DNA of 64,000 nucleotides from Gammaproteobacteria bacterium (GCA_965116495.1 OZ220696.1:928001-992000), one strand, 5' to 3'. Counted from the first letter of the stretch, positions 1-64,000 are shown. Notes: generated from the letters alone by a model not told the origin. Numbers and translations are program-made.

Positions 1-1416
1 CGTTATCGGTTTTGAACGGGAGGATACCGGCTTGTCTGCGCCCAGTGAAAATTTTATGCCGTTGTCCAGCCAGTCCCTCAGACGATAGGATTTATGCGCC
101 AGTTCCTCACCCCAGTGTTCTATGAATTTGTCGCCGATGATATACAGGTGCCTGGGTTGGGGCAGCACAATGAGGCCGAGCTTTTTGACCCGCTCGTAGT
201 GGTCTGGTTGCAACAGGATGCCATGGTCCACAATCCAGCGCTTGTCAGTAATATCGATATGGCTGTTCACATACTCATAGGCATCCAGGAGCTGATCGAT
301 GGATGCGTCGCCGACGGCATGGGGGCCCGGACGCCAGCCGTGCCGCGCGGCTGCCAGCACAAACCGGTTCAGTTGATCCTGTTCAATAAGCCGCAGTCCG
401 TAGTAGCCGGGCCGGCCCCGGTATTCCGTGCGGATCTGGGCTGATTCCTCGGCGCCGTCCAGCATCATTTCCGCCAGGCCGTCAGTCCTGAATATACCAT
501 CTCCCCATCTCTCTTTCGGGTCGCCCAGGGTCTCAAACAAGGCGTCGATCTCATCTGCCGGGGTATTGGCATCGACGTCGTAGCACCAGTCGACCCTGAC
601 GGTCAGTTCCCCGTCTTCATACAGTTCGCGCAGCATTTCGACAAGTTCCCGGCTGCCGCCGGGTTCTCTCAGACTCGTCATGCCCCAACTGTTCACGCGC
701 CTGATTGCCTGGCGGATACCGTCCAACTGCACTTCCCTCTCCGGTGTCTGAAAATGATCCAGAAACGGGTACATGGCATTGCGTACAAGAAAGCCGGTCG
801 GTTCTCCCTCCTCATCCTTCCATATTTCTCCACCAGGCGGATTTTCGCTGTCCTTGTCGTAGCCTATCCGTTCCAGCGCCATGCTGTTGGCTATGACATA
901 ATGGCCGCCTTTCAACGTCACCGGGTTGTCGGGTGAGACCTCGTCGAGATCGTATCGATTCGGCAGGCGTCCGTCCTCCAGCATGAACTGCCACCAGCCG
1001 CCCTCGCTGAATATCCATTCACCCTTTTCCGTAACTTTAACCCGTTCTGCGACTGCCTGTTTTATGTCGTCGATCGATGTTATTTCGGTCAGGTCAATCA
1101 TCGTCGGCAGGTTGATCCCCATGGTCGTCATATGGCTATGGGTATCGTTGAACCCGGGAAGCACCGTCTTGCCTCCAAGGTCCACGATCGCCGTATCAGG
1201 GCCCGCGCTCTCAAGGACCAAATCTTCCGTTCCCACCCGCATGAACTTCCCATCCTTGACTGCAGCAGCTTCTGCAATGGAGAAATCCTTGTCGACCGTG
1301 ACAATTTTCCCATTGTGAATAATCAGGTCTGGCGCCGGATTTTGTTCGGCACAGCCGCTGCAAAGAACAGCGAAGGCAACTAAAATTGGCAGGAAATCTG
1401 CGTGTATGTGTTTCAT
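1..1416 (-). CDS. Amidohydrolase 3 (YtcJ-like) family protein, probable lipoprotein; 3' end outside window
   Basis: Manual translation from ATG 1416: MKHIHADFLPILVAFAVLCSGC...DLIIHNGKIVTVD...VDLGGKTVLPGFNDTHSH (metal-binding HxH); GGAG RBS upstream. Confidence 0.85.
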   Translation of the reverse strand, partial: MKHIHADFLPILVAFAVLCSGCAEQNPAPDLIIHNGKIVTVDKDFSIAEAAAVKDGKFMRVGTEDLVLESAGPDTAIVDLGGKTVLPGFNDTHSHMTTMGINLPTMIDLTEITSIDDIKQAVAERVKVTEKGEWIFSEGGWWQFMLEDGRLPNRYDLDEVSPDNPVTLKGGHYVIANSMALERIGYDKDSENPPGGEIWKDEEGEPTGFLVRNAMYPFLDHFQTPEREVQLDGIRQAIRRVNSWGMTSLREPGGSRELVEMLRELYEDGELTVRVDWCYDVDANTPADEIDALFETLGDPKERWGDGIFRTDGLAEMMLDGAEESAQIRTEYRGRPGYYGLRLIEQDQLNRFVLAAARHGWRPGPHAVGDASIDQLLDAYEYVNSHIDITDKRWIVDHGILLQPDHYERVKKLGLIVLPQPRHLYIIGDKFIEHWGEELAHKSYRLRDWLDNGIKFSLGADKPVSSRSKPIT

Positions 1417-1472
1417 GGTGTTCTCCGGAATTGATAAGTTACTGTTCCATTTGCTGCTGGAAATGCATGTGC

Positions 1473-2789
1473 TCAGTTGTAACAATGTAGACCCGTGATT
1501 CTATGCATTACCCGGGAGCGAAGCCTGGCAGTATTGATAAGTATAGCGGGTAAGCGCGACATCAACCCGTAATGGCGAATTGCATCCGGTCTCTCAATCA
1601 ATAAATTCAGTTTTCCGGTGTGTCCCTGTTTAATATATCCGGCTACTTCGCGCCCAAGAACCGTGTTAATCGCCAGGCCCCTGCCGTTACAGGCCTGCAC
1701 GGCAAATAATCCCTCCGATAACTGCGTAAACCTGGGCAATATGGAACGGCCTATCCACGTTGTCCCCATCCACAGGTAACGGATGCGGGCCGAAGCCAGC
1801 AGTGGAGAGAAGTGCTTTAACCGTTGTTCGACAATACGGATAATCCGGCTTCTGGCATTATTGAACATAAATGCAGGACAGGCGGTAATCAGCCGTCCAT
1901 CCCTGTCGTAACGCATCGAATAAATATTCGGACTGACATCTGTCATTGCGTGGTTTTCAGGCAGGATAACCTCCCTGACCTTATCGTCCAGAGGTTCCGT
2001 TGCCATCTGGAATACCCGGAACGGCAGGACCGTGTTGGCGAGGCCGGCAGACAGTTTTCGATTGCCGCCACCTGCACAAAGCACGACTATTCTTGCATTA
2101 ACCCGGAATTTATCTGACTCGAGGCGCCACCCTGTGCCGGTCTTATGCACTTCAAGCACCGGGCTGTTAATGAGTACCCGGGCGCCCTGCCCTGTCGCCG
2201 CCCGCGCCAGTTCCCGCACATAAGCAAGCGGGTTGATTGCGCCGCCGGCCGGGTCCAGCAGCGCTCCCAGGTAGGCATCCAGTCCGGACAGGTGACAAAT
2301 TCCCTCCCGGTCCACCGTTTCGATCCCGTAACCCAGCGAACGCCACTCTGAAGCTACCCGGTTGACCCGTTCAACCTCCCGAACGGTTCTCGCCGGGCCC
2401 AGGAATCCCGTTTGCTGGGGTGCGCAATCGAGACCCAGTTTACGTATCAGGGAAAATACATATTCCCCGGACTCACCTATCATGTTCACAAGGCGTCCGC
2501 CTTTTTCTTCACCGTATTGTTCCAGCAACTCATACGGGCTGTGACGGACTGAAAGAGATACTACGAGGCCGGCGCTTTTACCGGCAGCGTCGCTACCAGG
2601 AGTTAGCGCCTCCAATACCAGGGGAGCCATCCCTGCATCGGTTAAATGGTACGCAAGCGATAGTCCGGCAACCCCCGCTCCCACGACTGCAATCTCAGTT
2701 TCATGAATGCCTGTCAAGGAATTAAGGCCTGGCACAGCCGGTGTAACTTTACTCCAGAGCGTGTTGTCTTCTACCTCAACCGCACTCAT
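1473..2789 (-). CDS. FAD-dependent oxidoreductase (DadA/PuuB-like)
   Basis: VVGAGVAGLS FAD motif, GGAINPLAY, C-terminal ACNGRGLA. Confidence 0.85.
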   Translation of the reverse strand: MSAVEVEDNTLWSKVTPAVPGLNSLTGIHETEIAVVGAGVAGLSLAYHLTDAGMAPLVLEALTPGSDAAGKSAGLVVSLSVRHSPYELLEQYGEEKGGRLVNMIGESGEYVFSLIRKLGLDCAPQQTGFLGPARTVREVERVNRVASEWRSLGYGIETVDREGICHLSGLDAYLGALLDPAGGAINPLAYVRELARAATGQGARVLINSPVLEVHKTGTGWRLESDKFRVNARIVVLCAGGGNRKLSAGLANTVLPFRVFQMATEPLDDKVREVILPENHAMTDVSPNIYSMRYDRDGRLITACPAFMFNNARSRIIRIVEQRLKHFSPLLASARIRYLWMGTTWIGRSILPRFTQLSEGLFAVQACNGRGLAINTVLGREVAGYIKQGHTGKLNLLIERPDAIRHYGLMSRLPAILINTARLRSRVMHRITGLHCYN

Positions 2790-2801
2790 GGCAGGGTCTG
2801 A

Positions 2802-3287
2802 TCAGTCCAGGGGTTCTATGGATAACTTGCAGGCGCCGTTGGAACGGATCCGGCCGATACAGGATTGCGCATCGGCAAGATCCTCTGCGACAATCTCACC
2901 ACAGATATTGGCCATCAACCAACCGAACGGGAAAAACAGGCGGCCTCCATCCCCATAGAATATACCCAGGTCAAAGAATGCCCCGGGTGGTATTCCTTTT
3001 ATGCTGCCTGACCTGGCATAGGCAAGGACAATTTCCCCTGCCTGCGGAAATGAACTGGCATTTTCCAGCGGCATGTCTATCTGCGCGAGTTCTTCAGGCA
3101 ATACCGAAGCGGGTAATGGACAGGAAAGTTCCGGGCCTGTCCACATGGCATGGATGGCGTCGTGCGTGGGCCGGGTCTGCGCCAGTTGCCATAAAAATTC
3201 AGCCGAATGCGGCGCTTTATCATCCAGGAGCGCACACCTGGCCGACAGCCCGGACCGCGGTTCAGTAAGCCTGATGATTCGATTCAC
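2802..3287 (-). CDS. DUF3830 family (cyclophilin-like fold) protein
   Basis: LLDDKAP, IHAMWTGPE, PLENASSFPQAGEI, IFYG motifs; ATGA-type overlap with upstream gene. Confidence 0.7.
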   Translation of the reverse strand: MNRIIRLTEPRSGLSARCALLDDKAPHSAEFLWQLAQTRPTHDAIHAMWTGPELSCPLPASVLPEELAQIDMPLENASSFPQAGEIVLAYARSGSIKGIPPGAFFDLGIFYGDGGRLFFPFGWLMANICGEIVAEDLADAQSCIGRIRSNGACKLSIEPLD

Positions 3288-4672
3288 TGGATAAAATCGC
3301 GTATCACCCTGCCGTCCGCAACGACCAGTTTCACATCCTGGAGGTTTTGTATGTCCTCCAGGGGGTTACTGCCGACTACAAGGATGTCCGCCAGCTTGCC
3401 TGGCTCCAGGGTGCCGAGTTTGTCTTCCAATTTCAGTATCTCCGCACCGACACGCGTGGCTGAGGCTAATACATCCTCGTCAGACAGGCCCGCATCTTTC
3501 AACAGGCCAAGCTCCACATAATAATCCTGGGGATAGCGCACGTCGTTTTCAAACGGGATATCCGAACCTACACCGATACGGATTCCAGCCTTGTGCGCGA
3601 GTCCGACCATCTCGAGATGTTGTTCATGAACGACGGGAAAACGGCGGGAAAACGTATAGAAAAAACCACCGGAGGGTATTCCCGCCGAGGGATAGCCTGT
3701 TTTCTCTACGTTGTAGAATGCAGTCAGTGTCGGAACAAAGTCCGTCTTGTTGCGGGCCATGACTGCGATAATATGCTCGTCCATCCCCAGAGGATGCTCG
3801 ATCGTATCGATACCGGCTTCTGACGCCCACTCGGTATATTTGCCGAATGAGTCAACAGCAACAGGGATACCCTGCATATGGGCTTCATTAACTGCAGCGG
3901 TGACTTCTTCCCGGGTGTACGGCGCGGTCAGTTTTATCCAGTCCGCATGCTTGCGAATCTGTTCCCGCACCGCCAGCCGCCAGTCCCAGGGACCGGTTGC
4001 GACACGCACCCTGCTGGAAGGCGCCAGGCTTTTCGGCTTGCCCGTAGCGGTTGACGTGATCTCGTCCGCGTGCCCGCTTCTTGCAGCAATAAGATTACCG
4101 CTCCATAGTACGCGCGGCCCGTCAACCATGCGCCGCTCAACGGCCTCCTTGATCCGTAATGCAACGTCATTGGACGTCCCCACGTCACGGACCGCGGTAA
4201 CGCCGGCGTCAGCGAATTGCCCCAGCAACAGGACCCCGCGAATGGCCGCGGCCGCATCCGAGTTGCGGTAGCGGGTGAAATCCATACCGCGCTGCTGGGT
4301 GAAATGGATATGCAGGTCAATCAGTCCGGGCACGATATATAAACCTGACGTGTCGATCACCTGCCCTTCTTCCGTTGAGACCTCGGCCCCGGCCGCAGTG
4401 CCGGCATACATTATCCGGTCGCCGCGCAGCGCCACCAACGCGTCGGCTATGGGAGCAGTACCGGTACCGTCAATCAGGGTCCCTCCCTGTAATACGAGCA
4501 AGGGATCTGCAGAGTAATCATGGGGTGGAACCGGCACCCGCCGGGTATCGTCCGTGGTGGTAAATGTTGTTTCCTGTGCTGCGCTGACACCTGGCGCGGC
4601 TAACATGAAAAAACATACGATGACTGAAAAAGTATTCTTGATGATAACCATTTTGCCGTATCTCCTCATCAT
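3284..4672 (-). CDS. Exported metal-dependent amidohydrolase
   Basis: Signal peptide; PGLIDLHIH, GVTAVRDVG, TIEH, VGSD, GTLEPGKLADILVV. Confidence 0.85.
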   Translation of the reverse strand: MMRRYGKMVIIKNTFSVIVCFFMLAAPGVSAAQETTFTTTDDTRRVPVPPHDYSADPLLVLQGGTLIDGTGTAPIADALVALRGDRIMYAGTAAGAEVSTEEGQVIDTSGLYIVPGLIDLHIHFTQQRGMDFTRYRNSDAAAAIRGVLLLGQFADAGVTAVRDVGTSNDVALRIKEAVERRMVDGPRVLWSGNLIAARSGHADEITSTATGKPKSLAPSSRVRVATGPWDWRLAVREQIRKHADWIKLTAPYTREEVTAAVNEAHMQGIPVAVDSFGKYTEWASEAGIDTIEHPLGMDEHIIAVMARNKTDFVPTLTAFYNVEKTGYPSAGIPSGGFFYTFSRRFPVVHEQHLEMVGLAHKAGIRIGVGSDIPFENDVRYPQDYYVELGLLKDAGLSDEDVLASATRVGAEILKLEDKLGTLEPGKLADILVVGSNPLEDIQNLQDVKLVVADGRVIRDFIQ

Positions 4673-4686
4673 TCCTCTACAGGGCC

Positions 4687-4737
4687 CGTCATTCCTGCGA
4701 AGCTTGTCCCTGCGGCAGCAGGGAGCAGGAATCCAGT
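4687..4737 (+). repeat. REP-like palindromic repeat, copy 1
   Basis: cgtcattcctgcgaagcttgtccctgc...gcagggagcaggaatccagt; similar copies at 11349, 11459 (reverse) and 20847 (reverse). Confidence 0.8.
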
Positions 4738-4770
4738 GACAGCTTAGACCTTAACGGATATTAGCCAGAG

Positions 4771-4810
4771 ACAGGCCGCGCACCCTGTTCGGAAAGGGTG
4801 CGCGACCTGT
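4771..4810 (-). terminator. Hairpin after TonB receptor stop (terminator or mRNA stabiliser)
   Basis: acaggccgcgcaccct...agggtgcgcgacctgt inverted repeat; no clear U tract. Confidence 0.5.
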
Positions 4811-4813
4811 TGA

Positions 4814-7153
4814 TCAATGACTGTAGCTGATGCTTACCCCGAATATCCTCGGCGGACCGTAGTGAAGACGGCCGGGCAGGAAGCCTGAAGCTGGCCCGAA
4901 AATCTCACTGAAGTACTCCTTGTCCGACAGGTTACGGCCCCAGCCCGCCAGTTCCCAACGTCCATTGTCGGACCTGAGACCTATTCGGGCATTCAGCAGC
5001 GTATAGGAATTCTGCACCGCGCCGGGGTGATTCGGCAGGATAAACTGGTTTGAATCAGTATAGCTGTAATCAAACTGGGCAAAAGGCCGGAACCCGCTGA
5101 TTGCCTGTGACGCCGTGTAGCTGACCAGGCCGTTTATCGTGAAGTCAGGCGCATGGGCAGGGGTCTGGTCTTCATAATCCCCGTTTTGAATATCCGCATC
5201 CATCAGGTTAACGCCGGTATAGACCAGCAATTCAGGAGTAAGCTGCCAGGTTAGCTCCGCCTCAGCGCCGTAGATGTTAACGTCACCTGCAGTGCCCAAT
5301 GTAATCACCCTGACATTCTGTCCCGAAACGGGGTCGATCCTGTCGAGCGCCGCGCGCGCCTGCATGTCATTCCAGTCGTAGTAATAGCCCGCCGCGTTGA
5401 AGCGTACGTTGCCGTCAAGCAGCGCGGACTTGAAGCCGGCTTCGTACGCCAGTAATTCCTCGGACTGAAACGGCAAAAGCTGGTTGCGATTGAAGGCAAT
5501 CGACGCCGGGAACCCGCCGCTCTTGAACCCGCGGTTGAAACTGGCGTAAAACAGCAGGTTGTCGGTTGGCGTGAACTCCAGCGCCACCCTGCCGCCGACC
5601 TCCTCGGTATTCAGCTTCGGATGCGTGAACAAAGGAAGCGGTACCGGCCCACTGCCGGTAATCTTACCACTGAAGGAAAACTCGCGATCTTCATCGGTAT
5701 AGCGAATGCCCAGCGACAGTTTGAACATTTCATGCATACGCCAGTCAACCTGGGCAAACGCGGAGATGCCTTCCGTCTCCTGGTCTGATCCGCTTTCAAA
5801 AAAACCGGAGAACGAGGCATGGTCGCGAAAATCGGTATCCGAGAAGAAGTCATTATCATCTTTACTGTAGAACCCGCCGACGATCCAGTCTATCGGCCCC
5901 CAGCTGTCATCGGAGGCAAAGCGTATTTCCTGGGTAAAACTGGTAATATCTTCCCAGTTCCTGATTTCATGTATATACGCAGGCGAACCGCCCTGGTCCA
6001 ACGGCTGGTACCGGTCAAATTCCCGGTAACCGGTGATGGAGGTGGCGGTAAACCGGTCGAAATCAATGTTGACAGTCGCTGAAATTCCCCATGATTCGGC
6101 ATCTACCTGGTTGCCGGTGGAGAATTCGCCCAGTACCGTGCGTATATCCGGGTTGCGGTCCTGGATTATCTCTCGTTCTGGCGTCAAAGCCATGCCGCCC
6201 GTGCGGTCGCGTATCTGCGCGAACGAGGCGCATTCCACCTCATTGCGTATGCCTTCAGCTCCATAGGAACAAAAGCCTGGTGAACCATCCGCAAACAAAT
6301 TACCCGCATGTTTGAATGCCATTACCTCGGATTTATCCTCTGAATAATCGCCGCTGATGAGGATGTCAAATTGCTCGGTGGGTTCCCACAGTATCGAGCC
6401 GCGGTAGGCCTTCCTGTCAATCTCCCCGTTATCGGGGTCCACCCCCGGACCGAACGGTACTTCCGGTATTGTCTCCAGGGTCTGCCAGCCGTGCTGCGAT
6501 ACGTTGATGTTCGTGGCAACCCGCGCCGACAGGGTATCGCTCAAAGGACCGCCGATACCCAGCTCCAGTTCCGTCCTGTCATATTCCGCGTAATCGAAGC
6601 GCGCCTGCAGGTCGAACTCCTTGGTGGGTTTGCGCGGCACGACCTTTATCGCGCCGCCCGTGGTATTGCGGCCATACAGGGTACCTTGCGGTCCCTTCAA
6701 TACCTCGACCCGGTCCACGTCGAACATCTGGAAGCCCAGCATGACGTGCGACGGCAGGGCGATTTCATCCAGGTAGATCATGACCGCCGGGTTCTGCTTG
6801 CTGGTAACGTCGTTCATCCCCACACCGCGAATGGTGAACACCGAATCGCCCTCGTAGGAGGAACTGGCGTTGACCGTTAACCCAGGGGTGAACTGTGCCA
6901 GGTCCCGGGGTTGGGCAACACCCAGGTCCTGCAACACATCACCTGTGAATGCCGTTATCGAAATAGAGACATCCTGAACATTCTGCTCACGCTTTTGTGC
7001 CGTGACGATAATTTCCTCAATCTGGGCGGAAACAGGTGTAGAAAATAAGGCAATACATGAAATAAGTATTGTAATAGGCTGAATATTAAATATTTTATTT
7101 AGGCAACACAGAAAAGAAACGGAAAACCGTCCAATCGAGTAATTCATCATCAT
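4814..7153 (-). CDS. TonB-dependent receptor (start approximate)
   Basis: IEEIIVTAQKREQ TonB box, VEVLKGPQGTLYGRNTTGG plug motif, C-terminal beta strand FGVSISYSH. Confidence 0.95.
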   Translation of the reverse strand: MMMNYSIGRFSVSFLCCLNKIFNIQPITILISCIALFSTPVSAQIEEIIVTAQKREQNVQDVSISITAFTGDVLQDLGVAQPRDLAQFTPGLTVNASSSYEGDSVFTIRGVGMNDVTSKQNPAVMIYLDEIALPSHVMLGFQMFDVDRVEVLKGPQGTLYGRNTTGGAIKVVPRKPTKEFDLQARFDYAEYDRTELELGIGGPLSDTLSARVATNINVSQHGWQTLETIPEVPFGPGVDPDNGEIDRKAYRGSILWEPTEQFDILISGDYSEDKSEVMAFKHAGNLFADGSPGFCSYGAEGIRNEVECASFAQIRDRTGGMALTPEREIIQDRNPDIRTVLGEFSTGNQVDAESWGISATVNIDFDRFTATSITGYREFDRYQPLDQGGSPAYIHEIRNWEDITSFTQEIRFASDDSWGPIDWIVGGFYSKDDNDFFSDTDFRDHASFSGFFESGSDQETEGISAFAQVDWRMHEMFKLSLGIRYTDEDREFSFSGKITGSGPVPLPLFTHPKLNTEEVGGRVALEFTPTDNLLFYASFNRGFKSGGFPASIAFNRNQLLPFQSEELLAYEAGFKSALLDGNVRFNAAGYYYDWNDMQARAALDRIDPVSGQNVRVITLGTAGDVNIYGAEAELTWQLTPELLVYTGVNLMDADIQNGDYEDQTPAHAPDFTINGLVSYTASQAISGFRPFAQFDYSYTDSNQFILPNHPGAVQNSYTLLNARIGLRSDNGRWELAGWGRNLSDKEYFSEIFGPASGFLPGRLHYGPPRIFGVSISYSH

Positions 7154-7245
7154 CCTTCTCCCCTTGGTGAGTAAGCACTGCATCTGTTACAGGATATTGA
7201 TTACGCGTAAAATTGTCAATAATCGACAGCGTTGCTATTTTACAA

Positions 7246-8604
7246 CTACTGCCACCCCTGTTCTGCCTCCGCCAGGCTGGCCCGGTAATATTTCAGTCCG
7301 GTATAAATGATGAGCGCCGACAACGGCGCCGATATTGCAACTACGGTTGCCAGGGAATGGCCGACCAGGGCTGGATCCTTGTAAAAATAGTCAGTCAGCA
7401 GGGCGACGAAGGTCGGACCTATACCTAGTCCTATTAGGTTAACAGCCAACAAATACAGCGCCGAGACCTGGGCGCGCATCTGGTTGGGTGTAATCGGCTG
7501 TAACGCGGCAGGCGCGATACCGTGCGGCAGGCTCCAACAAAAGGTGAAAGGCGCCATGAGCGCCAGTGTAAACCAGATATTGTCGACCAGGGGTGCGGCA
7601 ACACCGAAAGGAATGGAACAGAGCGCTCCTATCATGATGACCCTCAGGTTGGCGTCGGAATAGCCGCGCCGGCGCAGCGCATCCGCCATCCAACCCGCGC
7701 TGACGACACCGGAAGTGCCGAAGACCAGCAACATGCTTCCGTAGACGAGTCCGACCTCACCCGGCGTCCAGCCATACTTGCGAATAAAAAATGCCGGTGT
7801 CCAGGACAGTATTGAATAGGCCAGCATCACGAACATGGATACCCCGATCATGTGATGCCCGTAGGTGCGCCAGTTTGTGCGCAAAAATGCAATGATTTCC
7901 CTAACCGGAATGCCTTTGGGAACTGCACCCGGTTGACCTCCAAGCAGCCCCCTGCGCACCGGTTCGCGTAGGGAAAACACCAGTAACGCCAGTAAAATTC
8001 CGGGTAATCCGACTACGATGAATGCCATCTGCCAGGCGCGAATCTGCCCGAATACCGGGATATCAACAACATCGAGCCGAGTCACGAAATCAACGACGAA
8101 CCCCCCGATAATATAGGCCAGTCCCGCGCCTAGAAAGCTGCCCCCGGTAAAGACTGCAATCGCCCGGGTAACCTTGCCTGGCGGAAAGTAATCTGTAAAC
8201 AACGAATAAGCCGGCGGAGATAGCGCGGCCTCCCCTACTCCCACCCCTATACGCGCGGCAAACAACTGCCCGAAAGATTTTGCCAGACCGCACATGACGG
8301 TCATCAGGCTCCAGAGGAACACGCCGGCGGCGATAATGGTGCGCCGATTTGAAACGTCTGCAAGGCGGGCAATGGGAATGCCCATCAAGGTATAAAACAG
8401 GGCAAAAGCAATCCCCTGCAGGAGGGATATCTGTGTGTCGCTGAGTTGAAGGTCCTCCCGTATCGGTTCGACCAGCAGGTTTATAATCTGCCGATCGACG
8501 AAGGAAAAAATATAGGCAACCGTCAAAACGCCGACAACGTACCAGGCATAGACCTGGTTTGGGTACTCTTCGTGTTCAGAAATCGGTAAATCTGGTTTAT
8601 TCAT
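7246..8604 (-). CDS. MFS transporter (spinster-like)
   Basis: FSFVDRQII, GIPIARLAD..RR, ARIGVGVGEAALSPPAYS. Confidence 0.9.
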   Translation of the reverse strand: MNKPDLPISEHEEYPNQVYAWYVVGVLTVAYIFSFVDRQIINLLVEPIREDLQLSDTQISLLQGIAFALFYTLMGIPIARLADVSNRRTIIAAGVFLWSLMTVMCGLAKSFGQLFAARIGVGVGEAALSPPAYSLFTDYFPPGKVTRAIAVFTGGSFLGAGLAYIIGGFVVDFVTRLDVVDIPVFGQIRAWQMAFIVVGLPGILLALLVFSLREPVRRGLLGGQPGAVPKGIPVREIIAFLRTNWRTYGHHMIGVSMFVMLAYSILSWTPAFFIRKYGWTPGEVGLVYGSMLLVFGTSGVVSAGWMADALRRRGYSDANLRVIMIGALCSIPFGVAAPLVDNIWFTLALMAPFTFCWSLPHGIAPAALQPITPNQMRAQVSALYLLAVNLIGLGIGPTFVALLTDYFYKDPALVGHSLATVVAISAPLSALIIYTGLKYYRASLAEAEQGWQ

Positions 8605-8668
8605 CTTTTTAGCCGCGCCTTGTTTCAGCCTCCTGAGTAATCCTGCATTTCAGTCTTTCATTCCCGCT

Positions 8669-9979
8669 TCAGCAATCCAGCGTATTGCGCCGCTCCCAGT
8701 CACTGAGATGCGCTGTATACTCCCTCCATTCCTGCATTTTCAGTTTGATATAGGAATCCACAAACTCGTCACCCAGGCCGGCGCGTAATACCTTGTTTTT
8801 TTCCAGCAGACGTAAGGCGTCCAGGAGGGTGGCCGGTAATTTTCGTGCAGATTTCACCTTGTGACCCTCTGCGTACATATCGAGAAACAACGGTTTACCC
8901 GGGTCGCGTTGGTTATCTATCCCGTCCAGGCCGGTGGCCAGTATGCCGGCCTGTGACAGGTACGGGTTGGTGGAACCGTCCATCAGGCGCAGTTCGAACC
9001 GGCCCGGATCCGGGATGCGGATCATGTGGGTACGGTTGTTCCCGGTGTAGGTAACCGAACTTGGCGACCAGCTTGCCCCGGACAGGGTGCGCGGCGCATC
9101 GATCCGCTTGTAGCTGTTGACGGTCGGGTTGAACAGCGCGCAGAGTGCAGTGGCACTGTGCATGACGCCGCCCAGGAACCGGTAGGCCAGCCCGGACAGG
9201 CCCAGGTCATCGTTTTCATCCAGAAACAGGTTGTCGTCACCCGCCGCATCCCACACCGAGACGTGGGTATGGCAGCCGTTGCCGGTGAGGTCGGCAAAGG
9301 GTTTCGGCATGAACGTCGCGCGGTAGCCGTGCTGCTCCGCAATGGTCTTGACCATGTACTTGAAAAAGACGTGGCGGTCAGCCGTCTTCAGGGCATCGGC
9401 ATAGTCCCAGTTCATTTCAAACTGGCCGTTAGCATCCTCGTGGTCGTTCTGGTACGGGCCCCAACCCAGTTCCAGCATACAGTCACATATGGCTTTGATG
9501 ACGGGATAACGGCGCATCAGCGCCTGTTGGTCGTAACAGGGCTTGCTCTGTATATCGTTGGGATCGGAGATGGCCGTGCCTTCCTGGTTAATCAGGAAAT
9601 ACTCACACTCGACGCCGGTCTTCATCCGATAACCCGCCTGCTCCGCTTTGGCCAGTTGCCGTTTCAGGACGATACGCGGGGATGCTTCCACTTCTTTGCC
9701 GTTCATCCACAGGTCCGAGGCCAGCCAGCCTACTTCCCTGTTCCACGGCAACTGGATCAGGCTGTCCGGGTCAGGTATGCCGAACATGTCGGGATCCGCC
9801 GGCGTCATGTCCAGCCACGCGGCAAATCCGGCAAACCCGGCGCCCTCTGCCTGCATGCCCCCGATCGCCCGTGCCGGAACCAGCTTCGACCGCAACGTGC
9901 CGAACAGGTCGACGAAACTGATTAAAAAATATTTGATGCCTTTTTGTTCTGCAACTTGTGCCAGATCGGTTGTCATCAT
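8669..9979 (-). CDS. gmaS: Gamma-glutamylmethylamide synthetase (GlnT/type III glutamine synthetase family)
   Basis: GAGFAGFAAWLDMTP, DHEDANGQFEMNW, FMPKPF; adjacent to mgsABC; GGAGG RBS before 9979. Confidence 0.88.
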   Translation of the reverse strand: MMTTDLAQVAEQKGIKYFLISFVDLFGTLRSKLVPARAIGGMQAEGAGFAGFAAWLDMTPADPDMFGIPDPDSLIQLPWNREVGWLASDLWMNGKEVEASPRIVLKRQLAKAEQAGYRMKTGVECEYFLINQEGTAISDPNDIQSKPCYDQQALMRRYPVIKAICDCMLELGWGPYQNDHEDANGQFEMNWDYADALKTADRHVFFKYMVKTIAEQHGYRATFMPKPFADLTGNGCHTHVSVWDAAGDDNLFLDENDDLGLSGLAYRFLGGVMHSATALCALFNPTVNSYKRIDAPRTLSGASWSPSSVTYTGNNRTHMIRIPDPGRFELRLMDGSTNPYLSQAGILATGLDGIDNQRDPGKPLFLDMYAEGHKVKSARKLPATLLDALRLLEKNKVLRAGLGDEFVDSYIKLKMQEWREYTAHLSDWERRNTLDC

Positions 9980-9998
9980 TGTTTCCTCCTGGTTAACG

Positions 9999-11324
9999 TT
10001 ATCTGTTGTCTCCGGGAATCCAGTCAGTGCCTGCAAGCGGCACCTTGGCCATGGCGGCTGCTTCCATGGTTAATGCCGCCAGGTCCTCGGGTTCCATGTT
10101 ATGCACGTGGCTCTTGCCGCAGGCGCGCGCCAGGGTCTGTGTCTCCAATGTCAATACCCGCAGGTAATTGGCGAGCCTGCGCCCCCCCTTTACCGGGTCA
10201 AACTTTTCCGCGAGTTCATCGCTCTGCGTGGAAATACCTGCAGGGTCCCGGCCCTCCTGGTAATCGTCGTAATAACCCGATGACGCGCCCAGCTTGCGGT
10301 ATTCCTCTTCGTACTCCGGACTGTTGTCACCCAGGGCAATCAAGGCTGCAACCCCTATGGAAACCGCATCGGCGCCCAGCGCCAGGGCCTTGGCCACGTC
10401 TGCGCCGCTGCGTATCCCCCCGGATACGATCAATTGCACTCTCCGGTGCATATCCATTTCTTTCAGGGCCTCCACAGCCAGCCTTACCGCCGGTAAGGTG
10501 GGTATGCCGACGTGCTCGATAAACACATCCTGGGTTGCCGCGGTGCCGCCCTGCATACCGTCAACGACGATGACGTCCGCGCCTGCCTTGACCGCCAGCA
10601 TGGTGTCGTAATAGGTCCGGGCTGCTCCTATTTTAATGTAAACAGGTATTTGCCAATCGGTAATTTCACGCAGCTCCCGAATCTTTATCTCAAGATCATC
10701 CGGCCCGGTCCAGTCCGGATGGCGGCAGGCGCTGCGTTGGTCGATTCCTTCAGGCAGGTCGCGCATTTCCGCAACCCGGGCGCTGATCTTCTGGCCCAGC
10801 AGCATACCGCCTCCGCCGGGTTTGGCGCCCTGCCCCACCACCACTTCAACAGCGTCCGCCTTGCGTAAATCATCCGGGTTCATCCCATAGCGGGACGGCA
10901 GTAACTGGTACACCAGCAGGTCCGAATGCTCCCGTTCCTCCGCTGTCATGCCGCCGTCTCCGGTGGTGGTGCTGGTACCCACTTCGGAAGCGCCCCGGCC
11001 CAATGCCTCCTTTGCCTGCGCCGACAGGGCGCCGAAACTCATTCCGGCTATGGTAACGGGTATTTTCAGCTCGATGGGCTTTTTCGCATAACGCGTGCCC
11101 AGCACCACGCTGGTATCACACCGTTCCCGGTAACCTTCGAGTGGATAGCGCGACATGCTGGCGCCGAGAAAGACCAGGTCGTCAAAAGTCGGCAATTGCC
11201 GCTTGGCGCCGAACCCCCGTATGTCATATATCCCGGTACGCGCGGCGCGCTGGATCTCGGCAATGACCGGCCGCGGAAATGTCGCGGATTCGCGCAGCCA
11301 GTCCGTATTGTTTTTCTCAGTCAT
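9999..11324 (-). CDS. mgsC: N-methylglutamate synthase subunit C (FMN-binding glutamate synthase family)
   Basis: IAGMSFGALS, GQGAKPGGGG, RSACRHPDW, SGGIRSGADVAKALALGAD. Confidence 0.9.
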   Translation of the reverse strand: MTEKNNTDWLRESATFPRPVIAEIQRAARTGIYDIRGFGAKRQLPTFDDLVFLGASMSRYPLEGYRERCDTSVVLGTRYAKKPIELKIPVTIAGMSFGALSAQAKEALGRGASEVGTSTTTGDGGMTAEEREHSDLLVYQLLPSRYGMNPDDLRKADAVEVVVGQGAKPGGGGMLLGQKISARVAEMRDLPEGIDQRSACRHPDWTGPDDLEIKIRELREITDWQIPVYIKIGAARTYYDTMLAVKAGADVIVVDGMQGGTAATQDVFIEHVGIPTLPAVRLAVEALKEMDMHRRVQLIVSGGIRSGADVAKALALGADAVSIGVAALIALGDNSPEYEEEYRKLGASSGYYDDYQEGRDPAGISTQSDELAEKFDPVKGGRRLANYLRVLTLETQTLARACGKSHVHNMEPEDLAALTMEAAAMAKVPLAGTDWIPGDNR

Positions 11325-11348
11325 CCTCCCCACTCCCGTATCACTGTC

Positions 11349-11514
11349 CGTCATTCCCGCGAAGCTTGCCCCTGCATGCCGTAAGCAGGGGGCGGGAACC
11401 CAATGAAATACTTGTCCCGCAGGGACACTTTATAAGGTGTCGCAAGCGACGGTGTCTTACTGGGTTCCTGTCCCCTGCTTACGGCATGCAGGGGCAAGCT
11501 TCGCAGGAACGACG
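11349..11514. repeat. Inverted pair of REP-like repeats between mgsB and mgsC
   Basis: 11349-11404 and 11459-11514 are near reverse complements; spacer has small hairpins. Confidence 0.8.
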
Positions 11515-11528
11515 AACCACACAGGAAT

Positions 11529-12215
11529 TCAATAAGCATCCACATTGTCAACATCGAAGTGATACAGTTTTCGGGCGGAACCGTAACGGCGAAAATCAGC
11601 CGCATCGACGCCGGTGATGCCCGCTTGTTGCAGTAACTGTTCAACCTCCTGTTCGTGATCTTCTGCCATCGGTTTCTCCACACAATCTGCACCCAGGCCG
11701 GCAACCTTTCCCCTCACATAGATGCGCGCTTCATATAACGAATCACCCAAGGCGGTACCGGCGTCGCCGCAGATGACCAGGCGCCCTGTCTGCGCCATGA
11801 ACGCGCTCATGTGTCCGACGGACCCCCTGACGACGATATCCACGCCCTTCATGGAGATGCCGCAGCGGGAACTCGCATTGCCCTCGATAACAAGCAACCC
11901 GCCGCGCGCGCTGGCGCCGGCGTACTGTGACGCATTGCCCGTCACCCTCACCCTCCCCGACATCATGTTCTCCGCGACCCCGGGTCCGGCATTGCCGCGC
12001 ACCGTAAGCGACGCCCGCTTGTTCATGCCGGCACAATAGTAACCCACGTGCCCGGCTATCGTGACTTCCAGCGGCGCGTCAATGCCTACCCCTACCGCAT
12101 GTTTTCCCTTCGTGTTCGTTACCGACCAGGCGGAACGCTCTTCACTGCCGTTATGCTCGTGCAATGCCTGGTTCAACTCCCTGATACTGACATCGTCCAG
12201 GTTAAACTCACGCAT
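11529..12215 (-). CDS. mgsB: N-methylglutamate synthase subunit B (GXGXG domain)
   Basis: GHVGYYCAGMN, GVAENMMSG, RCGISMKG, FRRYGSARKLYHF. Confidence 0.9.
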   Translation of the reverse strand: MREFNLDDVSIRELNQALHEHNGSEERSAWSVTNTKGKHAVGVGIDAPLEVTIAGHVGYYCAGMNKRASLTVRGNAGPGVAENMMSGRVRVTGNASQYAGASARGGLLVIEGNASSRCGISMKGVDIVVRGSVGHMSAFMAQTGRLVICGDAGTALGDSLYEARIYVRGKVAGLGADCVEKPMAEDHEQEVEQLLQQAGITGVDAADFRRYGSARKLYHFDVDNVDAY

Positions 12216-12218
12216 GCG

Positions 12219-13115
12219 TCAATGACTCCAGCTATAGACCGTCGCCGGTTCGGGTTCCCAGCATTCGGCCTGGTCGGCGCCGGGCAATACGGCAATTGCA
12301 CGGTATTCCGACGCCATTGCCACCCAGTCGGCAGTTTCCGCCATCACCGCAGGCTTGCAGGCGATCGGGTCGCGCAGGACGGCAAAACCGTCCTTTGTGC
12401 CTATGGCGAATGTAAAAAAACCGTCCAGGTCCTGCAACGCCGCCTGCAGGGCTTCATCAAGCGACATGCCCTCACGCATGCGCCAGGTCAGGTAACCTGC
12501 CGCCACCTCGCTGTCGTTATCCGTATGGATATCGATACCCCGTTTTATGAGAAACTCACGTAAGCCGTTATGATTGCTGAGAGACCCGTTATGGACCAGG
12601 CACAAGTCCTCGCCTGTGGAAAAAGGATGCGAATGTTCAGTGGTCACCGCACTCTCCGTAGCCATGCGCGTATGTCCCAGGGCGTGGGTACCTTGCATCC
12701 GGGTGACGCCGAAACGTTCAATCACCTCCGACGGCAGGCCTTTTTCCTTGTATATTTCAATACTGGTGCCCGTACTGTTGACATGCAACGCCGGATATTC
12801 CCGGGCAACCCATTCCCGGAACCTGCCTGCCGGCACGGTGGTGGTCACTACGGCATGGTTTTGCGCCGGACTGACGCTGCCGAACCCCGGGAATACCCGG
12901 GACATCTCATCGTCCATCTGCTGCCAGTCGAACTCCGTCTCCGGGCTGAGCAAGGTTATCTTGGCCATTGCTTCAGGCGCGCTATCACGATAGACCGCTA
13001 TACCGGTACTGTCGGGACCCCGTTCCGCCATCTCCAAAAGCATCCGCGCAACCAGTTCTCCCAACTGATCTTCAATGAACGGGGATTTACTGAATAAGCC
13101 GACTATTCCGCACAT
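12219..13115 (-). CDS. mgsA: N-methylglutamate synthase subunit A (class II glutamine amidotransferase)
   Basis: MCGIVG nucleophile, RGPDS, GHTRMATES, HNG, DSE. Confidence 0.9.
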   Translation of the reverse strand: MCGIVGLFSKSPFIEDQLGELVARMLLEMAERGPDSTGIAVYRDSAPEAMAKITLLSPETEFDWQQMDDEMSRVFPGFGSVSPAQNHAVVTTTVPAGRFREWVAREYPALHVNSTGTSIEIYKEKGLPSEVIERFGVTRMQGTHALGHTRMATESAVTTEHSHPFSTGEDLCLVHNGSLSNHNGLREFLIKRGIDIHTDNDSEVAAGYLTWRMREGMSLDEALQAALQDLDGFFTFAIGTKDGFAVLRDPIACKPAVMAETADWVAMASEYRAIAVLPGADQAECWEPEPATVYSWSH

Positions 13116-13121
13116 GACACG

Positions 13122-13301
13122 CTACGCAGGCAGGCACTGGGATAGACCTGCCTGGTTCGAGACCTCGGCGACAGTCATTTTCAGTTGTTTGCAAAATTCC
13201 CGGATCCGGGCACCGATCGCCCCGGCAAGTAAGCGGTCTTTCTCTCCGACATCAGGCAGCCGGGTAATACTGCTCTCGTATTGTTTAACCGAAGTTGACA
13301 A
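13122..13301 (-). pseudogene. Truncated XRE-family HTH regulator
   Basis: TTG start with AGGAG RBS; AIGARIREFCKQLKMTVAEVSNQAGLSQ stops inside the HTH, 6 nt before mgsA. Confidence 0.65.
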
Positions 13302-13420
13302 CAGGCTTCTCCTGTGGAAGAAAAACAAAATTGTCAGTGCGCACATTTTTTGTAATAGTTGCATGGTTGTTCAGTTTACTATAAATATGTCCCGGATCAG
13401 GCGTCAGTGAGAAATGCGGG

Positions 13421-14599
13421 CTAGAGGTGCTTTTTCTGTGCAATCAACCCCGGGACCAGGACGACGGCACTGGCGATAAACAGCACGGTCGCCACGCTGT
13501 AGACGTGGTCATAACTGCTGCTGCCGAGTATGGTTGCGGCGATAAAGGGCCCGATGGCATATCCCAGAGTCTGCATGCAGATGCCGTAGATCACCACCTT
13601 GCCCCTGCGGTCGAACGAGGCCATTGTCGCCAACAGGTAGGGCATGCTCACGTTCCAGAGGAAATTGAACAGGCACACACCCAGGGCGAAATGGAACAGG
13701 GCGATCTCGCCCACTAGTATGTAGATGCCGATAGCGGTACCGATGATACTCACCTGCAGGGGTATGATCCGGCCAATGCGCAGCTGCAGGACTACGGCGA
13801 CAAAAGCCCCGACAATGCCCAGGAACTGGGAGATGGTCAGGACGTTGGCCACGGTCTGCTCGGCGATGCCGGCTTCCAGCCCCAGCAGGAACAAGTAGGC
13901 CCAGACGATACCGATGGATGTGTTGTAGACCAGGATGGCAAGCAGGGACACCCCTTTTAAGCGCCATGAATAACCGACTTTCTCAGGCACCGACAGGTCC
14001 AGGTGGTGGACGCCGGAGCGCGGCAGGTAGCGGGTGAAAAACAGGCCCGAAACATTGAACAGAGCAAAGAACACCAGCACGCCGTTCATGCCTATGCTCG
14101 CGAACGCGGTGGGCATAACCAGTATGCCCAAGGCGCCGTAGATCAGCACCCAGGTGATGATGTAACCAAAATTCCTGTCGGATTTATCGGTGAGGCCCAT
14201 CATGGCGAAGGTCAGCGACATCAGTCCGCCGGAGCCCATACCGGTGAGGAAGCGCACCGCTGCCAGCGAATTGAAATCCACCAGGGACAGGGACAGGAGA
14301 TTGCCCGCGGCGGCAATGATCAGGCACAACACTGCCAGTTTGCGCCAGTCGAAGTGCGCCTCCATAAAGATGACCAGGATAGTGGTGCAGGCGATGCCGA
14401 ACATCTCTGCGGAGGCGATATAACCCGCCTGTTCCTCGCTGAATGCCAGGTGTTCGACCAGGCCCTGGACATAACCCGGCTGGAGGATGAAGACACAGGG
14501 CGCAATCACCGCAATATAGACAATCGCGCTGATCGACACGCGCGAATTCACATGCACAGGATTCGTACCATTCCCCAATAGCCATTGCATAGGACTCAC
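13421..14599 (-). CDS. MFS transporter
   Basis: About 12 hydrophobic segments; RFLTGMGSG. Confidence 0.85.
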   Translation of the reverse strand: MSPMQWLLGNGTNPVHVNSRVSISAIVYIAVIAPCVFILQPGYVQGLVEHLAFSEEQAGYIASAEMFGIACTTILVIFMEAHFDWRKLAVLCLIIAAAGNLLSLSLVDFNSLAAVRFLTGMGSGGLMSLTFAMMGLTDKSDRNFGYIITWVLIYGALGILVMPTAFASIGMNGVLVFFALFNVSGLFFTRYLPRSGVHHLDLSVPEKVGYSWRLKGVSLLAILVYNTSIGIVWAYLFLLGLEAGIAEQTVANVLTISQFLGIVGAFVAVVLQLRIGRIIPLQVSIIGTAIGIYILVGEIALFHFALGVCLFNFLWNVSMPYLLATMASFDRRGKVVIYGICMQTLGYAIGPFIAATILGSSSYDHVYSVATVLFIASAVVLVPGLIAQKKHL

Positions 14600-14643
14600 C
14601 CTCCTTATGGCAATCGTTGTACTAGACGGTCAGATTATTCGAC

Positions 14644-16017
14644 TCAAACACTACCCAGAACATCGAGTAATATATCCACGGCCTTGTTCATGTACTCGCG
14701 AGTGATGGTCAACGAGGGCATCAGCCGCAGCACGTTGCCGTTACGGCCACAGGGCACCATGATGATACCGTTCGATAACAGGCCCATGACCACCTTCATC
14801 ATCGTATCCTGGTCGGCGGGTTCCCGCGTCTCCCTGTCCATCACCAGTTCTATGCCGATCATCAGCCCCCTGCCCCGCACTTCACCGATGATGGACAGGT
14901 TCCCACTGGCGGCCTGTAACCGGTCCAGTACTTCCTTGCCCACCTGGGCCGCCCTCTGCACCAATTCGCCTTCCTGGATGATGTCGATATTGGTCATGGT
15001 TACCGCAGAAGATACCGCATTGGCGGCAAAGGTCTGGGGTTGTGACATGTCGTCAAGCTGTTGCGCCAGGTCCTTGCGCATGATGACACCGGCCATGGGC
15101 AGGTCTCCACCCATGCCCTTGCCGAAGGTGATCATGTCCGGTTTCACCCCGGCGTGTTCGATGGACCACATCTTGCCGGTGCGGCCGGTGCCCGCCTGAA
15201 CCTCGTCGGCGATAAACAGGGCGCCGTGTTTTTCACAGGCGGCTTTAACCCGAAGGAAGAATTCGGGCGCCGGCGGCACGTACCCCCCTTCCCCCTGCAC
15301 GGGTTCGACGATGACGGCCGCCACGTCATCCGCCGCGGTATACGGTGTATTCAACAGGTAATCCACGTAGTCACCGCAAACTTCCTCGCAGGACTTGTCT
15401 CCAAGGGGCAGTGGGAAACGGTAGGCGTAAGGGTAAGGTGCGTGTATGACGCCCCCCATGAACGGGCCATAACCCTTGCGGTACTGGGCGCCGGTGGTGA
15501 TGGCATTGGAGGCGGCCCAGACACCGTGGTAGGCGCCGTGGAAGGCCATAATCTGGTGGCGCCCGGTCACCCGGCGGGCAAACTTGATGGCGCATTCCAG
15601 TGCGCCGCTGCCACTCTGGGTGAAATAACTGATACAGTTGTTCCTGAGGCCCGGCGGCGCGATGGAGGCGATCTTTTTCGCCAGTTCCCCGCGCTTGGTA
15701 TTACTGATATCCGAGGCGTGCATGAGAATCTTCGACTGGCGTTCCATGGCCTCGATAACCCTGGGATGGGACCGGCCGACGCTGCTGACCCCGACACCGG
15801 CAGACACATCAATATACAGGTTACCGTCCGGATCCTTCACCGTAACCCCCTTGCCCACATCGAACACAAGCGGAAAACCGCCGCCACCCCGGGTCATCGA
15901 TTCAAATTCCGGCGCTTCGGCGAGCAACTCTCCGGCCTTCGGGCCAGGGACACTGCCGGTAACTATCTTCGGTGCATCGGGAAAGGAAAGTTCTGCCAGT
16001 TGCTGTTCCGACATCAT
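14644..16017 (-). CDS. Class III PLP aminotransferase (4-aminobutyrate aminotransferase-like)
   Basis: FHGAYHG, EPVQGEGGY, FIADEVQAG.GRTG, TFGKGMGG; AGGAG RBS. Confidence 0.9.
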   Translation of the reverse strand: MMSEQQLAELSFPDAPKIVTGSVPGPKAGELLAEAPEFESMTRGGGGFPLVFDVGKGVTVKDPDGNLYIDVSAGVGVSSVGRSHPRVIEAMERQSKILMHASDISNTKRGELAKKIASIAPPGLRNNCISYFTQSGSGALECAIKFARRVTGRHQIMAFHGAYHGVWAASNAITTGAQYRKGYGPFMGGVIHAPYPYAYRFPLPLGDKSCEEVCGDYVDYLLNTPYTAADDVAAVIVEPVQGEGGYVPPAPEFFLRVKAACEKHGALFIADEVQAGTGRTGKMWSIEHAGVKPDMITFGKGMGGDLPMAGVIMRKDLAQQLDDMSQPQTFAANAVSSAVTMTNIDIIQEGELVQRAAQVGKEVLDRLQAASGNLSIIGEVRGRGLMIGIELVMDRETREPADQDTMMKVVMGLLSNGIIMVPCGRNGNVLRLMPSLTITREYMNKAVDILLDVLGSV

Positions 16018-16135
16018 GATAGTCTCCTGTGTAATCGAAGGTGGATTGGTTATAGGCAATCGGTGTAATTTGTCCCACCCGGGCTGACGGGGTAAAGTCG
16101 AGCGTCCGGCATATTCAAAACTGTGCTACCAGGTA

Positions 16136-17197
16136 TCAGCCGGAGCTTTTATCAGCCGCATGTTCATTCGGGAGCAGCGGCCAGAAGCGGAAATAATCCA
16201 GCAAAATCACCAGCACGGGGAAGGTCAGGCCCAGCAGCGCATTGGCCAGCCACAGTTCCTGCTGGTAGTGGCCTTCCGGTCCGGCAACCAGGGGCCCGGA
16301 CACGATCGGTCCCATGTACAGGTAAATTCGCTGTAATATAAATGCTGCCACCGTACACAGCAGCACAAGCAGGATTCCCCTGAGAGGTTGCTCCATATTC
16401 TTCAGCAATCCGCCCTGGAAAAAGGTCAGGGGCACAAAGGTCCCGAAAATGAACGATATGGGCACCAGCACCAGGTACCTGACCTGGTCCATACCCAGCA
16501 CCATGGTACAGACAGAGTAAAGCAGTCCCCCCAGCGCCGCCACAATAGCCGTTGAGGCCAATACGCCGAGGGTGGGATTCCTGATGGCCCGTACCGGCCA
16601 GCCTTCAAACAGCGGGAAGACCATGATAACCGCAACAGTCGATACGCCCACTGCCAACGGACTCCACGCCATAAATAATCCGCCCGGGTCGGCGTCCGCG
16701 AAATACACCGGCGCCCCTTCCAGGAAACTGAAATCAAATAACAAATGAAAGATTGCATAGCCGCCCAGGTAGGCGACGACCAGCACGCTCAGGCCGATTA
16801 GCAGCGGGTTGCTGCAGAAAAGTGTCACCGGCCAGCAATGCCAGAGGGCCACATACCAGAAGGTCACTACGACTACCAGGATGGAATACATCATCATCAT
16901 GGGGGTAATGCCGTGGCCCTTGCCGACAAGATGATAGGACACGAAAGCCAGGGACAGCCCGACTGCCATCGTGATCAGTGTCATCACCAGGCCCTTCAGC
17001 GGCTGTGGTATCGTTGTCAGCAATGCCGGGTAATTTGTCTGCCAAACCATGGCCATGATGAGTTGCATGGGTACCAGCGCCATAAACAACCATGCCACCC
17101 AGGTACTGAATGTGGCCTCCTCAAACAGGCTGATGATACCCAGTGAAATAATCACCACAGCGATCAAACTGATGACTCCCAGCAAAGGCTGTTTCAT
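16136..17197 (-). CDS. Polytopic membrane protein, possible transporter
   Basis: About 10 TM segments with an internal two-fold repeat (QPLKG/QPLRG, WP motifs); ATGA overlap with upstream gene. Confidence 0.7.
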   Translation of the reverse strand: MKQPLLGVISLIAVVIISLGIISLFEEATFSTWVAWLFMALVPMQLIMAMVWQTNYPALLTTIPQPLKGLVMTLITMAVGLSLAFVSYHLVGKGHGITPMMMMYSILVVVVTFWYVALWHCWPVTLFCSNPLLIGLSVLVVAYLGGYAIFHLLFDFSFLEGAPVYFADADPGGLFMAWSPLAVGVSTVAVIMVFPLFEGWPVRAIRNPTLGVLASTAIVAALGGLLYSVCTMVLGMDQVRYLVLVPISFIFGTFVPLTFFQGGLLKNMEQPLRGILLVLLCTVAAFILQRIYLYMGPIVSGPLVAGPEGHYQQELWLANALLGLTFPVLVILLDYFRFWPLLPNEHAADKSSG

Positions 17198-19332
17198 GTT
17201 GTTCTGTTCTCCTGTGCTGCTTTATTAACCTGGCACATCAACCCTTTCAGGTTCGTGGCCCCCATGCCCGGGTCCAGCCCGCCGGCATCCTCGGTGAGCA
17301 TATTGATATTGGACTCTAACTGAACTTCAATATCCGTGCGATCTTTTTCCGGGAACCACCAACCCCACTCGGCACTGACGACTCTCGGGTCGATACCGTC
17401 AAACAACCTGGCCCGGAACTTGACCTTGCCGCGCGGCGATTCGATATGGACCCAGTCGCCGTCATCGATGCCCCGCGCCGTTGCCGTATCCGGGTGCATT
17501 TCCACCAGGGGATCGGGATGCGTACGGCGTAAATAATCGCCCTGGCGGTGCTCGGAGCCAAAAAAGTTGAATATCCGCTGGCCGGTGATCAACACCAAAG
17601 GATATTTTTCCACAAACTCGGGTTCCCGTTCCGGGCTTTCCGGCGGTTCCACATAACCGGGCAAGGGGTCATAGCCCCACTCTTCGTATTTATGCAGGTA
17701 AAAATCCAGCTTGCCGGATGCCGAGTTGAAACCGTCCTTTTCATACTTGCGGTATTTCACTTCCGTTTGAATATACGGCATTTCCCTGAATTCATCCCAG
17801 GTCAACCCGGCAGGCTCAAGGATGTGGTCCAGGGACTCTTCATAACTGTCCCAGAAATGCTCCGTAAAGCCCAGTTTCCGACCCAGTTCATTGAGTATCA
17901 GGTGATCCGGTCGGGCTTCGCCCTCCGGTTCCACCGCCTTGTTGCGGGGAAAGACATAACCGTGCACCTTCCAGTAATCGGCAATATTGTCATTTTCCAG
18001 CCAGGTGGCCGCCGGCAACACGATATCCGCCAGTTCCGTAGTCAGCGTAGGGAAAATGTCTACGGCTACGAAATACTCCAGCTTGTCTTTCAGGAGGTTA
18101 TAAACACGTCTTGAGTTCTCGCGCGCGGTCAGTGTATTACTGGCGAATATCACCATCGCCCTGACCTGGTAGGGATCTGCTTCTTCGATGGCGTCCCAGA
18201 CCACGTGGGGTGTGATCCGGTTAATGGTTGCCCCGAGTTTATAACTGTCTGCTCCCAGCATTTTGGCATGCTGCTCCGGCGGCAACCGGTCAAACATGGA
18301 GAATTTCGCCCGCGGCAGACCCGGCGGCAGACCAAAAATCACGTTGCCGCCCGGCACATCCAGGTTACCGGTCAGTGCAACCAGGTAGATCAATGCCCGG
18401 TCGGCATCGACACAGTTGATGTTCTGTTCTATACCGACCCCCCACTGCATGGCCGCCGGCCCGGTAGTGGCATACAGCCGCGCCGCCTCGATAATCTTCT
18501 CCTTCGGCACCCAGGTGATTTGTTCGGCGCGTTCCGGCGTGAACTCTTCGAGCCGTTCGACAAACTTGTCAAAACCGGTGGTGTAATTCTCCACGAAGTG
18601 ATGATCGTAAAGGTCCTCTTTCACTATGACATGCATCATGGCCAGGGCCAGGGCCGAATCAGTGGCGGGGCGGATCTGCAGAAACAGGTCAGCCTTATCG
18701 GCCAGTTTTGTGCGGCGCGGGTCGATCACAATAAACTTCGCTCCATTTTTTAATGTCCTGGCCAGGTTGATGCCCTTGTTTTCATCCGGGTTGGAAATGA
18801 GGTGATTACTGCCCCAGGCCACCACACAGGCCGGGTTGTTGTCATAGTCGCAAAGGGATATATCCATCCCCATCAATTTTGATATCGCCACCCGCGGCAG
18901 ATAACACATATGCCCCGGCGTAAGCACATTGGGCGAACCGAAGAGATTGGCCACACGATAGACAAAACGATGGAAATCGCGGCCGGTGCCGTGGCCGAAA
19001 ACAACGGATTCTGCGCCTGACTCCCGTTTGAATTGATTCAGCTTTTCGGCTATTTCGGTCAGCGCCTCCTCCCAGGAGATACGTTCCCACTTTCCCTCCC
19101 CACGGGCGCCTGCCCGCCGTAGAGGGTGCAATAAACGGTCGGGATGGTATTGTAATTCAATAGACCCGTATGCCTTTTTGCAGGTATAGCCTTTACTGAC
19201 CGGATGTGCCTTGTCCGGTTTAATCTTCACAACCTTGCCGTCTTCCACAACGACATACACGCCGCAACCACCATGACCGCAAGAACGGCAGATTGTACGA
19301 ATCGATTGTTGATTATCTACATTTGTTTCCAT
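17194..19332 (-). CDS. Molybdopterin oxidoreductase, acetylene-hydratase-like (DMSO reductase family)
   Basis: CRSCGHGGC...C Fe-S motif, WERISWEEAL, PGHMCY Cys ligand, IDPRRT, GYDPLP.Y.EP, molydop-binding domain; no Tat signal. Confidence 0.85.
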   Translation of the reverse strand: METNVDNQQSIRTICRSCGHGGCGVYVVVEDGKVVKIKPDKAHPVSKGYTCKKAYGSIELQYHPDRLLHPLRRAGARGEGKWERISWEEALTEIAEKLNQFKRESGAESVVFGHGTGRDFHRFVYRVANLFGSPNVLTPGHMCYLPRVAISKLMGMDISLCDYDNNPACVVAWGSNHLISNPDENKGINLARTLKNGAKFIVIDPRRTKLADKADLFLQIRPATDSALALAMMHVIVKEDLYDHHFVENYTTGFDKFVERLEEFTPERAEQITWVPKEKIIEAARLYATTGPAAMQWGVGIEQNINCVDADRALIYLVALTGNLDVPGGNVIFGLPPGLPRAKFSMFDRLPPEQHAKMLGADSYKLGATINRITPHVVWDAIEEADPYQVRAMVIFASNTLTARENSRRVYNLLKDKLEYFVAVDIFPTLTTELADIVLPAATWLENDNIADYWKVHGYVFPRNKAVEPEGEARPDHLILNELGRKLGFTEHFWDSYEESLDHILEPAGLTWDEFREMPYIQTEVKYRKYEKDGFNSASGKLDFYLHKYEEWGYDPLPGYVEPPESPEREPEFVEKYPLVLITGQRIFNFFGSEHRQGDYLRRTHPDPLVEMHPDTATARGIDDGDWVHIESPRGKVKFRARLFDGIDPRVVSAEWGWWFPEKDRTDIEVQLESNINMLTEDAGGLDPGMGATNLKGLMCQVNKAAQENRTT

Positions 19333-19362
19333 CTGTTCATCCGCAAGTCAATTACTGACATA

Positions 19363-20712
19363 TTAATCCTTTATCTCTGCTGCAAGATAGGTAACTGCTG
19401 CCCAGGCCGCGACATTTTGTTTCAACTGCGCGGGGTCGATCTTGTCCAGGGTGTCATCTGCCGTGTGGTGGTAGTCAAAATAGTCGGAACCGTCCTGCCG
19501 TAACCGGAATATGCGCACGCCCTTGTCCTGCAAGGGTCCGATATCGGGGCCACCGGAACTGGCAGCCTCCCCTTTTTTAACACCCAGTCCTTCCAGCACG
19601 GGCATGGCGCTGTCCATCAATACGGGATTATCGGTATCTAAGCGCCAGACCGGTCCTGCGCCAAAGTCCGATTCGGAGGCATAGAGGTGATCGTCCAGGA
19701 TGCCGGCATTGGCCGCCACATACTGCTTCGCCCCCCATAGACCGGCTTCCTCATTCCCGAACAGCACCAGTCGGATACTGCTGCGCGGTTTACGCGGCAG
19801 TTCACCTACCAGGTGCGCAGCAGCAGTGGTAATGGCAACGCCTGCCCCATCGTCCAGCGCTCCCGTACCCGGATCCCAGGAATCCAGGTGGGCGCCGATC
19901 AGCACCACTTTTTCTGGTGTTTCACGGCCGTTGACCTGGGCGATCACGTTCCAGGAGTGACCGATCTCCCGGTAGGCGACTTTAATATCCAGGGAGATCC
20001 TGACGGTTTCAGTACGCTCCATGATGCGCACCAGTTGATCTGCATCCGGTGCGGAAAGTGCTGCCGCAGGCAAGGGGTTTTTGTTCAGCGTTGATACGCC
20101 GGTATGAGGAAAGCGGTGGCTGTCGGTGCCGATAGAACGGATCAACACGGCGACAGCCCCTTTTTCCTTGGCCAGCGACCCCGCTTCATAACGGACCACG
20201 ACGGAATTGCTGTAACCTTCCCCGGTGCGGGAGCGTTCGGTAAAATAGTTGATAAAAATAATCCTGCCTGTCGTCTGTTCCAGGGGTGCGGCCTCCAGGG
20301 CCTCCAGACTTGCGAAACCGGCCACGTCTGCAACGATCTCACCGCCGGTAGACCCGCTGTAACCCAGTGCGGTGATATGCAGGTCCTGCGGAAAAGGAGA
20401 CACAATCCTTGCAGTTTCGTGATGGCGGGTCCAGACGGGAAATTCGATGCGCTCAAGCCATACTTTATCGAAAGAGAGCGACTCCAGTTTCTGTTTCGTC
20501 CACTCGACTGCGCGGTGATCCGCTTCCGTGCCGGCAAGGCGGGAACCCACCTCCGTGGTCAACCCTTCGACAATCTCCCAGGCCAGGTCGGATGCCAGAC
20601 CTGCCTCCCGCAACTGCACTGCCGTGCTGTGTACGGTATCATCCTGCGCCGGCGCTACCTGGAACAGCAGGAATAATACTGATGCCGGCAGCAAGCGGTT
20701 CATATCGGTCAT
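19363..20712 (-). CDS. Exported M28/M20 metallopeptidase (carboxypeptidase Q-like)
   Basis: Signal peptide from MTDMNRLL; IGAHLDSWD, GALDDGAG, NEEAG, YHHTADD. Confidence 0.9.
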   Translation of the reverse strand: MTDMNRLLPASVLFLLFQVAPAQDDTVHSTAVQLREAGLASDLAWEIVEGLTTEVGSRLAGTEADHRAVEWTKQKLESLSFDKVWLERIEFPVWTRHHETARIVSPFPQDLHITALGYSGSTGGEIVADVAGFASLEALEAAPLEQTTGRIIFINYFTERSRTGEGYSNSVVVRYEAGSLAKEKGAVAVLIRSIGTDSHRFPHTGVSTLNKNPLPAAALSAPDADQLVRIMERTETVRISLDIKVAYREIGHSWNVIAQVNGRETPEKVVLIGAHLDSWDPGTGALDDGAGVAITTAAAHLVGELPRKPRSSIRLVLFGNEEAGLWGAKQYVAANAGILDDHLYASESDFGAGPVWRLDTDNPVLMDSAMPVLEGLGVKKGEAASSGGPDIGPLQDKGVRIFRLRQDGSDYFDYHHTADDTLDKIDPAQLKQNVAAWAAVTYLAAEIKD

Positions 20713-20846
20713 GGGTCGGTTTTCAATACAGGTTTTTCGGTTAACAGTCTGGGTCATCGATATTATGATGCATGCCGGCCTGACTTTCCATAAGCAGGCT
20801 GCAGGAGTGTTGTCTTTGCCGGGTCCGCTGAAGGAATAAGTTGCCC

Positions 20847-20896
20847 ACTGGATTCCTGCTCCCTGCTTCCGCAGGGACAAGCTTCGCAGGGATGAC
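20847..20896 (-). repeat. REP-like palindromic repeat, copy 4
   Basis: Near reverse complement of 4687-4737. Confidence 0.8.
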
Positions 20897-21031
20897 AGCA
20901 TGGAGTTTGACCATACTTTGAGCCACACCCCAACCAGGAGGTTCACTGGGTTGATACCAGCCAGGTAGCCTTCCATTCGACATAATGATATAACTTGCAA
21001 GAGATGACCATACGAAGAGTGAGATGGCGAA

Positions 21032-22564
21032 ATGACTGAAATAACGCCTGTTCTGGAATTTATAAAAGTAGCAAACAGTGAATCCGCTGCAATAAACGCC
21101 CCCGGACAGGAAGCCCTCAGCTTCGGCGAGTTGCTGAAACTAGTTGAAAACACGGTATCAACACTGAACCGGAACGGCATTCGCAGAAACGACAGGGTCG
21201 CGATCGTATTGCCTAACGGCGCCGAGATGGCGGCAGCTTTTATAGCAATTTCCTGTGGCGCTACTGCCGCGCCGCTTAATCCTGCGTATCAGAAGGCTGA
21301 ATTTGATTTTTATCTGTCAGATCTCAATGCCGGCGTGCTGATCGTGGACGAGAACAGCCGCTCTCCGTCCCTTGAGTCTGCACGGGAGTTGAATATCCCC
21401 GTGCTGTTATTAAAAAAAGGAGGCTCCCTGACAGCAGGCGAATTCAGGCTGGAACCGGCCGCTAAAGTCCGGCAGGACAGGACGGTCATGACCCCGGATC
21501 TGGCCGGCAGCAACGATGTGGCGCTGGTTTTACATACATCCGGCACCACATCGCGCCCCAAAATTGTCCCGTTGACGCAACGGAACATCTGCGCCAGTGC
21601 AGAAAATATCCGGACCACCCTGAACCTCACAGCCGCAGACCGCTGTTTGAACGTGATGCCGCTGTTTCATATCCATGGCCTGATCGCAGCCGTTCTATCG
21701 AGTATCAGTGCCGGGGCGGGTATCTTCTGTACGCCGGGTTTCAATGCATTGAAATTTTTTGCCTGGCTGGAGGAAGCGCAACCAAGCTGGTATACCGCGG
21801 TCCCGACCATGCACCAGGCTATTCTGGCCAGGGCCGGTAAAAATAAAGAGATAGCCAGACAGTCCGCTTTGCGGTTTATCCGATCTTCGTCCGCGTCATT
21901 ACCCCCACAAGTCCTGAATGAACTGGAGCAAACTTTTAACACACCTGTCATCGAAGCTTATGCCATGACGGAGGCATCCCACCAGATGACGAGCAATCCG
22001 TTACCCCCCGGAACAAGAAAGCCGGGCAGCGTCGGCATGGCAGCCGGACCAAAGGTGGCGATCATGAGCAAGACCGGCAAGCTGCTGGAGCAAGGTTCCA
22101 TCGACGAGGTGGTGATTCAAGGGGAGAACGTCACGGCAGGGTATGACAAAAACCCGGCAGCAAACCGGGAAAACTTTGTCAACGGCTGGTTCCGCACCGG
22201 CGACCAGGGGGTGATGGATGAAGATGGGTACCTGACAATCACCGGGCGTTTGAAGGAGATCATCAACCGGGGTGGAGAAAAAATTTCACCCAGGGAAGTG
22301 GACGAAATCCTGCTGGACCATCCTTCGGTAAGCCAGGCTGTCACATTTGCCTTCCCCCACGATAAACTGGGCGAAGAAGTGGCGGCGGCTGTTGTGTTAA
22401 AAGACGGTCAGACAGCAAGCGAGAGTGAACTTCGCTCCTTTGCCGCAGAATATCTGGCCGGTTTTAAAGTGCCAAAGAAAATCATGTTGCTTGACGATAT
22501 TCCCAAAGGCGCGACCGGAAAAGTACAGCGCATTGGTCTGGCCGGGAAACTGGGGCTGGTCTGA
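21032..22564 (+). CDS. Acyl-CoA synthetase, probable oxalate--CoA ligase
   Basis: HTSGTTSRPK, PLFHIHG, EAYAMTEASHQMTSNPLP; coupled to panE2-like gene. Confidence 0.8.
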   Translation: MTEITPVLEFIKVANSESAAINAPGQEALSFGELLKLVENTVSTLNRNGIRRNDRVAIVLPNGAEMAAAFIAISCGATAAPLNPAYQKAEFDFYLSDLNAGVLIVDENSRSPSLESARELNIPVLLLKKGGSLTAGEFRLEPAAKVRQDRTVMTPDLAGSNDVALVLHTSGTTSRPKIVPLTQRNICASAENIRTTLNLTAADRCLNVMPLFHIHGLIAAVLSSISAGAGIFCTPGFNALKFFAWLEEAQPSWYTAVPTMHQAILARAGKNKEIARQSALRFIRSSSASLPPQVLNELEQTFNTPVIEAYAMTEASHQMTSNPLPPGTRKPGSVGMAAGPKVAIMSKTGKLLEQGSIDEVVIQGENVTAGYDKNPAANRENFVNGWFRTGDQGVMDEDGYLTITGRLKEIINRGGEKISPREVDEILLDHPSVSQAVTFAFPHDKLGEEVAAAVVLKDGQTASESELRSFAAEYLAGFKVPKKIMLLDDIPKGATGKVQRIGLAGKLGLV

Positions 22565-23538
22565 TGCGGATCTGTATATACGGCGCGGGGGCTATCGGGG
22601 GGTATATGGGCGCCCTGCTCTCCTTATCGGGGATTGACGTCACCCTGGTTGCCCGCGGGCCGCACCTGCAGGCGATGAAAAAAAACGGCTTGAAAATCAT
22701 TTCAGACGGGCAGGAAATAACCGCTTATCCGCACTGTACGGATGATCCCGCTGAAGCGGGTCCCCAGGATTACGTGATTATCACGCTGAAAGCCCCATCG
22801 GTGTCGAAGGTCCTGGATGCGATGCAGCCGTTGCTGGGGGAGCGAACCAGTGTAGTCACTACGGCCAACGGCATCCCCTGGTGGTATTTTTACGGGCTCA
22901 AGGGGCCCTGGGAGAATCACCGGCTGAAAACTGTCGACCCCGATAACCGCCAGTGGAACGGGATCGGCCCTGGGCGCGTCATCGGTTGTGTCGTCTACCC
23001 TGCCTGTGAAATCAGCGAACCGGGCGTGATTAAACATATGGAGGGAAACAGGTTTGCCCTGGGCGAACCCGACGGTGAAAAGTCTGAACGCTGCATGCAA
23101 CTGAGCAAAGCGCTGATCGGCGCCGGTTTCAAATCACCGGTGAGGTCCGAACTACGCAATGAAATCTGGGTGAAGTTATGGGGCAACCTCTGCTTTAACC
23201 CCATCAGTGTCCTGACACACGCAACGCTGGATGTGATAGCGACCGAGCCGGGTACGCGCGCGCTGGCAAAATCCATGATGCTGGAAGCACAGGCCATCGG
23301 GGAACAACTGGGAGTGCGATTTAGTGTTGGCGTTGAAAAGAGAATCGATGGGGCCGCGGCTGTCGGCGCCCACAAAACATCCATGCTGCAGGACCTGGAA
23401 GCCGGCAGGACCATGGAAATCGATGCGCTACTGGCTGTGGTAAAGGAACTGGGACAACTGGTCGGCGTCGCGACACCGGTAATCGACCTGGTACTGGCGC
23501 TGGTACAGCAACGGGCGCGCGTCGCGGGTTGTTATTAG
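22564..23538 (+). CDS. panE: Ketopantoate reductase-like protein, probable oxalyl-CoA reductase (PanE2)
   Basis: [31 protein letters not shown]. Confidence 0.8.
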
Positions 23539-23765
23539 TCCCTTGCGAGGCTGAGAAATTTTGCCATATGATCAAGTTCGCGCCCGGTATCGGTATTCAA
23601 TATTGACGCATAGCCTTCCCTGCCGCCCCAGAAAACGTAGTTTTCACCGTTCAGGGCTACCGTTGCATCCAATGCGCTCTTTACCTGTGCAGCAGCGTGG
23701 GCAAGTACATAAAAGTCCGGATTGGTGGCGGCGTCGTTCATGTAACGGGGATGGCTGAACATGGG
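23535..23765 (-). pseudogene. xylA: Internal fragment of xylose isomerase
   Basis: [14 protein letters not shown]...AAAQVK...[17 protein letters not shown]...ELDH; both ends of the gene missing. Confidence 0.85.
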
Positions 23766-23871
23766 ATTGCCCACAAAGATAAGATACACAGGATGCCGCA
23801 GCGTTTCATTCTCCTGCGCACCACGATGGATAATGAAGAATGCATGCGGAGTGTGAAACCACCCATTAACT

Positions 23872-24150
23872 TTAATTCAATAGATGTAATTTCTTCAACG
23901 GCGAAATATCAATCGACCTGAACAGCGGGTAAACACTGATCCGGTCCCCCTGTTGCACGGCATAGGAAAAACCCACCGATTCGCCGTTTGCGATGATCAA
24001 ATCCACGTCCGTAACCGGAATAGCCAGCAGTTCAATCACATTCCTGACCGTATTTTGCTCCGGACAGGAAATATTTAATCGCCGCTGCCGGAATGACCGG
24101 CGCAGATGAGCATTCAATTCACCGTAGAAGCGTAAGCTGGCTGTGATCAT
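23872..24150 (-). pseudogene. Mut7-C ubiquitin-like domain lacking the RNase domain
   Basis: LRFYGELN...IP.TDVDLIIANGESVGFSY.VQ.GDRISVYP. Confidence 0.65.
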
Positions 24151-24287
24151 GTAATCATCCGTTGTTTTCTATTGTTCATCTCCTCGAATGCCCGTTCAAC
24201 CCGTTCCCCGAGCTTACCACGCCGATACATCCGCAGACAGGCAGGTTCAAAGTCGTGCAGGATAAACTCCGGCATTTGCTCTGTCAT
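24147..24287 (-). pseudogene. Remnant resembling the N-terminus of a PflX-like radical SAM protein
   Basis: Manual translation: ...FEPACLRMYRRGKLGERVERAFEEM...; ends before any CxxxCxxC; stop overlaps Mut7-C start. Confidence 0.45.
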
Positions 24288-24305
24288 CGATGCTAATTAT
24301 ACCAG

Positions 24306-24566
24306 TACCCTTTCCAGTTAATATTGACATGTTCAGAGTGAAGCAGCGGCGCCAAGACAAGGCGCAGTCCGCAGAGAATGGCGCGCCCTTGTCAAGGACT
24401 GCAACGCCGTATTGGCGCCGCTGCTTCGCTCCCTGCGGGCGGGCCGGGAAGCGGTCGCCCGCGGCGTTACGCCGCTTGGCAAGGGCGCGCCATTACCTGC
24501 GCGGCGCGCCTTGCGCGCAACCGCTTCCCGGCCCGCTGAACATGTCAATATTAACTGGAAAGGGTA
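24306..24566. mobile_element. MITE-like element with perfect 31-bp terminal inverted repeats
   Basis: taccctttccagttaatattgacatgttcag (24306-24336) and its reverse complement (24536-24566); flanks CCAG/CTAG; internal GC-rich hairpins. Confidence 0.8.
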
Positions 24567-24698
24567 CTAGCATGCCGGCGTAAAGTGATGTTTGGCGGGA
24601 TGTTTGAAAATGCCTGTATATGCAAGCATGATGTCCGGACCGGTTGGTTTCCGCTAATCGGTCAGTTAAGATAATCAACGAACACAAATAGCCAATAC

Positions 24699-26090
24699 AT
24701 GCACAAACTCATCATTCAATCACTACGTGACAACGTTCGCGGCCCGGTGTTATGTCCGGGTGACGCGGGTTACGACGAAACACGGGTCCTGCACAACGGC
24801 ATGATCGACAAGCGTCCGGCGGCAATCGTGCGCTGCACGGGTGTTGCCGACATACGTTATTGCGTCAATGCGGCCCGTGAAAACGACCTGTTGCCGGCCG
24901 TACGCGGCGGCGGTCACGGGGTGGCAGGCAACGCCAGTTGCGATGATGGTTTGATGATCGACCTGTCGCTGATGCGCGGCGTACGGGTCGATGCCGGGCA
25001 GCACATTGCCTGGGTCAGCGGTGGTGCGACGCTGGGCGACATCGACCACGAAACCCAGCCGTTCGGCCTGGTCGCACCGGCCGGCGTGGTGTCCGAAACA
25101 GGCATTGCGGGTCTCGCGCTCGGCGGCGGATTCGGCTGGGTGCGCGGCAAGTACGGGATGACTGTCGATAACATTCTCGGCGTCGACATAGTCACTGCCG
25201 ACGGCGAGTTGCGCCATGCAAGCGTGTCGGAGAACCCGGACCTGTTCTGGGCGGTGCGCGGGGGTGGCGGCAATTTCGGCATCGTCACGAGCTTCGAATT
25301 CCGCCTGCACCCGCTGGGACCCATCGTCATGCACTGCGCGCCGGTGTACGCCGGAACGCAGGCGCGCGACATCCTTCAGGGTTGGCGGGAATTCATGCAC
25401 ACGGCGCCGGATGAGTTTACGACCGAATTCTTTTTCTGGACCATCCCGGATCACGACACCTTCCCGCCGGACCTGCGCGGCGAGGACGTCGTCATCCCCG
25501 CCGGGGTCTACGCCGGACCGGCTCATGAAGGTGAGCGATACGTACAACCATTGCGGGAACTCGCCACACCGCTCATCGATCTCAGTGGCCAGCGGCCTTT
25601 CACGGCCGTGCAGCAGATGTTCGACGTGTACCTGCCGAAAGGCGAGTTGCTGAATTACTGGAAATCGCTATACCTGGATCGTATGACGGACGATGTGTTC
25701 GATGCACTGATTACGGTCTTCAACGAACGCCCCGCCAGACGCACACCGTTCGTACTGCATGACCTGCGCGGCGCCAGCGCCCGGGTTGACGCCAACGCTA
25801 CCGCATTCGGCAGTCGCGCCATGCCGTACCTTATGGAATTCAACTCATCGTGGACAGACCCCGGTGACACGGACGCCAACATCGCCTGGACCCGCAAGGT
25901 GTGGGACGATATGGCGACCCGATTCTCGTCCGGTCACGGCGGCTACCTCAACATGACTTCCTACAACGAACACGGCGAGGGGCTGGTTAAGGAGACTTAT
26001 GGTGTGAATTACCCGCGGCTGCGTGAGGTCAAGCGGCAGTACGACCCCGGCAATTTGTTCAGGTTGAACGCCAATATACTGCCGGGTTAG
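24699..26090 (+). CDS. FAD-linked oxidase (BBE/6-hydroxy-D-nicotine oxidase-like)
   Basis: VRGGGH, LFWAVRGGGGNFGIVT, YLN, KRQYDPGNLFRLN. Confidence 0.9.
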   Translation: MHKLIIQSLRDNVRGPVLCPGDAGYDETRVLHNGMIDKRPAAIVRCTGVADIRYCVNAARENDLLPAVRGGGHGVAGNASCDDGLMIDLSLMRGVRVDAGQHIAWVSGGATLGDIDHETQPFGLVAPAGVVSETGIAGLALGGGFGWVRGKYGMTVDNILGVDIVTADGELRHASVSENPDLFWAVRGGGGNFGIVTSFEFRLHPLGPIVMHCAPVYAGTQARDILQGWREFMHTAPDEFTTEFFFWTIPDHDTFPPDLRGEDVVIPAGVYAGPAHEGERYVQPLRELATPLIDLSGQRPFTAVQQMFDVYLPKGELLNYWKSLYLDRMTDDVFDALITVFNERPARRTPFVLHDLRGASARVDANATAFGSRAMPYLMEFNSSWTDPGDTDANIAWTRKVWDDMATRFSSGHGGYLNMTSYNEHGEGLVKETYGVNYPRLREVKRQYDPGNLFRLNANILPG

Positions 26091-26096
26091 TGTCTT

Positions 26097-27365
26097 TCAA
26101 TGATCTGTCTTTTTGTAAGGCGGTAGCAATAGAGTTGTAACAGCCGATATTATGATCACAATGGCGGCTGCCACCAGTATTTCCCGGTAAGAACCATACG
26201 TCTCATAAGCCAGGCCGAACAGGTAAGGGCCGAGTGAGGTACCGATAAGGAAGGAAGCAAACAGGATACCGTAGATCTTACCGAAATTAGCCACCCCGAA
26301 GTAGCGGCTGGTGAGGTAAGCCAGCACGTCTATCTCCGCGCCCATACTCAACCCGATGCAAAGCGCGGCCAGGAAAGCCGGTGTGCCGGCTGCGCCGGCT
26401 GCTAGGATGCCCACACCGCAGGCGCTGATCATAAAGCAGACAAAGGCGACCCGGGTGGCGCTGAACAGGTCTATCAGGTAACCGACGAAAATACGCGAAA
26501 CCACGATGGCTATACCCAAGGTGGACTGGACCAGTGCCGCCTCGCCCGTCGTCATGCCGCGGTCCGTCATCATCGGGACCATATGCGATAACACGCCGTA
26601 AAGGCCGAAAGATAACAAGCTGAATATCAGGAAAAGTTGCCACAACAGTCGTGATTTAAGTACGGGCAGCAGGTTCAACGTTGTTTTTTCAGCGTTCCCG
26701 GTTGCTACGGCGTCCTTATCAGGTGATACAGCTTTGCCATGTCCCGACGGTGCGTCACGCAGAAAAAAATAGACCAGCGGCACGGCTACTGTCACTGCGA
26801 CTATCGCCAGACATAAATAACCGGCCCGCCAACCGTAACTGTCGATGACATACTGCGCCAGTGGAGGTACATAGGCATAACCCATCCCGCTCCCCCCCAT
26901 GGCAATCCCGATTGCCAGTCCCCGCCGGCTGTCGAACCAGGTTGTAATGGTGCGCAAATAGGGCAGCGCATTCGCGCCGGCCCCCAAACAACCAATCAAA
27001 ATATAGATAACAAGTAATTCCCACAGGTTATCGACAAACAGGGCCGGCGTGGCGAGCAAGACAGCAAAGAGCAGGATGGAAGGTAATAACACCCGTCTAC
27101 TGCCAAAGCGATCGACCAGTTGACCAATGATGGGGATGCAGAGCGCCAGTGAAATGGTGGAGTAAGTCGCTGCAAGACTGATTTGAGCGCGATCCCAGCC
27201 GAACTCTTCCCCCAACGGCTTGATGAACAGACCAAGGGCGCCGAACGCAAACTGGCCGGGTCCGGTGGACATGGCGACCGCGGCAATCGCCACGATCCAC
27301 CAGCCGCGGTAGGTAATGTGATTTTCCCCGGCCAATCCCTGCCGATGTGTGGCGATATTTCTCAT
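26097..27365 (-). CDS. MFS transporter (OFA-like)
   Basis: GQLVDRFGSRR, WFDSRRGLAIG, SRYFG..NFGKIYG. Confidence 0.9.
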   Translation of the reverse strand: MRNIATHRQGLAGENHITYRGWWIVAIAAVAMSTGPGQFAFGALGLFIKPLGEEFGWDRAQISLAATYSTISLALCIPIIGQLVDRFGSRRVLLPSILLFAVLLATPALFVDNLWELLVIYILIGCLGAGANALPYLRTITTWFDSRRGLAIGIAMGGSGMGYAYVPPLAQYVIDSYGWRAGYLCLAIVAVTVAVPLVYFFLRDAPSGHGKAVSPDKDAVATGNAEKTTLNLLPVLKSRLLWQLFLIFSLLSFGLYGVLSHMVPMMTDRGMTTGEAALVQSTLGIAIVVSRIFVGYLIDLFSATRVAFVCFMISACGVGILAAGAAGTPAFLAALCIGLSMGAEIDVLAYLTSRYFGVANFGKIYGILFASFLIGTSLGPYLFGLAYETYGSYREILVAAAIVIIISAVTTLLLPPYKKTDH

Positions 27366-27530
27366 TGGTCTTATACTGTGGGATAAATATAGTGAGATTA
27401 GACAGCTTTACTGTCTATGTTTACTCTATCAGAGTATCGGGTAAAAACATGAAGTATAACTATGATAAAGAACATATCACGTACCCATCTTGTCTTTTAC
27501 CGCTAAACACACACAACCGAGGACGCGAGC

Positions 27531-28685
27531 ATGAACATTGAAACGCTGTTGATCCATGCAGGAGAAGAAGACAAAAAATATGCCGGGGCGGTTGTGCTTC
27601 CCATATTTCAGAGTGCCACATTTGCATATGGCGGTGAAGACAACTACCACGATCAAAAGTATATCCGGCTGAACAACACCCCCAGTCACAAGGTGGTTCA
27701 GGAGAAACTGGCACGGATTACCGGTGGTGAGGACGCCGTGGTCACTGCGTCGGGGATGGCTGCGATTACCACCGCACTGTTGACCGTATTAAAAAAAGGC
27801 GACCACCTGCTGGCACAGGATTGTCTCTATGGCGGCACACAATCCTTTTTGGCGCACACTATCGCTGACTTCGGGATTGATGTGGATTTTGTGCCGGCAA
27901 ACGAGCCGGGTGAATGGGAAAAACGGCTTCGGCCTGAGACGCGCGCAATCTATGTCGAGACCATGAGTAATCCCCTGCTGGAAGTTGCCGATCTCTCATC
28001 CGTTGTTGCGTTTGCCCGATCCCATCGCCTCGTTTCCATGGTCGACAATACCTTTGCCTCGCCGGTGAACTTCCGGCCCCTGGACATGGGCTTTGACCTG
28101 TCATTGCATAGTTGTACAAAGTATCTGAATGGACATTCGGATATTGTAGCCGGCTGTGTGATTGGCAAAAACGACCTGATCACTCGCATCACGCACCGTT
28201 TAAATCTTTTGGGTGGTTGCCTGGATCCGCACGCCTGTTTTCTGTTGCTGCGCGGCATGAAAACGCTGGCCTTGCGCGTGGAAAAGCAAAATGCAAACGC
28301 ACAGGCGTTGGCTTCTTTTCTGGAAGCTCACCCGGCCGTGGTGCGTGTGAATTACCCGGGCCTGCCCGGCCATCCGCAACACAGCCGGGCAAAAATGCTC
28401 TTTAACGGGTGTGGCGGGGTGTTGAGTTTCGAGTTGGCGGGCGATTACCGCGTGGCTGATGGAGTGATATCAAGATTAAAATTGCCGACCCCTGCGCCAA
28501 GTCTGGGCGGCGTCGAGACATTGATCACCCGGCCCGTGCAAACGTCACATGCAGAGATGAGTGCCGAAGAACTGGAAGCAGCGGGGATATCAGCGCGATT
28601 GATTCGCCTGGCGGTAGGCATTGAATCAGCAGCGGATCTATGCGCGGATTTTGAGCAGGCAATGCAGGGCGTTCAGGCTGAATGA
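27531..28685 (+). CDS. Trans-sulfuration PLP enzyme (cystathionine gamma-synthase/lyase family)
   Basis: SGMAAI, DNTFASP, SCTKYLNGHSD, SLGGVETL, RLAVGIE. Confidence 0.9.
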   Translation: MNIETLLIHAGEEDKKYAGAVVLPIFQSATFAYGGEDNYHDQKYIRLNNTPSHKVVQEKLARITGGEDAVVTASGMAAITTALLTVLKKGDHLLAQDCLYGGTQSFLAHTIADFGIDVDFVPANEPGEWEKRLRPETRAIYVETMSNPLLEVADLSSVVAFARSHRLVSMVDNTFASPVNFRPLDMGFDLSLHSCTKYLNGHSDIVAGCVIGKNDLITRITHRLNLLGGCLDPHACFLLLRGMKTLALRVEKQNANAQALASFLEAHPAVVRVNYPGLPGHPQHSRAKMLFNGCGGVLSFELAGDYRVADGVISRLKLPTPAPSLGGVETLITRPVQTSHAEMSAEELEAAGISARLIRLAVGIESAADLCADFEQAMQGVQAE

Positions 28686-28765
28686 CTGAAAAGCTGTTTC
28701 ATGACATGGATGGACAAGATAAACAGGATGTTTGAGATTCTTTATGGCAGCCGGACTTCAGGACC

Positions 28766-30097
28766 ATGAAGGATAACGATACGGATTATATCCGCTCCCT
28801 GGTGCGCCCTGATTGCGTCCACAGGGATGTATATATCGATCCGGAAATTTTCACTCTGGAAGTAAAACGTATCTTTGCCCGTTCCTGGAACTACCTTTGC
28901 CATGAGAGCCAGATAAGGCATCCCGGTGATTACCTGACCGGTGATATCGCCGGTAATCCTTTTATCGTAATCCGTCATGAGGATAATTCCATCAGGGTAT
29001 TGCATAACCGTTGCGCCCATCGCGGCGCGAAACTGCTGGAAAACGGACAAGGCAATGCAGCAGTCATAAGCTGCAGTTATCATGGCTGGTGCTATAAGAC
29101 GAACGGCAAGTTGCTGTCCGTCCCCTGCCGGGAGAATTACCAGGATACGGAAATTGGCAATAACCTGGCAAATTACGGCCTGTCGGAAATCAGGACAGGC
29201 AGCTATCGCGGCTTCATTTTTGCCAACCTGGACGGTAACGCTCCCGATCTGACCGGATACCTGGGTAGCTCCCGGCGCGCGCTGGACAACATGGTTGACC
29301 GTTCCCCGGAAGGAAAACTGGAAGCTTTGGGAAGTTCGTTCCGCGCCATCTACCGCAACAACTGGAAGATTTACCTGGAAAACCTCCATGACGGCATGCA
29401 CCCGTTGCACGTGCACCAGTCTTCTATTGCGGCAAGTCGGGAGCAAATCGGCAAGATTGAAAAAAACTCAGCCGGCACACCTCCCCTCGCCCTGCAACTG
29501 GTACAGGCAAACGCACAGAGTTACCGGCAGATGGAGGAACTGGAGGTCACCTGTTACGAACACGGACACAGTGATATGCGCGGGTTTCGCAATCCCGATA
29601 ATGACGCTGATCCGGTCTACCGGGAATACGTCAACCGGCATCAGCGACAGTACGGAGAAGAAAAGTCCGGAGAAATCCTGAATACGAACCTGCACAATGT
29701 GAATTTCTATCCCAACGCCTCGGCACACCCGCGTTTTCTGCAGATGCGCGTGATAACACCGATTTCAGTGGATAGAACAGCCATCGAAATTTACGTTTTC
29801 CGTTGGAAAGGAGCGCCGGAAGAGATCAACCGGAGAAATGTCATTTACGCCAATACCATCCACTCCCCTTCCTCGCTGATCAAGCCCGACGATCTCGAGA
29901 CCTACCGCCGGGTACAGGAAGGGCTGCATTCATCCGGCAGGGAGTGGATAAGCCAGCACAGCCTGTTTGACCCGGGCTCGGATGATATATCACCCCAATC
30001 CGCACTGAGCGAACAGTACATTCGAAACCAGTATCGAGCCTGGCTGGCATACATGTGCAACCCGAATATTGCCCCGAAGGCAGGCACAGAAGCGTGA
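28766..30097 (+). CDS. Rieske ring-hydroxylating oxygenase alpha subunit
   Basis: NRCAHRG...CSYHGW Rieske ligands; ENLHDGMH..VH and KPDD mononuclear iron motif. Confidence 0.92.
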   Translation: MKDNDTDYIRSLVRPDCVHRDVYIDPEIFTLEVKRIFARSWNYLCHESQIRHPGDYLTGDIAGNPFIVIRHEDNSIRVLHNRCAHRGAKLLENGQGNAAVISCSYHGWCYKTNGKLLSVPCRENYQDTEIGNNLANYGLSEIRTGSYRGFIFANLDGNAPDLTGYLGSSRRALDNMVDRSPEGKLEALGSSFRAIYRNNWKIYLENLHDGMHPLHVHQSSIAASREQIGKIEKNSAGTPPLALQLVQANAQSYRQMEELEVTCYEHGHSDMRGFRNPDNDADPVYREYVNRHQRQYGEEKSGEILNTNLHNVNFYPNASAHPRFLQMRVITPISVDRTAIEIYVFRWKGAPEEINRRNVIYANTIHSPSSLIKPDDLETYRRVQEGLHSSGREWISQHSLFDPGSDDISPQSALSEQYIRNQYRAWLAYMCNPNIAPKAGTEA

Positions 30098-30131
30098 TGA
30101 ATCCGGATTATTTTACCCGGACCGATAAATC

Positions 30132-30650
30132 GTGACTGTTTTTGCCGACAAGACAAACTCAACCGGGCTGACGGATGACGATCGGGAAGCAATCGAATTA
30201 TTGCTCTACCGGGAAACGGAATATCTTGACCAGGCCCGTTACGAGGAGTGGCTGGGATTGTTCACCGATGATTGCAGATACTGGGTCCCGGCAAGGAAGG
30301 GGCAAACGGATCCTGTCGATGACATTTCCCTGTTCTATGAAGACCGCGACCTTATGGAAATGCGCATAAGCCGAATTCAGCATCCGCGGGCACATTCTCT
30401 CGATAATCCGGTTACGACAAGCCATGTTACCGGGGATAAACTGGTCGAGGACATCAGCGCCGATACGGGTGAGATAATCATCACCACCCGGTTCCAGATG
30501 GTCGAACACCAGCGCGGTGAACAACGCCTGTTTGCCGGCGCATACCGTTACCACCTGCGCCGGGACAACGGGGGGTTTAAAATCAGCCTCAAACGGGTAG
30601 ATTTAATAAACTGTGAGGATTACTTCGAACCCCTGCAGGTCTTTATATAG
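30132..30650 (+). CDS. Ring-hydroxylating oxygenase beta subunit
   Basis: LLYRE..YLD..RYEEWL.LF, YWVP, KI..KRVDLIN. Confidence 0.9.
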   Translation: MTVFADKTNSTGLTDDDREAIELLLYRETEYLDQARYEEWLGLFTDDCRYWVPARKGQTDPVDDISLFYEDRDLMEMRISRIQHPRAHSLDNPVTTSHVTGDKLVEDISADTGEIIITTRFQMVEHQRGEQRLFAGAYRYHLRRDNGGFKISLKRVDLINCEDYFEPLQVFI

Positions 30651-30701
30651 GAAAGCAGGTAATCCCATCTCTTACACCAGAGCATACGAGGTAGAAACAA
30701 A

Positions 30702-31337
30702 ATGTTTCCGCAATTATCACCCAAAAATACAGCCCTGCTCATCATAGACATGAGCCTGGATTTTTTACAGGTCGGCGCGCCTTTTGAAACTGTAGAAGGA
30801 CGGGATATGCTGCCCAACCTGATCCGGTTTACCCGGCATTGCCGTGAGGTGAAACTGCCGGTCATTTATTTGAACCATGTCCATTACCCGGGCGCCAACG
30901 ACAAGGGCACCCTGGCAGACCGTTTTCCTGTTATCCGGGACGGGAAGGCCGTGCGTGCAGGTACGGAGGGGGTCACTATCTGGCCGGATATCGCGCCCCA
31001 GGCCGGTGATATCGTGATCGAGAAGATCAGGCAATCCGGTTTCATGTACACCAGGCTGGATGCAATACTCAAGGAACTGAAAGTCGTCAATCTCCTGGTG
31101 TCAGGCGTTTCAAGCGGGGCCTGTGTTGAATCCACCGCCAGAGATGCGGTTTCACGGGACTATTTCGTCTACATGTTGAGTGACGTCACGGCTGCATCGG
31201 ATATCCCGGACCTCGGCTGGGGAGCAGTGAATTTCGATACCCTGCAACGGGTGTTTTTGACCAATTTTGCCTGCCACCTGGGGAAAGTCGCTTCGACAGA
31301 AGAGTTAATGACCGGGCCGCTTGCGAAAAGTCCGTAG
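30702..31337 (+). CDS. Isochorismatase/cysteine hydrolase
   Basis: ALLIIDM, IEK.R.SGF, GV...ACVESTARDA (D-K-C triad). Confidence 0.88.
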   Translation: MFPQLSPKNTALLIIDMSLDFLQVGAPFETVEGRDMLPNLIRFTRHCREVKLPVIYLNHVHYPGANDKGTLADRFPVIRDGKAVRAGTEGVTIWPDIAPQAGDIVIEKIRQSGFMYTRLDAILKELKVVNLLVSGVSSGACVESTARDAVSRDYFVYMLSDVTAASDIPDLGWGAVNFDTLQRVFLTNFACHLGKVASTEELMTGPLAKSP

Positions 31338-31339
31338 AT

Positions 31340-31588
31340 ATTTGCACCTAACGGCAGGGTTGTAAGACCGCGCAGCACGATGCCGTAGCGGAATGCCGGA
31401 TGCTCCGTGGGCAAGCGCAGGGTCATCTGTACCGGCGAACGCTGCCGCAATTCCGCGTAGACCGGATACGGGCCCTGAGTTACCTTGTCCGAAAACGGGT
31501 TGTAGGTGACTCCGTACTGCCGGCGCTCGGGGATCAGCAGAGCATTGACCGCGAGGGATTTTATCGTTCGAGGTAGTGATAGGTTCAT
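31340..31588 (-). pseudogene. Cytochrome P450 remnant with internal deletion
   Basis: N-terminal YNPFS...PYPVYAELRQRSPV joined to C-terminal LRL...P.FR...VLRGLTTLPL; no heme Cys. Confidence 0.7.
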
Positions 31589-32046
31589 TAAAGCTCAAAC
31601 AGTGTGTAATTTGCCTTGTCTGATAGCTTGATAATCGTCTTGTCCAGAGTAGCCAAGGGGCAGGATTGTTTTAATGCCAACATAACATAAGAGGCGTCAT
31701 ACGCGGATACGCCATACCTGTAACAGAATTCATATAACCTCGCCGGTACTTCCTCGCCACGAATCACCAGGGATAATTCAAACAACCAGGTTAATTGGGT
31801 CTTGTACTGTTCGTATGCCATTTCATTTTGTTTGCTATAGCGCTGCACTACAAAAGCAGCTTCATAAACCCAGATGTATGGAACGATGATTTGCAGATTG
31901 TGTGAACCAATAGCGCTTAAAACCTGACGCGCATAGGATTGATCAGCTTCAGACCCGTCATGGAATAACCAGCGCATCATCACACTGTTATCAACCACGA
32001 TTGGATTTTCTAATTGCTCATTCTGCCTTAACGTTCTAAACGCCAC
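31588..32046 (-). CDS. vapC: VapC/PIN toxin
   Basis: IVVDNSV, WVYE, SAYDASY, LATLD. Confidence 0.85.
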   Translation of the reverse strand: MAFRTLRQNEQLENPIVVDNSVMMRWLFHDGSEADQSYARQVLSAIGSHNLQIIVPYIWVYEAAFVVQRYSKQNEMAYEQYKTQLTWLFELSLVIRGEEVPARLYEFCYRYGVSAYDASYVMLALKQSCPLATLDKTIIKLSDKANYTLFEL

Positions 32047-32278
32047 GTTCGCGTCCTTTCGCGATCACTTCAGTGATGGGTTCATCGACCTTTACCAGTT
32101 GCAAGCGCAACAAGTTCTGATAGGCAATATTCTGCCTGTCGGCATAGCTGTCTGGGAGAACCCGGATCTCAACAATGGGTTTACCATGTTTATAAATTAT
32201 CGCGGACTCACCGGTTTTGGAAACCTGATTAACGATACTACTGGCTTCCTTATTTATTTCGGCCATCGTAACTTTCAT
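32036..32278 (-). CDS. Phd/YefM antitoxin
   Basis: MKVTMAE...GESAIIYKHGKPIVEI; overlaps vapC. Confidence 0.8.
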   Translation of the reverse strand: MKVTMAEINKEASSIVNQVSKTGESAIIYKHGKPIVEIRVLPDSYADRQNIAYQNLLRLQLVKVDEPITEVIAKGRERGV

Positions 32279-32291
32279 AGGGAAGTCCTCC

Positions 32292-32323
32292 TATAATGTA
32301 CGTAGTATTATACGTACATTATA
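32292..32323. promoter_or_regulatory. Palindromic operator/promoter of phd-vapC
   Basis: tataatgtacgta-N6-tacgtacattata, perfect 13-bp inverted repeat containing TATAAT. Confidence 0.7.
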
Positions 32324-32642
32324 AAACCATATCAACTGTCGATGGTGTCATTGTCGATGGTGTCATCAACCTCACCACCGAGATTTCTGAAGAAATTGTC
32401 TAGCCGGGTCTTGTGTTCTTCATAATGGGTGCTGTTCACGAACCAAAGTCTCCTTCTCCTATATGAATTGGCTATATTGCCAGAATTGCTATATCTCTGC
32501 TTGGATGGATGTATCCAAAACAGGGTTAGGTTCGGTCCGCAGATGTCCATAGCTGGTTTATAGGCAGATTGTGGTTTACATTGTCACCCTATAAATCATA
32601 AAAGTGTTATAATATGATTTATTAAAACCTGGTGTATAACTC

Positions 32643-33845
32643 ATGCAGTGGAATTGGGAACTAGACAGCTGGCCTGATTTTACCTGGCAGCCGGAACCTT
32701 TAAGAGCGCTTGAAGAACAACTGCTGGTGGGCAGCGGCATGCTGTCCGGCGCTTTCAAGCACCTGGATGAGGGGGACGCGAGCCGTATGCGAGTGGAAAT
32801 CATCAGTAATGAGGCAATAAAAACATCGGAGATTGAAGGCGAATACCTTGACCGCGAAAGTGTTCAATCGTCCATCCGTCGTCATTTTGGTCTGCAAACC
32901 GATGTCGGGCAGGCGCCACCAGCAGAGCAAGGCATAGCTGATATGATGCTTGACCTGTACAGGCGTTTCCAGGAACCGATTACCCATAAGCAACTATACG
33001 TCTGGCATAGTATGTTAATGAGTGGACGTGATGACCTGACTGATACAGGCCGCTATCGAAGAAGCAACGTTCAAGTTGTTTCAGGCCCTGATTACAAACG
33101 CAAGGTTCACTTTGAAGCTCCACCTCCCGAGCGGGTGATGCCTGAGATGAAGGGATTCATCACATGGTTTAATTCCACTTCACCAACCGGCAAAACAGTT
33201 TTGCCGGCACTTACCCGCGCCGGCATTGCCCACCTGCGTTTTGTCTGTATTCATCCTTTCGAAGACGGTAACGGACGCATAGGGCGGGCAATCGCTGAAA
33301 AGGTTCTTGCCCTGGGTCTTGGCAAGCCGTCTCTGATCGCGCTATCCGCCAACATCGAAAAACACAGGAAGGCTTATTATGATACGCTGAGAAAAACTAA
33401 CAAGGCCATCGAAATCACAGAATTCCTTGTCTATTTCGCCCGAACCATACTGCAAGCCCAGGAGGACAGCCTGTCTCAAATCGAGTTTCTTATTAATAAA
33501 GCTAAAATGTTAGAGCGGTTAAGGGGAAAGCTGAACGGAAGGCAGGAAAAAGCCCTGCTGCGCATCTTCAGGGAAGGACCGGCGGGTTTCACGGACGGTT
33601 TAAGCGCAGAGAACTATATCGGCATCACCAAAGCCACTCGTCCGACAGCCACACGTGACCTGGCCGACCTTGTGAGCAAGGGAGCATTGACAAAAAAAGG
33701 AGAAAGGAGATATACAAGATACTATTTGAATTTACCTGGAAATGAGGTGCGGGAATTATTTGCTGAGATGGATGACATTAGAGAAGGCACTCAACTTGGC
33801 GCAGAGCTCCCCATCTCTGATTTACGGAAGGAAGGGCGGCGATAG
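32643..33845 (+). CDS. Fic family protein (DUF4172-Fic-wHTH)
   Basis: WNW....WPDFTW; HPFEDGNGRIGR; TATRDLADLV. Confidence 0.92.
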   Translation: MQWNWELDSWPDFTWQPEPLRALEEQLLVGSGMLSGAFKHLDEGDASRMRVEIISNEAIKTSEIEGEYLDRESVQSSIRRHFGLQTDVGQAPPAEQGIADMMLDLYRRFQEPITHKQLYVWHSMLMSGRDDLTDTGRYRRSNVQVVSGPDYKRKVHFEAPPPERVMPEMKGFITWFNSTSPTGKTVLPALTRAGIAHLRFVCIHPFEDGNGRIGRAIAEKVLALGLGKPSLIALSANIEKHRKAYYDTLRKTNKAIEITEFLVYFARTILQAQEDSLSQIEFLINKAKMLERLRGKLNGRQEKALLRIFREGPAGFTDGLSAENYIGITKATRPTATRDLADLVSKGALTKKGERRYTRYYLNLPGNEVRELFAEMDDIREGTQLGAELPISDLRKEGRR

Positions 33846-33858
33846 TTGCCTCGTTGTT

Positions 33859-35385
33859 TTAAGATTTATATTTACTCCTCAGTTCAGTTTTCAACACTTT
33901 GCCCAAGGCGCTCTTGGGCAGGCTATCGACGATATGGATCTGCTTCGGAATCTTGTAACCGCCGATCCTGCCGCGGCAGAAGTTAATCAGTTCGTCCTGT
34001 GTCGAATCGGCTCCGGATTTGATTGTTGCCACGCCGATCACCTTTTCGCCATAGATTTCATCAGGGATACCGATGACGGCAACTTCCAGTACATCGGGGT
34101 GTCGGCTCAGCACGGATTCAACCTCACTGGAATAGACGTTTTCCCCACCCGTGACAATCAGGTCCTGTTTCCGGTCCTTGAGGTACAGATACCCCTCGTC
34201 ATCCAGGTAACCCAGGTCACCGGTGCGGAACCACCCATCCACCAAGGCCTGTTTTGTGAGTTCAACCTGGTTGATATATCCCCTGAACACGTTGTCGCCA
34301 CGAGCGTAAATCTCCCCCACCTGCCCCGTTTCGCATGCCTGTTCATTGTTATCCATTATTTTTAATTCCACGCCGTCCAGTACGCGCCCGCATGAGGATA
34401 ATCGGGCTGCATTGCCTTTTGCAAAGACATCCACGTGGGACTGATTGTCCAGCATGGTCAGCAGCGGTGCCGTTTCGGTGAGGCCATATCCTTGCGCGAT
34501 CTCGACACTTGGAAAAGCCTCAAATGCCGCCTTAACCCAGTCTACCGACATGGGCGATGCCCCATAGATGATCTGTTCCAGCGAGCTGACGTCATAATGT
34601 GCTACTTTCCCCGATTGTAAGGTTAACATCAGCATGGTCGGCACTAACAAGACGAAGGTGACACGAAATTGTTCAATTGCATTTAATAGAGTATCGGGGT
34701 CAAATTTGGGCAAATAGACACTGGCTGCGCCCTGCATGAAGTAAACAGTCTTCACCAGTTCCGCCGAATGGAACATGGGAGGAACGTGCAAAACAACATC
34801 GCCGGGCTTTGCCGACCACCTGCTGCCCACCTGTCTTGCATTGGCAATGATATTGCCGTGGGTTAACGGCACTCCTTTTGCCCTGCCCGAGGTCCCGCCG
34901 GTGAAGAGCAACAGTGCTTCGTCGTTTGCCGAGCAATTAACGGAGTCTGACGGTTCGGCGGCTATGATCGATCTTTCATAAGAACTGTTTTCATCATCAC
35001 TGATTAATAGATGGCTGTCCTTCCAATCGGCCAATTCAGGCGCTGCCAGCAACTCACTGAACTGCCTGTCTGTTACGACCAGTTTACAATCCGCATCTCC
35101 AAGGATGGATTGCATCTCAACAGGTGCAAGACGGAAATTGACCGGGACCGGCGTTGCGCCGATCCACTGTCCTGCATGGATAACCTCAGCCTGGCGCCAG
35201 GAATTCAGGGCCAGGATCCCGAACCTGTCACCTCGGTTAATCCCTGACCGGTTCAAAACTCTCCCCAGCTTTGCAATCCGCCGTACAAATTCACTCCAGG
35301 TTAAACTGATGCGACTGTCGATAACGGCAGTCGCATCGCTGCGTGTCCCGGCGTTATTCAGGAGAACGTCTGTTAAAGTCTTCAC
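33859..35385 (-). CDS. Long-chain acyl-CoA ligase family
   Basis: FTGGTSGRAKG, QGYGLTE, WFRTGDLG, PKSALGKVLK. Confidence 0.9.
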   Translation of the reverse strand: MKTLTDVLLNNAGTRSDATAVIDSRISLTWSEFVRRIAKLGRVLNRSGINRGDRFGILALNSWRQAEVIHAGQWIGATPVPVNFRLAPVEMQSILGDADCKLVVTDRQFSELLAAPELADWKDSHLLISDDENSSYERSIIAAEPSDSVNCSANDEALLLFTGGTSGRAKGVPLTHGNIIANARQVGSRWSAKPGDVVLHVPPMFHSAELVKTVYFMQGAASVYLPKFDPDTLLNAIEQFRVTFVLLVPTMLMLTLQSGKVAHYDVSSLEQIIYGASPMSVDWVKAAFEAFPSVEIAQGYGLTETAPLLTMLDNQSHVDVFAKGNAARLSSCGRVLDGVELKIMDNNEQACETGQVGEIYARGDNVFRGYINQVELTKQALVDGWFRTGDLGYLDDEGYLYLKDRKQDLIVTGGENVYSSEVESVLSRHPDVLEVAVIGIPDEIYGEKVIGVATIKSGADSTQDELINFCRGRIGGYKIPKQIHIVDSLPKSALGKVLKTELRSKYKS

Positions 35386-36623
35386 ATAATGCGGTTGACG
35401 TCCGTGTCCGGAAAGAACTCGACGAAGATAAACCAGAAGATGCGGCTCTTTAGCGTATTTACCCTTTCCAGCCTGGCTCCGTCATCTATGTTGCCGAACA
35501 CGTCAATACTGCTCACTGTACGCCCTGCGGGATTATAATAAGCCGTAACCACGTCGTATTCCCGGTTATAAGTGACAATAATATTCCTGCCCCCTATCAC
35601 CACGTTGATAGGGTTGCCCTGCTCAATGATGAAATCTTTTGAATAGGCGACATGATCGTCCCCGATGCTGATGGTGTACACCAGTTCCTTCATGGGCAGG
35701 CGTTTATCCTTGAAATCGACGGTGGGAAAGGCCGGCTTGTCATTTTTTACCCAGTTCAGGCCCACCCCCCAGAGCATCATTACGTGCCGGACCAGCCTGT
35801 CCCACAATGAAATGACCGGGTTCTCGCTGAACCGGGGGATTTCATTGATGAAGACCTTGCCGTCCGGGTAAAGCTTTCTGAATGAGCCGTACGGCATGCG
35901 TATGGTCGGCCATTCCGTCATTTTATTCTTGTTTTCATCCCGTTCCATGGTGCCCCATAGCTGCTGGATTGGCTCACCGCTGTTCTTGTCAAACAGGACC
36001 AGGTTGTTTTTTAACTGGGTCATCACGGTCAGGTCCAGATCCTGCTGATTAATTTTCGGACTGTATGCAATACCCAGGTTGGTGAGCCCGCAATAGGTCA
36101 TGATGACGTCTTCGCCGCCTATGGTGTCGCCCTTGACGACGTGGGGTTGCAGCAGGTAATAATCCGAATAGGCGTAGGCGCCGTTGTCGGTCTCCAGGAC
36201 CAGGACATTGATATCATCGACAGAGACATAGGATTCCGGGCCAAAATGAGCAAGGTGCAGACTGCGTTGCATATAATCCGGCGCTTGCTCTACGGAAACG
36301 AACCTGGCTTCGTACTGTTGCGACCTGAACATCCATTTCGGGTTAACCAGGCCCGAGTAAGCGTTAAATATGCATACGAAAACCAGGAATGCCAGTAATG
36401 CGCCGGGGCATACATCCGGCTCGATTGTCCAGATGATGACAGCTGTTGATAATGCCCCCAGGGATATCCCGGTGATCACGTAGCGATTGTACCAGATGCG
36501 CATCGTGAACTGGCGCGTGGACTGCACCACCCACTGGCTGATATCCGCCAGGTCCTTGAAGAGGAAGAAAGCCCCTGTCTGGGCAATTATCATCATTCCC
36601 CAGAATGCGAGTTTAACCGTCAT
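35382..36623 (-). CDS. DUF3179-like protein with N-terminal TM segments
   Basis: HVVKGDTIGGE..MTYCGLTN, NNLVLFD, FWFIFVEFFPDT. Confidence 0.65.
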   Translation of the reverse strand: MTVKLAFWGMMIIAQTGAFFLFKDLADISQWVVQSTRQFTMRIWYNRYVITGISLGALSTAVIIWTIEPDVCPGALLAFLVFVCIFNAYSGLVNPKWMFRSQQYEARFVSVEQAPDYMQRSLHLAHFGPESYVSVDDINVLVLETDNGAYAYSDYYLLQPHVVKGDTIGGEDVIMTYCGLTNLGIAYSPKINQQDLDLTVMTQLKNNLVLFDKNSGEPIQQLWGTMERDENKNKMTEWPTIRMPYGSFRKLYPDGKVFINEIPRFSENPVISLWDRLVRHVMMLWGVGLNWVKNDKPAFPTVDFKDKRLPMKELVYTISIGDDHVAYSKDFIIEQGNPINVVIGGRNIIVTYNREYDVVTAYYNPAGRTVSSIDVFGNIDDGARLERVNTLKSRIFWFIFVEFFPDTDVNRIM

Positions 36624-36724
36624 AATAAGCTACTCCTGCTGACTGATTATTGATAATGAAACACGCTGCACTCATTACCTGCTCCCCGGCAACCAGCGCA
36701 ACAGCTGAAAGCAGGTCAGGCCAG

Positions 36725-37105
36725 TCAGTCCTGTCTGGGCGGCATCAGGTACCAGAGGACAAAAGCAACGAAGAACAACGCCGGCACGTCGCCGGCAAGG
36801 TTGGACCGTTCAGTTACATCAATGATGGAATGGACCAGCATGACCCCGCCATGCACGATATTCGACCAGACGGTGAACCAGATCAGGCTGGCATGCTCCA
36901 GGGGATTTTTTGCCGCCATGATGAGAAACACCCCCAGCGTGGCATACACGCCCATGATCATCTGTTCATACTCGGGTTGCCTGGGCGTCCAGGTCCAACC
37001 TGACGCCTCAAGTCCCATCATCAGGACGGGGACCCCGACCAGGTAGATGATCCCGAAGATATAGAGTGCGATGGTCAAATATTTCATTTTGTCTGCTTGT
37101 TGCAT
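36725..37105 (-). CDS. Small membrane protein (DUF6632-like)
   Basis: YEQMIMGVYATLGVFL..AA.NP..H.SLIWFT.WS..VH. Confidence 0.6.
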   Translation of the reverse strand: MQQADKMKYLTIALYIFGIIYLVGVPVLMMGLEASGWTWTPRQPEYEQMIMGVYATLGVFLIMAAKNPLEHASLIWFTVWSNIVHGGVMLVHSIIDVTERSNLAGDVPALFFVAFVLWYLMPPRQD

Positions 37106-37161
37106 ATTTACCCCCGGTTGTGTGTTTGAGGATTGAGGTCTAACGCCGGTATTCTAGCGCA

Positions 37162-37476
37162 TTATTTTTTCAGATATTTCTTCGTGACCGAAGACAGGCC
37201 CGTCCTGGCGTATTCCCGGCAGGCCTTGTCCTTGAATTCCAGTGCTTTTTCCCACTCATCGATGGGGTATTCATCGCGCTCCGCCACGATGCGTATTTCC
37301 CGCACTACCCGTTCGTCCAGCCCCATCTTTGCGGCAATTTCCTTATCCGATAAGGGTCTTTTGCGCTTGTCCTCGGGCAGGAATTCCTGGGTATTTACCT
37401 GCACCGACTGGGAATAGGACAGGACCTCGTCCTTGTATTTTTTATAGGTCTCCGGGTCGACAAAATAAAAACCCAT
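37162..37476 (-). CDS. Hypothetical 104-aa protein with HTH-like segment
   Basis: AGGAG RBS; LSDKEIAAKMGLDERVVREIR. Confidence 0.7.
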   Translation of the reverse strand: MGFYFVDPETYKKYKDEVLSYSQSVQVNTQEFLPEDKRKRPLSDKEIAAKMGLDERVVREIRIVAERDEYPIDEWEKALEFKDKACREYARTGLSSVTKKYLKK

Positions 37477-37497
37477 GGGCGTCTCCTGTATCGATGG

Positions 37498-38367
37498 TTA
37501 TTTTTTAAGCCGGTGTTTGCTGCCAACCGGGCAAACCCGCATGCACTCGAAACATTGCCCCTGACTCACGTTGGCGTAAGTCATTGACCAGAGTGTCCGG
37601 GTAAACAACGAGGAGTAAAGCATCAGTTTCTGCTGCTCCTTGTCTTCCTCATCAAGTGTTACATCCAGTACTTTCTGAAAACCGGGTACCCAGCTGGTTT
37701 CCACCCGTGAACTGCAACGGGCGACGTCGTATCGCCGTTGCGCGATGCGCCCCTCCTCCAGTCGACCGCCCAGGCACCCTCCCTCATCGATGGGGCAGAT
37801 CGCCATGCAAGGCGTGGTTCCTTTTTCATCCCACATATCCTTGCATTCCGGGGCCGGACAGACAGGTTCTTCAAGTTGTTTATCTGGTTTAATTGGTAAT
37901 GTACTGATAATTATAGAGTAGTACATGAATCCATATTCAGGATTCAGCACCGGTCCGGCCAGGCTGGGCGTGCCGCAACCCGCCAGTTCGGCTGCCTTTG
38001 CGAAGCTCACGAAGGCGCGGTTACCGCTGTCTGTGCCGGGCGGGACACAGATCGCGTAGTACCCGTACTCATCTTCTATATACCGGGAAAGCCGTTGCGC
38101 CAGGTTATGCATACGGTCCCCGAACGACGTGGTTTCCATGTGCTGGTAGACGGGACTCTGCCAGTCACCGGCCCGGGGCTGGGCGCCGCCGAACACGTAA
38201 ACGCTCCTGGCTTTCGGCAACAGGTCCGCCGGGCGCTGCCCTTCAGGCTCATCCGTGAACGCCGCCGCATCCGCAACGCCGGTAATCACCGCGCCGCCCT
38301 TGCGGGACAGCGCATCCAGCTCTTTCCTGCAAACGCTGAAATCGAGTGCGCCCGTAACCGCACTCAT
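37498..38367 (-). CDS. QueG/reductive dehalogenase-like Fe-S protein, paralogue 2
   Basis: P.DLLP.ARSV, AAELAG.G, LNPEYG, CMAICP, CFECMRVCP; likely start MSAVTG overlaps upstream stop. Confidence 0.75.
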   Translation of the reverse strand: MSAVTGALDFSVCRKELDALSRKGGAVITGVADAAAFTDEPEGQRPADLLPKARSVYVFGGAQPRAGDWQSPVYQHMETTSFGDRMHNLAQRLSRYIEDEYGYYAICVPPGTDSGNRAFVSFAKAAELAGCGTPSLAGPVLNPEYGFMYYSIIISTLPIKPDKQLEEPVCPAPECKDMWDEKGTTPCMAICPIDEGGCLGGRLEEGRIAQRRYDVARCSSRVETSWVPGFQKVLDVTLDEEDKEQQKLMLYSSLFTRTLWSMTYANVSQGQCFECMRVCPVGSKHRLKK

Positions 38368-39260
38368 TTCAGTTTTCTCTCCGGGCGCGTGATCGGGCAG
38401 ACACGCATACACTCGAAACATTGCGCGACGCTTTCCCTGAAAAAGCTGACGGCAGAGCAGGATCGATTAAAGAAATCCGAATTGATCATGTTCGTACGTG
38501 TCTCCGGGTCATCTTCCGTGACAATCTCCGCCATGGCCTTCTGAAAACTGTTGATGCCGAAATTCATGGCCCGTGTCGTACAGCGTTCCCGGTCGTACCA
38601 GGAGTAGGATATCTCACCTTGATCATCAATCTCTCCGTCCAGGCAACCGCCGTCGTCGGACGGACAGGCGGCAATACAAGGGGTCTTGCCGATTTTGCGG
38701 TAGGTGGCCACGCACATGGGGTGGGGGCAGACGTTCTGTTCCAGTACCGGGTCCCCCGGTAGTTCCAGGGTAGTGATACAGGCGGAGTAATACAGCAGAC
38801 CGTATTTGGGGTTAAGGATGATATTGGCCGCCAGCGAGCGGGTTCCCAGCCCGGCCAGTACCGCGGCATGCATCATGCTGATGACCGGGTTATGGCCGCT
38901 CACGGACAGGGCCGGCGCCTGTATGGCATAGTGGTCCAGTCTTGTCTCGATATGATCAGCCAGCATGTGAACCACCCGGTCGTTGCGAAAATCATAGCCG
39001 TTGACTTCCATCAGGCGGTGGCTGGGCGACTGCCAGGCCCCGGCAGTGGGTCCGCGGGCGCCCACAACGATGACGCTACGCGCCCCGGGCAGCACGTCAA
39101 CCGGCTTGTGTCCTTCGGGCACATCCTTGTCCCAGCGCTCCACGGGCGCGATACCCACCACGTCGGCGCCGGCATTCATGGCAAACTCCTTTAGCCGGTC
39201 TGCAAGTTGAACCGGAACGGCCTGCTCCGTAAATTCATGTGGCTCGGCGGATGCGCTCAT
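38364..39260 (-). CDS. QueG/reductive dehalogenase-like Fe-S protein, paralogue 1
   Basis: GADVVGIAP, P.DVLPGARSVIV, HAAVLAGLG, LNPKYG, CIAACP, CFECMRVCP. Confidence 0.8.
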   Translation of the reverse strand: MSASAEPHEFTEQAVPVQLADRLKEFAMNAGADVVGIAPVERWDKDVPEGHKPVDVLPGARSVIVVGARGPTAGAWQSPSHRLMEVNGYDFRNDRVVHMLADHIETRLDHYAIQAPALSVSGHNPVISMMHAAVLAGLGTRSLAANIILNPKYGLLYYSACITTLELPGDPVLEQNVCPHPMCVATYRKIGKTPCIAACPSDDGGCLDGEIDDQGEISYSWYDRERCTTRAMNFGINSFQKAMAEIVTEDDPETRTNMINSDFFNRSCSAVSFFRESVAQCFECMRVCPITRPERKLK

Positions 39261-39272
39261 AGCCCGGTAACC

Positions 39273-40244
39273 TTACCAGTCGCTTTCCTTCAGGTACTGC
39301 TCGGAGGAGGTAAGCCAGGGATATTTGCTGCGTAGACCAGACACGTCCGCGCTATAGCCCACGTTTTCAAACCAAGTTTCCATGATAGCCATCTCTTCGC
39401 CCTGTTGCTCTTCAAATTCATCCCATGGCACCCGGACATAATTGACATCCTTGCCGGTAACCCGTGCGAACAGTTCGGCAACCTCCTGCTGGCTGTGGTC
39501 ATCACCGGCTATGTCGAGCGATACGCCCAACCATTCGGCAGGGTTGTCGAATGCCTCCGCGGCGAAACGGCCTATATCCTTGACGGTGATGTATTGGCTG
39601 CGCGTTCCCGCTGACAATGGACCGTACATTAACCCGTTTTCAATACCGGCGCGGGCATATTCCCAGTTTTCCATGAATGAAACGGGCCTGATTACCGTGT
39701 AGGGCAACTGTATGGTTTTGATGTATTCTTCAATCTCGTACTTGCTGTCAAAATGCGGGATGCCCGTGTTTTTATCCGCGTTGGCGACCGATGTATAGAC
39801 AAAATGGCTCACCCCGGCCTGTTTGGCGGCATCGGCCAGGTTTCTCCCCTGCCTGATTTCCCCCTCCTTCCCGTGTTCCCAGAAATTCTGGACGGAAAAA
39901 ACGCCGTACACACCCTGCGTTGCGCTGTTCAGCGACTCGACGTCATCGAAATCACCCTTGACCATCTCGATGCCGAGCCCGGCAAGTTCTTGTGCCCGTT
40001 CACTGCGGGGATTGCGGGTCAGACCGCGCACGCGGTAACCGCGGGACAGTAATTCCCGCGCGACGGCCCCTCCCTGCCTGCCGGTAGCCCCTGATACCAG
40101 GATGAGCTTTGCCGTATTGTCATTTTCTGCGACATCTTCCGCAGATGGTGCCGTATCATTGTTCTTCCCGCAGGCCACCACCGACAGTAACAGGGGCAGG
40201 TAACGGCATAGTGTCCATAACCTTGTTTTCATAAAGAAATTCAT
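39273..40244 (-). CDS. NmrA/HSCARG family protein with apparent lipoprotein signal
   Basis: LLLSVVAC lipobox; GATGRQGG, IPHFDSK, RPVSFMEN. Confidence 0.85.
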   Translation of the reverse strand: MNFFMKTRLWTLCRYLPLLLSVVACGKNNDTAPSAEDVAENDNTAKLILVSGATGRQGGAVARELLSRGYRVRGLTRNPRSERAQELAGLGIEMVKGDFDDVESLNSATQGVYGVFSVQNFWEHGKEGEIRQGRNLADAAKQAGVSHFVYTSVANADKNTGIPHFDSKYEIEEYIKTIQLPYTVIRPVSFMENWEYARAGIENGLMYGPLSAGTRSQYITVKDIGRFAAEAFDNPAEWLGVSLDIAGDDHSQQEVAELFARVTGKDVNYVRVPWDEFEEQQGEEMAIMETWFENVGYSADVSGLRSKYPWLTSSEQYLKESDW

Positions 40245-40286
40245 AATTGGTTTAATAGTGTATTCATTGACCTTGCTGGCATCCCG

Positions 40287-41765
40287 TCAGGAAGCAGCTG
40301 AGCGTTTTCCCAGTTCCAGTCGTGCAAGAAAAACCAGAAGCAGTATGGCCCCTGCCGCAAACACGACATCTCCCGGCACCCGCAACCAGACCAACGCTTC
40401 CATCAACGGCGAATGCAGAAGTTCCGGGGAACGGGCATACCAGTAGCCCTGGTCAAACGATACCAGCGTTTGGATGATCCCCTGGGGCAGCAGCGATCCG
40501 AATACCATCAGCGCCAGCCCCCCGTTAAACAGCCAGTACACCATGGCAGGGTCCGTCATCCTGCCGGTCAGCGCCGCCCATTCACCGGTCAGCGAGCCCA
40601 GTACTGCAATTACCAGCGCCACCCAGAGAATATCCACACCCAGCTTCTGCAATGGCGGTTCGGACCCGGCTATCATCGGGCCAAGGTACAGTCCCGCGCC
40701 CAGCCAGGCCGTGGCGATCCACAGCACCGCGAGTTGTACGTGCCAGGTGCGCGTCAACGCGTAGGGGGCGATGTCGGCAATCGGTATGCCGTAGAATTCG
40801 TGGCCTTCCACGGCGTAATGCGCCGTGACCGCTCCCAGGAAAATCTGCAGTCCGAGCAGGGCCGCAACGATCCAGATATACTTGACTACAGCCTTCATGG
40901 AGGCGGTGGGTGACGCTGCGGCAATCGGACTCCTGTCCGGGTAACCTTCGGGGATTTCGGTATCCTTCTGCCATTCTTCCCGTTCGCGCAGGAAGAACCA
41001 GCACAGCGCGCCGATTCCGGCGATGAGCAGGACAATTGAAACAAACGTCCATATAAAGATGGAACTGTTGGGTTTGTTGTCGACCAGCGGTTCGTGGGGC
41101 CAGTTATTCGTATAGGTGACCGTATCATCCGGACGCAGCGTTGAGGCAGCCCAGGATGTCCACCACCACCAGGACACGAGTGTGCGGATATCCTCGTCCG
41201 GATCCGAACCAAGCGGAGCGTTGGGGATGGCATACGCTTCCCGCAATGCCTCCGCTTCCGGCCCGTCGCCACTGCCGCCGAACAATGCCTGGTAGTGTGT
41301 AATGACCTCGGCGATAGCCGCCGCCCGTTCCGGCGATATATTGATCCGGCCCGTTTCAACGTCATAGGTATTGACGCGTAACTTGGCGGCAAACTCTGCA
41401 ATACGGGCAGCGCGGGCAGGCTCGGAAAGTGCGGCAAAGTCTCCGTCCGCATCCAGCATCGCCATGGCCTCCCGGTGCAACACATCGGCCGTCCAGTCCG
41501 GCGCCAGGTAACTCCCGTGACCCCAGACGGAACCGAGTTCCATGCCGCCGAGGCGACGCCATACGTCGCGCCCTTTCCGGATATCGTCACCGGTGAAAAT
41601 CACACCCGCGGTATCGCCGTCCGCTGTGACAACCGCCTCCGGCATGGGCGGCATTACCTGGAATGCCCTGCCGCCGACCAGCAGCAGGATCCCGAACATC
41701 ACGACAAGGGAAACTCCGAACATGGTCCAGAGTCTTGCGAAGGTGAATATTTGACGGTAGTTCAT
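40287..41765 (-). pseudogene. norB: Quinol-dependent NO reductase (qNor) with in-frame internal deletion
   Basis: GSVWGHGSYLAPDWTAD, YTNNWPHEP, RTWH.QL, then jumps to terminal GLALM..SLLP.G..GYWYARS..RVPGD; HLWVE and HH ligand region absent. Confidence 0.8.
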
Positions 41766-42060
41766 GGCAAAATTTCGATTGTCCGGTAATTGGTAGCAGA
41801 GATATCAAATGTGTCCCTCAAGGATAATTTTCTTTTGCGGATTAGGCAAATCCAATAATGTCTGCACGGCATTTAATCGGTTACGCGAGACACAAACTAT
41901 GCCCGTTTCGCTATGACCTTCCAGAACGCTTGACTGATGTGTATAAGGTCGGAGCAGTCCAGCCGGACCATATTTAAAATATTTCAGAGAACTCTGCTTG
42001 ACAGAGAATAAATGCATGCTTATACTTCCATATGACAGTTACTTTTGCGGAGGAAAAACC

Positions 42061-42624
42061 ATGAACATAACAAAAGATGATGCTGCAGCGGCATTACGCT
42101 ATGCAGGCCAGGCTGGCGAACACAGCCAGACCCTTTTTAACTACGAGATGGCAAGCCCCTACCTGCTGCTCTGGGGAGTACTGTGGGTCATTGCCGGTAT
42201 AGTCGGTGTTTTCTCGCCACAGCACACCAACATTGCTTGGCTGATAGTCAACACTGTCGGTATTGTCGCCACCGGCTATCTTGTCGCCTGTGACTCGCGG
42301 CGTATACCTAAAGATAGTGAGCGTAGCGAGGGATTACGTTACGGAGCGACTGTTGCCGTATTAACTGCGTTCCTTACCATGACGTTTTTGGTCTTTGCAC
42401 CAGTGTCCGGAGTTGAAGTTCAAACATTCATCACCATACTGATCGCCGCAATTTATATGATCCTGGGCTTGTGGACAGGTTACAGGCTTGCGGTTATTGG
42501 CTTAGTCCTGGCTATCCTGGTGACAAGTGCTTTTTTCTACACCCCGGCCCAGTTTCCGCTGATGGTCTCCATACTCGGCGGTGCGGCGCTAATTTTGGGC
42601 GGTCTGTGGATGCGGAGAGCCTGA
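42061..42624 (+). CDS. Membrane protein (about 6 TM)
   Basis: GGAGG RBS; hydrophobic throughout; adjacent to wHTH regulator. Confidence 0.75.
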   Translation: MNITKDDAAAALRYAGQAGEHSQTLFNYEMASPYLLLWGVLWVIAGIVGVFSPQHTNIAWLIVNTVGIVATGYLVACDSRRIPKDSERSEGLRYGATVAVLTAFLTMTFLVFAPVSGVEVQTFITILIAAIYMILGLWTGYRLAVIGLVLAILVTSAFFYTPAQFPLMVSILGGAALILGGLWMRRA

Positions 42625-42921
42625 TTGAACGCCCCCGACGAAATCATTCACCAGTCGGTGCGTCTCAGGATCATGTCCGCACTGAACGCCTTGCCGCGCA
42701 AGGAATTGCTGGAGTTTGTCCGGCTCAAAGCCGTAACCGAAGCCACGGACGGCAACCTGGGCGCGCACCTGACTACCCTTGAGAAAGCAGGTTATGTGAA
42801 GATCGTCAAGGACTTCGCCGGCAAGAAACCCAGGACCCGGGTCGGGATTACCGCACCGGGACAACAGGCTTTTCAAAATCACGTGTCATACCTGCGTGAA
42901 CTGCTTGAGAGATCAGTATAG
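42625..42921 (+). CDS. Winged-HTH transcriptional regulator
   Basis: IIHQ.VRLRIM, TDGNLG.HL..LE.AGYV..K.F.G.KPRT. Confidence 0.85.
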   Translation: MNAPDEIIHQSVRLRIMSALNALPRKELLEFVRLKAVTEATDGNLGAHLTTLEKAGYVKIVKDFAGKKPRTRVGITAPGQQAFQNHVSYLRELLERSV

Positions 42922-43000
42922 GGTCGGACCAGCCCATTTTGATACAACCTTTTGATAATAAAGATAACATATGTCATCTAGTGGTGCGCTACTACGCTTA
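42914..43000 (+). repeat. 87-bp direct repeat, copy 1
   Basis: cagtatagggtcggaccagccc...actacgctta; 9 mismatches (hand count) to 45342-45428. Confidence 0.85.
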
Positions 43001-43073
43001 GAGATAACAAAGTATTCTTCAAATAATTTGGACTCATTATTCATAACTGATTTTGCGCTTTGCTGAGTACTAG

Positions 43074-43296
43074 GGAACCTCTGATTAAGTCAGAGGTTCC
43101 TACGGTACAGGGATGTGCCGTCAAAATCAATGACTGTAGGTCATTGATTTTGGGAGCAAAACAAAAACCGCATTTTTGTTTTCACTCGCTACATCCTTGT
43201 AGCTCGCCGCAAGGCGGCAACAAGTTGTGCAAATCGGCTATCCTGCCGATTTGTGCGTGCTCTGACAAGTCCCGGACGGACTTGATCAGAGCTTCC
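43074..43296. mobile_element. MITE with CTAG target duplication
   Basis: Ends ggaacctctgattaagtc / gacttgatcagagcttcc; CTAG at 43070-43073 and 43297-43300. Confidence 0.75.
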
Positions 43297-43755
43297 CTAG
43301 ATTATCAATTCATTCAATTCCGGTTTGTTTTCCTTCAACCAGTTTCTGAGAACGCTCAACAGATATTCCGCGTGTGAGATGCATTCATCTACTGCACTTA
43401 CGGGTATGATATCTCCCGAGTAATCAGCTACATTACGCTGCTTTCTTAGCGCGTCCAGCACGATGACTGTTCTATTATCGAGGCTAATCGTCTGAGTAAG
43501 CGACTGTATCATTATCATATGATGCCCTGGTTTATTTGTCAGTGTCCTGTATCCGTTTGCCTGCATGGCAGCATTAGCCAACTGCATAATGGCCTTGTAG
43601 GCGACATCAAACCGGTTTTCGGCACTGATCTCCGTGACATAGGCATCTTTAATATTACGTTCGGCTGCTGAGATTAATCGTTTTATTACAGCCGCATCAG
43701 GGTCGGTTTTGTCAAGCGATATCCCTACCAGATTATCCAAGCCCATGGCCATCAC
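43297..43755 (-). CDS. HEPN-domain protein (toxin partner of MNT)
   Basis: RFDVAYKA, GYR...PGHH, LRKQRN.ADY.G. Confidence 0.75.
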   Translation of the reverse strand: MMAMGLDNLVGISLDKTDPDAAVIKRLISAAERNIKDAYVTEISAENRFDVAYKAIMQLANAAMQANGYRTLTNKPGHHMIMIQSLTQTISLDNRTVIVLDALRKQRNVADYSGDIIPVSAVDECISHAEYLLSVLRNWLKENKPELNELII

Positions 43756-44314
43756 CTATCACATCCATTCTCGGTTTCAACAACAATTCTTCTACAAAAG
43801 TGTTCTTACTTTTTTTCATCAGTATCCATTCTTGCCTGCTATAGATCTTTGGATTGATTTCTCGGCCCAGAGTTTTCTGAACCAGATAAAGCAAACTCAC
43901 CACTTGGGAAAAACTTATGTCTCCGATAATCATTAAATCAATATCACTATCTGCTGTTTCTTCATTACTGGCTACTGAACCGTATATAAATGCCCAGTCA
44001 ATCTGTTCCGACAAGTCGGATAATGCCGAATTGATTGAACCGACGATACCGGAAGTTTTCTTTATTAATCCTGACAATTCCAAATAAATCGGGCAGTCCG
44101 GATTCGCCTGGTAATGATGCTGGTTTCCGATCTTTGTCATTCGAAGAATGCCGGCAGCCCGCATCCGGTCCAGTTCGCGCTTGATTGTGGCTACCCCCAT
44201 CCCTGTCAACCGCAGTATTTCCTTGACGTAGAAGCTTTTATCTGGCTGTGTAAATAACAGGCTCAAAACTTTCTGTTGGGTAACCGTAAAGAGTGCACCG
44301 CTTAATTGACTCAC
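43733..44314 (-). CDS. HTH-nucleotidyltransferase (MNT) antitoxin
   Basis: N-terminal wHTH; IYGSVA...SDIDLMIIG, LGREINP. Confidence 0.85.
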   Translation of the reverse strand: MSQLSGALFTVTQQKVLSLLFTQPDKSFYVKEILRLTGMGVATIKRELDRMRAAGILRMTKIGNQHHYQANPDCPIYLELSGLIKKTSGIVGSINSALSDLSEQIDWAFIYGSVASNEETADSDIDLMIIGDISFSQVVSLLYLVQKTLGREINPKIYSRQEWILMKKSKNTFVEELLLKPRMDVIGDGHGLG

Positions 44315-44329
44315 GATTATCTATACCAA

Positions 44330-44371
44330 TAGTTCATCAATAGTGAACTATAGTTCAATAATAATGAACGA
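44330..44371. promoter_or_regulatory. Two tandem inverted-repeat operators upstream of MNT-HEPN
   Basis: tagttca-N7-tgaacta directly followed by tagttca-N7-tgaacga. Confidence 0.65.
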
Positions 44372-44451
44372 TCAATGAGTACAATAAAATGCCGTTAAAA
44401 GCTTGCTTCCAGCTAATCAGTCTGGTTTTCGATACGCAAGCCCGGCACTTG

Positions 44452-44562
44452 TTAAAATAGTTCTCTTTCCTCACGTTCCGGTTGTTCTCGTTCTGTCATA
44501 AAGTCATCCGAGACTCCCGGCCCGTCAAACCAGTGCTCCCAGCTTTCCTCTGCGGGCGTCAT
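44452..44562 (-). pseudogene. vapB: C-terminal half of a VapB antitoxin
   Basis: Manual translation MTPAEESWEHWFDGPGVSDDFMTEREQPEREERELF; AbrB N-terminus and vapC missing. Confidence 0.7.
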
Positions 44563-44674
44563 GAGATGAGCATTGTTTAACTTTATTATTTTCATTTTTT
44601 TTGGTTTTGTCATAAATGAATTGCCTTTCAGTAATCCAGTATTAATGTATTATTACTGTAGATATTTCAACACA

Positions 44675-45140
44675 ATGAAACTCCGTGTCATTATCCTGTT
44701 CTTCGCCTTAATACTGCAAGTTATTGGCAGTCCATCCATCGCTGTTCCTGAAACACCGCCTAACATCATTCTAATCCTGGCCGATGACCTGGGTTATGGC
44801 GATGTCGGCATCTTCGGGGCTGAACTGGTCAAGACCCCACACCTGGACCACCTGGCAGCAGAGCGAATCACCACATGATGTATTGTATTACTTCAGCGAT
44901 GAGCGAATCGCTGCGCTGCGCACCCCGAACTGGAAGATGCTGGTGCAGGCACGCTATCGCGGTATCGACCGCCGGTTGCCGGCGCACGACGTCCTGTTAT
45001 TGTTCGATATGCGCACAGATCCGCAGGAGCGTTACAGTATAGCGGCACACCGGCCCGGCAAGTGGCAGGAGTTGCAGGCTTACCTGGCACGCGGACAACA
45101 GGAACTGGAAGCATTGGCGCGGAAAACAGGAAAAAACTGA
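44675..45140 (+). pseudogene. Sulfatase remnant with internal deletion and frameshift
   Basis: Signal peptide + [24 protein letters not shown] joined out of frame to ALR..NWK..LFD...DPQE; CxPxR absent. Confidence 0.85.
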
Positions 45141-45141
45141 C

Positions 45142-45341
45142 ATGACAAGTTCAAAACCGCGCGCCCGGGAACTGGGACTGCCCTTGGACGGGATAACCTG
45201 CAGCCACAATGCCATCACCGACGTCCCCGGCGTTTTGGTGGGTTTCACCACGATCAACCGTGATCGTGACTCGTTGGAAGTCGGCGCGGGGCCGGTCCAT
45301 ACCGGTATCACTGCGATCCTGCCGCACGGCAGGAGAGGGTA
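45142..45341 (+). pseudogene. Truncated DmpA/P1 (S58) peptidase
   Basis: PRARELGL..G...NAITDVPGVLVG.TT...TGITAILP, broken at the 87-bp repeat. Confidence 0.8.
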
Positions 45342-45428
45342 CAGTATAGGGTCGGACCAGCCCAGCTTGATACAACCTTTTGATAATAAAGATAAAGCAT
45401 GTCATATAGTGGTGTTGTACTACGCTTA
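45342..45428 (+). repeat. 87-bp direct repeat, copy 2
   Basis: Matches 42914-43000. Confidence 0.85.
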
Positions 45429-45726
45429 AACTGCGTTTTTCGTGCACCAAAACAGGGCTTTAAAGGGACATCAGAAGCTACGCACGTAGCCCACAGCGTA
45501 TCAGGATGATCGTGCCGTCAGACTGGAAGGGGAATCTTAAAACCCCGTTTTTGATGGCAAAAAGGGGGGGTTAAGGGCAAATAAGTGGCGCATATGGCAC
45601 ATAAACTGAATGAAAACAGATAGTTAGGGCGGTCCCACCTTACCCCCCTACCCCCTACCCCCCAGAAGTGGCTCAAGCGTGGGCGGGAGAAACTTGAAAA
45701 TCCGTATCGTTAATGAGGGTTTTACC

Positions 45727-45975
45727 TTGCTAACCAAAATACAGAAATGGGGGAACAGTCAGGGTCTCCGGTTTCCCAGGAATCTTCTGAATGAAGCCCA
45801 AATGAACGTAGGTGATGAAGTGAAAGTTCTAATCCGTAAGGGTCAAATAATTGTAGAACCTGTAACTAAAGTACGAGGTCGCTATGATTTGAAGGAACTG
45901 GTTGCAAAGATGCCGGAAAACTATCGGCATGAGGAAATGGACTGAGGTCCGCCGGTTGGCAAGGAAGTTTGGTAG
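45727..45975 (+). pseudogene. mazE: MazE/AbrB antitoxin with premature stop
   Basis: KIQKWGNSQGLR...YDLKELV; EEMD*GPPVGKEVW with TGA at 45943 where the family has Trp. Confidence 0.75.
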
Positions 45976-46078
45976 ATGCCCGGATATATTCCAAAAAAAG
46001 GAGATTTTGTTATCCTGACGTTCGACCTGCACAGCGGACACGAACAAAAGAGGCGCCGCCCGGCCCTGGTTGCGAGTA
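45976..46078 (+). pseudogene. mazF: N-terminal fragment of MazF/PemK toxin
   Basis: YIPKKGD.V.L.FD..SGHEQ..RRPALV, then breaks. Confidence 0.8.
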
Positions 46079-46229
46079 AATGGTTTTGGTCACCTCGACC
46101 AAGGCGTTCAAAATTCAGGCCGGGATGGCGCGGGTTTTTGCTGAACTGCTCGACAGCCCTGTAGCAACGGTTTTTATCCTTTCGGGTCAAATGCGCTCTA
46201 TGAAAACTACGCGTGTAAAGCAATTTCAT
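46079..46229 (-). pseudogene. N-terminal fragment of a RelE/ParE-like toxin
   Basis: MKLLYTRSF...F..NPRHPGLNFERL, fused convergently to the mazF fragment. Confidence 0.55.
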
Positions 46230-46393
46230 GGCACGCGATCAGTCTAGTCTATCAACGAACAATGCGGAAAACACGGATGACAGACTGTAATATCCGTTTT
46301 CTTTTTGCCTTATACACCTTGCGTTTTACAGCTTTCCTGAATTCCGTCAACGCTTTGTCCAAATCAAGGGGGAGCGACGACGCTCCCTGTTCC

Positions 46394-47335
46394 TCAGTTG
46401 GCCGCATCAGTTGACTCCCAAGGGTCGTTCCGTACTCGGTAAGTGTAGAACCAGTTTTTGATGGAGTCTTCTGCCTGTTGCCAACGCTTTTTTGCCGTTT
46501 CCGAGGTTAAATCCCAAACTTTGACGTAAAACACGCAGGAATAATCCCGAATTTGTCCGTTTTTACCCATCTCCTTGATCGGCCTTGCAGTTTTATCTAA
46601 CTCAAGTAGGGTAATACTGCTGGCTGTTTGTAGTGGCGCTAACGGTAATTTTGCATATTCTTCCGCATAGGTAACAGGTGCTGTTTGTCCACTTTCATCT
46701 ATGGCGCTTCCCGGTGGCGGGTTGCGCAACCTGATGTTCAGGCGCTCGTCGTACACCGCAATGTCCAGCAGATAATTGGGCTTTTCGTAACGCTCGCCGT
46801 TTCGAGTTTCAAGCGTGTACCAACAGGGCGGGTCGATACCTTTTCTGCTATATCGTCCTGCCTGGAGTTGCGTGGTTGTCCCCGGATATTTATCGCATTC
46901 TTTTTTACATTTAGCGGATGGCTCTGGACCTGTAGTATTTGTTTGCGGCCTTGGCCCAGGAGTATCTTGTGAGCCATTGCCACTCCCAACGGTTGTAATA
47001 TCGGTCGGAGGTGTCCCGCTCGGGGTTTTAGATTCTCCATTTGTCGGCTTTGCGAATATGGTAGGTGTTTGCGGTTCTGGTTCAGGAGTATCTTGTAGAC
47101 CATAACCGCTCGCAACGGTCGTAATCTCGTCTGGAGGTGGTGTCCCTCTCAGGGTTTCCGGTTCACTTGGCACCTCTGTGCCTGTGGTCTCTTCTTGACC
47201 ATTTTTCGACGCTTCATTTTTATCAGTTTCAACAGCATACAAAGCCAATAGCAACAGAAATAACAGCAGGATAAAAATTTCTGCGATTGTCAGGCCAAGA
47301 GTCAATCCCCTGCGGTACGGTTTAAGATCGGCCAT
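46394..47335 (-). CDS. Single-pass membrane protein, MotB/ZorB-like position, non-OmpA C-terminal domain
   Basis: TM GLTIAEIFILLLFLLLLAL with an acidic residue; Pro/Thr linker; GIDPPCW...CVFYV domain. Confidence 0.6.
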   Translation of the reverse strand: MADLKPYRRGLTLGLTIAEIFILLLFLLLLALYAVETDKNEASKNGQEETTGTEVPSEPETLRGTPPPDEITTVASGYGLQDTPEPEPQTPTIFAKPTNGESKTPSGTPPTDITTVGSGNGSQDTPGPRPQTNTTGPEPSAKCKKECDKYPGTTTQLQAGRYSRKGIDPPCWYTLETRNGERYEKPNYLLDIAVYDERLNIRLRNPPPGSAIDESGQTAPVTYAEEYAKLPLAPLQTASSITLLELDKTARPIKEMGKNGQIRDYSCVFYVKVWDLTSETAKKRWQQAEDSIKNWFYTYRVRNDPWESTDAAN

Positions 47336-47339
47336 GCGT

Positions 47340-48695
47340 TCAACTGTCGCGCACCACGCGCGTCAGGTCTTCAATAGCCTGAGTCAAAGACATACGAACT
47401 TCTTGTGACATCAATTGCCACTGCTCTGCCTCTTTACGCAATACCACTACCAGATCGTCAAATTGTTGTGTATATTGCGGCATGGTTTCTGTAGCCTTGT
47501 TAAGCGAATCGGAAAATGTTCTGGTTGTATCGGGCAAGGCGACTGCCGCCTGCTTTATTCCGTTCACGGCAGCATCAAGAACCGTCAACGTTTGTTGCAG
47601 ACTGCCTTGCAGCGGGTCAAACCCGGCAGCAAGAGTTTTAGTGTTTCGTGCCGTTGTTTGCAGGTCGTTGACTATATTTTGCAAATCCTGGGTGATTGGA
47701 TTGATGGATTGCCAGTGCTCTGTCACGGCCCGCAGCGCTGTCACCAATTGCTCAAGTTGTTGCGTATATTGCGGCATGATTTTCGACGCTTGAGAAAGAG
47801 AATCCGAAAATGTTATCGCAGTGTCTGGTAAAACTGCCGTGGCCTGCTCTATTTTGGGCATAGCCTTTTCAAGCAGCACTACCACCTGCTCGACTCCGGT
47901 AGTCAGTGAATCGGATTTGGAAGAAAAGGCTTCTGCCTGCCGGGCAGTTATTTGCAGATTATTGACAACATTTTGCAGCGCTGTTGCTGCTTTGCCCAGA
48001 TCTTCAACCATGCTCGCGGACAGTGTTGAGAACATGCGCGCCTGCTCTTCGGCAGCCTCTTTCATTTGCCTGTTTATCTCTGTGCGGGCCTTTTGCGATT
48101 CCTGGGTTGTTTCATTGGTAGACTGTATAACAGCATGGCGAAACACACTCACATCTGCAATTGTTTGCGTCAGTTCTGAACGAAGTTTGAATGAGGAGTC
48201 GGCGAGGCTCTCTCGTGGCCCGCTGAGTTCTAAACGGTCTTCCTTACCCGGCGTGTAGAGCCAACGTCGTCTACGTTGCAACTGCTTTTCGGCATCTTCA
48301 GGTATGTTTTCAGCGCCCTCACGCTGTAACAGCAAAACACGAAACAATATACCGAAAATTGTGGAAATAAGCGCGATACCGAAGCTGCCGATTAATTTCT
48401 CAGTCCGCTCGGCAGCGTTAATCTGCTCGCTATCGAGCATGAATAAGGTTACCAGGGAATAAACAAGAGCTACCAGGGTAAAGAGCAGTCCGAGGTAGTA
48501 AACGTTGTCCGAGTGATATGAGATGGCGCTATCATTTCGAGCCTTGTAGTAATACCAGCACAGGCAAAGGAAACAGATAGATACAGCCCAAGATGATCCG
48601 TGAGCCGGGTTACTAACCAAGCCGCGCACTACACATGACGATACGCCACCGCCTGACAGCAGAATCACAAAAAGGTTCTTGTTGAACCAAGTCAC
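47340..48695 (-). CDS. MotA/TolQ/ExbB (ZorA-like) membrane subunit with long helical tail
   Basis: YYLGLLFTLVAL and FGIALISTIFGILFR TM motifs; GTG start 48695 overlaps upstream TGA. Confidence 0.65.
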   Translation of the reverse strand: MTWFNKNLFVILLSGGGVSSCVVRGLVSNPAHGSSWAVSICFLCLCWYYYKARNDSAISYHSDNVYYLGLLFTLVALVYSLVTLFMLDSEQINAAERTEKLIGSFGIALISTIFGILFRVLLLQREGAENIPEDAEKQLQRRRRWLYTPGKEDRLELSGPRESLADSSFKLRSELTQTIADVSVFRHAVIQSTNETTQESQKARTEINRQMKEAAEEQARMFSTLSASMVEDLGKAATALQNVVNNLQITARQAEAFSSKSDSLTTGVEQVVVLLEKAMPKIEQATAVLPDTAITFSDSLSQASKIMPQYTQQLEQLVTALRAVTEHWQSINPITQDLQNIVNDLQTTARNTKTLAAGFDPLQGSLQQTLTVLDAAVNGIKQAAVALPDTTRTFSDSLNKATETMPQYTQQFDDLVVVLRKEAEQWQLMSQEVRMSLTQAIEDLTRVVRDS

Positions 48696-49480
48696 AGCGG
48701 TGTTTGCCTGACAACGCGACCACCAAAGGCTTCTATTACCTGGGTCCACCAGAAATAGTGTTCTCGAGTTTGTTTATTCTCTAACCCGGGTCTACGCACG
48801 TAGAACATCCAGACATCTACACCGCTGAGGTTACTACTCATTGCAGCATAACCAGGCATTGATTTGAACGTTGCCATATCTGGCAGTGAATTGTAGTGAG
48901 ACAAGAGTTCAGAGTTTTGCAGCATGTCTGAAAACAATAGGATGCGCGTCGGCTTTTGTTGTGCCTCGACGCCTAAATTCGGCACATGGCGGGCAGTTAC
49001 TAATGCGATAGATTCCAGCAAAGGTGACTGCTTGCCTTCAACCTGCTCGTTAAGCCTAGGCAGGGCTCGTATTATCGAATTTTCAAAGCGCCTCCAATTT
49101 TCTCGTGCCTTTTTGGGGCTGCTAAAAAAATCGTCTCTCAAAGTACGATCGTCGGGGTTCCCCGGATTGCAAACCCGCAAAGGCCTGCCAATTTCTGTAA
49201 TTTGGGGCGTCAACTGGTAAACAATCAATTCATGTCCATGTTGTAAGTAATGCTGATTATCAGTATCACGGAACGCTCTGAGCAGATGTTTCAATCTCTC
49301 TTGTGCAACCAGAGTTAGCGTGTCCGTGGTGTCTATCAACAGGATAACCTGCTGTTCACTACCGCTTCTTGGGCAGAGGGTTCGATGGTCAAATTCTTCG
49401 TTCGCATCAACTGCTCCTGATAACAACATTATGATCAAGATACTCGGGAACAAGGGTCGGCAAGTGTGGTGTGTGTTCAT
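48692..49480 (-). CDS. Exported vWA-like protein
   Basis: Signal peptide (..GAVDA); ILLIDTTDT, QSPLLESI, ILLFSDMLQNS. Confidence 0.6.
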   Translation of the reverse strand: MNTHHTCRPLFPSILIIMLLSGAVDANEEFDHRTLCPRSGSEQQVILLIDTTDTLTLVAQERLKHLLRAFRDTDNQHYLQHGHELIVYQLTPQITEIGRPLRVCNPGNPDDRTLRDDFFSSPKKARENWRRFENSIIRALPRLNEQVEGKQSPLLESIALVTARHVPNLGVEAQQKPTRILLFSDMLQNSELLSHYNSLPDMATFKSMPGYAAMSSNLSGVDVWMFYVRRPGLENKQTREHYFWWTQVIEAFGGRVVRQTPL

Positions 49481-50946
49481 AAACTGCCTCGTTCCGGGTC
49501 AACGCTTTCGGACATTACATCTGCGAGTTCTCTGAATTTTTTTCCGGCTGCATCAGCTACTCTGTCAACTTCTGCTCGTGCGTCCTCTGCAGCTTGCACT
49601 ATCTTCTCAACATTGGTTGCATCCTGAGGGGTGAAATCCGGTGGCTGGGTGAGATGTCCGTTAATTGGTGTATCTGTGCCGAAATAAGCTGGGGGTGGTT
49701 CACTACGAGTCTCCAAATTCCGATCCTGATACAACCTCATGAGGCGCGTCTGCTGTGTCGCAAGGGTGGATATCCAGGTTATATAGTTGTTTTGCAAGGT
49801 TTCAGCGCGATTGATCAAGTCAGCGCGTTGCGACCGTATATTAACTGTCTTAACACGCTCATCGGCGACTTTGTCCCTGGCAGCTTTGATTGTCCGGTCA
49901 ATTTTTGTCCCTACCGTTTTAATCAACTCAGTGTATTGTTTGTGGGCCAGATTTCGTTCCACATCACGCTTCATGTATCCCGGACAAGGGTCCAACATGG
50001 AATACCATTTGTAAGTGGAGCCAGCAAAACAACCTATTCCGATGACAATTAGTAAAACAGACAATACTGAGTCTATGCCGAATGGTGAACTTTTGAACCT
50101 GTCCATCGCCTGTATCGTGTAGTCAACAAAACCATAATCGACAGGTTCAGAATCGAAAGTATCCCAATTTATAACGTTCTGCCCCTCGTTCGACTTAACC
50201 TCGGTAAGCGCATCACGATAATGCCCCACGCCAAAATTGAATATCAAAACAAGAAGGAAAAAGGGGACAGAAATAGACGCCAGCCAGCGTAATTTCCATG
50301 AGGTGATATTCTTGTAGCGCCAAAACAACCCAACTATAGCTGCGCCGATCACTACATTGACCGCTGTGATAAGGACCGTCTGACCAAAGGCTGGCAGCCA
50401 ACCTACAAAATCGATCAGCAGGAATGCATTCAGGGCTGCTTCGACTATCAGGATGCTCAACAAAATGATGCCGGACTGCCAAGGACTATAACTGGCGCTC
50501 CGGGTCAAGCGGTTTTCCTGGCGGAATTGTTCGTAGGATTTTTCCGCATCCTGCCACTTGCCTTTTTTTATTATTCCTTCCTGATCGAAGTTATTTATTT
50601 CATCCTCCAACTCCTGTTTCATGTTGTTTTTTACATCATTGATGCCGTTTATTTTCGCTTGAGGTTCCAGAATTTCTTCGAACGGAGTCAAGCGAGCTGA
50701 AAACCCGGTAAAATGCCTGGCCAGTGCCTGGTGGGTCTGTTGTGCGGTTTGTTTTATTTGCTCTACAATGCCGTATTCCAGTTCACTCATGCCTGTTGCT
50801 TGTGCAGCAGGAAGATTTTTCCGGCCGTCTTCAATGCCTTGCTTTGCGATGCGCTTCTTTTCTTCGTCAATATTCACCGTCAGAAAGGTTTCCTGGCTCT
50901 CATCAAAAGCGTTATTTCTCAGGCGTATTGTCGTCATTGGTTTCAT
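49477..50946 (-). CDS. Multi-pass membrane protein with coiled-coil termini (start 50946 or 51006)
   Basis: Long ORF, about 4 TM segments, NFGVGHYRDAL, DP.PGY; ATGA overlap with next gene. Confidence 0.8.
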   Translation of the reverse strand: MKPMTTIRLRNNAFDESQETFLTVNIDEEKKRIAKQGIEDGRKNLPAAQATGMSELEYGIVEQIKQTAQQTHQALARHFTGFSARLTPFEEILEPQAKINGINDVKNNMKQELEDEINNFDQEGIIKKGKWQDAEKSYEQFRQENRLTRSASYSPWQSGIILLSILIVEAALNAFLLIDFVGWLPAFGQTVLITAVNVVIGAAIVGLFWRYKNITSWKLRWLASISVPFFLLVLIFNFGVGHYRDALTEVKSNEGQNVINWDTFDSEPVDYGFVDYTIQAMDRFKSSPFGIDSVLSVLLIVIGIGCFAGSTYKWYSMLDPCPGYMKRDVERNLAHKQYTELIKTVGTKIDRTIKAARDKVADERVKTVNIRSQRADLINRAETLQNNYITWISTLATQQTRLMRLYQDRNLETRSEPPPAYFGTDTPINGHLTQPPDFTPQDATNVEKIVQAAEDARAEVDRVADAAGKKFRELADVMSESVDPERGSL

Positions 50947-51059
50947 CACGTACCAGAATATTGCAAAAAACGCATCATATTCTATCCTGTATTTTTTGCA
51001 AAACACTGACGGACGTTAATCAGTCATTGATTTCCCCACTGCTGTTCCCACTTTTACGG

Positions 51060-51374
51060 CTACCATTCCTCTTCTGGCTGCAACAATGCGTCTTCCGGTT
51101 CCCAGATATCTTCCGGATTCCAGGGACACCCTTGTATTCGCTCCCACTGCTGTTCCGCTTCCCATTGCGCCCGATGTTGTGCTTTCCATTCCTCCTCTTC
51201 CTGCTCCCACCGCTGTTCCGCTTCCCATTTCTCCTGCTCCCACTCCGCCCGCTCCTTTCGTTCCTGTTCCCACTCCCATTGCAGCCACTTTTCTTCTCGC
51301 ATCCACCGCTGCTCCCATTCCCATTGCTCCAGTCGCAGTTTCCACAATGCTTTGTTTTCGTTGTGAGATACCAT
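51060..51374 (-). CDS. Possible Trp/Glu/Gln-rich low-complexity peptide
   Basis: AAGGG before ATG; repeated WEQ/WEAEQ units; coding status uncertain. Confidence 0.35.
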   Translation of the reverse strand: MVSHNENKALWKLRLEQWEWEQRWMREEKWLQWEWEQERKERAEWEQEKWEAEQRWEQEEEEWKAQHRAQWEAEQQWERIQGCPWNPEDIWEPEDALLQPEEEW

Positions 51375-51452
51375 CGGATTTTTCCCTTAAGAGGAGATCA
51401 GAAAAACTCTATCATGAATTCCTACCATAGATGACTAATGATTGTAGGCGGT

Positions 51453-51590
51453 GTCCTGCTGCTGTTCGATATGCACAACGACCCGCAGGAGCGTTACAGC
51501 CTGGCGGGGCACAGGCCCGACAAGTGGCAGAAGTTACAGGCTTACATGAAGCGCGGGCAACGGGAACTTGAAGCGCCGGAACATCAATAG
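51453..51590 (+). pseudogene. 3' end of a second sulfatase paralogue
   Basis: VLLLFDMHNDPQERYSLAGHRPDKWQKLQAY aligns without gaps to 44991-45112. Confidence 0.8.
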
Positions 51591-51604
51591 ATGCCGGCCA
51601 GAGC

Positions 51605-51904
51605 CTACTTGTTTTCAGCTGTCCGCTTACGCTCCATAGCAGCTTGCAGACATTTTTCCCGCTCCGCCGGCCCTCGATGAACTTGACCTGGATTTGGCTT
51701 GTATCCCTTCAAATGAGTATAATAATCAAACTCGGGTTCTTTGGTAGCATTCGTCCGGCAACCATCCTTGTTCCGGGCAATACGTTCCATGGCAGCCTGC
51801 AAACGTTTTTCACGCTCAGCTTTTCCATGAATTTTGCGCGGGTCCAGATCGTGCTTGTCGAAATAAGCGTTATAATCAAATTCCGGATCTTCGGTAGTAC
51901 TCAT
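51605..51904 (-). CDS. Putative antitoxin partner of BrnT with internal duplication
   Basis: PEFDY...AEREK.LQAAMER occurs twice; overlaps brnT 3' end. Confidence 0.6.
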   Translation of the reverse strand: MSTTEDPEFDYNAYFDKHDLDPRKIHGKAEREKRLQAAMERIARNKDGCRTNATKEPEFDYYTHLKGYKPNPGQVHRGPAEREKCLQAAMERKRTAENK

Positions 51905-52160
51905 CAAGCGACCTCCCTGCTGCATCAAATGCAGTAATCAATCGATAAATCGGTAAATCTTCATCGGAATAGATAATGGCCAATATCCGGTCCCCGGCTG
52001 TTGCCCCTATCCACATCCACCGTCCGGCAGGCCCCTCTAGGTCGATATACCCACATCCATTCGGATCATCGAATGCAGATACAACCTCGTAAAACTGAAC
52101 CCTATGTTTTCGCTGAACTTCCCTGTACTTGTCAGTGTCCCATATAAATCCGATATCCAT
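51876..52160 (-). CDS. brnT: BrnT family toxin
   Basis: FIWD..K....KH.V.F.E....FDDP...RW..IG...RLITA. Confidence 0.75.
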   Translation of the reverse strand: MDIGFIWDTDKYREVQRKHRVQFYEVVSAFDDPNGCGYIDLEGPAGRWMWIGATAGDRILAIIYSDEDLPIYRLITAFDAAGRSLDEYYRRSGI

Positions 52161-52243
52161 GTGGCAACCTCCATGTTAAATATACTCGCGATTGTATCCG
52201 GATTTACCGGAATTGCAATAAGTAAGTCACCGCAGCCTGTCCC

Positions 52244-55200
52244 TTACATACTGCGCCGGTACTGGCCGCCGGTGGCGAAGAAGGCGTCGGTCAGTTGGCC
52301 CAGGGAACAATAGCGCACCGCATCCATGAGTTCCGCAAATACGTTCTCGTTGTTGATGACCGCGCTGCGGATACGCTGCAGGGCCGCGTCTGCCTCATCC
52401 CTGTTGTTTTCTTCGAACTCCCTCAGGCGCCGTAGCTGGCTCTGCTTTTCCTCCTCCGTGGAGCGGCTCAGCAGTGTGCCGGAATTCTCTTCCTCAGCAG
52501 GGTTGAGGAAAGTGTTGACCCCGACAACGGGGTAACTGCCGTCATGTTTCCTGTGCTCGTAATAAAGTGATTCGTCCTGGATCCTGCCGCGCTGGTAACC
52601 GGTTTCCATGGCGCCGAGCACCCCGCCGCGCTCGGAGATGCGTTCAAACTCCTGTAGTACAGCCTCTTCCACCAGGTCGGTCAGTTCCTCGATGATAAAG
52701 GACCCCTGGCCGGGATTCTCGTTCGTGGCCAGGCCCCATTCCTTGTTGATGATCAGCTGGATCGCCAGGGCGCGCCGCACTGATTCCTCCGTAGGCGTGG
52801 TAACTGCCTCGTCGAAGGCATTGGTGTGCAGGCTGTTGCAGTTGTCATATACGGCTATCAAGGCCTGCAAGGTGGTGCGGATATCATTGAATGCCATTTC
52901 CCGGGCATGCAGGGAGCGCCCGGAGGTCTGGATATGGTATTTCAGCTTCTGGCTGCGTTCAGCGGCGCCGTATCTGTCGCGCATGGCAACCGCCCAGATG
53001 CGTCGCGCCACCCTGCCCAGTACCGTGTACTCGGGGTCCATGCCATTGGAAAAGAAGAACGACAGGTTGGGGGCAAAATCATCGACGTGCATGCCCCGGG
53101 CCAGGTAGGCTTCGACGAAGGTAAAACCGTTCGCCAGGGTGAACGCCAGTTGTGAGATGGGGTTGGCCCCGGCTTCGGCAATGTGGTAGCCGGATATGGA
53201 GACCGAATAAAAATTGCGGATATTGTTATCGATGAAGTACTGCTGTATGTCCCCCATCATGCGCAGGCTGAAATCCGTGGAGAAAATACAGGTATTCTGG
53301 CCCTGGTCTTCTTTCAGGATATCGGCCTGCACGGTGCCGCGTACGTTTTCCAGGGTGTCCGACCTGATCCCGACAGCTTCTTCGGCATCCGGATCCCGTT
53401 TATGTTCCTCCCTGAATCGTTCCACCTGCTGGTCGATCGCGGTATTCAGGAAAAACGCCAGGATCGCCGGCGCCGGGCCGTTTATGGTCATGGAGACGGA
53501 TGTATCGGGGTCGCACAGGTCGAAACCGTCGTACAAGGCTTTCATATCGTCCAGGGTGGCGATGGAAACACCGGAATTGCCGACCTTGCCGTAGATATCC
53601 GGCCGCTCGTCAGGGTTAAAGCCGTACAGGGTGACCGAATCGAACGCCGTGGACAGGCGTTTGGCGCTTGAGTGTTCCGACAGTTTTTTGAAGCGCCGGT
53701 TGGTCTTGAACGGGTCGCCTTCCCCGGCAAACATGCGGGTCGGGTCCTCATTTTCCCGCTTGAACGGGAATACGCCCGCGGTATAGGGGAAATAACCCGG
53801 CAGGTTTTCCCGCATCAGCCAGCTTAGCAGTTCACCATGGTCGGAATAACGCGGCAGCATGACCCTGGGAACCTCCGTGCCTGACAGTGTCGTGAACGTG
53901 GTTTTTGTCCTGATCTCCCGGTCCCGTACCTGCATGACGAATTCATCACCCTGGTATTGCTGCTTCAGCGCCGGCCAGCGCGCCAGCAATTCCCTGCTGT
54001 ACGGGTCCAGAATGCCCTCTTTTTGCTCCGCCAGTTGCGCCAGTGCAGCGCCCGTCTCCTGGCCAATCCCGTTACCGGCAGCCTGCAGCATGGCCATACT
54101 GGCCTGTAACTGCTGGCGCTCCCGCGCCGCGCCTGCCTGGTCCGTCGCATGCCGGTGGTACTCCCTGACTGCAGCCGCTATTTCTCCCAGGTAACGCGTC
54201 CGCTGCGGCGGAACGATTACGGAGCGTTCCCCGGACGTTTTCTCCCTGACAACGGGCAGTACGCTTTCATAGTCAGGCAGGCCTTTTGCTTTCAGGACCG
54301 GCAACAGACCTTGGTAAAGCGCAGTAACGCCCGAATCGTTGTATTTCGCGGCGATTGTGCCGTAAACCGGCATATCGTCCGGGGATTCGGTAAACTGCCG
54401 GCGGTTGCGTTGCAGTTGTTTTGCCACATCCCGCCTGGCATCTTCCGCACCCTTGCGCTCAAACTTGTTGATGGCGACGGCCTCGGCAAAATCCAGCATG
54501 TCGATTTTTTCCAGTTGGCTGGCGGCGCCGAATTCCGGCGTCATCACGTACAGGGGAACGTCCACCAGGGGCACAATCCCGGCATCACCCTGGCCGATAC
54601 CCGGTGTTTCGACAATGATCAAGTCAAACCCCGACACTTTCACCGCATTCAGAACATCAGGCATATATTCCGGGATTTCCGTCGCCGCGGAACGCGTGGC
54701 AAGGGAACGCATAAAAACGGAATCGTGGTAGATCGCATTCATCCGGATCCGGTCGCCAAGCAGAGCGCCACCCGTTTTCCTGCGGGTAGGATCTATCGCG
54801 ATAATGCCGATTTTCAGACTGTCCCTGCTGTCCAGGCGCATGCGCAGAATGATTTCATCAGTAAGGGAGGACTTGCCCGCCCCACCGGTGCCGGTAATAC
54901 CCAGTACAGGCGTTGCCGCGCCCCGGTCAAGCGCCCGCTCTGTCAAATCAGCCGTGATTTCCGGGGTCAACACACCATTCTCTATATCGCTGATTATCCT
55001 GGATAAAACAATTCTATCGCCGAATTGCAGCTGATCTACTGTACATTCTGATGTACAGTTAAGATTGACGCGGCAGGTCTCGAGCATGTCATCGATCATT
55101 CCCTGCAATCCCAGGTCATGTCCGTCCTCCGGAGAATAGATCCTGGCTACTCCATAGTCATGCAACTCCCTTATTTCATCAGGGGTGATGACACCGCCTC

Positions 55201-55498
55201 CGCCGCCGAACACGCGGATATGTCCGGCGCCATGGTCACGGAGCATGTCTATCATGTATTTGAAATATTCCAAATGCCCTCCCTGGTATGAACTGAGGGC
55301 AATTCCCTGCACGTCTTCCTGCAGCGCCGTGGTGATTATCTCGTGCACCGAACGGTTATGACCCAGGTGTACCACCTCCGCGCCGGATTGTTGCAGGATG
55401 CGCCGGATAATGTTGATCGCGGCATCATGGCCGTCGAACAGGCTGGCTGCCGTGACAAAACGTGTTACCGACCCGGTACGCTTGGTTTCTGTTGACAT
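52244..55498 (-). CDS. icmF: Fused isobutyryl-CoA mutase/MeaB-like GTPase
   Basis: FDGHD B12 motif, GTGGAGKSS P-loop, TRMFAGEG, HIQTSGRSL. Confidence 0.95.
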   Translation of the reverse strand: MSTETKRTGSVTRFVTAASLFDGHDAAINIIRRILQQSGAEVVHLGHNRSVHEIITTALQEDVQGIALSSYQGGHLEYFKYMIDMLRDHGAGHIRVFGGGGGVITPDEIRELHDYGVARIYSPEDGHDLGLQGMIDDMLETCRVNLNCTSECTVDQLQFGDRIVLSRIISDIENGVLTPEITADLTERALDRGAATPVLGITGTGGAGKSSLTDEIILRMRLDSRDSLKIGIIAIDPTRRKTGGALLGDRIRMNAIYHDSVFMRSLATRSAATEIPEYMPDVLNAVKVSGFDLIIVETPGIGQGDAGIVPLVDVPLYVMTPEFGAASQLEKIDMLDFAEAVAINKFERKGAEDARRDVAKQLQRNRRQFTESPDDMPVYGTIAAKYNDSGVTALYQGLLPVLKAKGLPDYESVLPVVREKTSGERSVIVPPQRTRYLGEIAAAVREYHRHATDQAGAARERQQLQASMAMLQAAGNGIGQETGAALAQLAEQKEGILDPYSRELLARWPALKQQYQGDEFVMQVRDREIRTKTTFTTLSGTEVPRVMLPRYSDHGELLSWLMRENLPGYFPYTAGVFPFKRENEDPTRMFAGEGDPFKTNRRFKKLSEHSSAKRLSTAFDSVTLYGFNPDERPDIYGKVGNSGVSIATLDDMKALYDGFDLCDPDTSVSMTINGPAPAILAFFLNTAIDQQVERFREEHKRDPDAEEAVGIRSDTLENVRGTVQADILKEDQGQNTCIFSTDFSLRMMGDIQQYFIDNNIRNFYSVSISGYHIAEAGANPISQLAFTLANGFTFVEAYLARGMHVDDFAPNLSFFFSNGMDPEYTVLGRVARRIWAVAMRDRYGAAERSQKLKYHIQTSGRSLHAREMAFNDIRTTLQALIAVYDNCNSLHTNAFDEAVTTPTEESVRRALAIQLIINKEWGLATNENPGQGSFIIEELTDLVEEAVLQEFERISERGGVLGAMETGYQRGRIQDESLYYEHRKHDGSYPVVGVNTFLNPAEEENSGTLLSRSTEEEKQSQLRRLREFEENNRDEADAALQRIRSAVINNENVFAELMDAVRYCSLGQLTDAFFATGGQYRRSM

Positions 55499-55540
55499 AT
55501 CTCCCAGTTTTATTTGTCCCAGATCCATAAATATATTATA

Positions 55541-55562
55541 TTGACGTTTACGTAAACGTCAA
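55541..55562. promoter_or_regulatory. LiuR-type operator between divergent icmF and liuR
   Basis: Perfect 22-bp palindrome ttgacgtttacgtaaacgtcaa. Confidence 0.8.
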
Positions 55563-55598
55563 TTAAAACTTTTATCGACGCACCGATCTCGGGAAATT

Positions 55599-56024
55599 AT
55601 GGCAATACAAGGCATAAAGAAAGATATTTCAACAGGTTATAGAAGAAAGCTATATACCATATCAGAATTGTCAAAGGAATTTGACGTCACAACCCGCGCC
55701 ATCAGGTTCTATGAAGATGCCGGTCTGCTGTCTCCGCTAAGAGAAGGACGTAGCCGCCTGTATTCGGTCCGTGACCGCACCCGTCTGAAGTTGATCCTGC
55801 GGGGAAAACGGCTGGGGTTCTCCCTGAACGAGATCGGAGAGATGTTCCTGCTGTACGATTCCGAACCGGGTGAGGAAGCCCAGTTAAACCACATACTGGA
55901 AAAAATCAGTGAAAAGATCGACCTCCTGGAAAGGCAACTGGAGGACATACAGATCGTCATGCAGGAATTACAGGAATTCAAGTCACAATGCCGGGAACGG
56001 CTTGAGCAAATGATCAGCAAATGA
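55599..56024 (+). CDS. liuR: MerR-family regulator LiuR
   Basis: YTISEL..EFDVTTRAIRFYE...RDRTRLKLILRGKRLGFSL. Confidence 0.85.
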   Translation: MAIQGIKKDISTGYRRKLYTISELSKEFDVTTRAIRFYEDAGLLSPLREGRSRLYSVRDRTRLKLILRGKRLGFSLNEIGEMFLLYDSEPGEEAQLNHILEKISEKIDLLERQLEDIQIVMQELQEFKSQCRERLEQMISK

Positions 56025-56057
56025 CAGTATAATCAGGCCGGGGGTATTTACTTCAGA

Positions 56058-57695
56058 ATGAGAGATAACGACTACAACATGCAGGACTACCAGGAAACGT
56101 ATTCCTCGTTTCAATGGGACCGTCCTGAAAAATACAATTTTGCCCGTGACGTAATTGACCGCTGGGACCCGTCCAAGGCAGCCCTGTTCTGGGTCGACGA
56201 CGCGGGTACCGAGACCGGCAAAACCTTTGGTGAGATCAGCGAGGCGTCAAAACGGTTATGCAACGTGCTGACCGCTGCAGGGGTCAGCAAAGGTGATACG
56301 GTCATCGTGATGCTGCCCAGGGTGATCCCCTGGTGGGAGACATTTACCGCCACGCTGCGCATGGGCGCGGTGATATCACCGGGAACCGTGCAGCTTTCCG
56401 AAAAAGACCTGGAATACCGCATCAACGCGGCAGCGGCCACCTGCGTCATTACGGACAGCGCCAATGCGGCCAAGGTGGATGCAGTGCTCGGCAAGTGCCC
56501 TACCCTGGCGGCGCGCATTGTCACGGACGGACAGCGGGCCGGCTGGATCGATTACCGCCAGGCCGTGGCGGCGGCTACGCCCGATTATGAGGCTGCAGAC
56601 ACAGGCGCTGACGACGAGGCCATCTGCTACTTCACCTCGGGCACGACGGGTTACCCCAAGATGTGCATCCACACCCACGACTACGCGCTAGGCCACCGCA
56701 TTACCGGCGAGTTGTGGCTGGACCTGAAACCCGGGGACCTGCACTGGAACGTCAGCGATACCGGTTGGGGTAAGGCCGCCTATAGCAGTTATTTCGGCCC
56801 ATGGCTGTGCGGGACCACGTTGTTCATCCATCATACCTCCGGTTTCAACCCGCAACAGACCCTGGAACTCCTGGCAAAATACCCGGTTACCACTTTTTGC
56901 GGTGCGCCGACCATCTACCGCATGCTGGTGCTGGAGGATCTCAGCCGTTACCGGTTCAAGACGCTGAGACACTGCACCGGGGCGGGCGAACCGCTCAACC
57001 CCGAGATTATCGATACCTGGAAAAAAGCAACCGGTCTGACCATCCGGGACGGCTTCGGACAGACCGAAACCGTGATCCTGTGCGCCAGTTTCCCCTGTAT
57101 CGAACCCAGGGCCGGATCCATGGGTAAACCGGCGCCGGGCATCGACCTGCAGGTCATCGACGATGAAGGAAACATCGCAGGGCCGGATGCGGAAGGGGAT
57201 ATTGCCGTGCGCATCAGGCCGCAACCACCCCAGGGATTTTTCCGCGAGTATCGCAACGACCCCGAACGTACGGCCGCCACCCGCCGGGGCGACTGGTACG
57301 TCACCGGCGACCGCGCCTACCGGGATGAAGACGGCTATTTCTGGTTCGTCAGCCGCGCCGATGACGTAATCCTGTCGGCGGGCTACCGGATCGGGCCCTT
57401 TGAGGTGGAAAGCGCCCTGATTGAACATCCGGCCGTCGCAGAGTCGGCAGTGGTCTCCAGCCCGGATGAAACCCGCGGCGAGGTGGTCAAGGCGTTTGTG
57501 GTGCTGGCCCCCGGATATGCCGCGTCCGATGACCTGAAACGGGAACTCCAGGACCATGTGAAACGGGTAACGGCGCCCTACAAGTACCCGCGCAGGATAG
57601 ATTTCATCGATGCCTTGCCCAAGACCGTCAGCGGCAAAATCCGCCGGGTGGAGTTGCGCGCGGGGGAGCGGCAAAATAAAGACCCGGATGCATGA
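56058..57695 (+). CDS. Medium-chain acyl-CoA synthetase (ACSM-like)
   Basis: YNFARDVID, YFTSGTTGYPKM, GFGQTET, TAPYKYPR. Confidence 0.9.
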   Translation: MRDNDYNMQDYQETYSSFQWDRPEKYNFARDVIDRWDPSKAALFWVDDAGTETGKTFGEISEASKRLCNVLTAAGVSKGDTVIVMLPRVIPWWETFTATLRMGAVISPGTVQLSEKDLEYRINAAAATCVITDSANAAKVDAVLGKCPTLAARIVTDGQRAGWIDYRQAVAAATPDYEAADTGADDEAICYFTSGTTGYPKMCIHTHDYALGHRITGELWLDLKPGDLHWNVSDTGWGKAAYSSYFGPWLCGTTLFIHHTSGFNPQQTLELLAKYPVTTFCGAPTIYRMLVLEDLSRYRFKTLRHCTGAGEPLNPEIIDTWKKATGLTIRDGFGQTETVILCASFPCIEPRAGSMGKPAPGIDLQVIDDEGNIAGPDAEGDIAVRIRPQPPQGFFREYRNDPERTAATRRGDWYVTGDRAYRDEDGYFWFVSRADDVILSAGYRIGPFEVESALIEHPAVAESAVVSSPDETRGEVVKAFVVLAPGYAASDDLKRELQDHVKRVTAPYKYPRRIDFIDALPKTVSGKIRRVELRAGERQNKDPDA

Positions 57696-58162
57696 CGAAC
57701 ATTAGCACACGAGAGGCAACCCGCGCAGACATAAAACATATCGCTGAGTTCCAGCGTGCGATGGCGCTGGAGACCGAAAGCAGAACGCTGGATGCAGCGA
57801 TGCTGAAACAGGGTGTATCCGCCGTGTTCGATGCGCCGCATAAGGGCTGCTACATCGTGGCGGACGTGAATGCTGATGAAGAAAGCGCCGCACGGGTCGC
57901 GGGAAGCCTGCTGATCACCTATGAGTGGAGCGATTGGAATAACGCAACTTATTACTGGATTCAAAGTGTGTATGTAGATAGCGCCTGGCGCGGTAAAGGC
58001 GTCTATCGGGCTTTATTCGAGCATGTGCTATCCATCGCAACGACGCGCGGCGACAGCTGCGGCCTACGTCTCTATGTGGAGCGCACCAACACCATTGCGC
58101 AACGGGCTTACACCAGCCTCGGCATGCACAAATCCCCCTACGACCTGTACGAAAAGCGCTGA
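57692..58162 (+). CDS. GNAT acetyltransferase
   Basis: TYEWSDW, WIQSVYV...RGKGVY, LYVE..N..AQ. Confidence 0.88.
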   Translation: MTNISTREATRADIKHIAEFQRAMALETESRTLDAAMLKQGVSAVFDAPHKGCYIVADVNADEESAARVAGSLLITYEWSDWNNATYYWIQSVYVDSAWRGKGVYRALFEHVLSIATTRGDSCGLRLYVERTNTIAQRAYTSLGMHKSPYDLYEKR

Positions 58163-58255
58163 GCAAACTATCCGTACAGTTTGAAACCTTTTACGCCCGG
58201 TATGGACGAGTCGCGTTAGGCGGCTCGATTTAATTTGTTATACTGGTTCAAGCCC

Positions 58256-59743
58256 ATGCAAACACTGCCTGTCGATAATGCCGCCCTGGAAAACAGGGAG
58301 GCCTTGATCACAGAACTCAGGACAATTCTCCCCGATGAGTGCGTGATTGTCGATGAGGGGGCTTTGCGCGTCTACGAGACCGATGCCCTGACCGCGTACC
58401 GGCAGGTGCCCATGCTGGTCGTATTACCGGAAACGACGGCCCAGGTCGCTGCCGTATTGAAGCTGTGCAGCCGCATGAATATCAAGGTCGTACCCAGGGG
58501 CGCAGGCACATCCCTGTCCGGCGGCGCCCTGCCCCTGGCCGACGGGATCGTACTGGGGCTGGGTAAATTCAACAGGATACTCGAGGTGGATTTCGCCAAC
58601 CGTTGCGTGGTCGCGCAATCAGGCGTGACCAACCTGGCGATCACCGAGGCGGTGAAACACAAGGGCTTCTATTACGCCCCCGATCCCTCCAGCCAGATCG
58701 TCTGCACCATCGGCGGTAACGTCAGTGAAAACTCGGGCGGCGTGCATTGCCTCAAGTACGGCCTGACCACGAACAACGTCATGGGGATTGAAATGGTGAC
58801 CATGGAAGGAGAGATACTGCGCCTGGGCGGAAAGTATCTCGACCCCGCCGGGTACGACATGCTGGGCATAGTGACCGGTTCGGAAGGATTGCTGGGGGTC
58901 ATCACGGAGGTAACGGTAAGGATCCTGCAGGAACCGCAGACGGCGAAGGCCATGCTGCTCGGGTTTCCCGACAATGAAAGCGCGGGTGAGTGTGTAGCCG
59001 GGATAATCAGCGCGGGCATTATCCCCGCCGGTATAGAGATGATGGACGAATTTGCCATCAAGGCGGCAGAGGATTTTGTCCATGCAGGTTATCCCGTCGA
59101 CTGCCCTGCCCTGGTGCTCACGGAACTGGACGGGCCTGAAGGAGAAGTGACCGAACTGATCGAACAGGTCCGCAGAATTGCCGAAAGTTGCCGGGCAAGC
59201 TTTATCAGGGTCAGCGAATCAGAGGAAGAACGCGTGCGCATCTGGGCCGGAAGAAAAGCGGCCTTTCCGGCGCTGGGGGATATTTCTCCTGATTACTACT
59301 GTATGGACGGCACCATCCCGCGCCGGGAACTCTCCCACGTACTGACCCGGATCAGGGAAATGTCGGACAAGTACGGATTGAAGGTAGCGAACGTATTTCA
59401 TGCCGGCGACGGCAACCTGCACCCGCTGATCCTGTTTGATGCGAACGATCCGGAGGAACTGGAAAAAGCCGAACAGTTCGGTGCGGATATCCTGCGCCTG
59501 TGCGTGGACGTCGGTGGCGTCCTGTCCGGTGAACACGGTATCGGCTTTGAGAAAAAAGAACTCATGCCCGCGATGTTCAATGAACAGGACCTGCAGCAGC
59601 AACAGCGCATCAAGTGCGTCTTTGACCCGGAAGGCCAATTGAACCCGGGCAAGGTATTCCCGGTCCTGCACCGCTGCGCGGAACTGGGCAAACTGCACGT
59701 GCACAAAGGCAAAGTCCCCTTCCCCGACATACCCAGGTTTTAA
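58256..59743 (+). CDS. glcD: Glycolate oxidase subunit D
   Basis: PRGAGTSLSGG, YAPDPSSQ, HAGDGNLHP, GEHGIG. Confidence 0.93.
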   Translation: MQTLPVDNAALENREALITELRTILPDECVIVDEGALRVYETDALTAYRQVPMLVVLPETTAQVAAVLKLCSRMNIKVVPRGAGTSLSGGALPLADGIVLGLGKFNRILEVDFANRCVVAQSGVTNLAITEAVKHKGFYYAPDPSSQIVCTIGGNVSENSGGVHCLKYGLTTNNVMGIEMVTMEGEILRLGGKYLDPAGYDMLGIVTGSEGLLGVITEVTVRILQEPQTAKAMLLGFPDNESAGECVAGIISAGIIPAGIEMMDEFAIKAAEDFVHAGYPVDCPALVLTELDGPEGEVTELIEQVRRIAESCRASFIRVSESEEERVRIWAGRKAAFPALGDISPDYYCMDGTIPRRELSHVLTRIREMSDKYGLKVANVFHAGDGNLHPLILFDANDPEELEKAEQFGADILRLCVDVGGVLSGEHGIGFEKKELMPAMFNEQDLQQQQRIKCVFDPEGQLNPGKVFPVLHRCAELGKLHVHKGKVPFPDIPRF

Positions 59744-59886
59744 TTATCCGCAGATGACGCAGATTAACGCAGATTATTTTTTATTTGTTGATTCGGTGTT
59801 AAAACAGATCATCGTGCTTTCAGAAAAAAACAATATAAATAAGAAACATCATTTCATCTGCGTTAATCTGCGTCATCTGCGGATAA
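59744..59886. repeat. Perfect 31-bp inverted repeat of CGCAGAT units around an AT-rich spacer
   Basis: ttatccgcagatgacgcagattaacgcagat (59744-59774) and its reverse complement (59856-59886). Confidence 0.85.
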
Positions 59887-59887
59887 C

Positions 59888-61153
59888 ATGAGTAACGAAC
59901 GTTTTTTACCGGAATCGGAACAGCAGGCCCTGGAACTGGTCCGCTGGGCCGTCGCCGAGGGCAGGACTGTTTCGGTCCAGGGAAAAAACACGAAACACGG
60001 TTTCGGCCTGCCGGTCAGCGCGGATTGCACCCTGTCCCTCGGGAAGCTCAGCGGGATACTGGAATACCACCCGGAGGAACTGGTCATGACCGCCTTGCCG
60101 GGTACGCCGATGGCCGAAATACGTGAAGCATTAACAAAACACAACCAGCATCTCGCGTTTGAGCCGCCGGCATTGAACAGGCTGTACCAGACGGAGGATG
60201 AAGGCACTATCGGCGGAAGTTTCATCGGTAACCTGGCCGGCCCGCGGCGTTTCAAATCGGGTAGTGCGCGGGACCATATCCTGGGTGTCAGGGCGATCAA
60301 CGGGCGCGGCGAGACCTGGAAATCCGGCGGCAAGGTCATAAAAAATGTCAGCGGGTATGACATGAGCAAACTGCTTACCGGTTCCTGGGGCACGCTGTCC
60401 GTGGTCACTGAATTGACGTTTAAAGTCCTGCCGGCGCCGCCGGTAACCCGGAGTCTGGCCGTATGGGGGCTGTCAGCAAGGCTGGGAACGGCCTTGATGG
60501 CGCAGGTCATCTCCACCCCCTGCGAAACATCCGGCCTGGCGTACCTGCCCGAAGCGGCGCTGACGGCAATCGGACGGGACGGCGCCTCTTTCCCCGGTAA
60601 AACGCTGACGCTGATAAGACTGGAAGGAACGGAGTTGTCCGTAAAGGAGCGTTCGCAAAACATCACCGGGTGGCTGCCCGGCGCGTGTGAATACAGCGTC
60701 CTCGATCAGGCAGCGTCGATTGCAGCCTGGTCATTGATCGGAAACACGGCGCCGTTACAGGACGCACAACGCACCCCTGGCATCCTGAAACTATCACTCC
60801 CTCCGGCATCGGCCTGGAACCTGGTCCGTTTCATCGACGAACTGCGCGGCTGCACCTGGTACCTGGATGCTGCAGGGGGCTGGTTATGGGTGGGCATCTG
60901 CCAGGCCGGGATGACAGATAAAATACACGCCATAAGCCGGGAGGTTAATACTGCCGGCGGCGCCACGACCATTTATCGCGCCCCCTCCGCGGTGAAACAG
61001 GATACCGGTATTTATCCGCTCCCCGGCGAATCTATCAAACGCCTGAATGAAAAGATAAAAAACAGCTTCGACCCGGGCAATATCTTCAACCCCGGCCGCC
61101 TCATTTCATGTGATTCCCCCGCCCCGGCTTTGGCAGGGACAGGCACGATTTAA
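59888..61153 (+). CDS. glcE: Glycolate oxidase subunit E
   Basis: GILEYHPEEL, LAFEPP, GGKVIKNVSGYD, FDPGNIFNPGR. Confidence 0.92.
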   Translation: MSNERFLPESEQQALELVRWAVAEGRTVSVQGKNTKHGFGLPVSADCTLSLGKLSGILEYHPEELVMTALPGTPMAEIREALTKHNQHLAFEPPALNRLYQTEDEGTIGGSFIGNLAGPRRFKSGSARDHILGVRAINGRGETWKSGGKVIKNVSGYDMSKLLTGSWGTLSVVTELTFKVLPAPPVTRSLAVWGLSARLGTALMAQVISTPCETSGLAYLPEAALTAIGRDGASFPGKTLTLIRLEGTELSVKERSQNITGWLPGACEYSVLDQAASIAAWSLIGNTAPLQDAQRTPGILKLSLPPASAWNLVRFIDELRGCTWYLDAAGGWLWVGICQAGMTDKIHAISREVNTAGGATTIYRAPSAVKQDTGIYPLPGESIKRLNEKIKNSFDPGNIFNPGRLISCDSPAPALAGTGTI

Positions 61154-61155
61154 CA

Positions 61156-62424
61156 ATGCGTACCGAATTCACCCCCGCACAACTGACCGACCCCGGACTG
61201 CACGAGGCCAACAGCATCCTGCGTAAATGTGTGCATTGCGGTTTCTGCAACTCCACCTGCCCTACCTTCAAACTGCTTGGCGATGAACTGGACGGGCCCC
61301 GCGGCCGCATCTACCTGCTGAAAAACATGATGGAGCACGATGAAACACCTTCCGGGAAAATAGTCAGCCACATCGACCGGTGCCTGTCCTGCCTGTCCTG
61401 CATGACCACCTGCCCCTCCAGCGTCAATTACATGCACCTGGTCGATGCAGGGCGCAGCTATATCGAAAAAAAATTCAGGCGCCCGCTCCGGGATCGGCTG
61501 TTCCGGCGCCTGCTGGCAGCGACCCTGCCCTATCCGGCCCGGTTCCGGTTGCTGCTGTTCTTCTCCATGTTGCTCCTGCCCGTCAGGCGCCTGCTGCCTC
61601 GGCGCTTCCATGGCGCACTGAAACTCCGGCCGCCGGCAACCCGGAACAAGGCAATTAAAGAGGACAGGGACCAGGCCAGGACCGGAAAAGCCGTGGGCCT
61701 TGTCGCCGGTTGCGTGCAGCAGGTAATCGGCAAGGATATCAATTCTGCCAGTATCCGCCTGCTGGAGCGCCGGGGCTGGCGCGTCCACCTGCTGCAGCAA
61801 CCGGCCTGCTGCGGCGCAGTCGAACACCACCTGGGCAAACAGGCCCTGGCGGAAAAGCGCTTCCGGCAAAACATCACCGATTGGATACAACACGTTGACG
61901 AACACGGACTCGAGGTCTTGATCGTCAATGCCTCCGGTTGCGGCACCATGCTCAAGGACTACGGCCACATCTTTCGCAACGATGAATCCCTGGCTGCTGC
62001 TGCCGGTAAAATCAGCGGCATGACCCGGGATGTAGTGGAATTTTTATCCGAACACCATGACGTGACCGAAAACGGCGAAATGGAGCAGGTCCGTGTCGCC
62101 TACCAGAGTCCCTGCTCCATGCAACACGGCCAGAAAATCGACTCACAACCGCTGACCCTGTTGCAGCAAGCCGGCTTCAAGGTGCAGGAACTGCCGGAAA
62201 AATACATGTGCTGCGGCTCGGCCGGCACCTATAATATCCTGCAACCGGCGATCGCCGCTGAACTGGGAGAAAGAAAAGCGGTCTATATTGAACAGGCAAA
62301 CGTAGACGTCGTAGCCAGCGGCAACATGGCCTGCATGATGCACCTGCGGCAATTCACCGATGTCCCCTTTGTACATACGGCAGAACTGCTCGACTGGGCC
62401 TCAGGCGGCCCCAAGCCGTTTTAA
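61156..62424 (+). CDS. glcF: Glycolate oxidase Fe-S subunit
   Basis: CVHCGFCNSTCPT, CLSCLSCMTTCPS, two CCG domains. Confidence 0.93.
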   Translation: MRTEFTPAQLTDPGLHEANSILRKCVHCGFCNSTCPTFKLLGDELDGPRGRIYLLKNMMEHDETPSGKIVSHIDRCLSCLSCMTTCPSSVNYMHLVDAGRSYIEKKFRRPLRDRLFRRLLAATLPYPARFRLLLFFSMLLLPVRRLLPRRFHGALKLRPPATRNKAIKEDRDQARTGKAVGLVAGCVQQVIGKDINSASIRLLERRGWRVHLLQQPACCGAVEHHLGKQALAEKRFRQNITDWIQHVDEHGLEVLIVNASGCGTMLKDYGHIFRNDESLAAAAGKISGMTRDVVEFLSEHHDVTENGEMEQVRVAYQSPCSMQHGQKIDSQPLTLLQQAGFKVQELPEKYMCCGSAGTYNILQPAIAAELGERKAVYIEQANVDVVASGNMACMMHLRQFTDVPFVHTAELLDWASGGPKPF

Positions 62425-62457
62425 AACTGCAAACCATATAACAACCAGGAGTGGATC

Positions 62458-63072
62458 ATGAACAACCCGGTAAACATCACCGTCTTCCGCTGGGCCGGCG
62501 CCTGGGGCCCGTTCAAGGTCAATATCCCCTGTGGGGAATGCGCCTTGACCAAGGACATTATCCAGGACTGTATGGATACGGACCTGGCAGGAATAGATGT
62601 CGAACTCGACATGCGCGACTGGCTCACGGAATGGTGGAAGCCCCTGCCCAAGGGAGGCTGGCATGCCCCGATTGTGCTGGTTAACGACAGGATCATATCC
62701 CAGGGAGCGGCCTTGAACCGGGGCGTACTGACCCAGTCAGTCATTGAGGAAGCAACGGGCAACTCACCGATACAGGGTAACCACGCATACGGCAAGGCCA
62801 CCTGCCCGCACTGCGTGCGCGCCAAGGGATACCTGGAACAGGCAGGTGTTGACTACCGCTACCACGACGTGGTCAAGGACCCCCGGGCGCTGTATGAAAT
62901 GCTGGCGCGGGTAAAACCGATCATCGGCCCCAAAACCCCGGTCACCGTACCGCAGATCTGGCTGGACGGCAGCTACGTAGGCGGCGCGGACGAGTTGAAA
63001 CGCATCCTTGACCTGCCCGAGGTGGAACCGAACCCGGACCGGGGGCAGTGTTCCCTGTCCCCCGCCCGTTGA
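62458..63072 (+). CDS. Two-domain thioredoxin-like/glutaredoxin protein
   Basis: IPCGEC and CPHC...TVPQIW...YVGG. Confidence 0.8.
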   Translation: MNNPVNITVFRWAGAWGPFKVNIPCGECALTKDIIQDCMDTDLAGIDVELDMRDWLTEWWKPLPKGGWHAPIVLVNDRIISQGAALNRGVLTQSVIEEATGNSPIQGNHAYGKATCPHCVRAKGYLEQAGVDYRYHDVVKDPRALYEMLARVKPIIGPKTPVTVPQIWLDGSYVGGADELKRILDLPEVEPNPDRGQCSLSPAR

Positions 63073-63104
63073 AGGTTAACAGGCTGGTTGAGCCGGAAAA
63101 ATCA

Positions 63105-63290
63105 ATGAGTAAGTCACACCGGCCCGTCGTAGCTGATGACGATAATCCCGGCCTGTTCCAGGCTGTCTGCAAGTTTGTTCCCATGATTGCCGCTTACTCC
63201 TTTCGCCACCTGACGGTGGGCGCCCTGGTCCGGAACAAGTTGAGGAGGCTCGAAGCAAGAGGCGAGAAATGGATCATAGAAGAGGAGTAG
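63105..63290 (+). CDS. Small hypothetical protein
   Basis: 61-aa ORF filling the gap; ends 10 nt before next start. Confidence 0.4.
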   Translation: MSKSHRPVVADDDNPGLFQAVCKFVPMIAAYSFRHLTVGALVRNKLRRLEARGEKWIIEEE

Positions 63291-63300
63291 GACTGACTGG

Positions 63301-64000
63301 ATGAAACTCCATTCAATAGCGCCTGAAGAAGCGACTGTCGGCTACCGGAACCCGCCCGCATCCGGGAATGCAATCAACGGCCTGGGGGAAAAGGAATTCA
63401 GGCGCGCCAGTTACATATTTCATTCCAACGGGAAATCCGGCCCCCTGCCCTTTGACAAAATGCAGGAGGTGTTCAGGTACAGCAATCCCGCCAGGATGCT
63501 GCCGCTGATCATCCAGGCTGCCTGGGCAACATTCAGGCCCCAGGGGAAACTCAGCGACAAGAGACTGAACGTGACGGATGCTGAGAAAATGACCCGGGAG
63601 ATAAAGGAAAAAGCGCAGGAACTCGGCGCCGGTGTTGTCGGGATCTGCGAAATGAAAGACGAGTACCTGGTTGAAGGAGAAAAAAGCAAATACCGTTTTG
63701 CCATAGCACTCGGGCTGCCCATGGACAGGGAAAAAATGCTGCATGTGCCGGGGCATACCAGCGCCATGGAAGTCCAGAGAGTATATATAAAGGCCTCTTA
63801 CCTGACGGTTGACCTGGCCCGGCACATCCGCTCGCTGGGCTGGCCTGCACAGGGTCTGCCGGTTAACAGCAGCAGTGAATACCTGCACATTCCCATCGCC
63901 ATCGCCGCCGGTATCGGCGAACTGGGTAAGCATGGCTCACTCATCTGCAAGGAATACGGTTCCAATTTCAGGCTCACCACGGTTGTGACCGACCTGCCAC
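63301..64000 (+). CDS. Reductive dehalogenase-like/QueG-family protein; 3' end outside window
   Basis: Manual translation: SGNAING...IKEKAQELGAGVVGI...HIRSLGWPA...PIAIAAGIGELGKHGSLI..YGSNFRLTTVVTDLP. Confidence 0.8.
   Translation, partial: MKLHSIAPEEATVGYRNPPASGNAINGLGEKEFRRASYIFHSNGKSGPLPFDKMQEVFRYSNPARMLPLIIQAAWATFRPQGKLSDKRLNVTDAEKMTREIKEKAQELGAGVVGICEMKDEYLVEGEKSKYRFAIALGLPMDREKMLHVPGHTSAMEVQRVYIKASYLTVDLARHIRSLGWPAQGLPVNSSSEYLHIPIAIAAGIGELGKHGSLICKEYGSNFRLTTVVTDLP

Follow-up and report, generated by a model that had tools for sequence, protein, structure and literature searches.

The window analysed here is a 64,000-nucleotide stretch of a Gammaproteobacteria bacterium genome (GCA_965116495.1, OZ220696.1:928001-992000). 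It contains a cassette of four open reading frames on the minus strand, which we call G1 (49477..50946, 489 aa), G2 (48692..49480, 262 aa), G3 (47340..48695, 451 aa with a GTG start) and G4 (46394..47335, 313 aa). G1 and G2 overlap by the tetranucleotide ATGA (49477-49480) and G2 and G3 by GTGA (48692-48695), while G3 and G4 are separated by 4 nt. Longer alternative starts exist at 51006 for G1 and 48749 for G3, though the protein-collection entry for G3 is 451 aa long, which fits the start at 48695. The GC content of the cassette is 47.9%, compared with 54.7% for the genome, and a value this low is reached in 4.4% of equal-sized windows of the genome. The flanks contain a MazE gene (45679-45945), a BrnT gene (51876-52160), and sulfatase and peptidase fragments. 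An earlier note, made from the sequence alone, had described four coupled same-strand genes, intact amid decayed neighbors and relatively AT-rich, and all of these features are present. None of the four proteins could be assigned convincingly by Pfam, NCBIfam or PADLOC, and no named system in these collections matches the set, in agreement with the same note's view that the architecture is an unrecognized one. A second, very distant copy with the same gene order lies in the same genome (C1:2378746-2383710). The genome also keeps three ordinary ExbD/TolR genes elsewhere, and the cassette is not part of the core.

The cassette sits within an inserted segment bracketed by two imperfect 122-bp direct repeats on the plus strand that are 81% identical to each other, the left at the end of the sulfatase gene (44991..45112) and the right at 51453..51574. 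A single repeat copy and no cassette are found at this site in one congener (G020), another congener, whose flanks are 96% identical, lacks the segment here, and G2 is present in 2 of 22 congeners. The cassette shares 95.5% identity with its counterpart in locus L004, compared with 73-80% for the L004 flanking genes, which points to recent transfer. A quick tree of the family intermixes phyla, and transposases occur 6 times among 148 ORFs near the loci versus none among 148 control ORFs. The cassette is mobile.

The G3 protein has two pore helices (residues 64-89 and 100-125), which bear Thr73 and Thr112, followed by a tail of ~325 aa that contains a 98-residue internal duplication (38/80 identical). 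The LGLLFT and FGIALISTIFG helices and the long helical tail on which a MotA/ZorA-like assignment had been based are present in the sequence, and the assignment is upheld by the model searches. With the membrane part alone, PADLOC models of type II ZorA (ZorA2) rank first, matching 16 of 73 family members; the best E value of 3.1e-8 belongs to a relative, and the window's own G3 is a remote match with an E value of 0.016. Pfam MotA_ExbB (PF01618) matches 23 of the 73 members at E<=0.1 (best 8.4e-5; the next family matches 8), and gives 13.3 bits for the window's G3 relative to a cut-off of 22.9. Comparison of the G3 profile with ExbB/TolQ aligns T73 and T112 with the threonine ring (P 57.8, E 1e-4). 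The invariance of YY-G-LFT in loci L004-L074 is circular because this motif was the search pattern, and conservation was hence rechecked on independent sets: Thr73 and Thr112 are invariant in 72 sequences from a protein search, and among 10 loci found independently of the G3 pattern, Thr73 is present in all 10 and Thr112 is displayed in 8, the motif pattern having missed two. The tail varies from 200 to 493 residues across the family (median 320, n=62) and, from its sequence, would form a helical bundle. Matches of full-length G3 to ZorA, JetC and SMC models in PADLOC and NCBIfam map to the tail and were discounted as coiled-coil similarity. Sequence and profile searches against solved structures with G3, its membrane part, the G4 end and G1 returned coiled-coil or noise rows only. 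Across 400 genomes, the G3 profile has a single match outside the family, to a 731-codon frame that itself reads like a ZorA. On this sequence evidence, G3 is classed as a ZorA/MotA/ExbB-family A subunit with a threonine ring and a long tail.

G4 has a single predicted membrane helix containing Glu19 (codon 47279-47281), the acidic residue that the earlier note had pointed to, and this residue is conserved in 62 of 62 sequences as well as in all 10 loci identified independently of the G3 pattern. The helix is followed by a Pro/Thr-rich linker that holds a 42-residue repeat, and then by an end domain (~165-305) with an invariant Cys171-Cys267 pair and a confidently predicted fold (pLDDT 90.5). 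In a wide structural search the end domain matched Escherichia coli TolR first (5by4; Z 6.5, rmsd 3.5, 84 aligned) and Haemophilus influenzae TolR third (2jwk; Z 5.8, rmsd 2.7, 71/74), with ExbD at Z 4.2 (2pfu); RNase H-like folds also match at Z 5.7-5.8, tied with the TolR matches. Foldseek returned nothing for this domain at E<=0.001, and profile comparison with ExbD and OmpA gave no match. The predicted fold is probably TolR/ExbD-like, an assignment that is not firm. This same end was found in 63 of 67 G4 proteins, with an OmpA domain in three and one protein split. In total, OmpA follows the same helix motif in 8 relatives (L158, L159, L162 and five plasmids); these OmpA-type ends belong to alphaproteobacterial relatives and include all five plasmid G4s, and in L162 a DUF1524 HNH domain is fused after OmpA. 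The description of the B subunit as lacking OmpA is therefore correct for the window's G4, where neither Pfam nor profile comparison finds the domain, and does not extend to the family. TolR/ExbD and OmpA ends both bind peptidoglycan in known motors (PMC12905483, PMC11946911), so exchange of one for the other would fit a wall anchor. Matches of G4 N-termini to ZorB models are weak (4/30, E 0.001-0.07), and matches of G4 to LmuB and JetC were set aside as coiled-coil. When the membrane domains of four G3 chains were modeled together with the helices of two G4 chains, the complex scored 0.19, under the mark of 0.32.

The G2 structure was predicted by AF2 with a pLDDT of 84.8. Foldseek with this model gave 66 matches at E<=0.001 (best E 1.5e-5), the top rows being vWA-bearing chains; leading matches include the vWA domains of TFIIH, Sec24 and Rpn10, and integrin I domains. 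The canonical metal-site motif of vWA domains is DxSxS. MIDAS-like residues are conserved in the 150 G2 sequences at D50 (150), T/S52 (147), D53 (138), S152 (149) and D185 (150), and a second Ser of the metal site is not conserved, which suggests a MIDAS-like but non-canonical site. Cys36 and Cys104 form an invariant pair, and no conserved column, and no conserved His or acid, lies ahead of Cys36 in the 150 sequences. The N-terminus is hydrophobic in 147 of 149 sequences. Based on the model and this N-terminus, G2 is a vWA-fold protein that is predicted to be exported, as had been proposed. G1 is predicted to contain four membrane helices (~157-313) between two long helical regions, and charge bias places both of these long ends in the cytoplasm. 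Its conserved residues lie in or next to the membrane: Glu169 in helix 1, Asn197, the Asn237/His242/Arg244/Asp245 group, and Ser296. G1 is matched by no family in Pfam or PADLOC, nor by any NCBIfam model below E 0.1, and its relatives in the Atlas are unnamed clusters only.

A pattern scan of species genomes, using a pattern taken from the G3 alignment, yielded 71 loci from Gamma- and Alphaproteobacteria, Acidobacteriota, Binatota, Nitrospinota, Gemmatimonadota, Ignavibacteriota and Thermodesulfobacteriota. Names of sponge symbionts are frequent in the titles of these records. The order G1-G2-G3-G4 is found in 61 of the 71 loci by profile detection of all four genes (a few being frameshifted or split), which exceeds chance. 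Conservation of the order, a check the earlier note had suggested, is seen also in the distant second copy and in all five plasmid loci examined. Contig ends account for the incomplete L019, L056, L061, L064 and probably L049. Three loci (L037, L047 and L059) have G3-G4 without G1-G2, and G2 was not found elsewhere in these three small genomes; L068 and L074 have no G4. The G2 profile recovers 1,561 clusters at 50% identity, 838 of them at E<=1e-10, and names were absent or 'hypothetical' for ten that were sampled. Relatives of G2 occur in 13 of 400 Pseudomonadota genomes that were sampled independently: 4 with the full operon, 5 with G1-G2 and no motor (none beside the pair and none by the G3 profile), and 4 with a remote form. 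All 4 strong G3 matches in this sample lie within full operons. The remote form consists of an OmpA glycine-zipper lipoprotein, then a membrane protein, then a vWA protein; the last is a clear homologue of G2 (P 98), and the membrane protein shows weak homology to G1 (P 45). G1-G2 is thus a separable core found also without the motor, and because each gene pair occurs alone, coupling of G1-G2 to G3-G4 is not obligatory. G2 is carried on 24 plasmid records. A complete copy is present on pRL11 of Rhizobium johnstonii 3841 (RL_RS31080-31095), where homologs mapped by gene order (pRL110262-265) were neutral in two media in a published screen (PMC5118466). The strain also has a nuclease gene, pRL110266. 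Phage records searched with G1 contained no match to a G1 relative. A housekeeping role was rejected in view of the patchy distribution (13/400 and 2/22), the empty site in a congener and the neutrality of the 3841 homologs.

Neighboring nucleases were counted in 84 loci (89 less 5 near-duplicates). An SNase-family gene is found no more than 2.3 kb away in 12 of the 84 and a DUF1524 HNH gene near the cassette in 4, so that 16 loci have a nuclease neighbor; most of these have signal-like starts. About 0.4 SNase cases would be expected from ~120 matches in 101 genomes, an expectation that was hand-summed with an estimated mean genome size and that uses a Pfam model, the observed count coming from a local profile. 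In 6 loci an SNase fused to a helix-hairpin-helix (HhH) DNA-binding domain lies directly upstream; since 6 of the 12 cases are this one subfamily, the cases are not independent. A thermonuclease adjoins 4 of the 5 plasmid loci, which are independent additional cases, though thermonucleases in alphaproteobacteria may be no more than a sign of accessory DNA. Neither an SNase nor a DUF1524 HNH neighbor is present in the window's copy or in 68 of the 84 loci. In one genome (G245) a G1-G2 pair adjoins a gene for a VirD4-type coupling protein. A Pfam scan with manual categories covered 148 of 294 near ORFs from loci L001-L044, with 148 ORFs from arbitrary regions, mostly of congeners, as control. 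Nucleases number 9 versus 0 in the controls. Toxin-antitoxin and defense genes are not enriched in this comparison (8 clear cases, or 12 with doubtful ones, versus 10; p 0.8), and the defense-island enrichment that the earlier note proposed to look for was not seen. The toxin-antitoxin flanks it reported are real (MazE and BrnT) but are uninformative on defense because such genes are equally common in arbitrary congener regions. ZorC, ZorD, ZorE, ZorF and ZorG have no PADLOC match in the four genes and none by Pfam in the flanks or the 148 neighbors, consistent with the remark that no Zorya effector was recognizable. No outer-membrane receptor, pilus or competence gene recurs among the flank clusters.

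The closest known motor is ZorAB of Zorya, type II in particular. As described in PMC11946911 and PMC11890865, it shares with the cassette an A subunit with a threonine ring and a long cytoplasmic tail, a B subunit with a single helix and a membrane acid, and a patchy, mobile distribution; the OmpA wall-binding domain of ZorB is shared by the alphaproteobacterial variant only. Zorya requires both its tail and its wall-binding domain, according to the same papers. The cassette differs in having Glu in the G4 helix, where ZorB has an essential Asp (the role would be equivalent), a long linker and a probably TolR-like end instead of OmpA in the window's G4, and an extra N-terminal helix in G3. 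The Zorya effectors are absent, the partners being membrane-bound G1 and the exported vWA protein G2, and the nucleases linked to the cassette mostly look exported. The system is not Zorya proper, but its motor likely works as Zorya's does. ExbB-ExbD and TolQ-TolR probably resemble the cassette in the PF01618-like pore helices of G3 and in the G4 end, which is most similar to TolR 5by4 and 2jwk, whereas the long G3 tail and the G4 linker of ~120 residues, compared with ~20 in these systems (PMC12905483), set the cassette apart. It also has no TonB or TolA gene, as judged by Pfam, the four helices of G1 and the vWA fold of G2. Another comparison is with the vWA force transducers and TPH-vWA motors reported in PMC12204202, whose vWA protein, tethered to the membrane or exported, is likewise encoded beside a TolQ-like motor. 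There the vWA domain either forms the end of a protein of the TonB/TolA kind, on an SHLS helix with a long linker, or takes over from TolR/ExbD. The cassette instead has a separate B subunit, G2 has no conserved His or acid at its N-terminus, and G1 has no counterpart in the systems described there. Searches of the openly accessible literature found no description of the cassette. It falls outside the Zorya, Ton/Tol and vWA-motor families, although its motor probably works like theirs, and what is new is the G1-G2 partner module on a known kind of motor.

G3 and G4 very probably form an ion-driven motor of the ZorAB/MotAB/ExbBD kind, and this motor is likely to be functionally coupled to G1-G2. 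As to the purpose of the cassette, defense against DNA entering through the envelope is the most likely reading, although we hold it tentatively. The observations behind it are the homology of G3 to ZorA/ExbB with its two pore threonines, the invariant Glu of G4, the vWA fold of G2, the fixed gene order, the mobility and the neighboring nucleases; the missing Zorya effectors and the toxin-antitoxin and defense neighbors that are no commoner than in controls count against a defensive role. In the mechanism that we propose, G3 and G4 would assemble as a five-to-two inner-membrane motor, and the periplasmic end of G4 would grip the cell wall upon envelope disturbance, as ZorB does. Ions passing Glu19 would rotate the ring of G3 together with its tail, and the tail would engage the cytoplasmic helices of G1, which would stand in for the soluble effectors of Zorya. 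G2 may use its metal site to sense or hold a ligand in the periplasm; G1, with its buried polar residues, could be the output, either a gate or a tether; and an exported nuclease, where present, would cut DNA in transit. Each functional step is modeled on what PMC11946911, PMC11890865 and PMC12905483 describe for Zorya and Ton/Tol.

An alternative that we regard as possible but rather unlikely is that the cassette serves accessory envelope mechanics, with Tol-Pal and the vWA-bearing transducers as models: the motor would pull on the wall or outer membrane via G1-G2, in adhesion, surface contact or repair, and have no immune role. The probably TolR/ExbD-like end of G4 and its Pro/Thr linker of TonB length (PMC12905483) would suit such a device, as would the OmpA lipoprotein paired with vWA and G1-like proteins in remote relatives, the force-transducer role proposed for vWA-motor pairs in PMC12204202, and defense neighbors that are not enriched. 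The relationship of G3, on the other hand, is nearer to ZorA models than to Pfam MotA_ExbB, its tail is ZorA-like, the cassette is gained, lost and transferred quickly among congeners, the growth screens in Rhizobium 3841 were neutral, and the nuclease link is left unexplained. A second alternative is DNA handling of a kind not directed at phage, namely capture and degradation or import of extracellular DNA, or control of conjugative transfer, and the SNase-HhH genes directly upstream in 6 loci, the HNH domain fused to G4 of L162, the VirD4-type gene beside G1-G2 and the 24 plasmid records all point in this direction; with 68 of 84 loci free of nucleases and flank clusters in which genes for outer-membrane receptors, pili or competence do not recur, we consider it unlikely. 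Two loosely linked modules that merely share an operon, a stand-alone vWA-regulated G1-G2 and an orphan motor or non-rotating ion channel G3-G4, would fit the solitary occurrences of each pair and the missing G4 of L068 and L074, but are improbable given the translational coupling, the fixed order in 61 of 71 loci and the confinement of all 4 strong G3 matches in 400 genomes to full operons.

Flagella and gliding, nutrient uptake, maintenance of the envelope and Zorya immunity are all powered by ion-driven 5:2 motors. With 838 vWA clusters (50% identity, E<=1e-10), the cassette represents a widespread unnamed branch that is distinguished by an unusual proton-site residue, natural wall-anchor swaps and partners that belong to the membrane where Zorya has soluble effectors. 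Such a branch may show how Zorya arose from Ton/Tol-type motors and whether defense can operate in the periplasm. A bolder version of the defense reading, for which we see a slim chance, is that G1-G2 is a new class of vWA-gated membrane machine that plugs into interchangeable anchors. These would be either an OmpA lipoprotein or a Glu-using motor of the ZorAB kind that ends in a TolR-like or an OmpA domain. In this version G1-G2 would be part of an immune system, in that together with exported nucleases it would provide a periplasmic immunity stopping invading DNA before it reaches the cytoplasm. The system is open to testing in Rhizobium johnstonii 3841, a strain with mutant libraries that carries the full copy on pRL11.

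A B subunit from genome G261 (locus L162, 6391–8196) shares the membrane motif of G4, the B subunit of the window. It carries an OmpA domain as well, and the protein is extended by a DUF1524/GmrSD_C HNH domain that would be predicted to reside in the periplasm. The genes for the ZorA/MotA-family A subunit and the B subunit (G3 and G4) also occur without those for the four-helix membrane protein and the exported vWA protein (G1 and G2) in small symbiont-type genomes, at loci L037 (10001–12029), L047 (10001–11990) and L059.

Two G1–G2 pairs (L167 and L168) were found on a 36-kb contig of genome G245 (C2), adjoining a gene for a VirD4/TraG coupling protein. A remote form of the cassette, observed at loci L170–L173, is composed of three unannotated genes, encoding an OmpA glycine-zipper lipoprotein, a multi-helix membrane protein and a vWA protein.

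The source genome contains a second copy of the operon (contig C1, 2378746–2383710, corresponding to 8747–13711 of locus L001) that is about 20% identical to the window copy. Upstream of this second copy, two insertion sequences interrupt a gene encoding an SNase nuclease fused to a helix-hairpin-helix domain; the same contig has a paralog of the split gene, still intact, at 2800530–2801396. A short way upstream of G1 in the window is a low-complexity repeat (51016–51374) that can be read in open frames of either strand, whose products would be rich in Glu and Trp or in Gly; it gave no match to Pfam. On the other side of the window cassette (45679–46229), a MazE antitoxin gene is followed by the apparent start of a truncated MazF, overlapped on the opposite strand by what we take to be a RelE-like fragment. 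The same flank includes a nucleotidyltransferase (identified by Pfam) with an HTH and its presumably HEPN-like partner (43297–44314), as well as a 230-bp repeated element (43070–43300) with at least eight further copies across the source genome at 91–98% identity.
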